Positions 1 to 64,000 of a stretch of 64,000 bases of DNA are shown here, piece by piece; position 1 is the stretch's first letter; every line of letters starts with the position of its first letter. This DNA comes from Phycisphaerae bacterium. GTDB taxonomy: Bacteria; Planctomycetota; Phycisphaerae; UBA1845; Fen-1342. The position numbers and the translations under genes were made by a program. Location: NCBI GenBank assembly GCA_963675745.2, contig CAXXWX010000016.1, forward strand, positions 64,001-128,000, given 5' to 3'. The notes under the pieces were generated by a model, which did not search any database, was not told the DNA's origin, and saw only the letters and a list, made by a program, of their open reading frames with translations.

Positions 1-1398
1 CCGCTCAGCCAGCGGTCGGTTCGTCAGAATGTACGCCGTACCGGCAGGCGCGACGGCGGGCGCGACAAGTGCGCGCACGGCGGGTTGATCGCGTGTTTCG
101 CGCCCCGGCCCGCGCACCAGATCCTCCAACGCGACCCAGTGAGCCGCCGGGTGGAACGCGAAGCCGTCGGGCAATTGGCCCAATCCCGGGGCGAACACCG
201 GCCCGTCGAGCGATCGTAGCAGGTCGATCAGATCGGCGTGCGCCTCACGCGCCGCGCTGGGCATGATGACCCGGCGCGGATCGTAGCTTATCAGCGGATT
301 CCATGCCATCAGCGCGAAGCTGCCCGCCAGCGCGACAGCGTGCAGCTTGTAGCGGCGCACGCGCGCGGAAACACGCCACCACGCCGCCAAGCCGATCGTA
401 CCCATGAGGATGATGAGCGTCCCCATCGGTATGAACACGTTGAAAGAGCAGCCCGGGTCGAGCGCGCCCATCGTGCCGGTCAACAGCGCCATCGCAAACT
501 GGTAGTGCCAGATCGTCAGTCGCTGGTGCGCACGGCGCAACGCGGCGATCGTTGTCAGCACCGCCGCCACCGCCAAAAACGGGTAATTGAGCGCTATGAA
601 CCCCACCAGCACCTTTACCGTGGCCAGGTCCAGCGTCCCCCAGCGGCGCGGCACTTCCCAAGTGAAGTAGAGGAAACGCTCGCCGAACAGAGGTTTTCCG
701 CCGAACAGGTACAGCGCCGGCCCAAGCAGTAGAAACACGACCCACGGCAAGATTGAGTACTTCCAGCCGTCTCGTGAGGTGACATAAGCCAGGCCGCCGA
801 GCGCGAACAGCGCGCCGTGCTGCTTGAACCAGAACGATGCCACCAGCAGCGCGATGCCAAGCACGGTCAAGATGACGTGCCGGTTGCGATCTATCAGATG
901 CGTGCCCAGCAGGGCGCTGGCGAGCATGCAGGCATCCGCGTGTGCCGTGTCGAGGTAGGCATCCATGACGCGGTAGGCGGCCGCGAACAGGCCGGTCGCC
1001 ACCAGCCCCCACCACGCCGACTTCGTGTGACGTCTCACGGCCGCAAACAGAACGCCGGCGGCCACCACAGCGCCCAGCACGGACACCAGTCGCAGCGTGG
1101 CCAGGCTCTGACCAAAGACCCACGAGAACGGCACCGCAACGTAGTAGTAAAGCGGGTTGTAAGCCAGTGGTACGTACTCGGGAGTTGGCTCAGGGTAGAC
1201 AGGCGCAAACGCCGCCGCACGCTGAAAGTGCTGGAAAACCACGCCTTCCATCAGATCGAGAAAAAGGGGGAATCTGATGTGGTTGATGAAAAGCAATGCC
1301 AGAAAGAGCATGTGGGCGACGGCGTAGATGCCGAGCACCCAGCGTGCGGCACGCTCGTACCCGTCCTGGCCGTCGATTTCACGCACTTCCGAGCACAT
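1..1398 (-). CDS. GT-C-fold (ArnT/PMT-like) membrane glycosyltransferase, 3' end beyond the window edge
   Basis: Absent from the ORF track because it has no stop in the window. Manual translation from ATG 1398 is open to position 1: MCSEVREIDG...FPLFLDLMEG...YNPLYYYVA...LRLVSVLG...FWFKQHG, with many TM segments. Confidence 0.75.
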   Translation of the reverse strand, partial: MCSEVREIDGQDGYERAARWVLGIYAVAHMLFLALLFINHIRFPLFLDLMEGVVFQHFQRAAAFAPVYPEPTPEYVPLAYNPLYYYVAVPFSWVFGQSLATLRLVSVLGAVVAAGVLFAAVRRHTKSAWWGLVATGLFAAAYRVMDAYLDTAHADACMLASALLGTHLIDRNRHVILTVLGIALLVASFWFKQHGALFALGGLAYVTSRDGWKYSILPWVVFLLLGPALYLFGGKPLFGERFLYFTWEVPRRWGTLDLATVKVLVGFIALNYPFLAVAAVLTTIAALRRAHQRLTIWHYQFAMALLTGTMGALDPGCSFNVFIPMGTLIILMGTIGLAAWWRVSARVRRYKLHAVALAGSFALMAWNPLISYDPRRVIMPSAAREAHADLIDLLRSLDGPVFAPGLGQLPDGFAFHPAAHWVALEDLVRGPGRETRDQPAVRALVAPAVAPAGTAYILTNRPLAER

Positions 1399-1430
1399 CA
1401 CTATCCCCGTCGCCGTTGGACGATTTGATT

Positions 1431-3698
1431 TTAGGGCATCCATGCGGCGATGTGCTCCGCCAGATCCTCCGCCACCGCCTGATGCCCGATGGCGGTCCAG
1501 TGCATATTGTGACGCTGGTAAGGGCAGCCCTCCGTCACCGCGCGGAGCACCGGGCGCAAATCGTAGCACGTGATTCCCCAGGACTCGGCGATCTCACGTG
1601 TAATTCGCTGCGGTCGCTCAAGGTCAAAGCACTCCGCGTCGGACAGGTCCACGTGTTGCGGGAAGTACGCGAGATCGTCCGGCTGACAGACCTGGACCGG
1701 CGCCGGGATCAAGACTAGCACGACACGCGCACCAATATCGTCCGCCGTGGCCCAAATCTCCCCGACGCGCTCGCTCACCAATGCCCGCGCCGGGTCGGGC
1801 TCCGTCGCCTTACGGCGTTCGAGGGCTTTGAAGTTGCCCAGGAAATAGCCGTGCTCGTCGGGAATCCCGCGCAGGAATTCATCGCGCATGCGGTGTGCCT
1901 GCAAGCCGAGCCAGCTACGTGTGTTTGCCGCCGTAAACAGTGAGAACCACCCGTCTGGCGCCCGGCGGCCGAATCCGATCGAGCGGCGGAACCAGTCATC
2001 GCTGCGCAGCACGTCTTCGTATTCGTTCACAAAGAATCCGACGAGGATCAGATCGGGCCGGTACTTCGGCGCGAAGTGGCGAACCACGGCGGCGTATTGA
2101 TTGGGCCCATAGCCGGTAATCGCGAAGTTGAGCACTTCAACCGGCTGGTTCGGATGAAGCGCCGCCAGCTTGCTCTCCAGGACGCGCGGCCAGGCCCCGT
2201 TTGTGTCGACACCCTCGGCGCTGGTAAAGGCGTCGCCGACGGTCAGGATTCGCCATGTCCCCGGCGTTTTCTCCTCGACGTACTGCGGCCCGGGGAAACC
2301 CAAGGCATTAGCCGACACGACATAGTCATAGCTCTGCCACCGCAACCGGGTTTCGCGCGATGGCTTGAGCCGCCAGCCGAAGACGTCATGCGGTTCCAGT
2401 GATGGCCGCTCACCCCAACCGAAGACCTCCTGGGGATTAACGCCGCGCACGTACAGTTCGGTGACCAATATCGCGGATACGCCGAGAGCCAAGACGCCGG
2501 CCGCCGCCAAGCCGCTGCGTGCCCACCCGATCCGCCGGGCCCAGCGCAGCAGCAGCGCCGGGATAGCGGCAACCCATTCGAGCATAACCGCTGCCAACAG
2601 CGTCAGCCCGATTGCCAGCATCGTGCGCGCAAACGTACGGCCGGTCGGCGGCGCGCCGTCCGGGACGAGCAGCGCGATCACCGGCCCGTGTACCAGGTAC
2701 AGCGAATAGGAGTGTCGCCCCAGCCAGCGCCACGCTTGCGCGACGATACGTGGCCCTTCGCCGCAAGCGATGATCAGACGCCACAAGATCACAAACGCGC
2801 CGGCCCCGAGCAGGAAAGGCGCTACTGACATGCCCAGCAGCGTCAGTGAAAGCACCGCTCCGAGCACATATGAAGCTATCGCCAGCAGAACAAAGGCGCG
2901 CCGTGGTGCGCGACCGGTCTGTCCGGGGCTGCCGTGCAACCATCCGGCGATCGCCATGCCCAAGGCGAATTCGGGCAGGCGCGTGATGAATATCGCCCCG
3001 CGTTGCCACGCATCGACGTAGTCGTCGAGCATTACCAGCCCGGCGCCACGGGCGGCGAAGCTCACTGCGCAGGCCACGATCAGCAAGCCCCCCGGACCGA
3101 GCCGCCGCAGGCCCCACCAGAGCACCGGAAAGACCAGATACAACTGGAGCAGCAGGCCGATGAACCACCACGCCGGGCTGATCGCGTAAAACAACTCCCC
3201 GGTGACCCGCACACCGAGGGCACTGAGCGCCAGCGTGGGAATCGAGAAGTCGCCGAATCCAACCAACAGAGCCAATCCGCCGATAAGGACATGAGCGGCG
3301 ATCCATGGAGGGTAAATCCGCGCAGCGCGGCGAATGTAGAAGGTCGCCGGCGACAGCGTTGTCGTCCGGCGTGACAAGAGGCTCCAGGTCAGCCCGAAGC
3401 CGCTGGCGATCAGAAACAACTGGACACCCTGATCACCGGACCAGCCCACGTAACGCAGGACGTTCAGCGGGGCTGACCACAGGCCGAATCCACCGAGCGG
3501 GCACAATTGCGCCAGACGCTGATCCAGCGGCGGCCAGTCGCCGGTCGGGTTGGCAATCAGCGGCGTGCCGAAAACCGCTTCGGTGACATGGTTGAGGAAG
3601 ATCCAGACCAGCGCGATCGCCTTTACGCGGTCGAGCCAGAACAGGTTGGCGGCTGAATCGGCCGGGCGTCGCGATATGGCGCTGTCGGCTGTTGCCAT
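1431..3698 (-). CDS. Acyltransferase-3 (OafA-like) membrane domain fused to a C-terminal SGNH-like domain
   Basis: AT3 motifs WLDRVKAIA, GVQLFLIASGFGL, FYIRRAARIYP, WWFIGLLLQLYLVFP, LGRHSYSLYLVH. C-terminal NALGFPG, VGDAFT, NFAITGYGP, HNMHWT. Confidence 0.85.
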   Translation of the reverse strand: MATADSAISRRPADSAANLFWLDRVKAIALVWIFLNHVTEAVFGTPLIANPTGDWPPLDQRLAQLCPLGGFGLWSAPLNVLRYVGWSGDQGVQLFLIASGFGLTWSLLSRRTTTLSPATFYIRRAARIYPPWIAAHVLIGGLALLVGFGDFSIPTLALSALGVRVTGELFYAISPAWWFIGLLLQLYLVFPVLWWGLRRLGPGGLLIVACAVSFAARGAGLVMLDDYVDAWQRGAIFITRLPEFALGMAIAGWLHGSPGQTGRAPRRAFVLLAIASYVLGAVLSLTLLGMSVAPFLLGAGAFVILWRLIIACGEGPRIVAQAWRWLGRHSYSLYLVHGPVIALLVPDGAPPTGRTFARTMLAIGLTLLAAVMLEWVAAIPALLLRWARRIGWARSGLAAAGVLALGVSAILVTELYVRGVNPQEVFGWGERPSLEPHDVFGWRLKPSRETRLRWQSYDYVVSANALGFPGPQYVEEKTPGTWRILTVGDAFTSAEGVDTNGAWPRVLESKLAALHPNQPVEVLNFAITGYGPNQYAAVVRHFAPKYRPDLILVGFFVNEYEDVLRSDDWFRRSIGFGRRAPDGWFSLFTAANTRSWLGLQAHRMRDEFLRGIPDEHGYFLGNFKALERRKATEPDPARALVSERVGEIWATADDIGARVVLVLIPAPVQVCQPDDLAYFPQHVDLSDAECFDLERPQRITREIAESWGITCYDLRPVLRAVTEGCPYQRHNMHWTAIGHQAVAEDLAEHIAAWMP

Positions 3699-3876
3699 GA
3701 TCCGCCTCGCTGGATATTAACGGCGCCTAGCCGGACAACCTGGGAACCCGATTCAATGCGGGGGACCAACCCTTCAGTTGCGGGAGATCGACTCTAACTT
3801 GTGGAGGACCGACCTCCGGTCGGTCATGCAACAGGCCAGAGCCATGGTAAGCATCAGTCCAACCAAAGCGCGACCG

Positions 3877-5145
3877 ATGAGCCACCACCTGCGCATTCTA
3901 CTGCCACTGCTCGCCTGTGCCCTTATCGTCCGCCTGGCGTTTTGCTTCTTCCTGGCCGCCAGGCTGAACCTCGAGGTCGGACCGCACGCGGTTGACTTCT
4001 ATGAGCTGACTGATGGTTATATCGACGTGGCGGTCAACGTTGTCGAGCATGGTACTTTCGCGTTTCGGCCCGACGCGCGTCCGACAACATACCGCGCGCC
4101 GCTATATCCGCTCGTGCTGGCGGCGGCCTACGCCGTCTGGCGGGATATCGCGCCGGTAACACTGCTGGTCAACTGCCTGGCCTCTACGCTGACGATTGCG
4201 GTGATCTACCTGGCAGCGCTGCGCCTGCTCGGCGGGCGCATGCACTGGGCCGTGATGTTGCCGGCGACGTTCTTCCCACTGTCGATTTACTACTGCGCCA
4301 GCAGCTACTCCGACTCGCTCGTCGCGCTGACGACCGCCTGCTACTTCCTGAGCATCGTGTGGCTGTTCGATTGCCCGACCTGGCGCACGGGCGTTGTGAG
4401 CGGTTTCGCATTCGCCGCCGCCGCCCTTACCAAAAGCGTGATCCTGCCGCTACCGGTGATTCTGCTTGGCTATGCCATCGTCAGGGCGCGCCGGGCAATG
4501 CCCATGACCGCACTCGCGCTGGCCGTGGGCCTGGGCGTCATCAGTCTGTGGACGGTGCGCAATTACTGCGTGTCGGGAGCACCAATCCCCGTCTCGGGCG
4601 GTGCGGGGTTCAACATGCTCGTGGGCGGCTACATGGTCGAAAAAGGACCAGATCCCGGTACCAGCTACGTCTACGGCGAGCTCCGGGCCATCGAGCGCGT
4701 CAATCACGACGAGGCGTGGTCACTCGATCGGCAGGCGCTTCGCACCGGGCCTCATCTGGACCTGGATTCGGCGACTGATCGCGCCTTCGGCCGCGCTGCA
4801 TTGCGGGTCATACGGGAAAGCCCGCTGGGGTTGGTGAAGAAAGTCGGGGTGAATGCGCTGCGCTTCTGGATGTTTTCGTCATCGCGTGCCAAAACCGCCG
4901 TAAACGCGGCCATCAACCTGACTGTGCTCGGTTTGAGTCTGCTGATGCTGCGCAGGTTGTGGCGGACGCGGCCATTGGCGTGTGAGCTGCTGCTGGTCTT
5001 TGTCGTGTATTTCGCAGCCGTCTACAGCATCGTTATCGTTCACTCGTGTCGTTTCAGTATGCCGATTGTAATGCTGTTGACGCCGCTCGCGGCGGCATAT
5101 GTGATGCGCGGAGATCGACGACTTGGCACACCCGCCGACATCTGA
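3877..5145 (+). CDS. GT-C (ArnT/GT39-like) membrane glycosyltransferase
   Basis: Multi-TM; DGYIDVA, PTTYRAPLYP, AALTK, WTVRNY, GFNMLVG. Start moved from 3778 to ATG 3877 (uncertain). Confidence 0.75.
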   Translation: MSHHLRILLPLLACALIVRLAFCFFLAARLNLEVGPHAVDFYELTDGYIDVAVNVVEHGTFAFRPDARPTTYRAPLYPLVLAAAYAVWRDIAPVTLLVNCLASTLTIAVIYLAALRLLGGRMHWAVMLPATFFPLSIYYCASSYSDSLVALTTACYFLSIVWLFDCPTWRTGVVSGFAFAAAALTKSVILPLPVILLGYAIVRARRAMPMTALALAVGLGVISLWTVRNYCVSGAPIPVSGGAGFNMLVGGYMVEKGPDPGTSYVYGELRAIERVNHDEAWSLDRQALRTGPHLDLDSATDRAFGRAALRVIRESPLGLVKKVGVNALRFWMFSSSRAKTAVNAAINLTVLGLSLLMLRRLWRTRPLACELLLVFVVYFAAVYSIVIVHSCRFSMPIVMLLTPLAAAYVMRGDRRLGTPADI

Positions 5146-6772
5146 GCCCGTCCCGACGGCCGCTCGCGGCGCTGATCGCGCGAACGCCGTTGCCGCGCCC
5201 GCTTGCCTGATCCCTGTCTGGGGGGCGCTGTTGCTGGGAGCGGGGCTGCGCATCGCCGGCCTGGGGCACAAGCCGCTGTGGGAGGATGAGGGCTGGACGT
5301 ACTACGTCACCACGTCGCCGCAGCGGTTGCTCGCGCTTGTGGGCCTTGATCCGCACCCGCTGACGTTTTACTGGCTGGCGCGCTGCACCGGAGAGGCCTT
5401 TACCGCGAGCACCTGGCTGTTCCGCACTCCCGCCGCTGCGTTCTCCATCCTCGGGCTGGTCGGCTGGGCGGGCGCGGTGGCCATGTTGCGCCTGGAGAAA
5501 CAGGTGCAGCGCTGGTGCGTGCTGCTGTTTGCGGTGATCCCGCTGAACGTGTGCTACGCACAGGAAGCCCGAGCATACTCACTGATTCAGGCACTGGGAA
5601 TCGGTTGCCTGCTGGCGTATGCCTGGGCGCGGCGTCGCAGCGGTTGGGGGCCCATTGGAGTGCTGTTCATCGCGGCCGCCGCCTCTTGTCACCTTGACGG
5701 ATTCGGCCTCGCGATCCCGTGCGGTCTGCTCGTGCATGCCGCGTGGGAGGCACGGCGCAGTCGCAAGGCGCGACGACTGCTCTGGGGACTGGTGGCCGGA
5801 GCATCGACGGCGATCCCCTACTACATCTTCCGAGTGACGTACCTGCTTCAGGCCGGTGAAGTACACAGCCTGCCAGCGCTCACCGAGTCGCCGCCGCTTC
5901 TGCTCATCGAGCGTCTGGTGGCCGTTAGTCCGTTCGGCGTCACGCAGGCGAGCCTGGACCGCACTGGACATGCGGCGCTGATCCTCGTGTCGCTCGGCGT
6001 TCTGACTCTCGGGCTGTTGGTGGTCGGACTTGTTGGCCGCACGACGTGGTATCCGCGCCGGGCCCGCACGATCCTGGCACTTTGCCTGCTTCCACAATTG
6101 GCTCTGCTTTTGGCGTCGGCGATCGTCACCGACCAGGACACGCTGGAAAAGCGCTACTTTGTTCCGCTGGTCCCGGGTTTTGTCGGGCTTTTTGTGCTTG
6201 GCTACCTGCGTGTCGCTCGGCTTGTGCCGCTGTCCGCGTATGTCTTGCTATTGGTGGCGCCGCTGACCGTTAGCGCGCTGTGGCTTTCGAAGCCGACCGC
6301 ACGGTCGAGCTCGGATTGGCGTGGTCTGTACCAGGCCGTCGCGCCGGAGCTTCAGCCGGGCGATGGCCTGCTAAACGAGCGATTCGCGAACTATCCGTTT
6401 CATGCCAGCAGCCCGCTGCGGGCTTACGCGCGCATGGAAAATCGCGCGATCCCGTCCGCACAGTGGCACGAATATGTTCTGCTGGCCCAGCAGCGGCGGC
6501 GCGGCGCCAGCGCGTCAGCCGATGACGCACATTTTGACCGGCTGCAACAGCGTGACCTGCTGAAGTTCCTCAGCGCGATTCCGTCCGGTCGCGTCTGGGC
6601 CTTGTCGAGCGAGCTCACGCTCGATCGCACGCTGGACCTTGAACCCTACGCTGAACGCCTCCAGACGCAGTGCGCGCCTGGATTGACGGCCGCGCTCTGG
6701 CATGTTCGTCCCGCTATCGTGTCCGAGCGATTGGCGTATTTGGAGCAACTTGAACCCCCCGCGGGTGATTGA
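5123..6772 (+). CDS. GT-C (GT39/ArnT-like) membrane glycosyltransferase
   Basis: LWEDE acidic loop after TM1, HPLTFY, YAQEARAYSL, RYF, DWRG; typical PMT_2-like layout. Confidence 0.8.
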   Translation: MAHPPTSEPVPTAARGADRANAVAAPACLIPVWGALLLGAGLRIAGLGHKPLWEDEGWTYYVTTSPQRLLALVGLDPHPLTFYWLARCTGEAFTASTWLFRTPAAAFSILGLVGWAGAVAMLRLEKQVQRWCVLLFAVIPLNVCYAQEARAYSLIQALGIGCLLAYAWARRRSGWGPIGVLFIAAAASCHLDGFGLAIPCGLLVHAAWEARRSRKARRLLWGLVAGASTAIPYYIFRVTYLLQAGEVHSLPALTESPPLLLIERLVAVSPFGVTQASLDRTGHAALILVSLGVLTLGLLVVGLVGRTTWYPRRARTILALCLLPQLALLLASAIVTDQDTLEKRYFVPLVPGFVGLFVLGYLRVARLVPLSAYVLLLVAPLTVSALWLSKPTARSSSDWRGLYQAVAPELQPGDGLLNERFANYPFHASSPLRAYARMENRAIPSAQWHEYVLLAQQRRRGASASADDAHFDRLQQRDLLKFLSAIPSGRVWALSSELTLDRTLDLEPYAERLQTQCAPGLTAALWHVRPAIVSERLAYLEQLEPPAGD

Positions 6773-8243
6773 ACAGTCGCCGCCACCCGCCGCCGCCGCG
6801 ATCGCAGCGGCGTCCAATGCGAATCGTTGCCGGCGAACCGTGTGGGAGACGCGCTTGCACGCTGTCAGCCCTGATCTTGAAGCCGCCGCACCCGCGCCGA
6901 AGAAGCGCGCGCCGACTCTGCGGCGTTCTGGCCGCGCCCGCCGTCGGCGCGACCTGGCCGTGTTGGTGATGTTGACGCTGATAACGCGTGGCGTGCTGTG
7001 GTTCACGGTGAGCTGCTATGCGTGGCCGGTCGCCGGTTCGCACGCCGACGATTTCTGGACCAGCACGGACGGGTACATTGCCTTGGCGCAAACGCTCGTG
7101 GAGACCGGGCGTTTCGCGTTTGCGCCGGATGTTCCGCCCACGGTACACCGCGGTCCGGCCTTTCCCGTCGCAATAGCGCTGGCGTCATACGTGACCAACT
7201 CGTTTGGCGATGCGGTCATGCTTGTGAACCTGCTCGCGAGCTGTGTGATTACAGTGGTGATGTACGTGTTGGCGGCGCGGGTCTATCGTCCGCGCGCCAG
7301 TTTCTGGATCGCCCTGGCCGGTTCGTGTTATCCGTTGCTGGTGTATTACGCGCTCTGCAGTTGGAGCGACGTCTTCCTGGCGGCCTGTTTCGGCCTGTAT
7401 ACCTGGACAACGCTGCGCGTGCTGGAGTCACGGCGCTCGCGCGACGCGGCGATCAGCGCCGTCGCCCTGGCGCTTACCCTCCTGGCCAAGTCGGTCTTCA
7501 CTCCATTGCCGGTCGCGATATTGCTGGTGGCGGCGGCCGTGCGGCGTTCGTGGTTGCGGCTGCTGACCATCCAGGTCGTGCTCGCGGTCGTGATAGTCGC
7601 ACCGTGGGCAATCAGAAACTCGCTGCTGCTCGGCAAACCCACCATGATCACGTCCGGGTCGGGTTTCAACATGCTGGTCGGGCACTACATGGTAAACCAC
7701 TCCGGCAACTGCAACGCTGTGTTCCGCGCCGGGCGCGCCGACGCCATCGCCTGCGTCGAACGGCAAAAGGGCCTTGAGGTCAACTTCGACGATCTGCGCA
7801 CAGCCGGATTCTACGACGTAGACCCGGCGGTCGATGACGCAATGCTGTCGATTGCGCTGGAGCAGGTCTTCACGCGACCGCTGCACTTTGTGCGCAAGAT
7901 CACAGTCAATCTGGGGCGCTTCTGGTACTTCGCGTCGTCGCAGCGCCGCTCGTACGCTGTTCTGGCCATCAACTTTCCACTGGTCATACTGGCCGCGTGG
8001 GAGCTATGGCGTAACCGGCGCGCCCACAAACGCACCGCGGCCTGGGTCGCGTTCGTGGTCGCTTGTGTATGGCTGACCTATGCGGCGGTCATCGTACACT
8101 CGCGCTTCTATCTGCCAGTCATGCCGTTGCTGTTGCCGTTTGCCATGGCGCGGTTGGGCGCGATAACCGGAATCCTGTCAGTCTCGCGCCTACGAGTACG
8201 GCCACACTCCACAGCCCCGCCACACGACGCCGAAGTGGCCTGA
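6765..8243 (+). CDS. GT-C membrane glycosyltransferase, paralog of 3877-5145
   Basis: Shares DGYI..A...VE.G.FAF.PD..PT..R.P, W..RN, GFNMLVG.YMV and RFW.F with 3877-5145. Start uncertain (GTG 6765 overlaps the upstream stop). Confidence 0.75.
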   Translation: MIEQSPPPAAAAIAAASNANRCRRTVWETRLHAVSPDLEAAAPAPKKRAPTLRRSGRARRRRDLAVLVMLTLITRGVLWFTVSCYAWPVAGSHADDFWTSTDGYIALAQTLVETGRFAFAPDVPPTVHRGPAFPVAIALASYVTNSFGDAVMLVNLLASCVITVVMYVLAARVYRPRASFWIALAGSCYPLLVYYALCSWSDVFLAACFGLYTWTTLRVLESRRSRDAAISAVALALTLLAKSVFTPLPVAILLVAAAVRRSWLRLLTIQVVLAVVIVAPWAIRNSLLLGKPTMITSGSGFNMLVGHYMVNHSGNCNAVFRAGRADAIACVERQKGLEVNFDDLRTAGFYDVDPAVDDAMLSIALEQVFTRPLHFVRKITVNLGRFWYFASSQRRSYAVLAINFPLVILAAWELWRNRRAHKRTAAWVAFVVACVWLTYAAVIVHSRFYLPVMPLLLPFAMARLGAITGILSVSRLRVRPHSTAPPHDAEVA

Positions 8244-8339
8244 CCCCCTTCCAGTGCACAACCAGTGCGTGTCGGCGCGCCGCCGCCGCGCCACACGCGG
8301 GTTTTGGAGCGCCGATTTGGGGTGAAGGCGGATTCCCGC

Positions 8340-8345
8340 TATAAT
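8340..8345 (+). promoter_or_regulatory. Candidate sigma70 -10 box for the GH38-like gene
   Basis: Perfect TATAAT about 50 nt upstream of ATG 8392, with a purine-rich SD (gagga) in between. Confidence 0.4.
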
Positions 8346-8391
8346 CCTCCCAAGCAGGGCTGCCTCGAGGGAGAAGAGGAAAGTTGCGCCC

Positions 8392-11139
8392 ATGGTTTAC
8401 AAGTGTGTGTGTGCGTTGTTGTTGTTTGGTTTTTGCGGTACGGCGGTTCCTGCTCAACAGAAGCGCGTGTACATCGCCTGCGATGATCACACCGACTACT
8501 TCTGGTCGGGTGACGAGGAGGACTATCGCCAGGCCTTTCTTGACACGCTCGATTACTACCTCGATCTCGCCGATCAAACCGCGACCAATCCTCCCGAATA
8601 CCAGAGCCGCTGGAACTGTGACGGCAGCTTCTGGCTGTGGACGTACGAACAGAACCGCACGCCGGCACAATTCGACCGCTTGATGGACCGGCTGCGCGAT
8701 GGGCACATCAGCGCGCCGCTGAATGCCCTGTGCGTGTGCCTGGGCGGGACGCCGGCCGAAGCCGTCCTGCGGGGCATGTACTACCCGGGGCAGCTCGAGC
8801 GGCGTTATGGCCTGCGCTTTCGCATGGCGTACATGATCGAGAACCAGACGCTCCCGCACGGCCTGATCTCGCTGTGGGCCGGCTCGGGCGCGGAGTTCAG
8901 TTGGAAGGGTATCTGCGGCTGCGATTCGCGGGTTCCTGACGCGTGGGACCGCGAGCACGAAATCTATCGCGCGCTTGGCCCCGACGGGATGGAGTTGCTG
9001 ATGAAGTGGAACTCCATGCTGGCGGGCAACCAGAACATGGGCGGTTACGCCGAGGCGCGCAATCCCGCGACAACGATCGATTTCGTAACAACCGGCGCGG
9101 ACACGAACGGCTTCGCCGCGCGTTACCCCTATGACGTGATTGGCTGCTTCGGCAAGGGTTGGGATGACCTGGCAACCATGACTGACCAGTTCGTCACCAT
9201 GGCCGCCGAAATGTCCGACGCGACCCGGCAGGTGATTGTCTCGAACGAGAGCGATTTCTTCGACGACTTTCGGGAGACCTATTCCGTCAGCGGCCTGCCA
9301 ACCCAGTCGGCGACGTTCGGCAACGAATGGGAGTTGTACTGTGCCACGCTGGCCGAAATCTCGGCGCGCGTAAAACGCGCCGTCGAGAAACTGCGCGCGG
9401 CCGAGGCGCTGGCCACCGTCGCGACATTGTCAGAACCGGCATTCATGACGGGACGCGAGACGGCGCGCGACCAGGCGTTCATGGATCTCGGTCTCTTCTG
9501 GGAGCATGACTTCGGCATGGCCGGCTTCTCCAGCAGTCATCCCTGGACAATCGCGCGCATCGCCTGGCAGCGGCGCCTCGCGGACGAGATTGACGCCTAC
9601 GTGGATACGCTGCACGCCGACGCGTGTACCGCACTGGCACGGCAGATCCGCGCGAGCGGCCCCAACCCGCGGTTCTGCGTGTTCAATCCACTGGGCTGGA
9701 TACGCAGCGACCACGCCGACCTGCCCTGGGCCGCCACCGATCCGGTGCATGTGCTGGAGGTCGCATCCGGCGAACAGGTGCCCCACGAGTTCGTCACAAT
9801 CGACGGCCAGCAGTATCTGCGCATCGCGGCCGGCGACGTGCCATCGGTCGGGTACAAGGTCTACGAGGTCGTGCCGGGGGCCGGAAGAACCTTCACCCCC
9901 GCCGCCAAGATAATGGAGCAGATGGTTGAGACGGACCGCTATCGTGTCACATTCACGGAGCGCGGCGCCGTCACCAGCATCATTGACAGGACGATGGGCG
10001 ATCGCGAATTCGTCCGCACGATAGACGGCCGCGCGGTCAATGACCTTGGTTCGTCGAGTGGTGTCGTGACGGTCGAGCACTCCGGGCCGGTCTCGGTGAC
10101 GCTGCGCGCCGATGCAACCGCCCCGCTGCAACATACGACGCGGCTGACCCTGTATAACGACTCCGACAGAATAGAGCTGCAAAACGAGATCACGCAGAAC
10201 TTCGACGACACGTATACCTGGGGGTTCGGATTCGACCTCGACAATCCCGTCTTCCGGCACGAAGAGGTTGGCGCCATTCTCACCGCGGCGCTCACGGACA
10301 GCGGCGGGGATTACGCCACGCGCAACGCGCGCTATGACTGGTTGACGCTGAACCACTTTGGTGACATGACCGGCGGCGACGGCGTCGGTGTCACGCTTTC
10401 GAATGCTGATTGCTATTTCGCCAGGCTGGGCAACAGCACCACGGCGTTGCTCGATGAAACCACGCCGGCACTGTCGGTGCTGGTCGGTGGGCGCGTGGCC
10501 AACGGGAGTAACGGTATCCGCTACCAAGGCGGCGACACCTACTTCCGGCAGCGCTTCGCGTTGCGCACGCACGCGGCCTATGACCAGGCCGGCGCGATGC
10601 GCTTTGCGCTGGAGCACCAGAACCCGCTGGTCTGCATTCTCCTGAACGGCGCTGATTCACAATTGCCCGCGGACGAGTTCTCGCTCTTGTCGGTGGCATC
10701 CACGGACGTCCTTCTTTGGGCCCTCAAGCCGGCGGAGGAAGATGACGGCGGAACGATCCTCCGTTTGTGGAACACGTCAAACGCCCCGACCACGGCCGAC
10801 ACCGTGGCCTCCGGTGTGCGCATTAACGCCGCCAGCGCCACGACGCACATTGAGACCGACATAGAGACGCTGCCGTTCTCGCAATTCAGTGTATCAAGCG
10901 ACTTTGCCCGCCAGCAGTTTCAGACCTTGCGCTTGACACTGGCAAAGCCGGGCGATGTAAACTGTGACGGTTACGTCAACGGCGCCGACATCGATCCGTT
11001 TGTCATGGCCATCACCGATACCGCCGCTTACGACCAGGCGTATCCTGACTGCTACATTACGCTGGCGGATGTCAACGGCGACGGCAACGTCAACAGTGGC
11101 GACATCGACGGGTTTGTGATGCTGTTGAGCGCCTGGTGA
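8392..11139 (+). CDS. Secreted GH38 (alpha-mannosidase-like) glycoside hydrolase with C-terminal dockerin-like domain
   Basis: Signal peptide; DDHTDYFW metal motif; WEHDF; VFNPLGW; VPSVGYKVY; LKPAEE..ILRLWN; C-terminal GDVNCDGYVNGADID...ADVNGDGNVNSGDID. Confidence 0.75.
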   Translation: MVYKCVCALLLFGFCGTAVPAQQKRVYIACDDHTDYFWSGDEEDYRQAFLDTLDYYLDLADQTATNPPEYQSRWNCDGSFWLWTYEQNRTPAQFDRLMDRLRDGHISAPLNALCVCLGGTPAEAVLRGMYYPGQLERRYGLRFRMAYMIENQTLPHGLISLWAGSGAEFSWKGICGCDSRVPDAWDREHEIYRALGPDGMELLMKWNSMLAGNQNMGGYAEARNPATTIDFVTTGADTNGFAARYPYDVIGCFGKGWDDLATMTDQFVTMAAEMSDATRQVIVSNESDFFDDFRETYSVSGLPTQSATFGNEWELYCATLAEISARVKRAVEKLRAAEALATVATLSEPAFMTGRETARDQAFMDLGLFWEHDFGMAGFSSSHPWTIARIAWQRRLADEIDAYVDTLHADACTALARQIRASGPNPRFCVFNPLGWIRSDHADLPWAATDPVHVLEVASGEQVPHEFVTIDGQQYLRIAAGDVPSVGYKVYEVVPGAGRTFTPAAKIMEQMVETDRYRVTFTERGAVTSIIDRTMGDREFVRTIDGRAVNDLGSSSGVVTVEHSGPVSVTLRADATAPLQHTTRLTLYNDSDRIELQNEITQNFDDTYTWGFGFDLDNPVFRHEEVGAILTAALTDSGGDYATRNARYDWLTLNHFGDMTGGDGVGVTLSNADCYFARLGNSTTALLDETTPALSVLVGGRVANGSNGIRYQGGDTYFRQRFALRTHAAYDQAGAMRFALEHQNPLVCILLNGADSQLPADEFSLLSVASTDVLLWALKPAEEDDGGTILRLWNTSNAPTTADTVASGVRINAASATTHIETDIETLPFSQFSVSSDFARQQFQTLRLTLAKPGDVNCDGYVNGADIDPFVMAITDTAAYDQAYPDCYITLADVNGDGNVNSGDIDGFVMLLSAW

Positions 11140-11165
11140 CGCGCAACGTTGCGGGAGGTTTCTGC

Positions 11166-12191
11166 ATGCCGGGTTTGAGCCGTTTTCGCGTAGCCGCCGC
11201 GGTTCTGGCGGCGACAGTCTGGTTAGTCGCCGACCTGCACGCCGCGCCCCCCACCTCGCAACCCGGTCTGCTGGCGGGTTTCGACCTCAGCCAGCACTTC
11301 GATGAGCAGATACGCACGTACACGTTCGAACCGGATGTGACCGTACACATCAATGCGCCGTCCCCGAAGCGGTTTGATCCGGACAAGCCCACCAGGCTCA
11401 TCCTGTATGCCCTGCCAAACGGCAATACGATCGCGCAGACCATCGGCCGACAGCGCGGCGAGGGGGTCGATTGGCACTTCTACATCCAGCACATCGGCGC
11501 GCAGACACGGCAGCTACGTGAAGTGATCACGGACGAGAACCTGGTGGTCGCCTATCTCGAAGCCGGCGGACGAAGTTGGCCGCACTGGCGCAAGAAGCAC
11601 GAAAACTCGGGCGCCCTGATCGCCAAACTGATCGACTCGGTCAAAGCGCAGTTCTCGGGGAAAGTCACCGTAGACCTGGCCGGCCACAGCGGCGGCGGCA
11701 GCCTTATCTTCGGCTATGTGCAGCACGTCGGCGACATCCCCGACTGGATCGGACGAATCGTCGCGTTGGATGCCAATTACGCCTACAGCGATGAGCGGCA
11801 ACACGGTGACAAGCTGATTAGCTGGCTGCGGCGCTCCACCGACCATTACCTGTGCGTGGTCGCCTACGACGACCGCCGCATTCGCATCAACGGTAAGCTG
11901 GTCGTCAGCCCGACGGGAGGCACCTATCGCGCAACCCAGCGCATGCTCGACAGGTTTCGCCGTGATCTCAGCCTTGACGAATCCAAAACGGCCGCTTTCA
12001 CGCGTTACCGAGCGCTGGACGGACGCGTTGACTTCATCCTGGTCGACAACCCCGACGACAAGATCCTGCACACTGTTCTGGTCGAGAAGAACGGCTACAT
12101 TCACGGCCTCACGTCCGCAACGCCATTCGAAGGGCGCGCGGGGACGTTCTGGGGCCCTGTCACGTATACAAAGTGGATTCAGCCGGATTGA
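11166..12191 (+). CDS. Secreted alpha/beta-hydrolase-like protein of unknown function
   Basis: SD gggagg before ATG 11166; signal peptide; nucleophile elbow GHSGGG. Confidence 0.6.
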   Translation: MPGLSRFRVAAAVLAATVWLVADLHAAPPTSQPGLLAGFDLSQHFDEQIRTYTFEPDVTVHINAPSPKRFDPDKPTRLILYALPNGNTIAQTIGRQRGEGVDWHFYIQHIGAQTRQLREVITDENLVVAYLEAGGRSWPHWRKKHENSGALIAKLIDSVKAQFSGKVTVDLAGHSGGGSLIFGYVQHVGDIPDWIGRIVALDANYAYSDERQHGDKLISWLRRSTDHYLCVVAYDDRRIRINGKLVVSPTGGTYRATQRMLDRFRRDLSLDESKTAAFTRYRALDGRVDFILVDNPDDKILHTVLVEKNGYIHGLTSATPFEGRAGTFWGPVTYTKWIQPD

Positions 12192-12203
12192 CCGCCGGCC
12201 GCG

Positions 12204-14105
12204 TCAATAGCTGGGGTTCGTGACAATCCCCTCATCACTCAGCAGCACGTGGAGGTCCGGGTCGGCCAGCACGTCGGCCACGCTCGTCTCCACGCCGTCA
12301 ATCAACATCCGCTGACTGACAAGCCGAATCCCGTGGCTATAGTCGGCGTACCAGTCGACGTGGCCGAGGTACAACGGCTGGATCGGCACGCCACTGAGCT
12401 GGTGCCAGCCGTAGATGGCGACGTGACCGGGGTTGCTGGCAAGCAGCGGCGTCACGACGACATCCTTCTTGATGCCACCGACGAGTTGCCCAAGCGGATA
12501 ACCCGTGCGCTGCCCTTCGATAATCTCATGGTGTCGATAGAACGTCGTCACCAGTGTGATGTCGACGGTGGCCGGGCTGATCGGCCGCGGCGCGAGCTTC
12601 ACCGCCGACTGGGCGTACACGGCGTCAACGATCTTTCGCGTGGGCAGCAGGCACTCAAACGCATCAGCGATCGGCTGGGCGATCAGCGGGGTCATCGGGA
12701 TGCGGGCGAAGTCGCTGTCCTTGCCGATGCACAGATAGTCGGGCATGACGTAGATCGTCGCCGCAACAGGCACGCCATCAACATCGCCGCTCATGTCGAT
12801 CGGTACGAAAGTGCGGAGAAAGCCCGGGATGTTCCCGCCGACGATTTCCTCCTGAATCCGCTCCTCGCGCTGCGTCAACGCCAGCGCGGCGACCTCGGCC
12901 ATGACCTGACTGCCGGTCGGAGCATCCTGCGCGCGCGGCGGAATCGGCCCGACAGTCGCGGCCGTCTGGAAAACGGACCAATCGTACAGGTCCAGCGCCC
13001 CATCGCCATCATCGTCAAAAGTGGTCAGCCACGCGGCCACGCACTCCGGGGCCATGGAATGCGGTACGGTTGCGGGACCGTCCAGGCCAAGCAGCGATGA
13101 CTCGAAGTCGGCTACGTCCACGTCTCCGTCTAGATCGAAATCGCCGGCAACGCCCGTTTCGCACTCGTCGAGCGTCCCGTTGCCGTTGCAGTCCAGGCTC
13201 GCGCCACCGCTCAGGTCCAGGTCATCCGGCACGCCGTTGCCGTTGCAGTCCGGGGCCTCCACGCGCACGTTGTCGAATATGACAAAGTTGTCCACGGCCG
13301 GGTCCGCGAGCGATGCGAATGTGTCCATGTAGCCGAGCATGATGTTGCCGGCGCTGAGCGAATTATCCAGCCGAAACGCAACGAGCATTCCGTTAAGGCG
13401 CCATTCGATTACGCCGGCGCGCTGGCTGACTTCGACCTCGACCCATTGCTTGCCCGGGGCGCCTTGCGTCTCGAATGGCGGGTTGGGGAAGAGAGTCTGA
13501 TAGAAGTCGGCCGTGTGGTTACGACTGGCGGCGGCGTAACCACCGGCGGTGGTGGACAGCAACGTCGCGTCGCGATACGCGCGGTAGTCATCCGAATCGC
13601 CGCCCTCGCCGCTCATGGCGAACCAGAATCCGTCACTGTTCGGATTGCCCGCCCAACTGACTTGCGAACCGCTGTGGTTGATGCCAAAAGTGGCGAACTC
13701 AGTGGAGCCGGTGCCCCCACCCGCCCCGCCGTTGTAGTTCAGCCACACGTCGAACTTCAGTGTGCGTGTCGCCGATAACTCGAGGCCGACGGGAAACGCG
13801 CTGACCGCGTCGGTGGCGGGATTGCCATCGTTGTTGTTCACTGTCAGGTGCAGGCCCACGGTCGTGCCACCGGACGAGTTGGGCGCCGGCGGGATGCCGC
13901 GCGTGCTGTAGTCGTAGGCAAAATCTGCCGAAAAATCACCTGCGTGGCTCAAGACCGACCAGTTGGCGGCGGACCCACCGGCATCAAAGTCGTCTGAAAA
14001 CACGATGGCCTGGCCTCGCGCGGGGGCGCAGGCTGACAGTGACGTAGCCAGCATGCACACCAGTGCGGGCACGAGGCGCGTCCTCAAAGCAGATGGAGAT
14101 TCCAT
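12204..14105 (-). CDS. Secreted multidomain protein: lectin-like N-domain, internal EF-hand/dockerin-like repeats, unassigned C-terminal domain
   Basis: Signal-like N-terminus; FSDDFD...FDNVRV beta domain; DCNGNG repeats; DFDLDGDVDVADF; C-domain YGWH..IQPLYLGHVDWYADYSHGIRLV. Confidence 0.65.
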   Translation of the reverse strand: MESPSALRTRLVPALVCMLATSLSACAPARGQAIVFSDDFDAGGSAANWSVLSHAGDFSADFAYDYSTRGIPPAPNSSGGTTVGLHLTVNNNDGNPATDAVSAFPVGLELSATRTLKFDVWLNYNGGAGGGTGSTEFATFGINHSGSQVSWAGNPNSDGFWFAMSGEGGDSDDYRAYRDATLLSTTAGGYAAASRNHTADFYQTLFPNPPFETQGAPGKQWVEVEVSQRAGVIEWRLNGMLVAFRLDNSLSAGNIMLGYMDTFASLADPAVDNFVIFDNVRVEAPDCNGNGVPDDLDLSGGASLDCNGNGTLDECETGVAGDFDLDGDVDVADFESSLLGLDGPATVPHSMAPECVAAWLTTFDDDGDGALDLYDWSVFQTAATVGPIPPRAQDAPTGSQVMAEVAALALTQREERIQEEIVGGNIPGFLRTFVPIDMSGDVDGVPVAATIYVMPDYLCIGKDSDFARIPMTPLIAQPIADAFECLLPTRKIVDAVYAQSAVKLAPRPISPATVDITLVTTFYRHHEIIEGQRTGYPLGQLVGGIKKDVVVTPLLASNPGHVAIYGWHQLSGVPIQPLYLGHVDWYADYSHGIRLVSQRMLIDGVETSVADVLADPDLHVLLSDEGIVTNPSY

Positions 14106-14332
14106 TGTGCTTAAACGCTCCTGAAAGAGGGGGGACAGCACTTCCAGTGTCGCACTTTTCACAACTCATAGCAAGCCGCGCGCAGCTCCCCGGCGCTAAG
14201 AGCGTCAGCCCGATAAACGTTGCCTTTGGCCGGATGTGCATCACCTGCTATGATGTAGTCAAGCGCGTCGATGCCGTGTGCCGGCGGCCGACCGCGCTGG
14301 CCCTACCTCATTTGTTTCATGGAGTCCGCAGC

Positions 14333-17158
14333 ATGATTCGCACGGTTGTCACCATCGCCGCCGTAGCCGCTGTGCTGGCATCAACGGGCATCGCAGCGGC
14401 CGAGCCTCGTCCGGACACGCCCGCCGTCGTGGCGGATGGTTTCGAGCATTACGAGGTGCCAGCCGATCCGTACCTGCCCCCCGCGCCCAATCCGCGCGGA
14501 CCACACCGGGCGTCGCAGTGGGTCCGTGACGGCTATGTCAGCATTCAGGTCAACGTGGATGAATTCGGCAACAACATCCCCAACGATGCCGCCAATGAGC
14601 CGTCGATCGCCGTCAACGCCATTGATCCGGACAACATCGTGATTGCCTGGCGTCAGTTCGATAACATCGCCAGCAACTTCCGCCAGGCGGGCTATGCCTA
14701 CACGCTCGACGCCGGCCAGACCTGGATCTTCGATTGGCCGCTCGAAGCGGCGGTGTTCCGCTCCGACCCGGTTCTCGACTCGGACGGCGACGGGAATATC
14801 TACTACAACAGCCTCTCGCACCCCGATGAATTCGTCTGCACCGTGTTCAAGACGTCCGACGGTGGCCAGACGTGGGACGACGGCACATTCGCCGCCGGCG
14901 GCGACAAGCAGTGGATGGCCATCGACAGATCCGACAGCATCGGCCGCGGACACATCTACGCCTTCTGGACGCAGTGGTTCAGCAACTGCCAGCCCGGCCA
15001 CTTCACGCGCTCCACCGATGGCGGCCAGTCATACGAGGCCTGTGTCGAGGTGCCCGGGCAGCCGGCGCGCGGCACGATCGCCGTCGGTCCGGATGGCGAG
15101 GTATATGTCGCCGGTGAGGGCGTTATCGTGGCCCGCTCAACGACCCTGCGCGACGCCGGCACGACGGCCGCATTCCAGGGCGTCAACTATGTCGATCTTG
15201 ACGGCGACATCCCGCCGTATGGAGGTCCCAATCCCGCCGGTTTGCTGAGCCAGGTCTGGGTTGCGGTCAACCATTCCGACGGTCCGAACCGCGGCCACGT
15301 GTATGTCGTCAGCGCCGTGGACCGCGACAGCACAACCGACCCGGCCGACATCATGTTTGCGCGCAGCACCAACGGGGGCGTCTCCTGGAGTTCGCCCGTG
15401 CGGGTTAACGACGACTCCGCGTGGAATGGTGCCTACCAGTGGTTCCCCACGCTCTCGGTGGCGCCAAACGGGCGCATCGACATAACCTGGAATGACACGC
15501 GCAATGACCCCGGCGGATACGATTCCGAAGTGTACTACTCCACCTCGCATGACGGCGGCTTGACGTTTTCACCCAACGTCGCCGTCAGTCCCGCTTTCGA
15601 CCCCCACCTGGGCTGGCCCCAGCAGAACAAGATCGGCGACTACACACACGCCGTCTCCGACAACGATGGAACCTCGCTGGCCTACTCCGCCACGTTCAAC
15701 GGCGAGGAGGATGTCTATTACCTGCGGATTCCCGCGCCCTGCTCGGACGCCGGCGACCTCCGCATCGATCGACCGAAGTACGCCTGCGACGGAAACGTCG
15801 CCATCGTATTGTATGATTGCGGCCTCAACACCAATGACGGAGTCACCGAGACGGCCGCCGTGACGATTTCTTGCGAGAGCGAGCCGGGCGGCGAGAGCGT
15901 CGTGCTCACCGAGACCGGCCCGGATACCGCCCGCTTCACCGGCCAGATCGCGCTCAGCACCAGCGACAGCGCCGGGGTTCTGCACGTGGCCGAATTCGAC
16001 ACGATCACCGTGCTCTATACAGACGCCGACGATGGGCTCGGGCACCACAACGTTGCGGTCACGGTTGACGCGCCGGTCGATTGCACCCCGCCGCTGGTCA
16101 GCGCGGTGAATGTCACCGACATAGAGCCTGACAGCGTTGTCGTTCACGTCGACGCCGACGAGCCGATCAAACCACTGGTCTCGTACGGACCGGCTTGCGA
16201 TGCGTTGAATGACACGGCGACAATCAAGCAGTTCTATGCCGCGAGCGACGTGCCGCTTACCGGATTGGAGCCCGGCGCGACCTACCGGTTTATGGTGGAT
16301 AGCGCGGACGAGGCCGGCAATGTCTTCGCCGACCCGACCTGCTATGAGTTCACCACGACGGCCGTACCCGACTACTTCACCGAGTTGTTCGACGGAAACG
16401 ACAACGACCTGGACTACACGCAACTTACCTTCCAGCCCGACGCCAGTGAGAGTTTCTACGCGGGCTGCGCCGCGCAGATTGCCGAGCTCCCGACCGATCC
16501 GGCCGGCGGCACGATCCTGCCGGCGGTTGATGACTTCTATTCGATCGCTGATCTGGTGGATGGAAAGACGGTCTCGCTCTACGGCCACGCATACTCGCGC
16601 TTCTACATCGGCGGCAACGGGTATCTTACGTTTTTCTCGGGACAGACCGATGCCGACGAGACTCTGGCCAAGCACCTGGGCCAATTGCGCGTCTCCGGTT
16701 TGTATGATGATCTCGATGCAAGTGCCGGCGGCTACATAACCTGGAAACAGCTCGACAACCGGGCCGTAATCACCTACGTCAATGTTCCGGAAAAGGGCGC
16801 GGGTGGCGACAACACCTTCCAGATCGAGATGTTCTTCGACGGGAAGATCACGCTTAGCTATCTCAACATCGATGCGCAGGACGGCCTCGCCGGACTTTCG
16901 CGCGGCGGCTACCCCTTTGATGACTTTTTCATGAGCGATCTCTCGGAGCTTGGCTCCTGTGATGCGACCGGGGACACTAATTGCGACGGGTTGGTCAACA
17001 ACGGCGACATCGATGCGTTCGTGCTGGCCCTGAACGACCCCGCCGAGTACGCGGTTCAGTATCCCGGCTGCGATATCAACAATGCTGATACCAACGGCGA
17101 CGGGCTCGTCAACAACGGCGACATCGATGCGTTTGTCGCCCTGGTTTCATCGAAGTAA
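14333..17158 (+). CDS. Secreted Asp-box (sialidase-like) beta-propeller + Ig/FN3-like + nidogen-like domain + dockerin-like tag (paralog A)
   Basis: SD ggag and ATG 14333; repeated S/TxDGGxT/SW Asp boxes; C-terminal GDTNCDGLVNNGDID twice. Confidence 0.8.
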   Translation: MIRTVVTIAAVAAVLASTGIAAAEPRPDTPAVVADGFEHYEVPADPYLPPAPNPRGPHRASQWVRDGYVSIQVNVDEFGNNIPNDAANEPSIAVNAIDPDNIVIAWRQFDNIASNFRQAGYAYTLDAGQTWIFDWPLEAAVFRSDPVLDSDGDGNIYYNSLSHPDEFVCTVFKTSDGGQTWDDGTFAAGGDKQWMAIDRSDSIGRGHIYAFWTQWFSNCQPGHFTRSTDGGQSYEACVEVPGQPARGTIAVGPDGEVYVAGEGVIVARSTTLRDAGTTAAFQGVNYVDLDGDIPPYGGPNPAGLLSQVWVAVNHSDGPNRGHVYVVSAVDRDSTTDPADIMFARSTNGGVSWSSPVRVNDDSAWNGAYQWFPTLSVAPNGRIDITWNDTRNDPGGYDSEVYYSTSHDGGLTFSPNVAVSPAFDPHLGWPQQNKIGDYTHAVSDNDGTSLAYSATFNGEEDVYYLRIPAPCSDAGDLRIDRPKYACDGNVAIVLYDCGLNTNDGVTETAAVTISCESEPGGESVVLTETGPDTARFTGQIALSTSDSAGVLHVAEFDTITVLYTDADDGLGHHNVAVTVDAPVDCTPPLVSAVNVTDIEPDSVVVHVDADEPIKPLVSYGPACDALNDTATIKQFYAASDVPLTGLEPGATYRFMVDSADEAGNVFADPTCYEFTTTAVPDYFTELFDGNDNDLDYTQLTFQPDASESFYAGCAAQIAELPTDPAGGTILPAVDDFYSIADLVDGKTVSLYGHAYSRFYIGGNGYLTFFSGQTDADETLAKHLGQLRVSGLYDDLDASAGGYITWKQLDNRAVITYVNVPEKGAGGDNTFQIEMFFDGKITLSYLNIDAQDGLAGLSRGGYPFDDFFMSDLSELGSCDATGDTNCDGLVNNGDIDAFVLALNDPAEYAVQYPGCDINNADTNGDGLVNNGDIDAFVALVSSK

Positions 17159-17290
17159 CGATCGCGCTGCCGGGCCGCGGCGGCTGACGTTCTCGTTGCT
17201 CGTTTCGACCGGCTGAAAGCCGGTCCCACAGGTTTCTTGACCGGGCGGAAGCTGGTCTGACAGCTATGACGTTTGCCGAGGAGCGACGAG

Positions 17291-17785
17291 ATGAGGTGTA
17301 TTGACGCGGTTCGGGCATTGCTTCTGATTGGCGTGGCCTGTGCTTTTGTGGGGTGCGATCACGGCGGGCGCCAGGCGCCGGCGGTTGATAGGCCCGATAA
17401 CACAGAGACCATCGAAGAATTCTGGGCCGACGGCACGCCAAAGCTGCGCGAGACCGTCGTCCGTGCCCCCGACGGCACCATCATCCACCACGGCCGCTAC
17501 CAACGCTGGCACCCAAACGGCAAGCTCGAGTACGAGACCACCTTCGTCCACAACCGCAAGGACGGTACGGCGACGCGCCACCATAAGAATGGCGGCAAGT
17601 GGACCGAGGAACACTATGTGGACGGGGAGAAAAACGGCGTCTGCCACACCTGGGACGAAGGCGGCAACCTCCGGCAGGAACGCGTGTTCTGTGGTGGTCG
17701 ACCGTGTGGCACCTGGACAACCTGGAAGGCCGATGGCACCGTCAAAGCCGTGCAGACCTTTGAGGACGTCACTTTCCAACCGTAG
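17291..17785 (+). CDS. MORN-variant repeat (YwqK-like) lipoprotein
   Basis: SD gaggag; lipobox AFVGC; repeats HGRYQRWHPNGKL, DGTATRHHKNGGK, NGVCHTWDEGGNL. Confidence 0.8.
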   Translation: MRCIDAVRALLLIGVACAFVGCDHGGRQAPAVDRPDNTETIEEFWADGTPKLRETVVRAPDGTIIHHGRYQRWHPNGKLEYETTFVHNRKDGTATRHHKNGGKWTEEHYVDGEKNGVCHTWDEGGNLRQERVFCGGRPCGTWTTWKADGTVKAVQTFEDVTFQP

Positions 17786-18033
17786 TCCGCGGCGTCGGCA
17801 CTCACGCGCCAGCAGGCCGCAGCGCCGGGCGCCTCGTCCCGGCGCCGGACCGTCGATTCTTGTCGTGTCCGCTTTGCAGGAACGTTATGATGGGGTGAAA
17901 TGCAGCAGCGCAGTGCGACGGACAAGGCCTGCCGGAGGGGTGAGCCAACCAAGCATTGACCGATAAGCACCTATGAGCAGGTTCGGCGAAGTGCGCGGGC
18001 GCCGGCCTCGGCGGCGTACCAAAGGAGCACCGG

Positions 18034-20841
18034 ATGCAGCGGACGATTTTTGGCTTGCTAGCTACGCTAACACTCGCCTTCACACCCTTCAACGCAGCAG
18101 CTAACCAGCCCAGCCAACCCATTGCGGCACCTACCCACCACGAGGCCCCAACCGATCACGCGCCTGTCCAGCAGGCACCCGCCGTACGCGCGACAACGCC
18201 GGCGGCGTTGATTGTGCGCGACGATTACGTCAGCGTGCAGGTCAACGTGAATGAGAATGGTGAGAACATCGTCGGCGATGCCGCCAACGAACCGACACTG
18301 GCGGTGAACCCGGTCTTCCCCAACCGGATGGTCATCTGCTGGCGCCAGTTCAACACCAAGACCAGCAACTTTCGCCAGGCCGGAAACGCCTATACCGAAG
18401 ACGGCGGGCAGACCTGGACATTCCCCGGCGTGATCGAGCCAACCATCTTTCGTTCCGACCCGGTGCTCGACGTTGATGCCGGCGGCAACTTCTTCTTCAA
18501 CAGCCTGGGTGACGGTTTCGTGTGTACGGTCTTCAAGTCCACGAACGGCGGCGCGACCTGGGGGCCGGGAGTGTACGCGTACGGCGGCGACAAGCAGTGG
18601 ATGATCATCGACAAGTCCGGCGGAATCGGACAAGGCAACATTTACGCCTATTGGTCGGTCAGCTCCAGCGTCTGTGCGCCCGGACACTTCACACGCTCGA
18701 CTGACGGCGGCGAAACTTATGAGCCCTGCCGGGCGATTTCCGGCACACCCATGTGGGGCACGATGGCGATCGGCCCCGAAGGCCAGCTCTATATCGTCGG
18801 TCGCGGCTTCACCGTCACCCGGTCGAACAACGCCCAGAATCCGGCACAGACGCCAAGTTGGGACTTCTCGCGATTCGTCGATCTTGACGGTGACGTCTCC
18901 GGCTTCGGCGGTCCAAACCCGGACGGGCTCGGTGGCCAGGCCTGGATCGCCACCGACGTATCCCAGGGGACAAGTCGCGGCAATGTCTACGTGCTGGCCT
19001 CGGTGGAGCGCAACTCCACGGCGGACCCGCTGGATGTGATGTTCTCGCGCAGCACGAATGACGGCTGGACCTGGAGCAGTGAGGTCCGGGTCAACGACGA
19101 CTCGACCAGCAATGGTGCCTACCAATGGTTCGGCACCATGTCCGTCGCGCCCAACGGCCGCATCGACGTTGTCTGGTACGACACGCGCAACGATCCCGGT
19201 GGATACGACTCCGAGGTGTACTACACCTATTCGAGCGATACCGGCCAGACATGGGCACCCAGCCAACCGCTCACACCCGCTTTTGACCCCCACCTCGGCT
19301 GGCCCGCGCAGCAGAAGCTGGGCGACTACATCCACATGGTCTCGGATCTGACCGGCGCCAATCTGGCGTACGCCGCGACATTCAACGGTGAACAGGATGT
19401 TTACTTCATTCGCATCCCCGCGCCGTGTATTGACGCCGGCCACGTGGAGCTCGATCGCCCGCAGTACGCCTGCGACGGGACCATGGTCATCCGCGTGTAC
19501 GATTGCGGCCCGAACGCGAGCGACACGACCATCGATACGACGACGCTGACGGTTGTATCGGATACCCAACCCGGCGGTCAGGCCGTGCTGTTGACCGAGA
19601 CGGGAGTCGATACCGCCATCTTCGAAGGCACGCTGACACTAAGCACCGGCGGCGGCGGCGGGACACTGCAAGTCAGCAGCGCCGACGCGCTGACTGCCCG
19701 CTATACCGATGCCAACAACGGCCAGGGAAGCCAGAACGTGTTGCTCGAAGCCACTGCCACTGTCGATTGCGCACCGCCGACGGTGAGCAATGTGCAATCT
19801 ACTGTCGACGAGCCCGGCCTGGCGACGATCACCCTTGAGACCGACGAGGAGGCGCTGGGGGTCGTCCACTATGGCCTGGCGTGCGACGCGCTGGATCAGA
19901 CCGCCGTCGGTTTTCAGTATGGCGTGCAGAACACCGTCCTGATCCAGGGGCTGGAGTCTGACCGGACGTACTTCTATATCGCCGATGCCGAGGACCATGC
20001 TGGCAATGTCGGCACCGAGGGAATCTGCCGATCGTTCGTCAGCGCCCACCAGCCGGTTTATTTCACCGAGTTGTTCGAGGCGGCGGACAACGATCTCGAT
20101 GACACGCGCATCGTGTTCACACCAAACGGCGGCCCCGACGGCTACAGCGCTTGCCTGACCGCGATAACTGAGTTGCCGAGCGACCCCGCCGGCGGCACGG
20201 CCCTGCCCGCGGTCGATGATTTCTACACGATCGCCAATCTCAGTGATGAAAAGACCATCCCGTTTTACGGCACCAACTACTCGCGGTTCTACATCGGCGG
20301 TAATGGCTACGTGACATTCAGCTTCGGTGACACATCCGCCGAGGAATCGCTGGCACTGCATTTCCAGCGGGCACGCATCTCGGCGCTGTTCGACGATCTG
20401 GATCTCAGCGCCGGCGGCAGCGCGAGCTGGAAGCAATTCGCCGATCGCGCCGTGGTAACATTCCTGGATGTGCCGGAAAAGGGCCTCGGTGGGACAAACA
20501 CCTTCCAGATCGAGCTATACTTTGACGGCACGATCAGCATCAGCTATCTGACAATTGACGCCACCGATGGCCTGGTCGGCTTGTCGCGCGGCAACAACCC
20601 CGCCTACTTCCTCGAGACCGACGTCTCGGCCATCGGACCGTGCTTCTTCCTGGGCGACCTGAATTGCGACGGGCTTGTCAACAACGGCGATATCGATGCG
20701 TTCATACTGGCGCTTAATGATCCCGCCGCCTATGCAATCACGTACCCCGCGTGCAACATCGACGCCGCGGACTGCAACCAGGACGGCTTGATCAACAATG
20801 GTGACATTGACTCGTTCGTCGGGTTGCTGGCCGCACCTTGA
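18034..20841 (+). CDS. Asp-box sialidase-like + dockerin-like protein (paralog B)
   Basis: SD aaggag; signal peptide; same architecture as 14333-17158. Confidence 0.8.
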   Translation: MQRTIFGLLATLTLAFTPFNAAANQPSQPIAAPTHHEAPTDHAPVQQAPAVRATTPAALIVRDDYVSVQVNVNENGENIVGDAANEPTLAVNPVFPNRMVICWRQFNTKTSNFRQAGNAYTEDGGQTWTFPGVIEPTIFRSDPVLDVDAGGNFFFNSLGDGFVCTVFKSTNGGATWGPGVYAYGGDKQWMIIDKSGGIGQGNIYAYWSVSSSVCAPGHFTRSTDGGETYEPCRAISGTPMWGTMAIGPEGQLYIVGRGFTVTRSNNAQNPAQTPSWDFSRFVDLDGDVSGFGGPNPDGLGGQAWIATDVSQGTSRGNVYVLASVERNSTADPLDVMFSRSTNDGWTWSSEVRVNDDSTSNGAYQWFGTMSVAPNGRIDVVWYDTRNDPGGYDSEVYYTYSSDTGQTWAPSQPLTPAFDPHLGWPAQQKLGDYIHMVSDLTGANLAYAATFNGEQDVYFIRIPAPCIDAGHVELDRPQYACDGTMVIRVYDCGPNASDTTIDTTTLTVVSDTQPGGQAVLLTETGVDTAIFEGTLTLSTGGGGGTLQVSSADALTARYTDANNGQGSQNVLLEATATVDCAPPTVSNVQSTVDEPGLATITLETDEEALGVVHYGLACDALDQTAVGFQYGVQNTVLIQGLESDRTYFYIADAEDHAGNVGTEGICRSFVSAHQPVYFTELFEAADNDLDDTRIVFTPNGGPDGYSACLTAITELPSDPAGGTALPAVDDFYTIANLSDEKTIPFYGTNYSRFYIGGNGYVTFSFGDTSAEESLALHFQRARISALFDDLDLSAGGSASWKQFADRAVVTFLDVPEKGLGGTNTFQIELYFDGTISISYLTIDATDGLVGLSRGNNPAYFLETDVSAIGPCFFLGDLNCDGLVNNGDIDAFILALNDPAAYAITYPACNIDAADCNQDGLINNGDIDSFVGLLAAP

Positions 20842-20864
20842 CACGGGAGAACCAGGGCAACCAT

Positions 20865-23681
20865 ATGTTTGGACAACTACTCGGCGCTGCGGCGATAACC
20901 ATCATTCTGGCTCAGGTTGGCTCAGCGCAGGCGGACCGGCCGCAGACCGCCCCCCCGCCGGACGGCCACGTCGAGTTTCCCAGTGACGCGCCGCTGCCCG
21001 GAGTGATCCAGCAGGAAAGCGCGCCGGCGAAGGTGTGGCGTTCGCGCGACGGCTATGTCAGCGTGCAGGTCAATGTCAGTGCCGGCGGCGCCAACATCAC
21101 AAACGACGCCGCCAATGAGCCCTCGCTGGCGGTTGATCCGACCAATCCCAACCGCATGGTCATCGGCTGGCGCCAGTTCAACAATATTGCCAGCAACTTC
21201 CGCCAAGCCGGCTACGGTTACACGACCGACGGTGGCCGAAGCTGGACGTTTCCGGGCGTAATCGAGCCGGGCGTGTTTCGCTCGGACCCGGTCCTGGCCG
21301 CCGATGCCGAAGGCAACTTCTATTACAACAGTCTGACCGCCAACGGCGGCCAGTCTGAGTTCTGGTGTCATGTCTACAAATCCACCGATGGTGGTGCGAC
21401 CTGGGACGCAGGCACATACGCCTATGGCGGCGACAAGCAGTGGATGGTGATCGATACGACCGACAGCGTTGGCCGCGGCAACATCTACGCCAATTGGACG
21501 CGCAGTTACAGTGCGTGCCTGGGCTCTTTCACGCGCTCCATCGACAACGGCCAGAGTTTCCAGCCGTGCCTCCAAGTGCCGGGTCTGCCGCATTGGGGAA
21601 CAATGGCGATCGGACCTGATGGCGAGCTTTATATCGGCGGTGGTGGCTTCGTGGTCGCCAAGTCTTCAAACGCCAAGTATGACGCCCAGGCGATTGCCTG
21701 GGACTTCTCGACCATCGTCGATATGGATGGCCTCATCGCCTATGGCGGTGGCCCCAATCCCGACGGCCTGCTCGGCCAGGCCTGGATCGCGGCCGACCGG
21801 TCCGACGGCCCCACCGCCGGGAACGTATACCTGCTCTGCTCAGTCGCGCGCGACTCAACGCCCGACCCGGCCGATGTCATGTTCATCCGCAGCACCGACG
21901 GCGGCCAGACCTGGAGCAGCCCCACCCGCGTCAACGACGACCCTTCAACCAGTGCCTTTCAATGGTTCGGCACCATGTCCGTGGCTCCCAATGGCCGCAT
22001 CGACGTCGTCTGGCTTGACACGCGCAACGACCCGGGAGGATACGATTCCGAGTTGTACTACTCGTTCTCCGAGGACGGCGGCCTCACCTGGGCGGCCAAC
22101 CAGGCGCTCTCACCGGCGTTCGATCCCCACATCGGCTGGCCCCAGCAAACCAAGATGGGCGACTACTTCCACATGATCTCGGATCTTCACGGCGCGGACC
22201 TCGCATACGCCGCCACGTTCAACGGCGAGCAGGACGTCTACTACCTGCGCATTGGTGAGCGCTGCGAAGATGCCGGCAGTATCACGCTTGTACAAGACGT
22301 GTACGGCTGTGAAGACCTGCTCGAGATATCGGTCAACGACTGCGGGTTGAACATCGATCCCAACGGCATTGACACGGTCCAGGCCACCGTCATGTCTGAT
22401 ACGGAGCCCGCCGGCGAGGCCGTCACGCTCAATGAGACCGGCGTCTACACCGGTATTTTCACCGCAACGTTGCCGCTCAGCGTCACGGACAGCGTGGGCG
22501 TGCTTCAGGTCGCCGGGGGTGATGCGGTAACCGCCGAGTATATCGACGCTGATGACGGCGCCGGCGGCCATAACATCCTCATGACCGCTTCCACCAACAT
22601 CGACTGTACGCCGCCGGTGATCACGAATGTCGGCGTGTCGGTTGTGGATTACGAGACGGCCTTGGTTACGTTCGACACCTCCGAGCTGGCGCGCGGCACG
22701 GTGCGGTATGGCGCCGATTGCGGCAGTCTCGATCACCCCGTCGTTGGCACCGAGACGGCCCTCAATCACAGCATCAATATCGGCGGGCTGTACCCCGATG
22801 AGACGTACCACTTCGCGGTCGAGGCCAAAGACATGTTCGGCAATGTGGGCTACGAAGGTGGCTGTTACTCGTTTACGACCGACGCGGTGCCAGATTACTT
22901 CACGGAGATCTTCGAGGAGAATGACAACGATCTGGACTATTTGCGGTTGAACTTCCTGCCGGACGGCAGCCAGAGCTACTACGCCGGTTGTGCCCGGCCA
23001 ATCGCCGAGCTTCCCACCGATCCGGTCGGCGGGACCATTCTGCCGGCGGTCGATGATTTCTACACGATTGTTGACCTGGCGGATGGGAAGCTGGTCTCGA
23101 TCTACGGTCACGCCTATTCCCGCTTTTACATCGGCAGCAACGGATATATTACGTTCGTTGGCGGGCAGAACGACGCGCTGGAATCGCTGGCCAAGCACCT
23201 GAGCCAGGTGCGCATCTCCGGCTTGTATGATGATTTCGACGCGAGCGCCGGCGGCTACATCACGTGGAAGCAGCTCGACAATAGGGCCGTGGTCACCTAT
23301 GTCGACTTGCCGGAAAAGGGCCTCGGTGGCAGCAACACTTTTCAGATCGAGATGTTCTTCGACGGGGAAATCACACTCAGCTACCTCAACGTCGACGCAC
23401 AGGACGGTTTGGCGGGACTGTCGCCCGGTGGATATCCGATTGAGGACTTCTTCATGAGCGATCTGTCCGACCTTGGTCCCTGCAACATCATTGGCGACAC
23501 GAATTGCGACGGCGTGGTCAACAACGGTGACATTGACGCTTTCGTGTTGGCCCTCGGCGACCCCGACGGCTACGCCGCGGCCTTCCCCGACTGCGACATT
23601 AACGCGGCTGACTGCAATCAGGACGATATCATCAACAACGGCGACATTGACTCGTTTGTCGAGTTGCTCGCCGCACCTTGA
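20865..23681 (+). CDS. Asp-box sialidase-like + dockerin-like protein (paralog C)
   Basis: ATG 20865 begins the signal peptide MFGQLLG; same architecture. Confidence 0.8.
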   Translation: MFGQLLGAAAITIILAQVGSAQADRPQTAPPPDGHVEFPSDAPLPGVIQQESAPAKVWRSRDGYVSVQVNVSAGGANITNDAANEPSLAVDPTNPNRMVIGWRQFNNIASNFRQAGYGYTTDGGRSWTFPGVIEPGVFRSDPVLAADAEGNFYYNSLTANGGQSEFWCHVYKSTDGGATWDAGTYAYGGDKQWMVIDTTDSVGRGNIYANWTRSYSACLGSFTRSIDNGQSFQPCLQVPGLPHWGTMAIGPDGELYIGGGGFVVAKSSNAKYDAQAIAWDFSTIVDMDGLIAYGGGPNPDGLLGQAWIAADRSDGPTAGNVYLLCSVARDSTPDPADVMFIRSTDGGQTWSSPTRVNDDPSTSAFQWFGTMSVAPNGRIDVVWLDTRNDPGGYDSELYYSFSEDGGLTWAANQALSPAFDPHIGWPQQTKMGDYFHMISDLHGADLAYAATFNGEQDVYYLRIGERCEDAGSITLVQDVYGCEDLLEISVNDCGLNIDPNGIDTVQATVMSDTEPAGEAVTLNETGVYTGIFTATLPLSVTDSVGVLQVAGGDAVTAEYIDADDGAGGHNILMTASTNIDCTPPVITNVGVSVVDYETALVTFDTSELARGTVRYGADCGSLDHPVVGTETALNHSINIGGLYPDETYHFAVEAKDMFGNVGYEGGCYSFTTDAVPDYFTEIFEENDNDLDYLRLNFLPDGSQSYYAGCARPIAELPTDPVGGTILPAVDDFYTIVDLADGKLVSIYGHAYSRFYIGSNGYITFVGGQNDALESLAKHLSQVRISGLYDDFDASAGGYITWKQLDNRAVVTYVDLPEKGLGGSNTFQIEMFFDGEITLSYLNVDAQDGLAGLSPGGYPIEDFFMSDLSDLGPCNIIGDTNCDGVVNNGDIDAFVLALGDPDGYAAAFPDCDINAADCNQDDIINNGDIDSFVELLAAP

Positions 23682-23702
23682 GATTGAGAAAAGGCTGACG
23701 AC

Positions 23703-26525
23703 ATGTTTGAGAGAATTCTCGGCGTTGCAATGATCGTCGCGCTCCTGACACAGGTTGGCCCCGCGCAAGCCGCACGCGTCGACGGAATGAAGGCCGGCCC
23801 GCCGCCGGACGGTCACGCCGAGGCCCCCAATGATGCGCCGTTGCCGCCTGCGCCGCAGCGCGAGACCACCCCCGCGAAGGTCCTGCGTTCGCGCGACGGA
23901 TATGTCAGCGTGCAGGTCAATGTCAGCGCCGGCGGCGCCAACATCACAAACGATGCCGCGAACGAGCCCTCGCTGGCGGTTGATCCGACCAATCCGAGCC
24001 GCATGGTCATCGGCTGGCGCCAGTTCGACAACATCGCCAGCGACTTCCGCCAGGCCGGCTACGCCTACACCAGCGATGGTGGGCAGAGCTGGACGTTCCC
24101 GGGGGTGATCGAGCCGGGCGTGTTTCGCTCGGACCCGGTCCTGGGCGCCGATGCCGAGGGTAACTTCTACTACAACAGCCTGACCGCCACTACCGACCTG
24201 TCTGACTTCTGGTGCCACGTTTACAAATCCACCGACGGCGGTGCGACTTGGGATGCCGGCACGTATGCGTATGGCGGCGACAAGCAGTGGATGGTGATCG
24301 ACACCACCGACAGCGTCGGCCACGGCAACTTCTACGCCTACTGGACGCAGTGGTACAGTACGTGCTATCCCGGTTTCTTCACGCGGTCGATCGACAACGG
24401 CCAGAGCTTTCAACCGTGCATCGAAGTTCCGAACTCGCCGCAGTGGGGCACGCTCGCGATCGGCCCCGACGGTGAGGTGTACATCGGCGCCGAGGGCTTC
24501 ATTGTCGCCAAGTCGTCAAACGCCAAGTACGACGCCCAGGCGGTTACCTGGGACTTCTCGACGGTAGTCGATCTCGACGGCTCCATCGCCTATAGCGGCG
24601 GTCCCAACCCCGGTGGTCTGCTCGGCCAGGCCTGGATTGCCGCCGACCGATCCGACGGCCCCACCGCCGGGAACGTGTACCTGCTCTGCTCGGTCTCGCG
24701 TGACTCAAACCCCGACCCGCTCGATGTCATGTTCGCCCGCAGCACCGACGGCGGTCAGACCTGGAGCAGTCCGGTGCGCGTCAATGACGATCCCGGCACC
24801 AGCGCCTACCAGTGGTTCGGTACCATGTCCGTGGCGCCAAACGGTCGCATCGACGTAATCTGGCTCGACACGCGCAACGATCCGGGCGGTTACGACTCCG
24901 AGCTGTATTACTCCTTTTCCGAGGATGGCGGCGTGACCTGGTCCGCCAACGAGGTGCTTTCCCCCGCGTTCGACCCGCACGTCGGCTGGCCCCAGCAGAA
25001 CAAGATGGGCGACTACTTCGACATGACCTCGGACAACCAGGGCGCCGATCTGGCATATGCCGCCACTTTCAACGGCGAGCAGGACGTCTATTACCTGCGT
25101 ATCGGCGACCGTTGTGCCGATGCCGGCCGCATAACGCTCGCACAAGACCTGTACGCGTGTGAAAGCGTGATTGACATCTCGGTCAACGATTGTGGCTTGA
25201 ATCTCGACCCCAACGGTATCGACACGGTTGAGGTGACGGTTGTTTCCGGCACCGAGCCGGCCGGTGAGACAATCACTCTCGATGAAACCGATGTATTCTC
25301 GAGTATCTTCTCGGGCACGCTGCCATTGAGCGTCACGAACAGTGTGGGGGTGCTTCAGGTTGCTGAAGGCGACACCATCACAGCCGAGTACATCGATGCT
25401 GACGATGGCGCCGGCGCTTACAACGTCCTGGTCACGGCGTCGGCCGACATCGACTGCACCCCACCCGTGATCACAAACCTGGTGGTCGCGGACGTCGGAT
25501 CGCGCACAGCATTGATTACGTTTAATACATCCGAGTTAGCGCGCGGCACGGTGCGGTATGGCGCGAACTGCGGCAGTCTCTATCAAACCGCCGTCGGCAC
25601 GGATACCACGCTCGCGCATGAGATCGCCATCGGCGGGTTGAATCCGGGGCAGACCTACTACTACGCCGTCGAAGCCGATGACATCGCCGGCAACGTGGGT
25701 TACGAGGGCGGTTGTTACTCGTTCACCACCACCGCCGTGCCGGAATTCTTCAGCGAGCGGTTCGATCCATCCGGCAATGACCTTGGTTACCGCCGGATCA
25801 CTTTCACACCGGATGGCGGGATCAGCTACTACGCCGCGTGCATCGAGACGATCTCCAGCCTGCCGACCGATCCGAACGCCGGCACCGAAGTGACGCTCGA
25901 TGATGACAATTACTCGCTGATCACGATGGGCGGGTTGGATACGGTGTCGCTGTACGGCGTCAGCTACAACCACTACTACATCGGAGCGAACGGCTACCTG
26001 ACGTTCACCCAGGGCGACACGGACTATACCGAGTCGTACGACGACCACTTCGACACGCCGCGCATCTCGGCACTTTTTGACGATCTCTCGCCGCAGTACG
26101 GCACCGTGCGTTACCAGCAGTTAGGCGATCGTGTCGCCGTCACGTGGCAGGATGTGCCGGAATGGAACACGAGCAACCAGAACACGTTCCAGATCGAGAT
26201 GTACTTCGACGGTCGCATCACGCTGAGCTATCTGGCGATCGCGGCCGTTGACGGTCTGGTCGGCCTGTCCGCCGGTGGCGGTGCCGATCCGGGCTTCGAC
26301 GCGACCGACCTCTCCGCGTTGGGCGGATGCCTGATCGTCGGCGATGCGAACTGCGACGGCATGGTCAACAACGGCGACATCGATGCGTTCGTGCTGGCAG
26401 TCAGCGACCCGACCGGTTACGCCGCCGCGTATCCGGGTTGTGACATCAATACGGCCGACTGCAACGGTGATGGCGCGATCAATAACGGCGACATCGATGC
26501 GTTCGTGGCGCTGATTTCAGGCTAA
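23703..26525 (+). CDS. Asp-box sialidase-like + dockerin-like protein (paralog D)
   Basis: Signal peptide; same architecture; N-terminal part very similar to paralog C. Confidence 0.8.
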   Translation: MFERILGVAMIVALLTQVGPAQAARVDGMKAGPPPDGHAEAPNDAPLPPAPQRETTPAKVLRSRDGYVSVQVNVSAGGANITNDAANEPSLAVDPTNPSRMVIGWRQFDNIASDFRQAGYAYTSDGGQSWTFPGVIEPGVFRSDPVLGADAEGNFYYNSLTATTDLSDFWCHVYKSTDGGATWDAGTYAYGGDKQWMVIDTTDSVGHGNFYAYWTQWYSTCYPGFFTRSIDNGQSFQPCIEVPNSPQWGTLAIGPDGEVYIGAEGFIVAKSSNAKYDAQAVTWDFSTVVDLDGSIAYSGGPNPGGLLGQAWIAADRSDGPTAGNVYLLCSVSRDSNPDPLDVMFARSTDGGQTWSSPVRVNDDPGTSAYQWFGTMSVAPNGRIDVIWLDTRNDPGGYDSELYYSFSEDGGVTWSANEVLSPAFDPHVGWPQQNKMGDYFDMTSDNQGADLAYAATFNGEQDVYYLRIGDRCADAGRITLAQDLYACESVIDISVNDCGLNLDPNGIDTVEVTVVSGTEPAGETITLDETDVFSSIFSGTLPLSVTNSVGVLQVAEGDTITAEYIDADDGAGAYNVLVTASADIDCTPPVITNLVVADVGSRTALITFNTSELARGTVRYGANCGSLYQTAVGTDTTLAHEIAIGGLNPGQTYYYAVEADDIAGNVGYEGGCYSFTTTAVPEFFSERFDPSGNDLGYRRITFTPDGGISYYAACIETISSLPTDPNAGTEVTLDDDNYSLITMGGLDTVSLYGVSYNHYYIGANGYLTFTQGDTDYTESYDDHFDTPRISALFDDLSPQYGTVRYQQLGDRVAVTWQDVPEWNTSNQNTFQIEMYFDGRITLSYLAIAAVDGLVGLSAGGGADPGFDATDLSALGGCLIVGDANCDGMVNNGDIDAFVLAVSDPTGYAAAYPGCDINTADCNGDGAINNGDIDAFVALISG

Positions 26526-26740
26526 TCGCCGTGTGCGTCACAGCGGATGGTGGTTATCGGACATCCCGCCATCGCGTTTCGTCAATTGCAGCGACCTCGT
26601 TACGATATGAATGGAGGGTCTGGGTCTGATTCCGGTCCTCCGCTCGTCGCCGACCACGGCGCTGAAATATCGTCCGCAGCCTGTTTCGCATGCGAGCGTT
26701 GGCTGCGTGAATACAGAGCATCTAGCTCGGATGGGATATT

Positions 26741-29230
26741 ATGAAGCTTACACACCTCGCAACCGTAATCTGCGCTCTTGCCTCTCTTACCATTGCTGCT
26801 TCCGCCGCTGAGAGCGCCCCCCTGCACGGCGGCGATGTGGCGCGCGTCGCGGCGTTTCCGGATGCGGGGAGCCGGGATATTGACGCACCAGACGAGCTGG
26901 GACGCACGCCGTTGCACGTGGCCGTCGCTTCGGCGCGCCTCAAAATCGTCGGGCAACTGATCGCACGCGGCGCCGATGTCAACGCCCGCGATCAGCACGG
27001 CGACACACCGCTACACATCGCGGCGCGCCGCGCCGCATTGCCGTATGTGGAGACGCTGCTGGCGGCCGGCGCTGACGCCAGCGCCGCCAACAACGCCGGA
27101 CTCACGCCCTTGCACGTGCTCGGGTCGTCGGCGCGCGCCGATGGCGACGCGCTGCACGCCCTGCTGACGACCGTCGCCGCCCGGTTGGTCGCCGCCGGCG
27201 CCGATCCCGCGATCATCGCCGACGGATTCCCCGGCATCGAGCCGATCGAAACGGGCGGTGGCACCAGCACGCGCGACACGTGGACCGACTACGCCGAGAT
27301 CGGCCCGACCTTGCTTGGGTATGAAGCCAACTATCCGACCATCTGTCAGCGTTACACGCTGGGACAAAGCTATCAGGGCCGCGAACTCTGGGCGATCAAG
27401 ATCTCCGACAACGTCGGCACCGAAGAAGACGAGCCGGAATTCGCCTACATCTCGACGATGCACGGCGACGAGATCGTCGGCGTGAAAATGTGCATGCTGC
27501 TGATCGAGGATATGCTGACGAACTACGGCACCGATCCGCAGATTACTAACCTCATCGACAACGTCGAGATCTGGATCGTGCCACTGATGAACCCCGACGG
27601 CTACGATCGCGTCTCGCGCACCCGCTACAACGCTCAAGGCTACGACCTCAACCGCAGTTTCCCCGACCTCGGCGAGTCGAACGACCCGAACGGCTACCCC
27701 ACCGAGGTGGCGATCATGATGAACTGGCACGCCGGTCAGGCGATCGTCCTGGCCGCAAACTTCCACGGCGGGGCGCTGGTCGTCAACTACCCGTTTGACA
27801 GCGAGCAGACCGGCTCGCGCTACTCAGACTACCAGAACCTGATGGTTGATATCAGCGAGGCCTACTCGATCCACAATCCGCCGATGTGGAACAGCTCGAC
27901 GTTCTATCACGGCATCACCAACGGCGCCGACTGGTACATCATCGACGGTGGCATGCAGGACTACTCCTGGTACTTCCACGGCTGTACCGAGGTCACCATC
28001 GAGCTTGATAACACGAAGCAGCCGCCGGCGTCGGAGATCGGCCAATTCTGGAGCGACAACCGCGACGCGATGCTCGCCTACATGGAGAAGTGCCTGATCG
28101 GCGTGCGCGGCATCGTGACAGATGCGACCACCGGCGACCCGCTCGCCGCCACCATCACCGTAACCGATCGCTACCAGAACCTTCGCACGGACCCCGATGT
28201 GGGTGACTATCACCGCATCTTGCTGCCCGGAACCTATGAATTGCACTTTGAAGCGGATGGCTATGACCCGTATGTCGCATCGGGCGTCGTTGTCGGAGCC
28301 GGAGCGGCGACGCAACTCGACGTCGCCCTGGGACTTCCGCCGGAGGTCGTCTCCCCCAACGGTGGCGAGACACTGGCGACCGGCACCCCCACAACCGTCA
28401 CGTGGACCGGCAGCCCGACGGCGCAGTTCCATGTCCAGTACACGGCCAACTACGGGGATATAAGCGGTGGCACCGACGGGTTCGAGCGCGACTCGCTGGG
28501 CGCGAATTACACAACCGGCGGCGATCGGACCTGGATAACCACAATGAGCAGTTCACACGCCGGCCTGTATTCCGCGCGTGCCGGTGAGATAGACGACAGC
28601 CAGGAGTCATGGATGACGCGCAGTGCATCCGGCGGGGATGTCGGGTTCTGGTATCGCGTCAGCAGTGAGAGTGGCTATGACTACTTCAATTTCTACGTGG
28701 ACGACATGCGCGAGATTCACGCGTCCGGCGAATCGGGCTGGACGTACTACTCGACGACACTCAGTCCGGGCACATACGAGTTGAAGTGGGAGTATACCAA
28801 GGACGTCAACACGTCGAATGGAAGCGATACTGCATGGGTCGATGAACTGGAGATCTCGTCCGACAACACAACTTGGACCGATATTATCGCACTGACCGGC
28901 GTTGGAGACACCTCAACACCCTGGACACCTTCCACGGAGACCAGTGATTGTCGAGTACGGGTCCGCGCGAATTACGGCCCCGGTGCCTATGGTGTCTGGG
29001 ATACCAGCGACGCCGACTTCACTGTGGCGGCGGCGGGGCAGGTTGGTGACCTGAATTGCGACGGGCAGATCAACAACGCGGACATAGACCCGTTTGTGTT
29101 GGCGATCACCGATCCGGCGACTTATGGGACGCTATATCCTGAATGTGATATCAACTACGGTGATTGCAACGACGACGGCCTCGTCAACAACGCCGACATT
29201 GACTCATTCGTGGCACTGTTGTCATCGTAG
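26741..29230 (+). CDS. Secreted ankyrin-repeat + M14 zinc carboxypeptidase (CPD/E-like) + dockerin-like protein
   Basis: Ankyrin GRTPLH/GDTPLH/GLTPLH; M14 motifs MHGDE, NPDG, RYN..DLNR.FP, NFHGG, ITNGADWY, GGMQD, TIEL; transthyretin-like domain; dockerin-like end. Confidence 0.88.
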   Translation: MKLTHLATVICALASLTIAASAAESAPLHGGDVARVAAFPDAGSRDIDAPDELGRTPLHVAVASARLKIVGQLIARGADVNARDQHGDTPLHIAARRAALPYVETLLAAGADASAANNAGLTPLHVLGSSARADGDALHALLTTVAARLVAAGADPAIIADGFPGIEPIETGGGTSTRDTWTDYAEIGPTLLGYEANYPTICQRYTLGQSYQGRELWAIKISDNVGTEEDEPEFAYISTMHGDEIVGVKMCMLLIEDMLTNYGTDPQITNLIDNVEIWIVPLMNPDGYDRVSRTRYNAQGYDLNRSFPDLGESNDPNGYPTEVAIMMNWHAGQAIVLAANFHGGALVVNYPFDSEQTGSRYSDYQNLMVDISEAYSIHNPPMWNSSTFYHGITNGADWYIIDGGMQDYSWYFHGCTEVTIELDNTKQPPASEIGQFWSDNRDAMLAYMEKCLIGVRGIVTDATTGDPLAATITVTDRYQNLRTDPDVGDYHRILLPGTYELHFEADGYDPYVASGVVVGAGAATQLDVALGLPPEVVSPNGGETLATGTPTTVTWTGSPTAQFHVQYTANYGDISGGTDGFERDSLGANYTTGGDRTWITTMSSSHAGLYSARAGEIDDSQESWMTRSASGGDVGFWYRVSSESGYDYFNFYVDDMREIHASGESGWTYYSTTLSPGTYELKWEYTKDVNTSNGSDTAWVDELEISSDNTTWTDIIALTGVGDTSTPWTPSTETSDCRVRVRANYGPGAYGVWDTSDADFTVAAAGQVGDLNCDGQINNADIDPFVLAITDPATYGTLYPECDINYGDCNDDGLVNNADIDSFVALLSS

Positions 29231-29689
29231 GCTTGTACCCGCTCGGCACCACGCGCGGCTCGCAGTCCCAACCGGCCCGCCGTATGCGCCGTGCCTCTCA
29301 CAACGCGGCCGATAATCACTACACCAGCTCATAATGCGCGCAGGTGTTGCTCAACCGCACACGGCACGTGGCGCGGAGACCCGATGGGATTCAGGTGCGC
29401 ACCCAACGCTGTGTCACAGGCTGCGCGGCGTAGTCGCGCGCATAGATAAAGCGGCAGCGCCTAACGCCCGATAGCGCTTGCACTCGCGTGCGCAAGTGCA
29501 TAGATTAGGGGCACGGACGATTATAAACACATACACATCCAAGCTGATGACCGGCCCAGGCGCAGAGCCGCAGTGGGGTGAGGGTGAAGCTAGCAGTCTC
29601 AGCGGTGACATGGAGTTTGAGCAAGCTGCCCGAGTAAGGGTCCCGGGCCGATGCCTACGTACGTTGTATCCATGGCAGGAGGGCATGTA

Positions 29690-32600
29690 ATGCCAATGAT
29701 TACCAGACGACTGATCACAGGTTGTGCAGTGCTGTGTTGCGCCGCGATTGCGTACGGCGCTGGCCCGGGTGCTCTCAAGGCGGCACCGGACAAGGTGAAG
29801 GAGCCGGCACTGCCCAGTGTCAATGCACAGGGCGTCGTAAGCCAACCGGTCACGCGCGATTGCACGCCGCCCGCTGTGGCCATGGACATCACAATTGTGA
29901 CTGACGACTACCCCACCGAGACAACCTGGGAGGTGGCCTACCAGGACAGCGGGACGGTGATAGCCCAGGGCGGCCCGTTCGACACCGGCGGCACCACGTA
30001 CGAGGCCGAGGTGTGTGTCGATCCGACCGGCTGCTACAAGTTCACCATCTACGACACCTACGGCGACGGGATTTACGATCCCGGGGGCTACTCGGTTGAA
30101 TTCGACGGCACACTGCTTTACTCGAACATCGGCAGCGGATGGGATGGCTTTGACCAGACCATCGAGTTCATCGGCGACGGCTGTGCCCCCCCTGATGGCG
30201 CTTGCTGCGTCGAGGGTGATTGCGTTGCCACGAACACCGAACTGGACTGCACCAATCTCGGCGGCGACTGGTTCGAGGGTGAGGACTGCGCCAACTTCAC
30301 CGGCTGCCCGCAGCCACCGACCTGCCCTGGCGATTCGCTCTTCGGCCAACGCGCTGTAGAGCCCGACGACTCCTGGTCCTTCGGCACGAGTGAAGTCGAT
30401 GCCAACGGCACCAACTACTTCCGCGCCGAATCGTTCACCGATACGCTCGGCGACATTTGCGACATCCACTGGTGGGGCCTCCAGCTCTACAACAGTGGCG
30501 TCGGCTGGGCCAACTGCACGGACAGCGATCCGACCTTTGAGATCAAGTTCTATCGCGATACGCTCGGCGCCCCGGGAGCGGAGATCGCCTCATACATGGT
30601 CCAGCCGGTAATCGTCCCGACGGGCCTGATATTCGACAACGGCACGCCGTTCGAGATGCTCTATTTCAGCGTAGACCAGCTCACACCGTGTCTCATGTTG
30701 GCCGACCACCGCGGTGCCGGATGGGTCTCGATCCAGGGGTATGGTGATACGACCTGCTGGTTCCTCTGGGCCAACTCGCCCTTCGGTGACGGCAGCTCGT
30801 ACCTCACCACCGATGGCACGGTGGGGTCCTACCTGTACGACAACTCCGTCTGCCTGACCGGTGCGTACACTCCCCAGACCGGCGCGTGCTGCATTGACGG
30901 AACCGCGACGTGTACCGAGACCGTTGAGCTGATCGACTGCATCACGCAAGGTGGCCGCTTTGTCGCCGGCACGTGTGCCGATTTCAACCCGCCCTGCGGC
31001 GAGCTCCCCGGCGCTTGCTGTCATCCCGACGGCACGTGCGAGGTTATCCCCGAGCTGAACTGTGCCGATTCGTGGCTGGGCCCCGAGACCACCTGCGATA
31101 TGTGCCCCTGCGTGGTTCCCTGCCCGCCGGGCGTTCAGGACGAGCAGGAAGCCTGTGGCGCTGACACCAACGGCGGCTGCCTTCTGGACGTCCCCGCCTT
31201 TGAGGATCTCAAGTGCGGCGACACTTTCTGCGGCACAATCTGGGCGGCCAATGGCACGCGCGATACTGACTGGTACGAAGTGATCACAACCGAGGACAAT
31301 GTCTTCACGATGACGATGGAGGCCGAGTTCCCGGTGGTCTTTGGTCTCGTTGAGCAGATTCTGTCGGGTGATCCGAACGGCCAGGGATGCGACAACATCA
31401 CCGGCAACGTCAACCCGTACACGCTGGCTGGTGAGTGCGAGCAATTGGATGTGGTCACGGATTGTCTGCCCGCGGGCACCTACTGGTTCTTCGTGAGCCA
31501 CCAGGACTACTATGACGCGCCGTGTGACGCGAACAACCCGGGTAACCACTACGTGTTCTCCTTTGACTGCGCCCCGTGCGTTGTGCCGACCGGGGCCTGC
31601 TGCCTGCCGAATGGCGACTGCGCCGACGACCAGACCGAAGATGCCTGTCTGAATCAGGGCGGCACCTATCAGGGCGATGACACGGACTGCGCAAACGTGA
31701 ACTGCCCGCAACCGCCACCCAATGATGAATGTCAGAACGCCGAACCGATTACGGTTCTGCCGGGTGGTATAGCCAGTGTGATGGCCGACAACTCGTTGGC
31801 GACCGACGACGGCGCGCCAACCTGTGGCACCAGCAGCCCGGGCCACGGCATGTGGTACGTCATCACCGGCACGGGCAACACGATTACCGCGACCACCTGC
31901 TCGGCCAACACCAACTTCGACACCAAGCTCCAGGTATTCGGTGACTGCCCGCCGACCTTGTGCGTGGGTGGTGATGATGACGATCCAAACTGCCTGTCCA
32001 GCTCGCTGCAATCCACGTACTCGTGGTGCTCTGAAGCCGGCGCCACGTATTACATCCACGTCGGCGGATACAGCGCGAACATTGGCGTGTTTGAGCTGTT
32101 CGTGCTGGATGATGGCGTCGTTTGTCAGGCACCGCTCGGTCGTTGCTGCTACGATGACCCGGTGCAGTGCCTGGTCAACACGGCCTCCGAGTGCGCCGAC
32201 CTGACCGGATTGTGGATCGAAGGCCTCGATTGCAACACCCCGTGCCCCGAACCGTTCGCCGAGGATTGTGATGCGGCCACGGTGGTCGGTGCGCTGCCCT
32301 TCGTCGTATCCTTCAACAACGATTCCGCCGTGGCCGACGGCCCGGAAGGCATGTGCGACAAGTACTATCCCACCACTTCCGGGCTGATGCAGAACGACGC
32401 CTGGTATGTCTGGACCGCGGCGGAAGACTGCTTCGCAACCGCGACGGTCTCGGGTGGCTACGACATCATCCTGGTAATCCGCGACAATTGCGTGGACTTG
32501 ACTGAGCTCTATTGCGCCGACGCCGGCGCCACGGGCGAGGACGAGGTGCTCGAATTCGCGGCGACCGCCGGCAGTACGTATTACTTCCAGATCGGCGATA

Positions 32601-33856
32601 CCGGGTCGTTTGAGGGCGGCGGTTCAACGTTGTTCTCGCTGACCTGCTCGTCCGGTCAGGGTGCCTGCTGCTTCTATGGCGGCGACTGCCAGGTATTGTC
32701 CGGCGCCGACTGCGCCGCCGCCGGTGGCGACTACCAGGGCGACGGCACGCTCTGCGATCCGAATCCTTGCCCGCTGCCGTGTGTCGAGTGTCCGCCCGGT
32801 GCCCTGGACGAGGGCGAACCCTGCGGCGAGGACACGAACGGCGGCTGCCTTTCGGATCCGAACGCGCCGATCGTCGTGTCAATCGCCTGTGGCGACACCG
32901 TGTGCGGCACGGCCTGGGCCGAGGGCGGCACGCGCGACACAGACTGGTACGAGATCGTCACGACCGAGCCGGCTATCTTCACGATGTCTGTCGAGGCCGA
33001 GTTCGAGGTGGTCTTCGGCCCCCTCGAGAGCAACAACCCCGGCTCCGGCGACTGCGCCGATCTCACCGGGTATGTCAGCCCGTACGCGACCGCGGCCGCC
33101 TGCGAGGAAGGTGTCAGCGTCACGTCGCTGTGTCTCCCCGCCGGCACGCACTGGTTCTTCGTCGGCCCAACGGTCTACGATGGTATCCCGTGTACCGCGG
33201 GCGAGATCAACTACGTGATGACGATCACCTGCGAGTCGTGCGAGGTCGATCCATATTGCCCGGCTTCGGGCGGTTGCGATGAGTATATCGAGAACGTCTC
33301 GATCATCCCGATCGACAACACCACGGCCTGTGAGGGCTATGCGGCGTTTCTTGACCAGAAGACCCGCATGGTCCCGGGCAACTCCTACTCGATCGAAGTC
33401 CTGGTCGGCAACGCCTACACTTCCGACCTGGTCAACGTATGGATCGACTGGGATCAGGACCATGACCTGCTGGACGAGACCGCTGTGGCCCTGACCAGTG
33501 GCGGCACTGATCTGTTCACCGGCATGATCGATTGTCCGGCCGCCGCGTTGCCCGGCGACACGCGCATGCGTGTGCGCCTCGAGTACTCATCCAGCGTCGG
33601 ACCTTGTGGTGCATCCGAATACGGCGAGGTTGAGGACTACACCGTGAACGTCGGGCAATACGAGCTCGGTGACATGAACTGCGACGGTTGGGTCAACAAC
33701 GGCGACATTGACGCGTTTCTGTTGGCGCTTGACGACTATGCCGCATATGTCGCCGAGTACCCCTGTGACAACGCGGACTGCAATCTCGACGGCGTCGTGG
33801 ACAATGCCGACATCGACCCGTTCGTGATCGCGCTGATCGCCGCGAACCTGTACTAG
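29690..33856 (+). CDS. Large secreted Cys-rich repeat protein with GEVED domain and dockerin-like tag
   Basis: SD ggagg and ATG 29690; GACC motifs; internally duplicated module; YGEVEDYTV; GDMNCDGWVNNGDID. Confidence 0.8.
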   Translation: MPMITRRLITGCAVLCCAAIAYGAGPGALKAAPDKVKEPALPSVNAQGVVSQPVTRDCTPPAVAMDITIVTDDYPTETTWEVAYQDSGTVIAQGGPFDTGGTTYEAEVCVDPTGCYKFTIYDTYGDGIYDPGGYSVEFDGTLLYSNIGSGWDGFDQTIEFIGDGCAPPDGACCVEGDCVATNTELDCTNLGGDWFEGEDCANFTGCPQPPTCPGDSLFGQRAVEPDDSWSFGTSEVDANGTNYFRAESFTDTLGDICDIHWWGLQLYNSGVGWANCTDSDPTFEIKFYRDTLGAPGAEIASYMVQPVIVPTGLIFDNGTPFEMLYFSVDQLTPCLMLADHRGAGWVSIQGYGDTTCWFLWANSPFGDGSSYLTTDGTVGSYLYDNSVCLTGAYTPQTGACCIDGTATCTETVELIDCITQGGRFVAGTCADFNPPCGELPGACCHPDGTCEVIPELNCADSWLGPETTCDMCPCVVPCPPGVQDEQEACGADTNGGCLLDVPAFEDLKCGDTFCGTIWAANGTRDTDWYEVITTEDNVFTMTMEAEFPVVFGLVEQILSGDPNGQGCDNITGNVNPYTLAGECEQLDVVTDCLPAGTYWFFVSHQDYYDAPCDANNPGNHYVFSFDCAPCVVPTGACCLPNGDCADDQTEDACLNQGGTYQGDDTDCANVNCPQPPPNDECQNAEPITVLPGGIASVMADNSLATDDGAPTCGTSSPGHGMWYVITGTGNTITATTCSANTNFDTKLQVFGDCPPTLCVGGDDDDPNCLSSSLQSTYSWCSEAGATYYIHVGGYSANIGVFELFVLDDGVVCQAPLGRCCYDDPVQCLVNTASECADLTGLWIEGLDCNTPCPEPFAEDCDAATVVGALPFVVSFNNDSAVADGPEGMCDKYYPTTSGLMQNDAWYVWTAAEDCFATATVSGGYDIILVIRDNCVDLTELYCADAGATGEDEVLEFAATAGSTYYFQIGDTGSFEGGGSTLFSLTCSSGQGACCFYGGDCQVLSGADCAAAGGDYQGDGTLCDPNPCPLPCVECPPGALDEGEPCGEDTNGGCLSDPNAPIVVSIACGDTVCGTAWAEGGTRDTDWYEIVTTEPAIFTMSVEAEFEVVFGPLESNNPGSGDCADLTGYVSPYATAAACEEGVSVTSLCLPAGTHWFFVGPTVYDGIPCTAGEINYVMTITCESCEVDPYCPASGGCDEYIENVSIIPIDNTTACEGYAAFLDQKTRMVPGNSYSIEVLVGNAYTSDLVNVWIDWDQDHDLLDETAVALTSGGTDLFTGMIDCPAAALPGDTRMRVRLEYSSSVGPCGASEYGEVEDYTVNVGQYELGDMNCDGWVNNGDIDAFLLALDDYAAYVAEYPCDNADCNLDGVVDNADIDPFVIALIAANLY

Positions 33857-33892
33857 ACCGCGGCCAAGCCGCATATGCAACTCGGCAACAAC

Positions 33893-33936
33893 GCGTGGCG
33901 GCCGGCGCTTATCGAGCACCGGCCGCCACGCTCTTT
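33893..33936 (+). terminator. Intrinsic terminator-like hairpin
   Basis: gcgtggcggccgg / ccggccgccacgc 13-bp perfect stem followed by tcttt, 36 nt after the stop codon. Confidence 0.65.
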
Positions 33937-34078
33937 GCATCGCCTTGTGCAACATCAATGCGACGCATCGTCGCCGAATCGCGACCCGCCGGCGTTTTTC
34001 TCACATGTCAACCTAACTCCAGTCGGCTAAGGGCTATCCCGCGCATGATGACAGCCCAATGACAGGCTGTTGACACGG

Positions 34079-34087
34079 TTATCCACA
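34079..34087 (+). promoter_or_regulatory. Consensus DnaA box
   Basis: TTATCCACA in the intergenic region upstream of the RdgC-like gene. Confidence 0.55.
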
Positions 34088-34173
34088 CACGCGCGCGTTG
34101 ACCGGCGGCAGCCACGACTCTAGGCTCGCCCGCTTGGCGGATCACTCTGAAACTCTGACAGACGAGGACTCTT

Positions 34174-35358
34174 GTGGCGCTTACTTCCGGTCCGATTTCG
34201 TTTCAGCGGTTCAACGTGGACGGCGCATTGCCAGCCGATGTCGACGACAGGTTTGTCGCGGCGCTGAACCGGCACACTTTCGGCAAGCTGGCAACACTCG
34301 AGGACGGCACGCAGCTCGGTTGGATTGGTCCCGGGCATCTCTTCGAGAACGAAATCGTCGCCGAACGCATTGCGTGGGGACGCTTCGCTCTGTTCGCGCT
34401 GCGGGTGGACAAGTCGCAAGTGCCCGGCAACGTGCTCAAGAGCTATGTGCGTTTGGAGGAGGACATGGCGCTGGCCGCCAGCGGCCGCGACTACCTAAGC
34501 CGTGGTCAGAAGCGCGACGCCAAGGAAGCCGCCCTGCTGCGCGCCCAACAGGAGCTCAAGGACGGCGCGTTTCGCCGAATGAACTCCTACCCGCTGCTGG
34601 TCGATCTGGAGCACCGGCGCGTCTACTTCGCCAGCCACAGCCGCGCGCTGGCCGACCATCTGGTGCGCTTGTTCACCGACACGTTTGGCGGTGTCCTCCA
34701 GGTCGCGACTCCCGAAGTTGTCGCCCGGCGTATCTGCAGCGCGGGCGGCCGCGACCACGTGCTCGACAGCCTGACCCCTTTTCGCCTGGTTAAACCGCCG
34801 ACAAACATCGACGAATCCGCGGGCGTTATCTCGACAGACCTCGATTTCCTGGGCAAGGAGTTTCTCACCTGGCTGTGGTACCAGACCGACGACGATGGTG
34901 GGCCGCTCAAGCTGCGCGGTGGTGACGATGTAGCTGTCATGATCGATCGCACGCTCCGTCTCAAGTGTGACTTCGACGTAACCGGAACCGACGTGATAAC
35001 CGCCGACGGCCCGACCAACCTGCCGGAAGCCCGCGCGGCGTTGGCTGTAGGTAAGCAGCCGACCAAAATGGGCCTGATCGTCGGCAGCCCGTCCGGCGAA
35101 TTCCGGCTGACGCTCGATGGTCCGCGGTTCACCGTGTCCGGACTGGTGCTGCCGGAAGGTGAGGCGGAATTGGACGCGCGGGCGCGGGTGGAAGAGAGAT
35201 TCGAGCTGGTTGCCGACGCCGCCGATCTGATCGACGCCCTGTACGAATTGTTCATATTGCGCCGAACCTCGCGCGAGTGGGCGCGCGACCTGCGACGTAT
35301 ATCGGACTGGGCTGCGGGCAGACGTTCGCAGAACGCGGCGCGCGCGGCCTCGGCCTAA
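34174..35358 (+). CDS. RdgC-like recombination-associated DNA-binding protein
   Basis: FQRF, GWIGP, FALRVDKxxVP and FLGKEFLTWLWY motifs recalled from RdgC-related proteins. Confidence 0.6.
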   Translation: MALTSGPISFQRFNVDGALPADVDDRFVAALNRHTFGKLATLEDGTQLGWIGPGHLFENEIVAERIAWGRFALFALRVDKSQVPGNVLKSYVRLEEDMALAASGRDYLSRGQKRDAKEAALLRAQQELKDGAFRRMNSYPLLVDLEHRRVYFASHSRALADHLVRLFTDTFGGVLQVATPEVVARRICSAGGRDHVLDSLTPFRLVKPPTNIDESAGVISTDLDFLGKEFLTWLWYQTDDDGGPLKLRGGDDVAVMIDRTLRLKCDFDVTGTDVITADGPTNLPEARAALAVGKQPTKMGLIVGSPSGEFRLTLDGPRFTVSGLVLPEGEAELDARARVEERFELVADAADLIDALYELFILRRTSREWARDLRRISDWAAGRRSQNAARAASA

Positions 35359-35512
35359 GACTGGCACTGCACGGCCGGGATGCCGGCGTGGGCGTGGCGC
35401 GTGTGATATTGCGTCCAGCGCCGATTTCGGCGACACTCCTTCGCACTGGCAGTGACACGTTTTCCGCCCGGCACCCTCGCTGCGCCGGACGACCAGTCTC
35501 CACCTGGGAGTT

Positions 35513-37660
35513 GTGATGAACTGTCGACTTGATGGGCATTTGCGCCGCGCGCTGTGGTACGCGACCGCAACCCTGCTGTGCGTGGCCGCCGCCGTCGCCC
35601 AGGAACCCTTGCGCAACACTGGTGCTCCCGACCGTGCTGACGCACTTCGCGATGATGTGCGTCAGATGATGCGTGCCGCCCGCGATCGTGTTTTCCCCGC
35701 GCTGGTAAATATCGAGGCCATCACGGTGCAGTACTGGGGTGGTGTTGAACAGAAAGACAGCAGCGTCGGCAGCGGCACGATCATCAGCCAGGAAGGCCAC
35801 GTGCTCACGAACTATCACGTGGTCGAAAACGGCCAGGAGTTTCGCTGCCGCCTGGCCGACAAGCGCGAAATCAAAGCTACACTCGTCGGCGAGGATCCGC
35901 TTACCGACCTCGCCGTGTTACAGCTTGACGCAACCGAGCTGCAACCCGGCGAGCAGCTACCGATCGCGCAATTCGGCGACTCCGACGAACTGGAAGTTGG
36001 TGATTATGTCATGGCCATGGGGTCGCCGCTGGCCCTTTCACGCTCGGTCACGCTCGGGATTGTCTCGAACACCGAGCGCGTCTTTGCCAGCGACGATGAC
36101 TCGCCGTCCGAGCTCCAGTTCTTCTCCGGGCAGCGCACCGGCCTGTTCACGCGCTGGATACAGCATGATGCTCTCATCCAGCCCGGCAACAGCGGCGGAC
36201 CGCTCGTCAATCTCCGGGGCGAACTGGTCGGCGTGAATACGCGCGGCGGCAGCGGGCAGGGATTCGCCACGCCATCCAACCAGGCACACAACGTCGCCAA
36301 CCTCCTCATCGAGCACGGCGAGGTCGAACGCAGTTATTACGGCCTCAGCCTGCGCACGATCAAGGACACCGGCCTGGACCACGGCGTGATGGTCAACTCG
36401 GTGGTTGAAGACGACCCGGCGCACAAGGCCGGAATACGCGCCGGCGACGTGATCGTAAAGGTCGCCGGCCGGCCCGTTACCGTGCGCTATGTCGAGGAAC
36501 TGCCGCCGCTCATGAAAATGCTGGCGGTTCACCCCGTCGGCGAGACTGTCGCCATCGAATATGAGCGCGACGGCAAGACCGCGGTCGCCGAGGTTGTAAC
36601 CAAGCGACTCAAGAAAGACGTCGGCGACGAAAACGTCTTCCGCGCCTGGGGGCTGACCGCGATGGAAATCACCGAGAAGATCGCGCGCGACCGCCGGCTC
36701 GACAGCACGCGCGGGGTAATAGTCAGCAGTATCCGTCCGAGCGGCCCCGCGCAGTTGGCTGAACCGGCAATCGATCGCGGCGACGTGATCCTCGCCGTCG
36801 ACAGCCGCAAGATCGACACGCTGGAGAGTTTCATCGCCCTCTACCGGGACATCATGGACGCCGAGCCGCTACCCGAGTATCTGCTGGTCGAATTCGAGCG
36901 CAGCGGCCGCAACGAACTCACGCTGATCAAGCCCAACCCGGAAAAGGACGAAGATCCGCCGCGCGAACTGCCCAAGGCCTGGATCGGGGTGGCGACACAA
37001 CCGGTGCTGCAGAAGCTCGCCGAGCAGCTCGGGCTTGAAGGTGTTCGCGGGTATCGCATCACGCGCGTGTATCCGCACACTACCGCCGCCGAGACCGATC
37101 TCCAGGTCGGCGACATTATCGTCAAGCTCAACGAACAGGAGCTGCACCCCAGCGGCGTGCAGGATGCGGGGCTTTTCGCCCGGCTTGTGCGACAGTTGGA
37201 GATCGGTGACAACGCCTCGTTGTCGCTGGTGCGCGGCGGAGTTACCGAGCAGGTGGTTGTGCCGCTTGAACGCACCCGCCTGACATCAAAAGAGGCGCGC
37301 CGCGACCGTAATCGGGATTTCGACATCATCGTGCGCGAGCTGACCTTCTTCGATCGCGACTTGCAGCGCTGGGACGAGGATGTCAAGGGCGTGCTGGTTG
37401 AGTCGGTCGAGTCCGCCGGGTGGGCCAGCCGCGCCGGGCTACAGCGCGGCGACCTGATTCAGCGCATCAACGACCGGTCGATAAAGGGCCTGAAGTCGTA
37501 CCGCAGCGCTATGGACACCATCACCGATGAGCAGCCCGAGCGCGTGGTCTTCGTCGTGCTGCGCGGCGTGCAGACGAGTTATCTGTTTGTGGAACCCGAG
37601 TGGAAACCGATCGGAAACGAGGCCCAGGCCGCGACGGCCGCCGATGAAGAGAGCGAATAG
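35513..37660 (+). CDS. HtrA/DegP-family serine protease with about four PDZ domains
   Basis: Triad TNYHV, TDLAVL, GNSGGP; repeated AGxxxGDVI/GDII/GDLI PDZ motifs. Confidence 0.92.
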   Translation: MMNCRLDGHLRRALWYATATLLCVAAAVAQEPLRNTGAPDRADALRDDVRQMMRAARDRVFPALVNIEAITVQYWGGVEQKDSSVGSGTIISQEGHVLTNYHVVENGQEFRCRLADKREIKATLVGEDPLTDLAVLQLDATELQPGEQLPIAQFGDSDELEVGDYVMAMGSPLALSRSVTLGIVSNTERVFASDDDSPSELQFFSGQRTGLFTRWIQHDALIQPGNSGGPLVNLRGELVGVNTRGGSGQGFATPSNQAHNVANLLIEHGEVERSYYGLSLRTIKDTGLDHGVMVNSVVEDDPAHKAGIRAGDVIVKVAGRPVTVRYVEELPPLMKMLAVHPVGETVAIEYERDGKTAVAEVVTKRLKKDVGDENVFRAWGLTAMEITEKIARDRRLDSTRGVIVSSIRPSGPAQLAEPAIDRGDVILAVDSRKIDTLESFIALYRDIMDAEPLPEYLLVEFERSGRNELTLIKPNPEKDEDPPRELPKAWIGVATQPVLQKLAEQLGLEGVRGYRITRVYPHTTAAETDLQVGDIIVKLNEQELHPSGVQDAGLFARLVRQLEIGDNASLSLVRGGVTEQVVVPLERTRLTSKEARRDRNRDFDIIVRELTFFDRDLQRWDEDVKGVLVESVESAGWASRAGLQRGDLIQRINDRSIKGLKSYRSAMDTITDEQPERVVFVVLRGVQTSYLFVEPEWKPIGNEAQAATAADEESE

Positions 37661-37668
37661 GGATACGC

Positions 37669-38547
37669 ATGACGAATACTCAGCAGACTTGCGGAAGGCG
37701 TCGTGGCATACGTAACTGCGTGCTGTTGACGGTGGCCGTCACGATCATTGCGGCTGTCGCCATGGCCGATGACGAGGCCTCCGAGTTCCAAACGCTGATC
37801 GAACAGCGCGGCGGCGCACTCGTGGCGATCAAGTATGTCCTCAAGAACCCCGCGTCGGATCAACAGCGCGAGCTCGAAGTGTCCGGCATTGTGGTCGATC
37901 CGACGGGCCTGGTGTTGTGTGCCAACACGCGACTGGGCGGCAATCCGCTCGGGGGCCAGAGCCTGACGCCGACCGAGATTAAGGTGCTGATCGGCGACGA
38001 TACCGAGGGGCTCGCAGCCAAGGTCATAGCGCGCGATACCGAACGCGATCTTGGTTGGCTACAGATTACCGATGAGCTCAAGGCGCCGCTGGAACACGTC
38101 GATCTCGCACGGGGAGTCGAGGCCCACCCCGGCTCGCGCCTACTCAGCTTGCGCCAGTTGGACAAATATTTCGGCCGCGCGGTGGTCGCGTCGGGGGGAC
38201 GCGTGTCGGGGACAGTCACCAAGCCGCGCACCTTGTACGTGCCGACGTCTGATCTGGACAGCGAGCCGGGCCTGCCCTTCTTCACGCCCGGCGGCGACTT
38301 TGTGGGCGTGCTCGTCGTGCAGGTGCCCGACCTGGATGCCCAGCGCGCGTCCGGCCGGCAGCTCAATGCCCGCGATATTCTCTTCATTCTCCCCGCGGAA
38401 CAGGTGCGCAAGGCCACGAGTCAGGCTAAAACGCAGGCGGCGGCTGATGAGGAGGAAGAGGACGACGACAGTGGCGAGGAGCCCGCCACGCCCGCGCCCG
38501 CCGACACTCCGCCGGCAGAAGCGCCCGGCGATGCCGAGGGAGAGTGA
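37669..38547 (+). CDS. Secreted trypsin-like-fold protein, catalytically degenerate
   Basis: SGIVVDPTGLVL, DTERDLGWL, SEPGLPFF in place of GNSGGP; acidic tail. Confidence 0.65.
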   Translation: MTNTQQTCGRRRGIRNCVLLTVAVTIIAAVAMADDEASEFQTLIEQRGGALVAIKYVLKNPASDQQRELEVSGIVVDPTGLVLCANTRLGGNPLGGQSLTPTEIKVLIGDDTEGLAAKVIARDTERDLGWLQITDELKAPLEHVDLARGVEAHPGSRLLSLRQLDKYFGRAVVASGGRVSGTVTKPRTLYVPTSDLDSEPGLPFFTPGGDFVGVLVVQVPDLDAQRASGRQLNARDILFILPAEQVRKATSQAKTQAAADEEEEDDDSGEEPATPAPADTPPAEAPGDAEGE

Positions 38548-38560
38548 CCATCCCCCCTGT

Positions 38561-38639
38561 GTAACGGCCGGCGCCCCGCCGGCCGCCGGCTACTGTGACG
38601 CCCTTTCGCGCCGCCGGCCTGCGAGGCGCAGGCCTTTAC
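38561..38639. repeat. Inverted pair of GTAA palindromic REP-like elements
   Basis: gtaacggccggcgccccgccggcc at 38561 (+) and gtaaaggcctgcgcctcgcaggcc on the minus strand ending at 38639. Confidence 0.7.
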
Positions 38640-38953
38640 AGGGCTTGGGCGAACCATGAGACCCAGGCGATGGCGCAGCATTTTGTCGTTAACCGCCCGT
38701 TTTGTGGGGAATCGGTCGCTGGCCATATGTGCAGCCCCCACTAACTCGCGGCACATGTTGGCGTGAAGTGCCGCCGATCGTGACCGCCGCCCATTTGACC
38801 CTATTGCGGGCAAGTTCTTATACTGGCGTGACTAAGCAGCGGCTTGCGGTTGCCGGAGACCTGGAACCGTGCGCCTTTGTGCGGCAGATGGCGCCGGGTG
38901 TGTACGCCCCCTGCGACTGGCACACGCGGCAGCTCTGTACTGGCGAGGATGTC

Positions 38954-40135
38954 ATGGCGGAAGTCACTCTTGAGAACATCGTCAAAATCTACCCCGGTGA
39001 CGTCAAAGCCGTTGATGACGTCAGCCTGACCATCAATGATCGCGAGTTCATCGTGCTCGTCGGCCCCTCCGGCTGCGGCAAGAGCACCACGTTGCGCATG
39101 ATCGCCGGCCTCGAAGACATCACCGCCGGCACGATACGCATCGGCGACCGCACGGTGAATGGCGTGGCGCCCAAGGACCGCGACATCGCCATGGTCTTCC
39201 AGAACTACGCGCTCTACCCGCACATGACGGTCTACAAGAACATGGCGTTCGGCCTGTTGCTGCGGCGCAAGCACGGATTCTGGGATAACTTTCTGTGGGC
39301 GTTGCTCAATCCGCCGGCGCACAAGCGGGCCCGCGCCGAACGCATGGAAATCGACGCACGCGTGCGTGACGCCGCCCGTGTGCTCGGCATCACCGAGCTG
39401 CTAAATCGGCGCCCCAAGGCCCTCTCAGGCGGACAGCGCCAGCGCGTGGCAGTCGGACGCGCGATTGTGCGCCAACCCAAGGCGTATCTCTTTGACGAAC
39501 CCCTCTCGAACCTCGATGCCAAGCTGCGTGTCGAGATGCGGGCCGAAATCAAGAAAATCCACCGCCAGGTAAACACCACCACGATTTACGTCACGCACGA
39601 CCAGGAAGAGGCGATGACGCTGGGCGATCGCGTGGTGGTGATGAAGGACGGCATTATCCACCAATGCGCGTCGCCTTTTGACGTCTACGACCGCCCGGTC
39701 AACCGCTTTGTCGCCGGTTTTGTCGGAACACCGCCGATGAATTTCCTCACCGGTCGGCTGGTCCGCGAAGGCGGCGCCCTGTTTTTTGATGACGGGGCCA
39801 ATCGCCTGGCGGTGAGCGCGGCACATCAGGGCCGGCTTGAGAGCCACGTGGACAGTCAGGTCATCGCCGGTATCCGCCCCGAGGTGCTCAGCCTGCCCAA
39901 CGGCCAGAAGCGCGCCAACTCGACGCTAAAGCTCAATGTCACCGTGGTCGAACCCCTCGGTGACCGGATGGACATCTACACCGACACCGAGCGCGGCGCC
40001 CGCGTGGTCTGCCGCGTCGACGCGCGCAGCGAGGTCGAAGAAGGCCACGCGATGGATATGCAGGTTGATATGGATCGGGTACACTTCTTCGAGTCGAAGG
40101 AGGACGGCCTGAATATCAGCCTCGGCGAGACGTAG
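38954..40135 (+). CDS. MalK/MsmX/UgpC-type sugar ABC transporter ATPase
   Basis: [37 protein letters not shown]-terminal TOBE region; SD gagg before ATG 38954. Confidence 0.93.
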
Positions 40136-40236
40136 CTTCGCACGGGGTTGTGGGACCAGCGCCGGGTTGAGTCAACCGCCCGGGCCCTGTCCCGCCGCCC
40201 GGCCTTCCGGACCCGAGTCGGTCTTATCGGAGACTC

Positions 40237-40265
40237 ATGGGGTCGCACGTTGCGGCCCATTTTTA
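40237..40265 (+). terminator. Hairpin plus U-tract between the ABC ATPase gene and nusA
   Basis: atggggtcgca-cgt-tgcggcccat followed by tttt. Confidence 0.55.
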
Positions 40266-40395
40266 TTGCCCGCGGCTGGTCCGCGGAAAGCCGGACAACT
40301 GAATATGGTCGAGTCGCCTTCAACCAAAGCCGCTTGCCGGGCTGCCCGCGTAAACGGCCGGAGGCGCACAGTGCCACCGAAAGGCGGTAACAAGC

Positions 40396-41943
40396 ATGAA
40401 CCAGGATCTGCCCCGCATCATCGACGGTATCTGCCGTGAAAAGAACATCGATCGCGAATCGTTCATCGCGGACCTCGAAAACGCCATCGCCAGCGCCGTG
40501 CGCCGGGCCTACGGCGAGATGGAAGAGGTCGAGGTACATCTCGACATGCTGAACGGGCAGATCGCCGCGACCATCAACGGCGAGCCCATCGACATGGCCA
40601 CGCTTGGTCGCATTGCCGCCCAGACCGCCAAACAGGTCATCGTGCAGAAAACACGCGAGCGCGAACGCACCAGCATTTTTGAGGAGTTCACCGAGCGTAA
40701 GGGCACGATAGTCACCGGAACGGTCGTCCGCGCCGAACGCGGCAACCTGCTCGTGAACCTCAGCCGCACAGAGGGTTTTCTGCCGCGCAGCGAACAGATC
40801 CCCGGCGAGACACACCCGGTCGGGGCGCGCATACGCGTGCTGATCCTGGATGTGCGCGAGCAGGGCAACCAGGTAAAGGTTGTGCTTTCGCGTTCGCATC
40901 CAGACCTCATTCAACGTCTGTTCGAGCTCGAGGTGCCCGAAGTTGCCGAACGCATTATCGAGATCAGGGCGTTGGCGCGCGAAGCCGGCTATCGCAGCAA
41001 GGTGGCGGTTACCAGCATTGACTCAAAGGTTGACGCCGTCGGTGCGTGTGTTGGCGTCCGCGGTAGCCGAATCAAGAACATCGTCGACGAGCTCAGCGGC
41101 GAGAAGATCGATATCGTGCGCTGGAACGAATCGAGCCAGATTCTGATCCAGAACTCGCTGAAACCGGCGGAGGTCCAGGAAATCGCCCTGTGCTTCGAGC
41201 TTAACAAGGCGATCGTCGTGGTGACCGAAGACCAGCTTTCACTGGCGATCGGCAAGCGCGGGCAGAACGTACGCCTGGCCGCCCGGCTGACCAAGTGGGA
41301 CATCGATATCCTCACGCCGGCCGAGTACAACCGGAATCTCGAGACCATGGAGAAAACGGTCAAGGGCGTCGAGGGCGTTGACGACCTGGTCGTCGACAAG
41401 CTGGTCGCCGTCGGCTGCGTATCGGTGGCGGACATCGATGAGGTCGGCCCCGAGCCGCTCGTCGCCGAGCTCGAACTGGACCCCGAACTGGCCGAACGCA
41501 TAGTCGTCGAGTGCGGCGAAGAAGCCATCCGCCAGGAAGAGCTCAAAGAGGCGGCTCAGAAGAAAGCGGCGGAAGAGGCCGCCGCGGCGCGCGAGCTGGA
41601 AGAGAGCGCGCCGTCCACGCCATCCGCCTTTGTCCCCACCGAGGGCATCCCCACTGCCACGCCGGCCGATTCACCATCGGACAGCGCAGACGCTGCCGTG
41701 CCCGTGACGGCGACGAGCGAGGCAGAAGCCGGGGCCGAGAGCGCGGCGGTGACCACGCCCGCGGCGGAGCCGGATGCCGAGGTGCCCGAGGGTTCAGCGC
41801 CGACTGATCTTATCGCCGGCTCAACCGTCCCGGGAGACACGTCGGACGAGCCACCCGCCGACGACACCCCCGCCACCGAAGGTGTCACCGCCAACAGCGA
41901 TGAGCCGCCGGCGACGGACGAGACAAAACCCGCTGACAGCTAG
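40396..41943 (+). CDS. nusA: Transcription termination/antitermination factor NusA
   Basis: GRIAAQTAKQVI, S1 domain, FELEVPEV, AREAGYRSKVAV, GACVGVRGSRI, LSLAIGKRGQNVRLA. Confidence 0.97.
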   Translation: MNQDLPRIIDGICREKNIDRESFIADLENAIASAVRRAYGEMEEVEVHLDMLNGQIAATINGEPIDMATLGRIAAQTAKQVIVQKTRERERTSIFEEFTERKGTIVTGTVVRAERGNLLVNLSRTEGFLPRSEQIPGETHPVGARIRVLILDVREQGNQVKVVLSRSHPDLIQRLFELEVPEVAERIIEIRALAREAGYRSKVAVTSIDSKVDAVGACVGVRGSRIKNIVDELSGEKIDIVRWNESSQILIQNSLKPAEVQEIALCFELNKAIVVVTEDQLSLAIGKRGQNVRLAARLTKWDIDILTPAEYNRNLETMEKTVKGVEGVDDLVVDKLVAVGCVSVADIDEVGPEPLVAELELDPELAERIVVECGEEAIRQEELKEAAQKKAAEEAAAARELEESAPSTPSAFVPTEGIPTATPADSPSDSADAAVPVTATSEAEAGAESAAVTTPAAEPDAEVPEGSAPTDLIAGSTVPGDTSDEPPADDTPATEGVTANSDEPPATDETKPADS

Positions 41944-42046
41944 CAACGCTGAGCCCTGCTACCCGACGTTCCGTGAAAACCGTGGCTCGCGATTCGTATG
42001 AGACTGTCTACCGCTCGCGAACATCCTCGTTCTCATTGTCGGCGAA

Positions 42047-42325
42047 CTACGCCGCTACAAGGGCGGTGTGTAGCTCCACGCCAACCTCGCGGCAGTCATC
42101 AGGGGCGAACCCGTCCAATCCGTATGTTTGAGAGAAGATTCGCGACAGAGCGTTCGCCGCGTCGTTGGGGGAGTGGAGTGCACCCGCCTGGGATACGACC
42201 AAGAGGATCTGCTGATCGTATTCATCCGCGGGACAACCATTTGCCAGCAGGCCACACGGATCCCACTCATGGATGATCTGACGCACGATCAACTCGAACT
42301 GTTTCCAGCGCTTCCTATCCGTCAT
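42047..42325 (-). CDS. Small DUF1871/YugE-like protein
   Basis: WDPxG....P.DEYD motif; SD gagg before ATG 42325. Confidence 0.6.
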   Translation of the reverse strand: MTDRKRWKQFELIVRQIIHEWDPCGLLANGCPADEYDQQILLVVSQAGALHSPNDAANALSRIFSQTYGLDGFAPDDCREVGVELHTALVAA

Positions 42326-42545
42326 CTTCACATCCTCGTATGCAAGCTGGCGATGTCTGGTTTGCCGTTGCGGGCCCCCATGATCGCCCGCATTCCCGCG
42401 GGGCGCGTTTCCTAAACCCACGGCATTCTACTACGGCTAGCAGAGTGTGCGAATGCATGGCGTCTGTGGCTGACCGCCGACAAACGTGCCAACTAACACA
42501 AACCGCTCACCCGCGTTTGGGCCTTGGATTGGGAGTGTGATTCGG

Positions 42546-42575
42546 TTGCGTTTTCCGACGGTATCGGGATATACT
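42546..42575 (+). promoter_or_regulatory. Candidate sigma70 promoter for the ABC-F leader
   Basis: TTGCGT-N18-TATACT. Confidence 0.5.
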
Positions 42576-42635
42576 GACCGCTGGACAATCTTAATCCTTC
42601 ACGTGGTGGTTTCACGGAATGACCGACCGGTAGAC

Positions 42636-42851
42636 ATGACGAAACGTGTGCGACGCTCCCCGCGTTGCCGCCGCCGGCCGCCTGTGTTGCGCGGCTCGCG
42701 ACGTCGTTTCGTCAACTGCCGTGCTCCCGTGGCCGCCGTTTTTGTGTAATCCCAGAAAACAACACCGGCCGTGCCACGGGGCTGTCGTGGTGATCAGGCG
42801 CGCCCGACGCCGTCGAATCGGCGCGGCGCAAATGGCCGGGAGTTACACAAA
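42636..42851 (+). promoter_or_regulatory. Candidate leader-peptide translational attenuator
   Basis: uORF 42636-42749; TTTGTGTAATCCC (42741-53) is complementary to the SD/start region GGGAGTTACACAAA (42838-51). Confidence 0.55.
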
Positions 42852-44491
42852 TGTTGCCAGCCAGTCTGGAGTTCCAGGGCGTTACTTTCATCTACGATTC
42901 GGCCGCCGACCCGGTGTTTGAGCAATTGTCGGCGTGTTTCCCACGCGGTTGGACCGGAATCATCGGCGCAAACGGCTCCGGCAAGACTACGCTCCTGCGG
43001 CTGGCATGTGGCATGCTGATGCCGATACACGGGCGCGTTATCGCACCGGACCGCGTTATCTATTGCCCGCAGCGTACTGATGATCCACCCGGAGAACTGA
43101 CGGCGTTTGTCGACGCCACCGACCGACTCGCCTGCGCCTTGCGCGGGCAACTCGGCGTGTTGGCCGAGTGGGTCGAGCGCTGGCAGACACTCAGTCACGG
43201 CGAGCGGAAGCGCGCGCAAATCGCAGTGGCCTTGTGGCACGAACCCCGCCTGCTCGCCATCGATGAGCCGACCAACCACATTGACCTGCACGCTCGGCAA
43301 CAGCTTGGCCACGCGCTATCAACTTTCCGCGGCGTCGGACTGCTCGTCAGTCACGACCGTGCCCTGCTGGACCGACTCTGTCGCCAGTGCCTGATGGTCG
43401 AGTCGCCCAGCGCGACCATCCGCCCCGGCGGGTACACCAAAGCGACCGAGCTGGCCAAAGCGGAATTGCAGCGGCGACGCACCGAACGCGAACAGGCCCG
43501 ACATGAGCTCGCGCGCTTGAAGCGCGAAGCGGCCAAGCGGCAACAGGAAGCCGCCGCCTCACATAAGAAGCGCTCCAAGCGCGGCCTGGCGATCAAGGAC
43601 CACGATGCGAAATTCAAGATCAACCAGGCACGTATCACGGGCAAGGATGGCAAGGCCGGCGAGTTGTACAACCAGCTCCAGGGGCGTGTGCAGCAGGCAA
43701 GTGAGCGGCTTGACCGGCGCAGCGTCCCGCGGCAACAGCGCATGGGCATTCGGCTGACCGGCGAACGCTCGCGACGCGACACCCTGTTGCGCCTACCGGC
43801 ACAGACGATCCCACTGTGGCACCGGCCGGCATTCAGAGATCCGTGGCACCGGTTTCAAACCGGTGATACGGCAGTTAAGTGCCCGGCCGGCGCCCCGCCA
43901 GAAGCATCAGCGGAAGCGCCCGCGCGGCCAGGCCAGCGCACATTGGCTATCCCCGATCTGGAAATCACCCCCGACGCGCGCATCGCTCTGACAGGTCCGA
44001 ACGGATCCGGCAAGAGCACGCTCCTGCGCCACATCACGCACGAGCTCTCGCTCCCGCCCGATCGCCTGATCTACCTCCCCCAGGAACTGCCGGCCGCCGC
44101 GGCCGACGCCGCCCTTCGTGACCTGCACAGCCTGCGCAGCGATGCATACGGCGAGATGATCTCGACCATCGCCCGGCTCGGCTCCGACCCCGAGCGCGTA
44201 ATGCAGGCAGAGCATCCCAGCCCCGGCGAGCTGCGCAAGATCCTCCTGGCGCGCGGCCTGACGAAACGCCCGTACCTGATCATCATGGACGAGCCGACCA
44301 ACCATTTGGATCTGCCGTCGATCGAGTGCCTGGAGTCGGCGTTGCAACCCGCGGATTGCGCACTGCTGTTGGTGAGTCACGACCTGCCGTTCCTGAAGCG
44401 GCTGTGCCGCACCTGGTGGCATATCAAGTGCGATGCCGACGAGGCCACGATCTGCCGCCTGACAACGAGCCCGCACGCCCCTCCGAACTAG
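42851..44491 (+). CDS. ABC-F family ribosome-associated ATPase
   Basis: Two ABC domains (GANGSGKTT/LSHGE/IDEPTNH and GPNGSGKST/SPGE/MDEPTNH), helical linker, no TM segments. Confidence 0.9.
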   Translation: MLPASLEFQGVTFIYDSAADPVFEQLSACFPRGWTGIIGANGSGKTTLLRLACGMLMPIHGRVIAPDRVIYCPQRTDDPPGELTAFVDATDRLACALRGQLGVLAEWVERWQTLSHGERKRAQIAVALWHEPRLLAIDEPTNHIDLHARQQLGHALSTFRGVGLLVSHDRALLDRLCRQCLMVESPSATIRPGGYTKATELAKAELQRRRTEREQARHELARLKREAAKRQQEAAASHKKRSKRGLAIKDHDAKFKINQARITGKDGKAGELYNQLQGRVQQASERLDRRSVPRQQRMGIRLTGERSRRDTLLRLPAQTIPLWHRPAFRDPWHRFQTGDTAVKCPAGAPPEASAEAPARPGQRTLAIPDLEITPDARIALTGPNGSGKSTLLRHITHELSLPPDRLIYLPQELPAAAADAALRDLHSLRSDAYGEMISTIARLGSDPERVMQAEHPSPGELRKILLARGLTKRPYLIIMDEPTNHLDLPSIECLESALQPADCALLLVSHDLPFLKRLCRTWWHIKCDADEATICRLTTSPHAPPN

Positions 44492-44530
44492 CAGCCGACA
44501 TCCTCTGAAGCCGCGGCCGACGTTTTTCAT

Positions 44531-44560
44531 GTAACGGCCGGCGCCTCGCCGGCCGCCGAC
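44531..44560 (+). repeat. GTAA palindromic REP-like element
   Basis: gtaacggccggcgcctcgccggccg between convergent genes. Confidence 0.7.
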
Positions 44561-44625
44561 AGCAGCACGGCGGCAGGTCTCACTGCGCTCTACCTACGTT
44601 ACATGAAGACCTGGTTGCGTGAGGC

Positions 44626-45948
44626 TCACTCGCCGTCTGACGCGACATCACTCTGGAATGGCATGGCGGGTTGAACCGGCAGTGAAAACTCGCCGCTCCA
44701 GAAAGCATCCCGTTCCCAATCGCGCAGCGCCAGCTCTTCGTCGCTTGACACACGGATGGACCAGTCTCCCCACGCACCGTCCGACGCGGCCAGCTTGTCG
44801 GCCAGCCAAGCCGGACGGTTCATCGTGGGCATGTGGAAATAGGCTTCAGTCCGCGACAGCCGCTCGAAAAGCGCATCCGCCGGATCGTTCGCGAATACCA
44901 GCCCGCGGCGCGCACTGCCGTTCGAGATCCAATGGCCTGGCGGCACGCGGCACGCGGGAATCAGCGAACTGTGAATGCGCGACCATGCCACAGACTCTCC
45001 ACGGTGCATGAGATCCCACCGCACACACAGGCTGACATCGTCCGGCCACGCGCCGGGCTCCAGGGCAATCCAGATCAGCGCAACGACCGCTGCCCAATGT
45101 GGCGTTTCGTCGTCAGGCTCCATACGCCGAACCACAACTGCGGTGTTGTCACGCAGCAATCGCAGCAACTCCGGCGAGCTCCGCGCCTGGATCGCATCCG
45201 ACGTGTGAGCCACCGCTGTGACGGGGATGTCGGCGACACCGGTCCAGGTGTTAGTCATCGAGGTCAATGGGCCCACGGCGCAGTTGAACCGCACGCTTCT
45301 TGATTCAGCGGCGATAAACGTCCTGCCGTACTCCGATCGCAGTGACGAGTACCTCACTCGCTGTCCGGCCGCCGTGAAAACGGACTCGGGCTTGGCGCTG
45401 ACCGTCCAGGGCGACAGGTCGTGAACCTCGAAGTGGAAAGGCACATCGACCGGCCAGCGGTCACGAGTCCTGATGATCCCCTTTCGCTGAAACAGGTAAC
45501 GCCATTGGTGATCGGAGAGCGTGCGGCTGGAGAGTTCATGCGTTATGGGGGGGTTTTGTGGGACGACGCTCACCGGCGCGTGATGTTCATAGGCCATCGG
45601 GACGAACCAGAGCAGCACATCGGTCGGTACGATCGACAGCCAGCCGTCACGCCTGATTTGCGGGGTGAGGTACAGTGCCCCTGCGGCGAGCACGAACATG
45701 CAACCGGCAGCCGCCATGCGCCAATAGCGGCCTGTGCGGTGCAGTTGCCGCTCGCGGCCGGCGTCGAAGCCGCACTCGGAGCAACGCAGTCCGGGTGTTC
45801 CGCGCATATCGTAGCCACAGCGTGGGCACCGCCGCCAGCCACGCGGGCGATCCCACAGCAATGCGCGATAAAGCACATACGCGCCGACGAGCAGCAGCAT
45901 CCCCGCGACAGGCCAGACCACCCAGATGTTGTCGAGCCAGGTGAGCAT
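44626..45948 (-). CDS. Membrane protein with double CxxC zinc ribbon, unknown function
   Basis: TM - RCPRCGYDMRG...CSECG - TM; ATG 45948. Confidence 0.7.
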   Translation of the reverse strand: MLTWLDNIWVVWPVAGMLLLVGAYVLYRALLWDRPRGWRRCPRCGYDMRGTPGLRCSECGFDAGRERQLHRTGRYWRMAAAGCMFVLAAGALYLTPQIRRDGWLSIVPTDVLLWFVPMAYEHHAPVSVVPQNPPITHELSSRTLSDHQWRYLFQRKGIIRTRDRWPVDVPFHFEVHDLSPWTVSAKPESVFTAAGQRVRYSSLRSEYGRTFIAAESRSVRFNCAVGPLTSMTNTWTGVADIPVTAVAHTSDAIQARSSPELLRLLRDNTAVVVRRMEPDDETPHWAAVVALIWIALEPGAWPDDVSLCVRWDLMHRGESVAWSRIHSSLIPACRVPPGHWISNGSARRGLVFANDPADALFERLSRTEAYFHMPTMNRPAWLADKLAASDGAWGDWSIRVSSDEELALRDWERDAFWSGEFSLPVQPAMPFQSDVASDGE

Positions 45949-46022
45949 CAGGGAATTGTACCGGAAGGCGCTTGCCGCGGTGGCAAGTTGCCGGGAGTTC
46001 ACGCCGCACTGCCGGGCTTGAC

Positions 46023-46050
46023 GTAACGGCCGACGCCTCGTCGGCCGTCG
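46023..46050 (+). repeat. GTAA palindromic REP-like element
   Basis: gtaacggccgacgcctcgtcggccg. Confidence 0.7.
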
Positions 46051-46162
46051 CTGTCAGCGCGTGCCGCGCTCGCTCAAAGCGGCGGCCACGACGCGGGCGC
46101 TTGCCGGGAGTTCAACCCGCGCGGCCTTTGGTGAAGTTGCGCAGACGCCAGCAACCGGCGAC

Positions 46163-47768
46163 GATGGGCGACAATCTGCGCGGCGGTCATAGTCACGCGG
46201 CGCCGAGCCACCTACGATCGCGCGTGAAGAGCAAGCGAAGCAGAAAGCGTCGCGGGGAGTCCGCCGACCTCTCCGCGTGTCTCCGATGGGCGCGCGAATA
46301 TCTTCCTGATTATTTCACCGACGACCCGTGCCAGTTCCACCGCGAGCTGGTGCGCGACCTTCAGGACTCGCGCAAACGCCTGATCGCCCGCGTGGCTCCG
46401 CGCGGTCACGCCAAGAGCACCTGTAGCGCCTTCGCATACCCCCTGTGGTGCATCTGCCAGCAGTTGCGCCGGAACATCGTGATCATCACCCACGAAACCT
46501 CACTGGCCACACAATTCGTACGCGACATTCGGGGCGAGCTCGAGTGCAACGAGCGGATTCTGGAGGAGTACGGCGACCTCTGCAGCGACGAGGCGGCAGC
46601 CGATGACCGATCGGGGGTTACCCCTTCCGACCGTCCCGCCAAACAGCAGCAGACGAAAGCGACACAGCGACCTAAGCGCGCTGCCAAACGGCGACGAACC
46701 TGGTCACAGACCAAGTTCACGACGACGACCGGGATCACAGTGCAGGCCAAGGGCACCGGTGCCAGCTTCCGCGGCGCGCGCGTCGGTCCACATCGGCCCG
46801 ATTTGATCGTCTGCGACGATATCGAGAAAGATGAGCACGTCGAATCGCCCGAGGGACGCCGCAAGCTCGAACATTGGTTGCGACGCGTGGTCATGCCGGC
46901 CCTGGCGCCGGATGGGCAGCTGCTCGTGCTGGGATCGATCATCCACTACGACTCACTGCTCGCGAATCTGCGTGACAAGCAGCGGTTTCCGCGCTGGGAC
47001 TACCGGGTCTACCGCGCCCTCGAGGCCGAGCAGCAGACGGATGGCACGTATCGTCGTGTGGCATTGTGGCCGGCGCGCTGGCCGGTGGAACGGTTGGACA
47101 TCGAGCGCGAGCGCGTCGGCACGCTGGCGTTCGAGCAGGAATACATGGCCAACCCGATCGATGACACCATCCGCGTGTTCCGCCCGGAGTGGCTGCGGCG
47201 TTACGAAGACGCCGAGCTGCCCGGGAAGCGCGCCGTGACTCTGATGGCCGTCGATCCGGCCACCGGCGTCAGCGGCGGCGACTACTTCGCGCTCTGGGTT
47301 GGCGACCTCGATCCAAACACGGGCGTCATCTTCACCCGCCGGCTCACGCTGGACCGCATCGGCGTTGTGCAGCAGATCAAACGCATCATCGCCGCGTTCG
47401 ACGAGTGGCACCCGATGAGGATAGGGATTGAAACCGTTGCGTATCAGGTCGCGCTCAAGGAAATCCTCGAGGAAGAAAGCCGCAAGCGCGGCCTGTACAT
47501 GCCGATCGTGTCGCTCCAGACAACGGCGAATAAACGCGCCCGCATCGAAGGTAGCTCGACGTTTTACGAGAACGGTATGTTCCGATTGCCGCCACAGCTT
47601 GACCCGGAAATCGAGCGCCAGTTTCTGCACTTCCCCAAGGCCCGCCATGACGATGCGCCCGACGTATGCGCGATGGGCATCGAATTGGCGCGAGCACTGC
47701 GCGGCGGACTGGGTGTCGATGGCACCATCGGCGGAACGAATCCGTTTGCGCGCAACGGCGGATGGTGA
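46163..47768 (+). CDS. Phage-type terminase large subunit (ATPase + RNase H-like nuclease)
   Basis: Walker A APRGHAKST, RG.R...RPDLIVCDD Walker B, FEQEYM, nuclease MAVDPA/GDY, IGIE, FPKARHDDAPD. Start uncertain (ATG 46163 or GTG 46224). Confidence 0.88.
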
Positions 47769-48013
47769 GGCCCGGCCAGCTACGCGCACCGCCACAATCG
47801 CCGGCGTGAGTTGTCACGATCTCCGGTTCTTCGGTTATCATCATGCGCACCGTGGCCCCGTGTTTGCAGCTCGCCGCGGAAGCCGCCACGATCCCGCGTG
47901 GCCGAAGCGGATCGCCAAAACCGCCGTGAGATTCATGTGCCGCCACGGGGCGCGGCTGTTAAGATCATCTTCGCAACGGCCTGTTTGCTGTTACTCGGAC
48001 ACGAGGAGCTCAG

Positions 48014-48385
48014 ATGCCAAGCGGCGCGCAACTCAGCATTGACACGATAGAGGATGTGACCGTTGTGAGCTTTGAGGACACGCGGATTCTCGGGACGGTG
48101 CAGATCGAGGCGATCAAGTCCGAGCTGAACCGTCTGGTAACAGAGCGCAAATGCCAGAAACTCATCCTCGAGTTCAGCCGAGTGCAGTTTCTGGCATCGT
48201 CGGCGGTCGGGGCACTCCTGAACCTGCAGAAACAGAGCTCGGCGATCAAGGGAACGCTGGTCATCAGCGGGCTGAAGGACAAGCTGCTGAAGATCTTCGA
48301 GATAATGAAGATCAAGAAGCTCTTTACGTTCTGTCCTACGCTGGACGAGGCCCTGCAGCATTTCGGACTTAGCGAATCGGCTTAG
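48014..48385 (+). CDS. STAS-domain anti-sigma-factor antagonist
   Basis: LEFSRVQFLASSAVGALL...IFEIMKI; SD gaggag. Confidence 0.9.
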   Translation: MPSGAQLSIDTIEDVTVVSFEDTRILGTVQIEAIKSELNRLVTERKCQKLILEFSRVQFLASSAVGALLNLQKQSSAIKGTLVISGLKDKLLKIFEIMKIKKLFTFCPTLDEALQHFGLSESA

Positions 48386-48585
48386 CGTGACGCCAATCGA
48401 CGCAACTCCAAGTGCCGATAACGTGTGCTGCGAAACATGCTCGGGCATTTGTTTTGCCACCGGGGTTTGTCGGGGCTAGTATATATGTGGCAGGGTCAGC
48501 TCAACGCGGGCCAGAAGTCTTGACTAATTCATAATCGTCTTAGTGTGCGCTTACTCAGCGCGCCTGTGTACCGAGGGTTGAGAGC

Positions 48586-49242
48586 ATGTTGTCTGCGTTT
48601 TCACGGCGTGTTTTACTGAGCGGGCTCGTGTGCCTCCTGGGGGGCAGCGTCAGCTTTGCGGAACTCAGCCAGGTTTCCGTGTTCCTCGATCAGTCGAACG
48701 AGTTCGCCGACGGCCAGATGTACGGGCGTGTGGACGTGACTGCGAATTCGCAAACCGGCGTCGTGAGCTTCCATGTCGAGGCGTTTTCCAATCCCGAGTA
48801 TGACGTGCCTGGGTGGAACCAGGGTTTTGACAGCTTTGGGTTCAACTTCAGTGGAATTGCCGACCGGGTCTGGACCTGGTCGTGGTCGAAGCCTACCAAC
48901 TGGATCAGCCGGACGAACCGGCGCCAGGATGGCTTTGGGCTGTTCGACATCATCATTCAAAAGGGGCCCGGCGGCAGTCGCCAAGAGCCGCTCGACTTTG
49001 AGTTTACCCTCCCGAATGCCAGCGATGCCGTGGTCAGCAATTTCATCGACCTGTCGCGTGACCAGGCCGACCAGGGCAACCAGGTCTTCGCAGCCCACTA
49101 TGCCGGATTTAACGCCGGCGACTCGGTTTCCAGCCACTTCATTGGCGGCTCGACGCCGCACGTTGTCCCCTTGCCAAGCGCCCTGTTGCTGGGCGGCTTT
49201 GGGCTATCCCTTGTCTGCCGTCTACGGCGCCGCCTGGCCTAG
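48586..49242 (+). CDS. Secreted protein with VPLPA/PEP-CTERM-like sorting tail
   Basis: Signal peptide; DGFGxFD; C-terminal VVPLPSALLLGGFGL..RLRRRLA. Confidence 0.8.
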   Translation: MLSAFSRRVLLSGLVCLLGGSVSFAELSQVSVFLDQSNEFADGQMYGRVDVTANSQTGVVSFHVEAFSNPEYDVPGWNQGFDSFGFNFSGIADRVWTWSWSKPTNWISRTNRRQDGFGLFDIIIQKGPGGSRQEPLDFEFTLPNASDAVVSNFIDLSRDQADQGNQVFAAHYAGFNAGDSVSSHFIGGSTPHVVPLPSALLLGGFGLSLVCRLRRRLA

Positions 49243-49441
49243 CCGGCAACCAACTGACGCCGCTGTCTCCCCACCGGCGCGCACCACCCCGAAAAATGCC
49301 CGATAAACCCTCCGGGGAAAATACGTATTTGCTTTGGCGGGCGGCCTATCCACGGTATTATGGACTCGGCAGGCTCGTAGGGTCCCGGGTGTGGCCTTTC
49401 GGAAGATGTCCGTGCATCGTCGTGATTTTAAGGGGAAGATT

Positions 49442-50098
49442 GTGAGCCCATCACTTCCACGCAGATTCCTCGTCGTCGGCTTGATTTGCACGCTTGGCGC
49501 CGCCATCAGTGTTGCGGGCTTCAGCGAGATGTCGATCTTCCTTGATCAGTCGAACGAGTTCGCGGACGGCCCGAGCTATGGCCGTGTGGACATCACGGCT
49601 GATTCCACCACCGGTCTGGTCACATTCCATGTCGACTCGTATACGGTTGCCGACTACGTCAGCCTGAGTTCGAACGCCGGCTTTCAGACCTTTGGCTTCA
49701 ACTTCACCGGAGTCAGCGATCCGGTGTCGGCGTGGAGCGACTGGTCGCGCCCGAGCGGTTGGGGCGTGCACACGAACTCAAACCAGGACGGTTTTGGAGA
49801 GTTCGACGTCGTCCTGAGCGGCAATGGCGGCAACCGCGTTGAGTCGATCGAGTTCGAGTTCAAGCTCCCCGACGCCAGCCAGGCCGTAGTTGACAACTTC
49901 ATCGATTTCTCACATGACTCGGCGGGCCAGGGCAACGTCTTCTTTGCGGGCCACTACGCCGGCTTCACCGGCACCCCGGGCAGCAATTACATTGGCGGCA
50001 GCAAGATCGTGCCGCCTCAGGTTCCGATACCAGGGGCAGCGCTGTTGGGGGCCATTGGGTTGTCGGTCGTGTGCGGGATTCGTCGTCGGCTAGCCTGA
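49442..50098 (+). CDS. Tandem paralog with PEP-CTERM-like sorting tail
   Basis: Shares FLDQSNEFADG..YGRVD, FGFNF, QDGFG.FD and QGN.FFA.HYAGF-like motifs; tail VPIPGAALLG...RRRLA; GTG 49442. Confidence 0.8.
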   Translation: MSPSLPRRFLVVGLICTLGAAISVAGFSEMSIFLDQSNEFADGPSYGRVDITADSTTGLVTFHVDSYTVADYVSLSSNAGFQTFGFNFTGVSDPVSAWSDWSRPSGWGVHTNSNQDGFGEFDVVLSGNGGNRVESIEFEFKLPDASQAVVDNFIDFSHDSAGQGNVFFAGHYAGFTGTPGSNYIGGSKIVPPQVPIPGAALLGAIGLSVVCGIRRRLA

Positions 50099-50187
50099 AG
50101 CCTGACACTCGCCAACAGCCGGTGGTGCGAGCGCTGAGCGCATCCACCCCAGGGTTTATATGTCGCTACTCACCCGACCGGCTCACT

Positions 50188-51306
50188 CTATGCGCTGCCG
50201 CCCAGCAGCCTCACCAGCACCCCGCGCATTTCCTGTAGAAAACGCGACCCGCTGAACCGCCCCATCAGCGTGTGCATGTGCATCGGGTCAAAACCTGTGT
50301 GGGTGGCACGCTCGATGGCGTCAATCACGGCGTCCGTTGTCTGCTCCTCGAACCACACGCCTGTTTCACCAGGGACAACCGTCTCGCACGCCCCCCCGAC
50401 GGCATAGGCCACCACCGGGCAACCATGGGCCATCGCCTCGACCGGCACGATGCCGAAATCCTCTTCACCGGGGAATAGCAGCGCCGCGGCACGGCGGTAG
50501 TGCGCGTTGATCACATCCGCACGCTGCCAGCCCAGCCACTCCACATTGGCCGACTTGCGGCGTTTCAGGCGGCTCACGTCGGGGCCTTCACCGATCACGA
50601 CCAGATGCCGGCCGAGTGCTTCGGCCGCCAGGAGTGCCAGGTCGAGCCGCTTGTAGGGCACGTGATGGCCAACCGCGAGTAGAAAATCCTCGCGGGCGGT
50701 GGTCGTGGGTTTGGACGGCAGATCAACGGGCGGATAGACCACCACGCTATCGCGCCCGTAATAGCGCTCTATGCGCGCGGCCACGTGCCGGGAATTGGCC
50801 ACGAACTGGTCCACACGCTGCGCCGCCGCGTGGTCGGCCTTGCGAATACGGGCAGTCGTCCACTCCCAAAGCGGGTACAGAACACGCGGTAGAGTGCGGC
50901 GATATTCGCGTGACAACTCTGGTTCCCAGGCGTAGCGCGCCGGGGAGTGGCAATAGCAGGCGACTTTGCTGCGCGCGTGTGGCGTCATCGCCTTGGCGAT
51001 CGCGGCGTCAGAGCAAACGACCAGATCCACATCGGGCAGCCGCATCCGGCGATAGGCCAGCGGCATGAGCGGCAGCAACTTGGGGTACAGCTTCAGCGCG
51101 TGGGGGATGTGCTGGATAAACGACGTGTGGATTTCCCTAGTCGGATCGTCGGGTTCGAAGCGGAAATCCGGGTTGTGAACAAGCGTGTAGATCGGACTGT
51201 CGGCTGGCAGCAGCGCTGCGATGGCCTCCAGCACGCGTTCACCGCCCCGCCGACGAATGAGCCAGTGATGCGTCAGGGCCGCGGTGCATTCCAGTCGATC
51301 ATCCAT
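50188..51306 (-). CDS. GT4 family glycosyltransferase
   Basis: GGERVL, YCHSPARYAW, YKRLDL, EDFGIVPVEAMA. Confidence 0.92.
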   Translation of the reverse strand: MDDRLECTAALTHHWLIRRRGGERVLEAIAALLPADSPIYTLVHNPDFRFEPDDPTREIHTSFIQHIPHALKLYPKLLPLMPLAYRRMRLPDVDLVVCSDAAIAKAMTPHARSKVACYCHSPARYAWEPELSREYRRTLPRVLYPLWEWTTARIRKADHAAAQRVDQFVANSRHVAARIERYYGRDSVVVYPPVDLPSKPTTTAREDFLLAVGHHVPYKRLDLALLAAEALGRHLVVIGEGPDVSRLKRRKSANVEWLGWQRADVINAHYRRAAALLFPGEEDFGIVPVEAMAHGCPVVAYAVGGACETVVPGETGVWFEEQTTDAVIDAIERATHTGFDPMHMHTLMGRFSGSRFLQEMRGVLVRLLGGSA

Positions 51307-51345
51307 GGCGAGAGTATAGCGGACGAGGCGGGGGGAGAAGAAACC

Positions 51346-51393
51346 AGGCAACAAGGCAACGAGGCAGCTAGGCAACGAGGCGGCTAGGCGGCG
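51346..51393 (+). repeat. Degenerate 8-bp tandem repeat (AGGCRRCN x6)
   Basis: aggcaaca aggcaacg aggcagct aggcaacg aggcggct aggcggcg. Confidence 0.8.
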
Positions 51394-51438
51394 GTGTATG
51401 GTTGGCGTGGTGGTGGGGTGGGGTTTACACTTGCGCGC

Positions 51439-52299
51439 ATGGAGCGTGGGTTGCATTGGTTGAGTGGTCGCCGTGAGCGTGTGCTGGCATGCGCGGTTGT
51501 TGTCTGTGTCGCCAGCGCCGGCTGCGAACGACCGCCCCCGCCGCCGGGAACAAGTCCGACCACGCAGCCGGCCGCGCCCTCACGAGCAACGGAGCCAATC
51601 GCTGACCTGGCGCCCGGTTGGGACACATGGACGGTCGAGGACGCCGTTGCCAGGCTGGATGACGAGCAATTCGCGCTTAGTGCGGCGGTGCGGCTGGTCC
51701 GGCTGGCGGAACTGCAACCGGTAATGCTGCCCGACCCGCTACCGGCGGACCTGGCGGCTACGCTGGCGGTTGTACGGCTGGCGGACGATCAATGGGCGGT
51801 TGGCGTCCCAGAGATCGGGGCACCCGACCGCCTGTGGGGACCGGTCCTGATCGCGCGCGACGGAGGTGTGACGCTGATCGCCGAAGGCACCGCCGACCCC
51901 GTGCTACTGCGCATCTCCGACAACCCGGAGGTATTTCCGCACGTCGCGGTCGCGCGTGACGAGGTTGTGCTGCCCAGCCGGCCCGACGTCTCGGCCATCT
52001 GGCTCGTCGGCCCGGAGAGCGTGGGTTTCGCGGTGCGATTTGAGGAGGGATATCCCTATATCGCGCTGGTGTTGTGGGACCAGCGCGACATCGAAGTCGC
52101 GCGGTACACGTGGGAGCCGTGGGAATTGGTCTTTGTCGGTCCGGCCGGGGATTCGCTGCCCGATCCGCCCGGCGGCGAGTTTGAAATGGACCTGGATCTC
52201 AGTGAGCTGTTGGAGCCGGTCGGCGGAATAATCGAGGAACCGATTGAGCTCCCAGAGCAGCCGGCCGTGGACCTGGGTGCTGAGCCGGAACCAGCCTGA
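51439..52299 (+). CDS. Acidic hypothetical lipoprotein
   Basis: Lipobox-like ASAGC after a hydrophobic stretch; Pro-rich linker. Confidence 0.6.
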   Translation: MERGLHWLSGRRERVLACAVVVCVASAGCERPPPPPGTSPTTQPAAPSRATEPIADLAPGWDTWTVEDAVARLDDEQFALSAAVRLVRLAELQPVMLPDPLPADLAATLAVVRLADDQWAVGVPEIGAPDRLWGPVLIARDGGVTLIAEGTADPVLLRISDNPEVFPHVAVARDEVVLPSRPDVSAIWLVGPESVGFAVRFEEGYPYIALVLWDQRDIEVARYTWEPWELVFVGPAGDSLPDPPGGEFEMDLDLSELLEPVGGIIEEPIELPEQPAVDLGAEPEPA

Positions 52300-52314
52300 C
52301 GAGAACGCGAGCAA

Positions 52315-53217
52315 ATGGCAAAGACCCGGAGATCAGGGGCAAACGCGGCGAAAAAACGCGCTGCCAAGGCCAAGGCCGCCACAAAGTCGGGTAGAGGGCG
52401 CCAACATGCCGACGCGAACAGCCGTCGGCATGGCACCCGGCCCATACCGAGCGACACGAGCCATCGGCGTGGCACACAGCCCTCGCGTGCCGGCGCGAAC
52501 AGCCGTCGGCATGGCACCCCGCTGGTCAAGGGGCGACCGGCGGCGCGGCGCTCACGCGAGACAAAGGCCGCGCGTGGCGAGCGGGCGCTAGGGATTTTGA
52601 ACACGCTGCGCGCGACGTACCCCGAAGCTCTCTGCGCATTGCGCCACCGCAGCGCATACGAACTGCTCGTGGCGACCATCCTGTCAGCCCAGTGTACGGA
52701 CGAGCGCGTCAACCAGGTTACGCCGGAGCTGTTTCGCCGTTACCCCGACGCCGAGACCCTGGTACGGGCGGCGCAGCCAGAACTTGAGGAGCTGATCCGC
52801 TCGACCGGGTTTTTCCGCAACAAAACGAAGAGCCTGATGGGGTTGGCCCGACTGGTCTGTGAGAACTTCGACGGCGAGATTCCGAGCGCGATGGAAGACC
52901 TGCTCAAGCTTCCCGGCGTCGCGCGGAAGACCGCGAACTGCGTGCTCGGCACGTGGTTCGGGCAGAATGTCGGCGTGGTGGTCGACACGCACGTCGGGCG
53001 GCTGGCACTCCGGCTGCGCTTGCTGACGACGGCACGCGATGACAAAGACGCCGTCAAGATCGAACGCGACCTGATGCAGCTTTTCCCGCAGGAGTCATGG
53101 ACCTACCTCTCGCACGCCCTGATCCAGCACGGCCGCACAACCTGCACGGCGCGCAAGCCGAAGTGCGACAAGTGCGCCCTGGCGCCGGATTGCCCGTCGG
53201 CCGGGCAGCTTGGTTAG
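52315..53217 (+). CDS. nth: Endonuclease III with basic N-terminal extension
   Basis: LSAQCTDERVN, HhH LPGVARKTAN, VDTHV, Fe-S motif CTARKPKCDKCALAPDC. Confidence 0.95.
   Translation: MAKTRRSGANAAKKRAAKAKAATKSGRGRQHADANSRRHGTRPIPSDTSHRRGTQPSRAGANSRRHGTPLVKGRPAARRSRETKAARGERALGILNTLRATYPEALCALRHRSAYELLVATILSAQCTDERVNQVTPELFRRYPDAETLVRAAQPELEELIRSTGFFRNKTKSLMGLARLVCENFDGEIPSAMEDLLKLPGVARKTANCVLGTWFGQNVGVVVDTHVGRLALRLRLLTTARDDKDAVKIERDLMQLFPQESWTYLSHALIQHGRTTCTARKPKCDKCALAPDCPSAGQLG
52405..52519. repeat. Three tandem palindromic REP-like units within the nth 5' region
   Basis: catgccgacg-cgaacagc-cgtcggcatg-gcaccc, a degenerate middle copy, and cgtgccggcgcgaacagccgtcggcatggcaccc. Confidence 0.75.
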
Positions 53218-53272
53218 CGCCGTCGCCAAACCACAAGCCACGCGCACTCAACCATGCTGCCGAATGACCAAC

Positions 53273-53300
53273 GTAACGGCCTGCGCCTCGCAGGCCGTCG
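53273..53300 (+). repeat. GTAA palindromic REP-like element
   Basis: gtaacggcctgcgcctcgcaggccg. Confidence 0.7.
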
Positions 53301-53526
53301 GATGCTGGAAAAGCCGCGGCCAGTAGCGGCTGCTGGGCCCGCGCCGACTACCAATGGCCACTTCGTCCGCCTGATGGTGGGATGACCACGCTTTGCATGG
53401 TACGATGGCGCGGCACCGGCGCGACCGCGCTTGTGCCGGGCACGTTCCGCCGTGTGGGTTGATGCTCTGGCGTGGTCCGCGCGGCGAATCATGTGCGAGC
53501 CACTCTACCGGCGGAGAGGACGCGGG

Positions 53527-53832
53527 ATGAGCTCACGACCCCTTGGCATATCAGCAGACCGAGTGGCGGACTTCTGCCGACGCCACCGTATTCGCAAGCT
53601 GTCCTTGTTCGGCTCGGTGCTGCGCGACGATTTCCGCCCGGACAGCGACGTGGATGTGCTCATCCAATTCGAGGCGGGGCACGTGGTCGGCCTCGACATC
53701 ATGGACATTGAAGAGGAGCTGTCGCAGCTTCTCGGTGGCCGCAAGATCGACCTGGTCAACGAGAAATACCTGAATCGGCGTTTGCGCTCCCGTATTCTGG
53801 CCGAAGCCCAGGTGCAATATGCCCAAGGATGA
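53527..53832 (+). CDS. Minimal nucleotidyltransferase (MntA-like antitoxin)
   Basis: FGSVLRDDFRPDSDVD matches GSX10DXD. Confidence 0.92.
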   Translation: MSSRPLGISADRVADFCRRHRIRKLSLFGSVLRDDFRPDSDVDVLIQFEAGHVVGLDIMDIEEELSQLLGGRKIDLVNEKYLNRRLRSRILAEAQVQYAQG

Positions 53833-54160
53833 CTCCATATACGTCGGGCACATGCTCGACACCGCCAGGCTGGCCGCTGCAAAGGTGGCGGGCATCACGC
53901 GCGAAGCCTTCGATGCGGATGAGAATCTTCGGCTGGCACTGGCCCACCTGATCCAGACCATAGGCGAAGCGGCCCGTCAGGTCTCACCCGGTTTTCGCAA
54001 AGTCCATCCGCAGGTCCCATGGAACAAAGTCATCGGCATGCGCCACCGCGTGGTGCATGACTACCTTCACGTGGACTACGACATCGTGTGGGGCGTCGTG
54101 AGCATCGATTTACCCCAGTTGATCGAGACCCTGGCGGACATCCTGCCGGCTGGGCAATAG
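53819..54160 (+). CDS. HEPN/DUF86 RNase toxin (HepT-like)
   Basis: IGEAA, VPW, RHRVVHDY (RX4HXY); overlaps the MNT gene. Confidence 0.92.
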   Translation: MPKDDSIYVGHMLDTARLAAAKVAGITREAFDADENLRLALAHLIQTIGEAARQVSPGFRKVHPQVPWNKVIGMRHRVVHDYLHVDYDIVWGVVSIDLPQLIETLADILPAGQ

Positions 54161-54474
54161 CTGGAATGAGGTGGTTCGTGCTGTCGGTCCGGAATGACCC
54201 AGGCAACCATCAGGATGATCGAGGCGTCGTTGGGAGCCACGGGAGCGCGTCCACGTAGCCCCATGCTCGCGCAGGACCCGCATAAACCTGTCGGGCGGTG
54301 ACGACCGACTCGGGGTGAGCCGCTACGGTTGCATATGAACACACCCGGTCAATAGCCGATCAACTGGGGCTCAAATCACCCGGCATATCATGACGATATA
54401 GGGTAGTATTCCGCGCGAATGCCGCGGTCGGGTTGCGCGGCGAGTTTTTTACTTGATCAAAAGGGAGATGCCTG

Positions 54475-56607
54475 ATGGATCAGGCCCACAACACCATTGC
54501 TTCCTCGGAGATTTTCGGCTCATTGACCTTCAGCGGGGCGATGCTGCAATCGCGACTGCCGGATGACGTCCGGCGTAAGCTCGAAGAAACCATGGCGCGC
54601 GGCGTGCCCCTCGATCCGGCGATCGCCGACACGGTGGCCACCGCCATGAAACAGTGGGCGTTGGAGCACGGCGCCACGCATTACACACACTGGTTTCAGC
54701 CGCTGACCGGCCTGACCGCCGAGAAACATGACGCCTTTCTCAAGCCGGACCAGCGCGGCGGCGTGATCGAGGCCTTCACCAGCGATGAGCTGATCCAGGG
54801 CGAGCCCGACGCCAGCTCGTTCCCGTCCGGCGGCATCCGCGAGACGTTCGAAGCCCGCGGCTACACGGCGTGGGACGCGACCAGCCCGGCGTTTATCCGC
54901 AAAACACCCACGACCGCCACCCTCTGCATTCCGACGGCGTTCGTGTCCTGGACCGGTGAGGCGCTCGACAAGAAAGTACCGCTCCTGCGGTCGATGCAGG
55001 CCGTCAGCGAGCAAGCCCTGCGCATCTTGCGGATTTTCGGAAACGACGAGGGCGTAGCGCGCGTAATCACGACGCTCGGCTGTGAGCAGGAGTATTTCCT
55101 CGTTGACGAGGAGTTCTGCCGCGAGCGGATCGACCTGCAAATCTGCGGGCGGACACTGCTGGGGGCCGCACCGCCCAAGGGACACCAACTCGACGATCAC
55201 TACTTCGGCGGCATCCCGGAGCGGGTGCTGGCATTCATGGCCGAGGCCGAACAGCGGCTGTATGAGCTGGGTGTACCGGTCAAAACGCGGCATAACGAGG
55301 TCGCCCCGGGTCAGTACGAGATCGCGCCGATCTTCGAGAATGCCAACGTCGCCACCGACCACCAGATGCTGACGATGGAAGTGCTGAAACAGGTGGCGCT
55401 ACGGCACGGTCTTGTCTGTTTGATGCACGAAAAGCCCTTCGCGGGCGTCAACGGCTCGGGCAAGCACAACAACTGGTCGATTTCGACCGACACCGGTGTG
55501 AACCTGCTCGACCCGCGCGACGAGGCCTATCCGAACAGCCAGTTTCTGGTGTTCCTGGTGGCCGTGATCCGCGCGGTCGATCTGCACGCGGACTTGCTGC
55601 GCGCTTCGATCGCCAGTGCCGCCAACGACCATCGCCTGGGTGCGAATGAAGCGCCGCCGGCGATCATATCCGTCTTTCTCGGCGAAACACTGAGCGCGAT
55701 TCTCGACCAGCTTGCCAAGGGACAAGCCGCCACCGCCCGCAAGGCCGGCAAGCTCAACCTGGGAGCGCACACGCTGCCGCAGATTCCACGTCACGGCGGC
55801 GACCGCAACCGCACCAGCCCGTTCGCGTTTACCGGCAACAAGTTCGAGTTCCGCGCGGTCGGCTCCAGCCAATCGATCGCGTGGCCCAATACCGTGCTCA
55901 ACACGATCATCGCCGACTCGCTGGCATACATGGCGGATGAACTCGAAGGCCGGGCCGGACTTAATCCAAAACCGCTCAAGCTCGACGCCGCCGTCCGGGC
56001 GTTGCTGCGGGGGGAAATCAAGGCCCACCGGCGCGTGGTATTCGACGGGGACAACTACTCGGCGGCTTGGCATGCCGAGGCGGAGAAGCGCGGGCTGCCA
56101 CACTTGCGCAACGCCGCCGAAGCGCTCCCGCGCTTCAACACCCGCGCCGCGCGCCAGCTCTTCGCGCGGCACAAGGTACTCAATGGCCGCGAACTGAAAG
56201 CACGGCACGACGTGTTGTGCGAGCAGTACGTAACCGTCCGCGAGATCGAGGCACGCACGCTGATCCGAATGCTGAGAACACATGTGATGCCCGCGGCGCT
56301 GCGCTACCAGAGCGAACTGGCCGGCGCGGCGGCGACGGCCCAGGCCGCCGGCGTTACCGCCGCCAGCGCCGACCGGCAGCTCGCGCAAATCGTGGGTTTG
56401 ATCGAGACTCTCGATGGGGCTGTCGAAGAGCTCGAACGCGTGACACGTGGCGAGGCGATGGGCAGCGAGAAGCGCGCCATGCAGGTCGCGGAGAGACTGC
56501 TGCCGGCTATGGATCGCGCGCGAGAGGCTGCCGACACGCTGGAGATGCTCCTGCCGGAAGATCTCTGGCCATTGCCGAGCTATGCGGAGATGCTGTTCGT
56601 GCGCTAA
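54475..56607 (+). CDS. glnA: Glutamine synthetase type III
   Basis: [62 protein letters not shown]. Confidence 0.96.
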
Positions 56608-56775
56608 GCCGCGGCAAGCGATCGCGGCTTGGCGTCAAGTGGCAACGTCCGGAAAGCGCGGCGGCCACACCCAATCCCGGCGTATTCACGGCCTGGGCTT
56701 GACCTGCGTGCGATCGCGGTCCTAGAAACTGCTACGGGGAACGTGCGTCTCGAAGCAGCTTCCAGGAGACATCAC

Positions 56776-57945
56776 ATGTTGGGACGGACCACTTCAGCAT
56801 CACTCGCTCTCGTTCTCGCGCTTTGCTGCACACTGGCGGCGGTCGCCGATGCCCCCCGCAACGTGATCATCTGCATCGGCGACGGAATGGGCTTTGAGCA
56901 GGTCAAGGCCGCCGGAATGTACGAAAACGGCGCGCCCGGCACGCTGCCCTTTGAGTCGCTGCCCTACACGGCCGAGTGTATGACCTATTCGGCGAATTCG
57001 TCCGTGACGGATTCCGCCGCCTCCGGGACGGCCATCGCGACCGGCCACAAGGTCAACAACGGCGTGGTCAGCCGTGCGTTTCCCGGTAACGGCGCCGAGT
57101 TGACGACACTGCTTGAGCACGCCCAGGGCCTCGGCAAACGCACCGGCCTGGTCACCACGACCTACATGACACACGCGACCCCCGCCACCTTCGCCGCCCA
57201 TGAAAGCAGCCGCAACAACCTCACTCAAATCGCGGGCGATTACCTCAACCAGACGCGTCCCAACGTGCTCCTGGGCGGCGGTGCCCACGGCATGTCACCC
57301 GCCGCCTCGGCTGCCGCCGGCTACACCGCCGTTACTAACCGCAGCGGCCTGCTGGCGCTCGACACGAATGCCGAGACGATGGTGTCGGGGCTGTTCGGCA
57401 GCTCGCACCTGCCGTACGAGTATGACTACGCCACGGGCTCAGATCACGGCTACGACACGTTGCCGCACCTGTCGGAAATGACCTCGGTCGCGCTCGACAT
57501 TCTCGACAACGACGCCGACGGCTTCTTCCTGATGGTCGAAGGCGGGCGCATCGACCACGCCGGCCACGACAACAACATCCAGCGCAACATCTACGAGACG
57601 ATCGAGTTTTCCAACACGGTCGCCGACCTCCTCGCCTGGGCCCAGGGCCGCGACGACACGCTCGTGATCGTCACCGCCGACCACGAGACCGGCGGCCTCA
57701 GCGTGCTCCAGAATAACGGCCAGGGAAACTTCCCCAGCGTGCACTGGTCTTCGACCAATCACACCGCCGCCAATGTCCCGGTCTACGCCTGGGGCGCCAA
57801 CGCCGACCTCGTCTCCGGCGTAATGGACAACACCGACTTCTTCGAGGTGGTCACCACCCCCGAGCCGAGCACCGCACTGGCGATGCTGGTCTGCGCGCTG
57901 ATATGCGGCGGCGCACGCCGCTCGTGTCGCGGCATACGCACATGA
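56776..57945 (+). CDS. Alkaline phosphatase (PhoA-type) with PEP-CTERM tail
   Basis: IGDGMG, TDSAA, VEGGRIDHAGH, TADHETGG; C-terminal TPEPST-hydrophobic-RR. Confidence 0.92.
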   Translation: MLGRTTSASLALVLALCCTLAAVADAPRNVIICIGDGMGFEQVKAAGMYENGAPGTLPFESLPYTAECMTYSANSSVTDSAASGTAIATGHKVNNGVVSRAFPGNGAELTTLLEHAQGLGKRTGLVTTTYMTHATPATFAAHESSRNNLTQIAGDYLNQTRPNVLLGGGAHGMSPAASAAAGYTAVTNRSGLLALDTNAETMVSGLFGSSHLPYEYDYATGSDHGYDTLPHLSEMTSVALDILDNDADGFFLMVEGGRIDHAGHDNNIQRNIYETIEFSNTVADLLAWAQGRDDTLVIVTADHETGGLSVLQNNGQGNFPSVHWSSTNHTAANVPVYAWGANADLVSGVMDNTDFFEVVTTPEPSTALAMLVCALICGGARRSCRGIRT

Positions 57946-58231
57946 GGCGCGCGATCCCGCGCGGCGTCGAAATCGCAGTCGTTGTCACACCGATGTAAGT
58001 ACGAATTTGAAAGTACCACGATCCGGTTCGACGAAGCGCCCCGTTGTCTGCTTCTGATTCAGAGCGGACAGCGCTCCGGCGATTGCGACGTAATGTGCCC
58101 GCAGAACTCCTGACCCCATCCCATTGACATCGCAGCACTGCGTGCGTGGTCTATGTTCACTCGTCCTTGTTGGACTGAACCTGCGCCGTTCACCGCAGGT
58201 TCGGCGGAATGACAGGACCGTTCTGGGCGTC

Positions 58232-60622
58232 TTACTCACCTGTGAAGTACGCCTGCAAGACGGTGAAGTCTGCGAGGTCGACGTCCAGATCGCCGTCGCC
58301 ATCTTCGCTTGCGCACAGATGACCCGGAACATACGTCGTATCCGGTCCCTGGAAGCAGAATACGAAGATGAAGAAGTCACTGATGTCCACGTCGCCATCG
58401 TCGTCGTAATCGAAGTCAACGCACAACACATCGAAGTTGTCGACATATGTGCCGTGCACATTGTCGTCATTGGCGAAGTACTCGTGGTGCCCAATGCCGA
58501 ATCGTCCTGACACATGCGTTGTGTCGATCACGTCGGCTACCACGGCTCCGTCAACGAGGAAGCGGATCGTTGTGCCACTGCACTCAATGCGGAGCGCTCG
58601 CCACGCCGTACTCGGCTCATACAGCGGGCTCGCCTCCAGGAAGTCGGTGAAGACGCCCGTGACAACCACGCCGGCGCGGATCCGGCCCGTATCAGTGTCG
58701 TAGGTCAAGGCGTAGCAATTGCCGCCGCCAAGATCGCCGGCGTCGAAATTGGCGTTGCCATCGTCGCGCGTGAAGAGACCCACACGCTCAAAACCATCGC
58801 TCGCTACCTCGGGCCGATACTCGCAGTAGATCAACGCCTCTACCGAGCAATCCGCATCACCGCTCGCACCGACCGATGATGTCTCGAGATCGCCGAATTC
58901 GTCGACGACTTCCATTACGTACCCATCGCCACCGGGGGCGGCTGGCGTGAACGGCACGACCGGGTTGAAGCCGAACTTGTCGTCCCAGGCCAATGAACGG
59001 CCGCCGGCTGGAAACGTATCATTCAGTGCAATGTTGGTGGTCGCGTCGCGCCGCGCAAGAAACAGCGCGTTGGGTAAAGCACGTTCTGATCCCGTGCAGG
59101 GTGTCGTGGCGCCGTCCGATGGGCAGTTGACAACGGCCCCGTTGATTACCATGGTCGTTGACCCGCCGCCATCGAGATTGATCGCGTTGTCCACCTGGAG
59201 CGAGTTGATCAGGAAGTCCTGCATTTCAGCCACACTTACGCCGACGCTATAGCCCGGTTGCCGACCGTCGAACGTGACAAACCAGTGCCGCGTACCACTC
59301 CAGGCGAGCACTGTGCGCGGGTGTCGCTCGGGACCACCTCCGTGGAAAGGCACGCCGTCTTTCACCATCCAGGCGTTGCCGGTGCAGAGCGTTTTCATGT
59401 TCACAAGCTCAGGCGGTGACATCTCAAACCGCACGGACACGAGGTCTCCCACGACGGCGTGGCTAAGCAGTTCCGCTTCGGCGCCCGCGCAGGCCGCCAG
59501 CACATACCCGTCAGCGGGGATTGGGTTGTCGAGCGATGCCACTCCGGTTCGGATAGCGGTGATGATGCCGACCAATCGCTTGTTTGGTCGCAACGGGACG
59601 TTGACGTTCTCGACGATGATCTCGACGCCCTCGCTGGTGGACTTGGTGGAAGCTCCCCAATCCCTGGTGTACAGGTTGATGGAGCCGGCAGCGCAAGGGT
59701 AGTCCAGGATGTCAATCTGCACCTCCGCCTCGTCGGCGAAGCGCGCCACCATGTTCGCGCTAGCAAGATCGGAGCCTGCCCACCCGCTGGCGGATTTTTG
59801 GAGCATGTACGTCTGTTGATCCCACCACGTGTCATCGCGCGAGCTGATCAGATTCCCCCCGGTGCCGAGCATGCCGAGAATGCTCAAACCGGGTTCTGAG
59901 TAAGAGGCGTTTATCGCCCCCACCACATCGTACGCCGCACCATCGTAGTGCCCGGCGATCTGACTGACCGTCTCATTTGCCGTGTAGTTGCGCTTGCCCT
60001 GTGAGAACCCCATCTCGATCGTGTACGCCGGGTCGGCCAGGTCGAATTCGAGCACATGGTTCACCTGGGGGGTGGTCAGTTCCCACTTCGAGTGCCAGAC
60101 CCCCGGGGCGACCTCCACCGGCTCCGGAGGTTCCGGAGGCTCGCCGCCGCCGTCGCCAAAGCGCACCGCGTCGGCGACAGCCGCGCTACCACCAGAGCTT
60201 CCGCCCGCGTCGAGCGTGATCGTGTTATCTCCGGCGTTGAAAGTGAATGTGCCGAGGGAGTCCCACGTATAGCCTCCACCGGTCTGATCTATGTAGACGG
60301 TGTGGACCTGGTCGGCGGCGGCAATGTCGTACTTGGTTGATGTCGGGCGATTGGTTCCCGGTGTGTACCAGACGAAGACCTCGTATTCGCCGGCGGTGGG
60401 TAGATTACCAGTCCACGTGGCGGTCTTTGTCCCACCCGGCGACGTCCAGCGATAGGTCCCACCGTCATAGCCGGTGCCGCCGCTCGTGACCCAAGTGCCG
60501 GTCTCGGTGTACGCGGGGGCCCCGTCATCATTGTCCACAATGACCGCGGCGAGCGCGTTGTGGGAAGTAACCAGGACCGCCAGACCGAGAGCTCGCGCAA
60601 GGAGCGACCGATATGCCGCCAT
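58232..60622 (-). CDS. Secreted golvesin-like + phosphodiester glycosidase (NAGPA-like) + lectin-like domain + EF-hand/dockerin-like tail
   Basis: IVDNDDG...VADAVRF; HPRT, DGRQPGYSVG, NLDGGGST; DYDDDGDVDISDF..FCFQGP; SD aggag before ATG 60622. Confidence 0.82.
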   Translation of the reverse strand: MAAYRSLLARALGLAVLVTSHNALAAVIVDNDDGAPAYTETGTWVTSGGTGYDGGTYRWTSPGGTKTATWTGNLPTAGEYEVFVWYTPGTNRPTSTKYDIAAADQVHTVYIDQTGGGYTWDSLGTFTFNAGDNTITLDAGGSSGGSAAVADAVRFGDGGGEPPEPPEPVEVAPGVWHSKWELTTPQVNHVLEFDLADPAYTIEMGFSQGKRNYTANETVSQIAGHYDGAAYDVVGAINASYSEPGLSILGMLGTGGNLISSRDDTWWDQQTYMLQKSASGWAGSDLASANMVARFADEAEVQIDILDYPCAAGSINLYTRDWGASTKSTSEGVEIIVENVNVPLRPNKRLVGIITAIRTGVASLDNPIPADGYVLAACAGAEAELLSHAVVGDLVSVRFEMSPPELVNMKTLCTGNAWMVKDGVPFHGGGPERHPRTVLAWSGTRHWFVTFDGRQPGYSVGVSVAEMQDFLINSLQVDNAINLDGGGSTTMVINGAVVNCPSDGATTPCTGSERALPNALFLARRDATTNIALNDTFPAGGRSLAWDDKFGFNPVVPFTPAAPGGDGYVMEVVDEFGDLETSSVGASGDADCSVEALIYCEYRPEVASDGFERVGLFTRDDGNANFDAGDLGGGNCYALTYDTDTGRIRAGVVVTGVFTDFLEASPLYEPSTAWRALRIECSGTTIRFLVDGAVVADVIDTTHVSGRFGIGHHEYFANDDNVHGTYVDNFDVLCVDFDYDDDGDVDISDFFIFVFCFQGPDTTYVPGHLCASEDGDGDLDVDLADFTVLQAYFTGE

Positions 60623-60827
60623 GCTTTCTCCTCCTAAGTGGCAAAGCAGAGCACAACGGACCCATCGTGCGGCGGCAAACAACCTAACCCTAATGCCAGC
60701 ATAGCAGAACCGCGCTAAGATACCAAACCTCCCCCGGATCGATTTGGTTCAGCGATTGAAGCGCATGCAAACGTCCGCGAAGCGCGCAAGTCCGCTGCCA
60801 ATCCCACAACACAGATTGGATGGTGCT

Positions 60828-62596
60828 CTATGGTTGTGATGCCAGAATGGCGCGCAGGATTGGCTCGTATGCGGTTGCCATCCGATGGAAGCCCAGATCG
60901 GTTGGATGCACGCCGTCGACTGTGCCGTTTTCCGTGCCGGCGAGTTGCGGTTCGCCCGGCAGGTAGTACAACCGGCCGACGCCTTCTTCGGTCAGCTTCA
61001 CAAACGCTGCGCGCAGGGCTGCGTATTGCCGGGATTGTCGGAGGGATTGAGGGGACTCTCGACGAGCAGGATCGGCGTTGCCGGCCGCGCCTCGCGGAGT
61101 ATTTTCACAAACGGCTGCACGCGCTCGCGCACCATGTCCGTGGTCATGTTCGGCAGACACTCCAGCACAAAAACCGCCGCGTCCAGTTCGCCGAGCAGGC
61201 GGGCGAGTTCCGGCTCCATTTTCCCCGCGCCGGAGAATCCGAGGTTCAACACCTCACGATCGAACCAGCGTCCGAGGATGGCCGGATGGCACATTCCGGT
61301 GCGCGACGCGCAACCGCCCTGCGTAATCGACGTGCCATAGAAAACGAGCGGCTTGGCGCGATCGGCCGGCCGGGGCCGGGGCGCGACCATCCGGGCTTCG
61401 CTCTCAATGCCGATCCGCAGTTCGCTCACGCCGCAGTAGAGCGGCAGGTACAGCAGGTACTCGCTGAGCTTGCCGGGCAGGTTGGTGGCGAGATTAGCGG
61501 TTGTTCGTTGCAGCTTCGGGCGACCGACGCCACAGAACACCCAGCGGTCACCGCGTCTGGCGTAAAGATCGAGCCCGCTGTTGCCGGTGGCGGCCATGTG
61601 GTTCATGGCGCCGCCACCATCCCAGATCGCCGCGATCTTCTTGGAATCGGTCGAGAAACGCACCGCCAGCCCGGCGGCGCGCTTGCTGAGTGTCCAGACC
61701 GCCTCGGGGACTTGTGATTCGGCGCGCGCGGGCAGGCGCTCGTAAAAGTTCTCCGTATCGTCCCACCCCTTGCCTTCGACAACCAGGCGCTTGGCGTCGT
61801 ACCAGAGCAAGTCGGAATCCGGCTCTCGTGACGCCGTCGCCGGGTCCAGCACGCCGTCATCGGCCGCCATCAGGCGCACGAGGGCGTCGTCGAGCATGCG
61901 GGCCCACACCTCGTATCCCGGCTTGGTCAGGTGCAGCCCGTCGCGTGCGTACTCCGCGCGCAGCAAACCCTCAGCGTCGGCGAAACTCGGGTACATCTCC
62001 AGAAACGTGCAGCCGCAGTCGCTGGCGATCTCCTTCAACCGGGCGTCGAGCTTCACGATCAGCGGAACCAGATCGGCGTATTTGTCGCGCGTCGGAAACA
62101 GGCCAACAACAATCAGTGGAACGTCGGGCAGTCGGCCACGAATCCGCTGGACGACCTCTCGATAGCAATCGGCGATCTCGTCCACCGTTGGCGTTCCGTG
62201 ACGCCAGAGTTCGCCCAGGTCGTTCACGCCGTTCTGGAGCACGACGACGCTCGGCGCGCAATTGAATACGGAGCTGTCCAGGCGGTGCAGGATGCCGCGC
62301 TCGTCAATCCCGATGCGATCGGAGGATATGCCGCGATTGATCACGCGCCAGCGCGGCAGCAACCGGTCGGCGTCAAGACCTTCGACGTGCGATGAACCCA
62401 CGATCACGACATTGTGTCGCGGCGTATTCTCACGCTGGAACTGGGCGACGCGGTTGTAGTAGTGCTGCGCCCATTTATCCGTTGACGCCGGCTTGGCGGC
62501 GTCAATGGTGTCCTGTGCGGTGGCAAATGCGCTGAAAGCGGCCATCGCGAGCACCAGCATGGCCCGCGCGGCGCTGATTCGATGGGTGCTTTTCAT
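60828..62596 (-). pseudogene. Double SGNH/GDSL hydrolase with a frameshift near 61023 (real or assembly error)
   Basis: Domain 1 GSS/GISSD/GVND/DGLH; domain 2 YGTSITQG. The catalytic DGVHP of domain 2 is in a different frame (ORF 60828-61160). Confidence 0.75.
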
Positions 62597-62650
62597 GCTG
62601 CAAGTGTCCTCAGGTGCATCGCGCCGCCGCCGGGCTTTTGCCGCAGACGG

Positions 62651-63115
62651 CTATGCGGCGGTAAACGTGACGTCGATCTCGACCGTGGCGCCGAGCGGGA
62701 GCTCGGCCACACCGACCGCGGCCCGCGCGTGCTTACCGGCCTCGCCGAAGATTTCCGCCAGCAGATCACTGGCGCCGTTGGCGGCCTTGTGCTGGTCGGT
62801 GAACCCGTCAGCCGAGGCCACGTATACCACCACTTTCAGCACACGCGTCAGCGCATCGATACCACCGGCGGCCTCAGCGGCGACCGCCAGGGAGTTAAGG
62901 GCGCATTGCCGCGCGGCCGCTTGCGCGTCTTCAAGCGTGCGGGCGTCCCCGGCCTTGCCCGTGTACACCAGCTTGCCGTCCCGCATGGGCAACTGCCCAC
63001 TGAGGATCAGTGTGTCCCCGTGCCGCAGCGCCGGCACGTACGCGCCCACCGGTTTGGCCACCGGCGGTAGACTCAGGCCCAATTCACTAAGGCGTTGGCT
63101 TGGCTTGCTCATCAT
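62651..63115 (-). CDS. RidA/YjgF-family protein
   Basis: PVGAYVP, SGQLP, ANGASDLL..FG..GKHARAAVGV.ELPLGATVEI. Confidence 0.92.
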   Translation of the reverse strand: MMSKPSQRLSELGLSLPPVAKPVGAYVPALRHGDTLILSGQLPMRDGKLVYTGKAGDARTLEDAQAAARQCALNSLAVAAEAAGGIDALTRVLKVVVYVASADGFTDQHKAANGASDLLAEIFGEAGKHARAAVGVAELPLGATVEIDVTFTAA

Positions 63116-63941
63116 CCAGCTCCGTATTCTGTTGAGCCGCGGCGCGCGCGGCCGACTCATCCTCGGACACAATGCGCGGCAAACGCGGCTCATCGTCAGG
63201 TAGCGCCCGATCTTCCAGCTCGGCGTCAAAAAGCAGCGTCAGGTAGATCGCCGCGAAGTTCCGCGGCTGCTCGGCGCGTACGCGGCTGTTGCGGATCAGC
63301 TCGAGCAACGCCAGAAACAGGCCAACCACCTCGGCGCGGGTGCGCCGTCCATCAAATACCTGTTCAAATGTGCGCGGCCCGTCAGCGCGCAACATCGCCA
63401 CGATCTCCTCGGCATAGACCTCGATCGGCGTGTCATCGAACGAGACCTCGTGCCGCGCCGGCCCCTTTCCGATCGCCGTCATCACCTTGCCGAAAACGCT
63501 GACAAGATCCCAGAGCTGCACGTCCTCCAGCTCGACGCCGGCAAGTTCCTTGGGCAGATCAGCCGGCGCGCGGACAAACCGTTTGGCCCGGTCGTCGGCG
63601 GACGTGCCCAGCTTGGCGGCGGCGTCCTTGAAGCGCTTGTACTCCAGCAGCTCGCGCACCAGCGTCGCGCGCGGATCATCCTCGTCATCCAGCGCCTCGA
63701 TCGGTGGCGTCGGCAGCAGTGCGCGCGATTTGAGCTCGAGCAGCGTGCTCGCGAGCACCAGAAATTCGCTGGCGGCGTTCGGATCGAGCAACTCCAGCAG
63801 CTTCGCATACGCCAGGTATTGATCGGTAACGCGCGCGATCGTGATGTCCTGAATGTCCAGCTCGTCACGCCGGATCAGGTAAAGCAGCAGATCGAGCGGG
63901 CCGCTGAAGACATCCAGGTTTACGCGGTAGTCCGGAGTCAC
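63087..63941 (-). CDS. scpA: Segregation and condensation protein A (SMC kleisin)
   Basis: FSGPLDLLLYLI, EFLVLASTLLELKSRALLP, FLALLEL. Confidence 0.95.
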   Translation of the reverse strand: MTPDYRVNLDVFSGPLDLLLYLIRRDELDIQDITIARVTDQYLAYAKLLELLDPNAASEFLVLASTLLELKSRALLPTPPIEALDDEDDPRATLVRELLEYKRFKDAAAKLGTSADDRAKRFVRAPADLPKELAGVELEDVQLWDLVSVFGKVMTAIGKGPARHEVSFDDTPIEVYAEEIVAMLRADGPRTFEQVFDGRRTRAEVVGLFLALLELIRNSRVRAEQPRNFAAIYLTLLFDAELEDRALPDDEPRLPRIVSEDESAARAAAQQNTELDDEQAKPTP

Positions 63942-63947
63942 GATTGA

Positions 63948-64000
63948 TCAATCCCCTGCCGTGACGATGCCACAGGCGGCGCGAACATCCGCCATCAGAT
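63948..64000 (-). CDS. 3' end of an upstream gene, possibly tryptophanyl-tRNA synthetase
   Basis: Reads LMADVRAACGIVTAGD*, resembling TrpRS C-termini; too short to be sure. Confidence 0.35.
   Translation of the reverse strand, partial: LMADVRAACGIVTAGD

Follow-up and report, generated by a model that had tools for sequence, protein, structure and literature searches.

The window, i.e., the whole 64,000-nucleotide stretch of DNA that was analyzed, derives from a genome (G000) belonging to a Phycisphaerae family designated here as f1, and carries on its forward strand an open frame (45972-47768) encoding an intact phage terminase large subunit (TerL) of the phrog_38, D3112-class type. The initial annotation of this DNA, made from the sequence by eye, had described an uninterrupted TerL at 46163..47768; the stop-free frame of 534 amino acids was confirmed, but its ATG lies one base later (46164..47768), and both the gene caller and an orthologue from the same genus indicate that a GTG at 46224, giving a protein of 514 amino acids, is the likelier start. 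Profile searches matched the protein to the phrog_38 terminase large subunit (E 8e-93) and to PF17289 (E 3e-5, spanning residues 361-505), and two NCBIfam terminase models matched below their cut-offs. All of the motifs named in the initial annotation were located: the Walker A sequence APRGHAKST (residues 78-86, 46395..46421), LIVCDD within the Walker B motif and catalytic glutamate LIVCDDIE (residues 214-221, 46803..46826), the nuclease acidic residues D364 in VDPA and D373 in GDY (47250..47282), and the nuclease motif HDDAPD (residues 495-500, 47646..47663). Among 23 aligned TerL sequences, A78-T86, D218, D219, E221, D364, H495, D496, D497, P499, and D500 are invariant, and D373 is kept in at least 90%. 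An AlphaFold2 model (pLDDT 82.8) resembles terminase structures, with pLDDT below 50 in a low-complexity insertion of the ATPase domain (residues 147-167, 46602..46664) that differs in length among orthologues. Judged from the sequence and this model, TerL is a two-domain enzyme, with an N-terminal P-loop ATPase and a C-terminal RNase H-like nuclease whose catalytic residues are intact. The protein terminates in a tail ending F-A-R-N-G-G-W (47730..47765), a candidate portal-docking peptide considered below.

The flanking genes are as originally described, a divergent membrane protein with a CxxC, zinc-ribbon-like motif (44626..45948, reverse strand; no Pfam or PHROG match) and a STAS gene (48014..48385, forward strand; E 8e-15). 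Both are host genes in a neighborhood that is not conserved, and fall outside the system discussed here. The region upstream of TerL (45988..46114, forward strand) contains a 14-base direct repeat (45988-46001 and 46101-46114) found in only these two copies in the genome, and no CTAG-N5-CTAG palindrome was detected in 45500-46300. GC content is flat across the window, and the impression of host-like codon usage was substantiated, with TerL at the 31st percentile for dicodon score and the 46th for GC3 among 2808 genes, compared to the 5th-10th and 2nd-5th percentiles, respectively, for three genes belonging to a satellite-like element (contig C18). The initial annotation had recognized no other phage genes in the 64 kb, and a BLASTP comparison of 1355 phage ORFs with the 3949 proteins of the genome likewise returned TerL as the sole match in the window; TerL is also the only match to a TerL query in the 5.2-Mb, 28-contig genome. 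Elsewhere in the window are a tandem array of four large secreted proteins (14333-26525; 875-941 aa) with a common N-terminal motif, a tandem pair of paralogous secreted proteins with PEP-CTERM-like ends (48586-50098), and small nucleotidyltransferase-like and HEPN-like genes (53505-54160) that by eye resemble an MNT-HepT type toxin-antitoxin module.

Strong TerL orthologues were found in 23 of 24 sampled f1 genomes, and a profile search extended this to 70 of 72 f1 genomes, including all 46 of high quality. Each of the 70 has one locus, with one match in 68 and two partial pieces in 2, which answers the check for single-copy orthologs in related genomes proposed in the initial annotation; a single internal TGA falls within the match in two TerL rows. 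The two genomes without a match (G024 and G303) have fragmented assemblies and contain the portal gene described below. TerL thus belongs to the core gene set of a single Phycisphaerae family, and because nearly every member retains it, it is not debris. Among 16 genomes from other families of the order, only G040 holds a relative (36% identity), beside a recombinase; this locus (L053, 7281-12832) encodes a TerL of the same class (28-36%) with ParB-methylase, HTH, and serine recombinase genes, and head genes are absent nearby. Across 1.8 billion representatives, members of the TerL clade are at least 56% identical and everything else is at most 42% identical. The best matches outside the clade reach 36-42%, with no close phage relative; the nearest viral contig is 36% identical, and the nearest cultured phages, which are Mu-like (D3112-like), are 29-31% identical. 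Close homologs inside complete prophages, which would have indicated a simple remnant, were not present among those searched. In the loci compared (25 + 9), the neighbors of TerL are host genes that vary between genomes, except in G017 and G258.

Codon-model estimates of omega were 0.115 for TerL and, for genes of the head operon described below, 0.138 (portal), 0.098 (capsid), 0.144 (adaptor), and 0.145 (decoration), compared to 0.110 and 0.044 for the host controls yqgF and rpoC; all of these values are approximate because dS and third positions are near saturation. The TerL value of about 0.12 indicates purifying selection, as had been anticipated for a maintained gene. Agreement of TerL with the species tree, another of the proposed checks, was only weak within f1. 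Relative to the RpoB+RpoC tree, TerL differed by 131 log units (random trees, 197) and a five-gene operon alignment by 73 (random trees, 345), and relative to the RpoB tree the ratio to random trees was 0.67 for TerL, 0.33 for the portal, and 0.21-0.28 for RpoC pieces. The TerL tree is closer to the operon tree than to the RpoB tree (52 vs 84). The poor fit to the species tree could result from exchange of TerL within f1 or from a poorly resolved, star-like tree. Two further measures were discarded: rate covariation between TerL and portal (rho 0.66) is non-specific, as the host control yqgF gives 0.58 and 0.76, and AU tests are not diagnostic of congruence, as RpoC itself is rejected against RpoB.

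The initial annotation had proposed that unlinked head genes be sought, and these are present in the same genome. On a different contig from TerL, between host genes, lies an intact Mu-type head operon (C19:242505-249498, reverse strand) whose first six genes encode a Mu portal, a GNAT acetyltransferase, a Mu protease I, a decoration protein (phrog_1731), the major capsid protein gpT, and a gp36 adaptor; the portal (PF06074, E 5e-73), protease (PF10123), capsid (PF10124), and adaptor (PF07030) stand in phage order. Genes 7-11 encode a 107-aa protein, a 95-aa membrane/coiled-coil protein with weak matches only, a 99-aa protein, a lipoprotein, and a two-helix membrane protein. Gene order is conserved among f1 operon loci, with the small genes sometimes lost or duplicated. 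The GNAT, which is conserved and not of phage type, is placed after the portal or fused to it; in G017 (L132, 4125-6377) the two form one 750-aa reading frame, and long portal frames were also seen in G171 and G258. The two-helix protein is weakly similar to holins (E 0.008-0.06), and in a G011 prophage a 52% identical homologue is encoded just ahead of the terminase genes. The 107-aa protein is predicted to form a jelly roll (pLDDT 94.8) resembling small phage proteins, with XepA as the best match (Z 10.6, rmsd 2.7, 99 aligned residues) followed by YomS (Z 8.4), both at 9-10% identity (see PMC6834076); its function is not deducible from the fold, because viral cement, turret, and lectin folds score nearly as high (Z 8-9.8). 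In the ESM Atlas, the 107-aa gene matches unnamed viral proteins and the 99-aa gene has no match.

The portal was found in 66 of 72 f1 genomes. Three of the six misses (G009, G297, and G315) reflect operons cut by a contig end, one (G198) is a real loss, and the others are G305 and G313. G198 (7 contigs, 99%) keeps TerL and its upstream CTAG site, described below, while the head genes are gone; its TerL has lost the G-G-W that closes the tail and deviates at 8 of 136 conserved sites. A mid-contig remnant in that genome (L400, C1:2527165-2528226) consists of the 99-aa, lipoprotein, and holin-like genes only.

Several observations tie TerL to this operon. In two genomes, G017 and G258, TerL stands directly upstream of the portal, and in phages a D3112-class TerL is a natural partner of a Mu-type portal. 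In sister families, a different, Mu gp28-type TerL directly precedes the portal in 13 of 16 genomes, and this type was matched in only 1 of 25 f1 genomes, within a prophage. The two enzymes are unrelated at the BLAST level, yet the sister-type TerLs end in L-x-F-A-R-x-G-x-W and those of f1 in N-P-F-A-R-x-G-G-W. A 12-position tail profile trained on 21 sister-type TerLs only ranks the TerL of G000 first among 3949 proteins, and scores above 5 were obtained for 33 of 120 family homologues but for none of the outside relatives in sets of 134 and 84; a terminal W is present in 118 of 120 family homologues compared to 3 of 134 outside relatives. The TerLs of T3, lambda, SPP1, and P22 bind the portal through the C-terminus, according to PMC13595956.

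A further tie lies in the upstream DNA. In an unbiased gapped-word search (~310,000 words), the regions preceding TerL and those preceding the portal shared their highest-ranking words, namely CTAG-N5-CTAG, the first half of which overlaps, by eye, a TAGACA-like -35 hexamer 17 bases ahead of a -10 hexamer, an overlap that suggests a candidate operator. A DNA profile trained on portal sites gave scores of 12 or more ahead of TerL at 16 of 44 loci (these include at least one same-genome pair, and the TerL site of G017 is also the operon's site), compared to 0.36% of 3941 host genes; the site is not present at the remaining 28 TerL loci, that of G000 included. The top-scoring site in G000 is that of the portal, at 17.6 when left out of training, and in genomes outside the training set the site was found before TerL in G302, G314, and G315 and before the portal in G077, G243, and G314. 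An SOS (LexA) regulon was considered and set aside, with recA scoring -0.3 for the site in the one genome inspected (G000), as were a candidate regulator (C3:103368) found in only 6 of 72 genomes and a perfect site (C26:546980), treated as chance because it coincides with a stop codon within a tandem array. A sigma-70 family factor gene (C19:253917-254690), located 4.4 kb away from the operon, scores moderately for the motif (13.7) and is not a conserved neighbor.

Among 30 loci listed, the CTAG site also precedes a third, unlinked gene in three genomes, its upstream DNA having been inspected in four. This single-copy gene encodes a protein of 174 aa, occurs in 24 of 25 f1 genomes, with a weak match in 1 of 16 others, and shares 31-34% identity with the C-terminal portion of a fibre-like gene within the operon of family f20 (E 4e-10); it has no Pfam or PHROG name and no viral contig match. 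In G000 (C15:361561-362082, reverse strand) it has a weak site (7.1) and a frame change near its start, which from the sequence is either decay or an assembly error.

The initial annotation had raised the possibility of a dispersed packaging system, and this was corroborated for portal, protease, capsid, and adaptor, but not for a small terminase (TerS), tail tube, or tape measure. PF11985 (TerS) was found in 0 of 25 f1 genomes and a custom TerS alignment matched in 0 of 72, although the same query missed a candidate TerS of the G011 prophage. The HK97-type portal PF04860 and the Mu F pilot protein PF04233 were not found in G000. The tape-measure family PF10145 was detected in neither G000 nor G004, with sub-cut-off matches in 3 of 5 genomes, most of them 11-20 kb from lambda-type terminases, and a prophage tail-tube query, run with no positive control, matched in 0 of 5 genomes. 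No G, endolysin, or Mu transposase was found with the queries used, several of which had no working control, and no replication, integration, or transposition genes occur beside TerL or the operon in the neighborhoods examined. Profiles of 13 sister-operon genes gave no credible match in G000, a match at C26:424084 being a signal-peptide host protein; these blanks are soft, because the c12 profile missed the third gene, which was found later. With no tube, tape measure, Mu F, or endolysin found, a delivery route is missing, and the only delivery-related genes identified are the adaptor, the jelly roll, and the fibre-like remnant.

Of 41 genomes from the order, 35 contain the portal, and among 251 genomes of the class, strong capsid matches were found in families f1, f2, f6, f7, f20, and few others. 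The operons of f20 and those resembling f7 gain terminator-, hub-, and fibre-like genes, still with no tube or tape measure; at five loci in f6, f7, and f10 (L206, L204, L146, L149, and L203), a gp37-like gene of ~280 aa is followed by hub-like and fibre-like genes, again with no tube or tape measure, and in G058 of f20 (L197, 1962-4704), as in G066, TerL is split into ATPase and nuclease genes before a related head-and-tip operon. In the portal tree, host families form clades and a tailed phage is placed between f1 and the others, and a single origin of f1 and f2-f11 was neither demonstrated nor rejected (35 of 63 portal rows used; p-AU 0.28). In f1, capsid and decoration cluster with phi3LM21-like phages and the portal with sister-family operons, indicating that the f1 operon is a mosaic or a separate domestication. 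The differently trimmed sister versions, with their other TerL (split in f20) and tube-less tip genes, may be separate domestications. Relatives also contain tailed Mu-like and lambda-like prophages, and the real Mu-like examples carry TerS, neck, tube, and tape measure. Several relatives share a conserved cluster of lambda-type prophage head genes (L056-L060) that includes a 750-aa terminase and varies in copy number.

The f1 system, judged by its genes, resembles gene transfer agents (GTAs) such as RcGTA, BaGTA, and VSH-1 in being a host-encoded, phage-derived head and motor retained across a lineage under purifying selection, with no replication or integration genes nearby and with parts at several loci, apparently under one regulator. 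It differs from RcGTA in its Mu-type portal, protease, and capsid, in a D3112-class TerL that is not P22-related, in the lack of any detected tail tube, tape measure, or TerS, and in its Planctomycetota host. An RcGTA type (Rhodogtaviriformidae) was rejected on the Mu-type head, the absence of a PF04860 match in G000, and the D3112-like nearest cultured TerLs. Compared to the head module of Mu-like phages (Mu gp28/29/I/T/36; D3112), f1 shares portal, protease, capsid, and adaptor in order but has an inserted GNAT and an unlinked motor, and no transposase, TerS, F, G, tube, or tape measure was found in it with the queries used; a Mu-like prophage was rejected because transposase, TerS, and tail genes are not contiguous with the head genes. 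Capsid-forming phage satellites (cf-PICIs) similarly encode a motor, portal, protease, capsid, and adaptor with no tail, but the f1 genes have no adjoining integrase, primase, or TerS, are fixed family-wide in single copy, and specify a Mu-type rather than HK97-type head. A cf-PICI-type satellite was likewise rejected, as no integrase, replication module, or TerS accompanies the head genes and presence is not patchy. The f1 jelly roll precedes holin-like genes as in the Bacillus PBSX/SPbeta lytic cassette (XepA, YomS), although PBSX has a tail.

Based on the data presented above, i.e., adjacency in two genomes, the complementary TerL of the sister families, the common tail, the common CTAG site, and the third gene, TerL very probably belongs with the operon, as the motor of the head encoded on C19. 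Given that f1 retains TerL together with tail-less head genes, often with a common control signal, it is probable that such bacteria assemble DNA-filled capsids of their own. If TerL is the motor, use of the particles for gene transfer is marginally favored, and gene transfer in itself is about evenly balanced. The favored reading, at even odds, is that TerL is the motor of a host-domesticated, tail-less, GTA-like, Mu-derived head system distributed over at least three loci. This corresponds to the first alternative of the initial annotation, a dispersed, inherited packaging system, which is strengthened by the unlinked head genes, the single locus in nearly all f1 genomes, the low omega, and the lack of a close prophage relative. 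The fullest version, a Planctomycetota GTA with a Mu-derived head, a TerS-free motor, parts at three or more loci, and its own operator, delivering host DNA with no tail of its own, is somewhat less likely than not to be correct as a whole.

Such a system would be held off by a dimeric regulator bound to CTAG-N5-CTAG over the -35 region. Upon release, the portal, protease, decoration, and capsid proteins would assemble into proheads, TerL would dock onto the portal through its F-A-R-x-G-x-W tail and, with no cognate TerS, might fill the heads with host DNA non-specifically, and the holin-like and lipoprotein genes would free them. The filled heads could then carry DNA from cell to cell in a GTA-like manner, perhaps with tails borrowed from phages or by means of surface jelly-roll and fibre-remnant proteins, the most speculative of these steps. 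In PMC7947584, GTAs are described as packaging host DNA using a TerL of headful origin.

A literature search, with supplements and subscription papers outside its scope, returned no description of such a system, and to our knowledge only a small number of GTAs are known, all of them tailed. A packaging system reduced to a head and fixed throughout a family, with a motor that has been relocated yet remains co-regulated, would widen the range of domesticated viruses, and raises the question of how packaged DNA enters cells with no tail. Because its motor is unlinked, searches for prophages and GTAs that rely on gene clusters miss it. Two precise experimental handles are provided by the tail peptide and the operator, and the single-contig genomes of the order (G287, G084, and G129) make it possible to complete the parts list.

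Among the alternatives to a gene transfer system, the strongest, although unlikely, is a defensive one, in which a phage-induced machine hampers the assembly of related phages by soaking up tails and mis-packaging host DNA, or the holin-like cassette kills the cell, with any transfer being incidental. The absence of tail genes, as in capsid-forming satellites, the tailed prophages of relatives, and the retention of TerL and membrane genes without heads in G198 are consistent with this. However, defense genes are usually patchy in presence and clustered in islands, while the f1 genes are near-universal and positioned among housekeeping genes, and TerL is not a dead decoy, since every catalytic residue is kept.

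Less probable still is that the heads are compartments for DNA storage or release (e.g., for protection during dormancy, as a source of extracellular DNA, or as biofilm public goods) rather than delivery vehicles. The conserved GNAT would fit such a role, as would the fact that every domesticated version examined has lost the tail, pilot protein F, and neck G. Against it, the gp36 adaptor, the fibre-like remnant, and the holin-like genes have been kept under common regulation, and genes resembling terminator, hub, and fibre persist in sister families.

The second alternative of the initial annotation, a terminase co-opted on its own, has become less likely, with G198 still speaking in its favor. 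That TerL is a stand-alone host ATPase/nuclease (e.g., in repair or DNA remodeling), with only a historical tie to the operon, is improbable: although G198 keeps TerL, the TerL of G000 has no upstream site, the TerL tree is less species-like than that of the portal, and its presence is slightly wider (70/72 vs 66/72), the portal-type tail and upstream site are kept in many lineages, sister families hold TerL fixed before the portal, and the TerL of G198 is itself degenerate in its tail and altered at conserved sites.

Lastly, an ordinary prophage remnant, or a motor belonging to the C18 element, can be largely dismissed as very improbable, for despite a phage origin with Mu-like closest cultured relatives, and despite the C18 element having a TerS and no TerL, the gene is intact, occurs family-wide under purifying selection with host-like codons, and is separated by an identity gap from all else, and the C18 element has foreign codon usage and a different head lineage. 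This satellite-like element (C18:1-8400, L116) encodes an integrase, a primase/helicase, a P27-type TerS, and an HK97-type capsid, with no TerL or portal seen.
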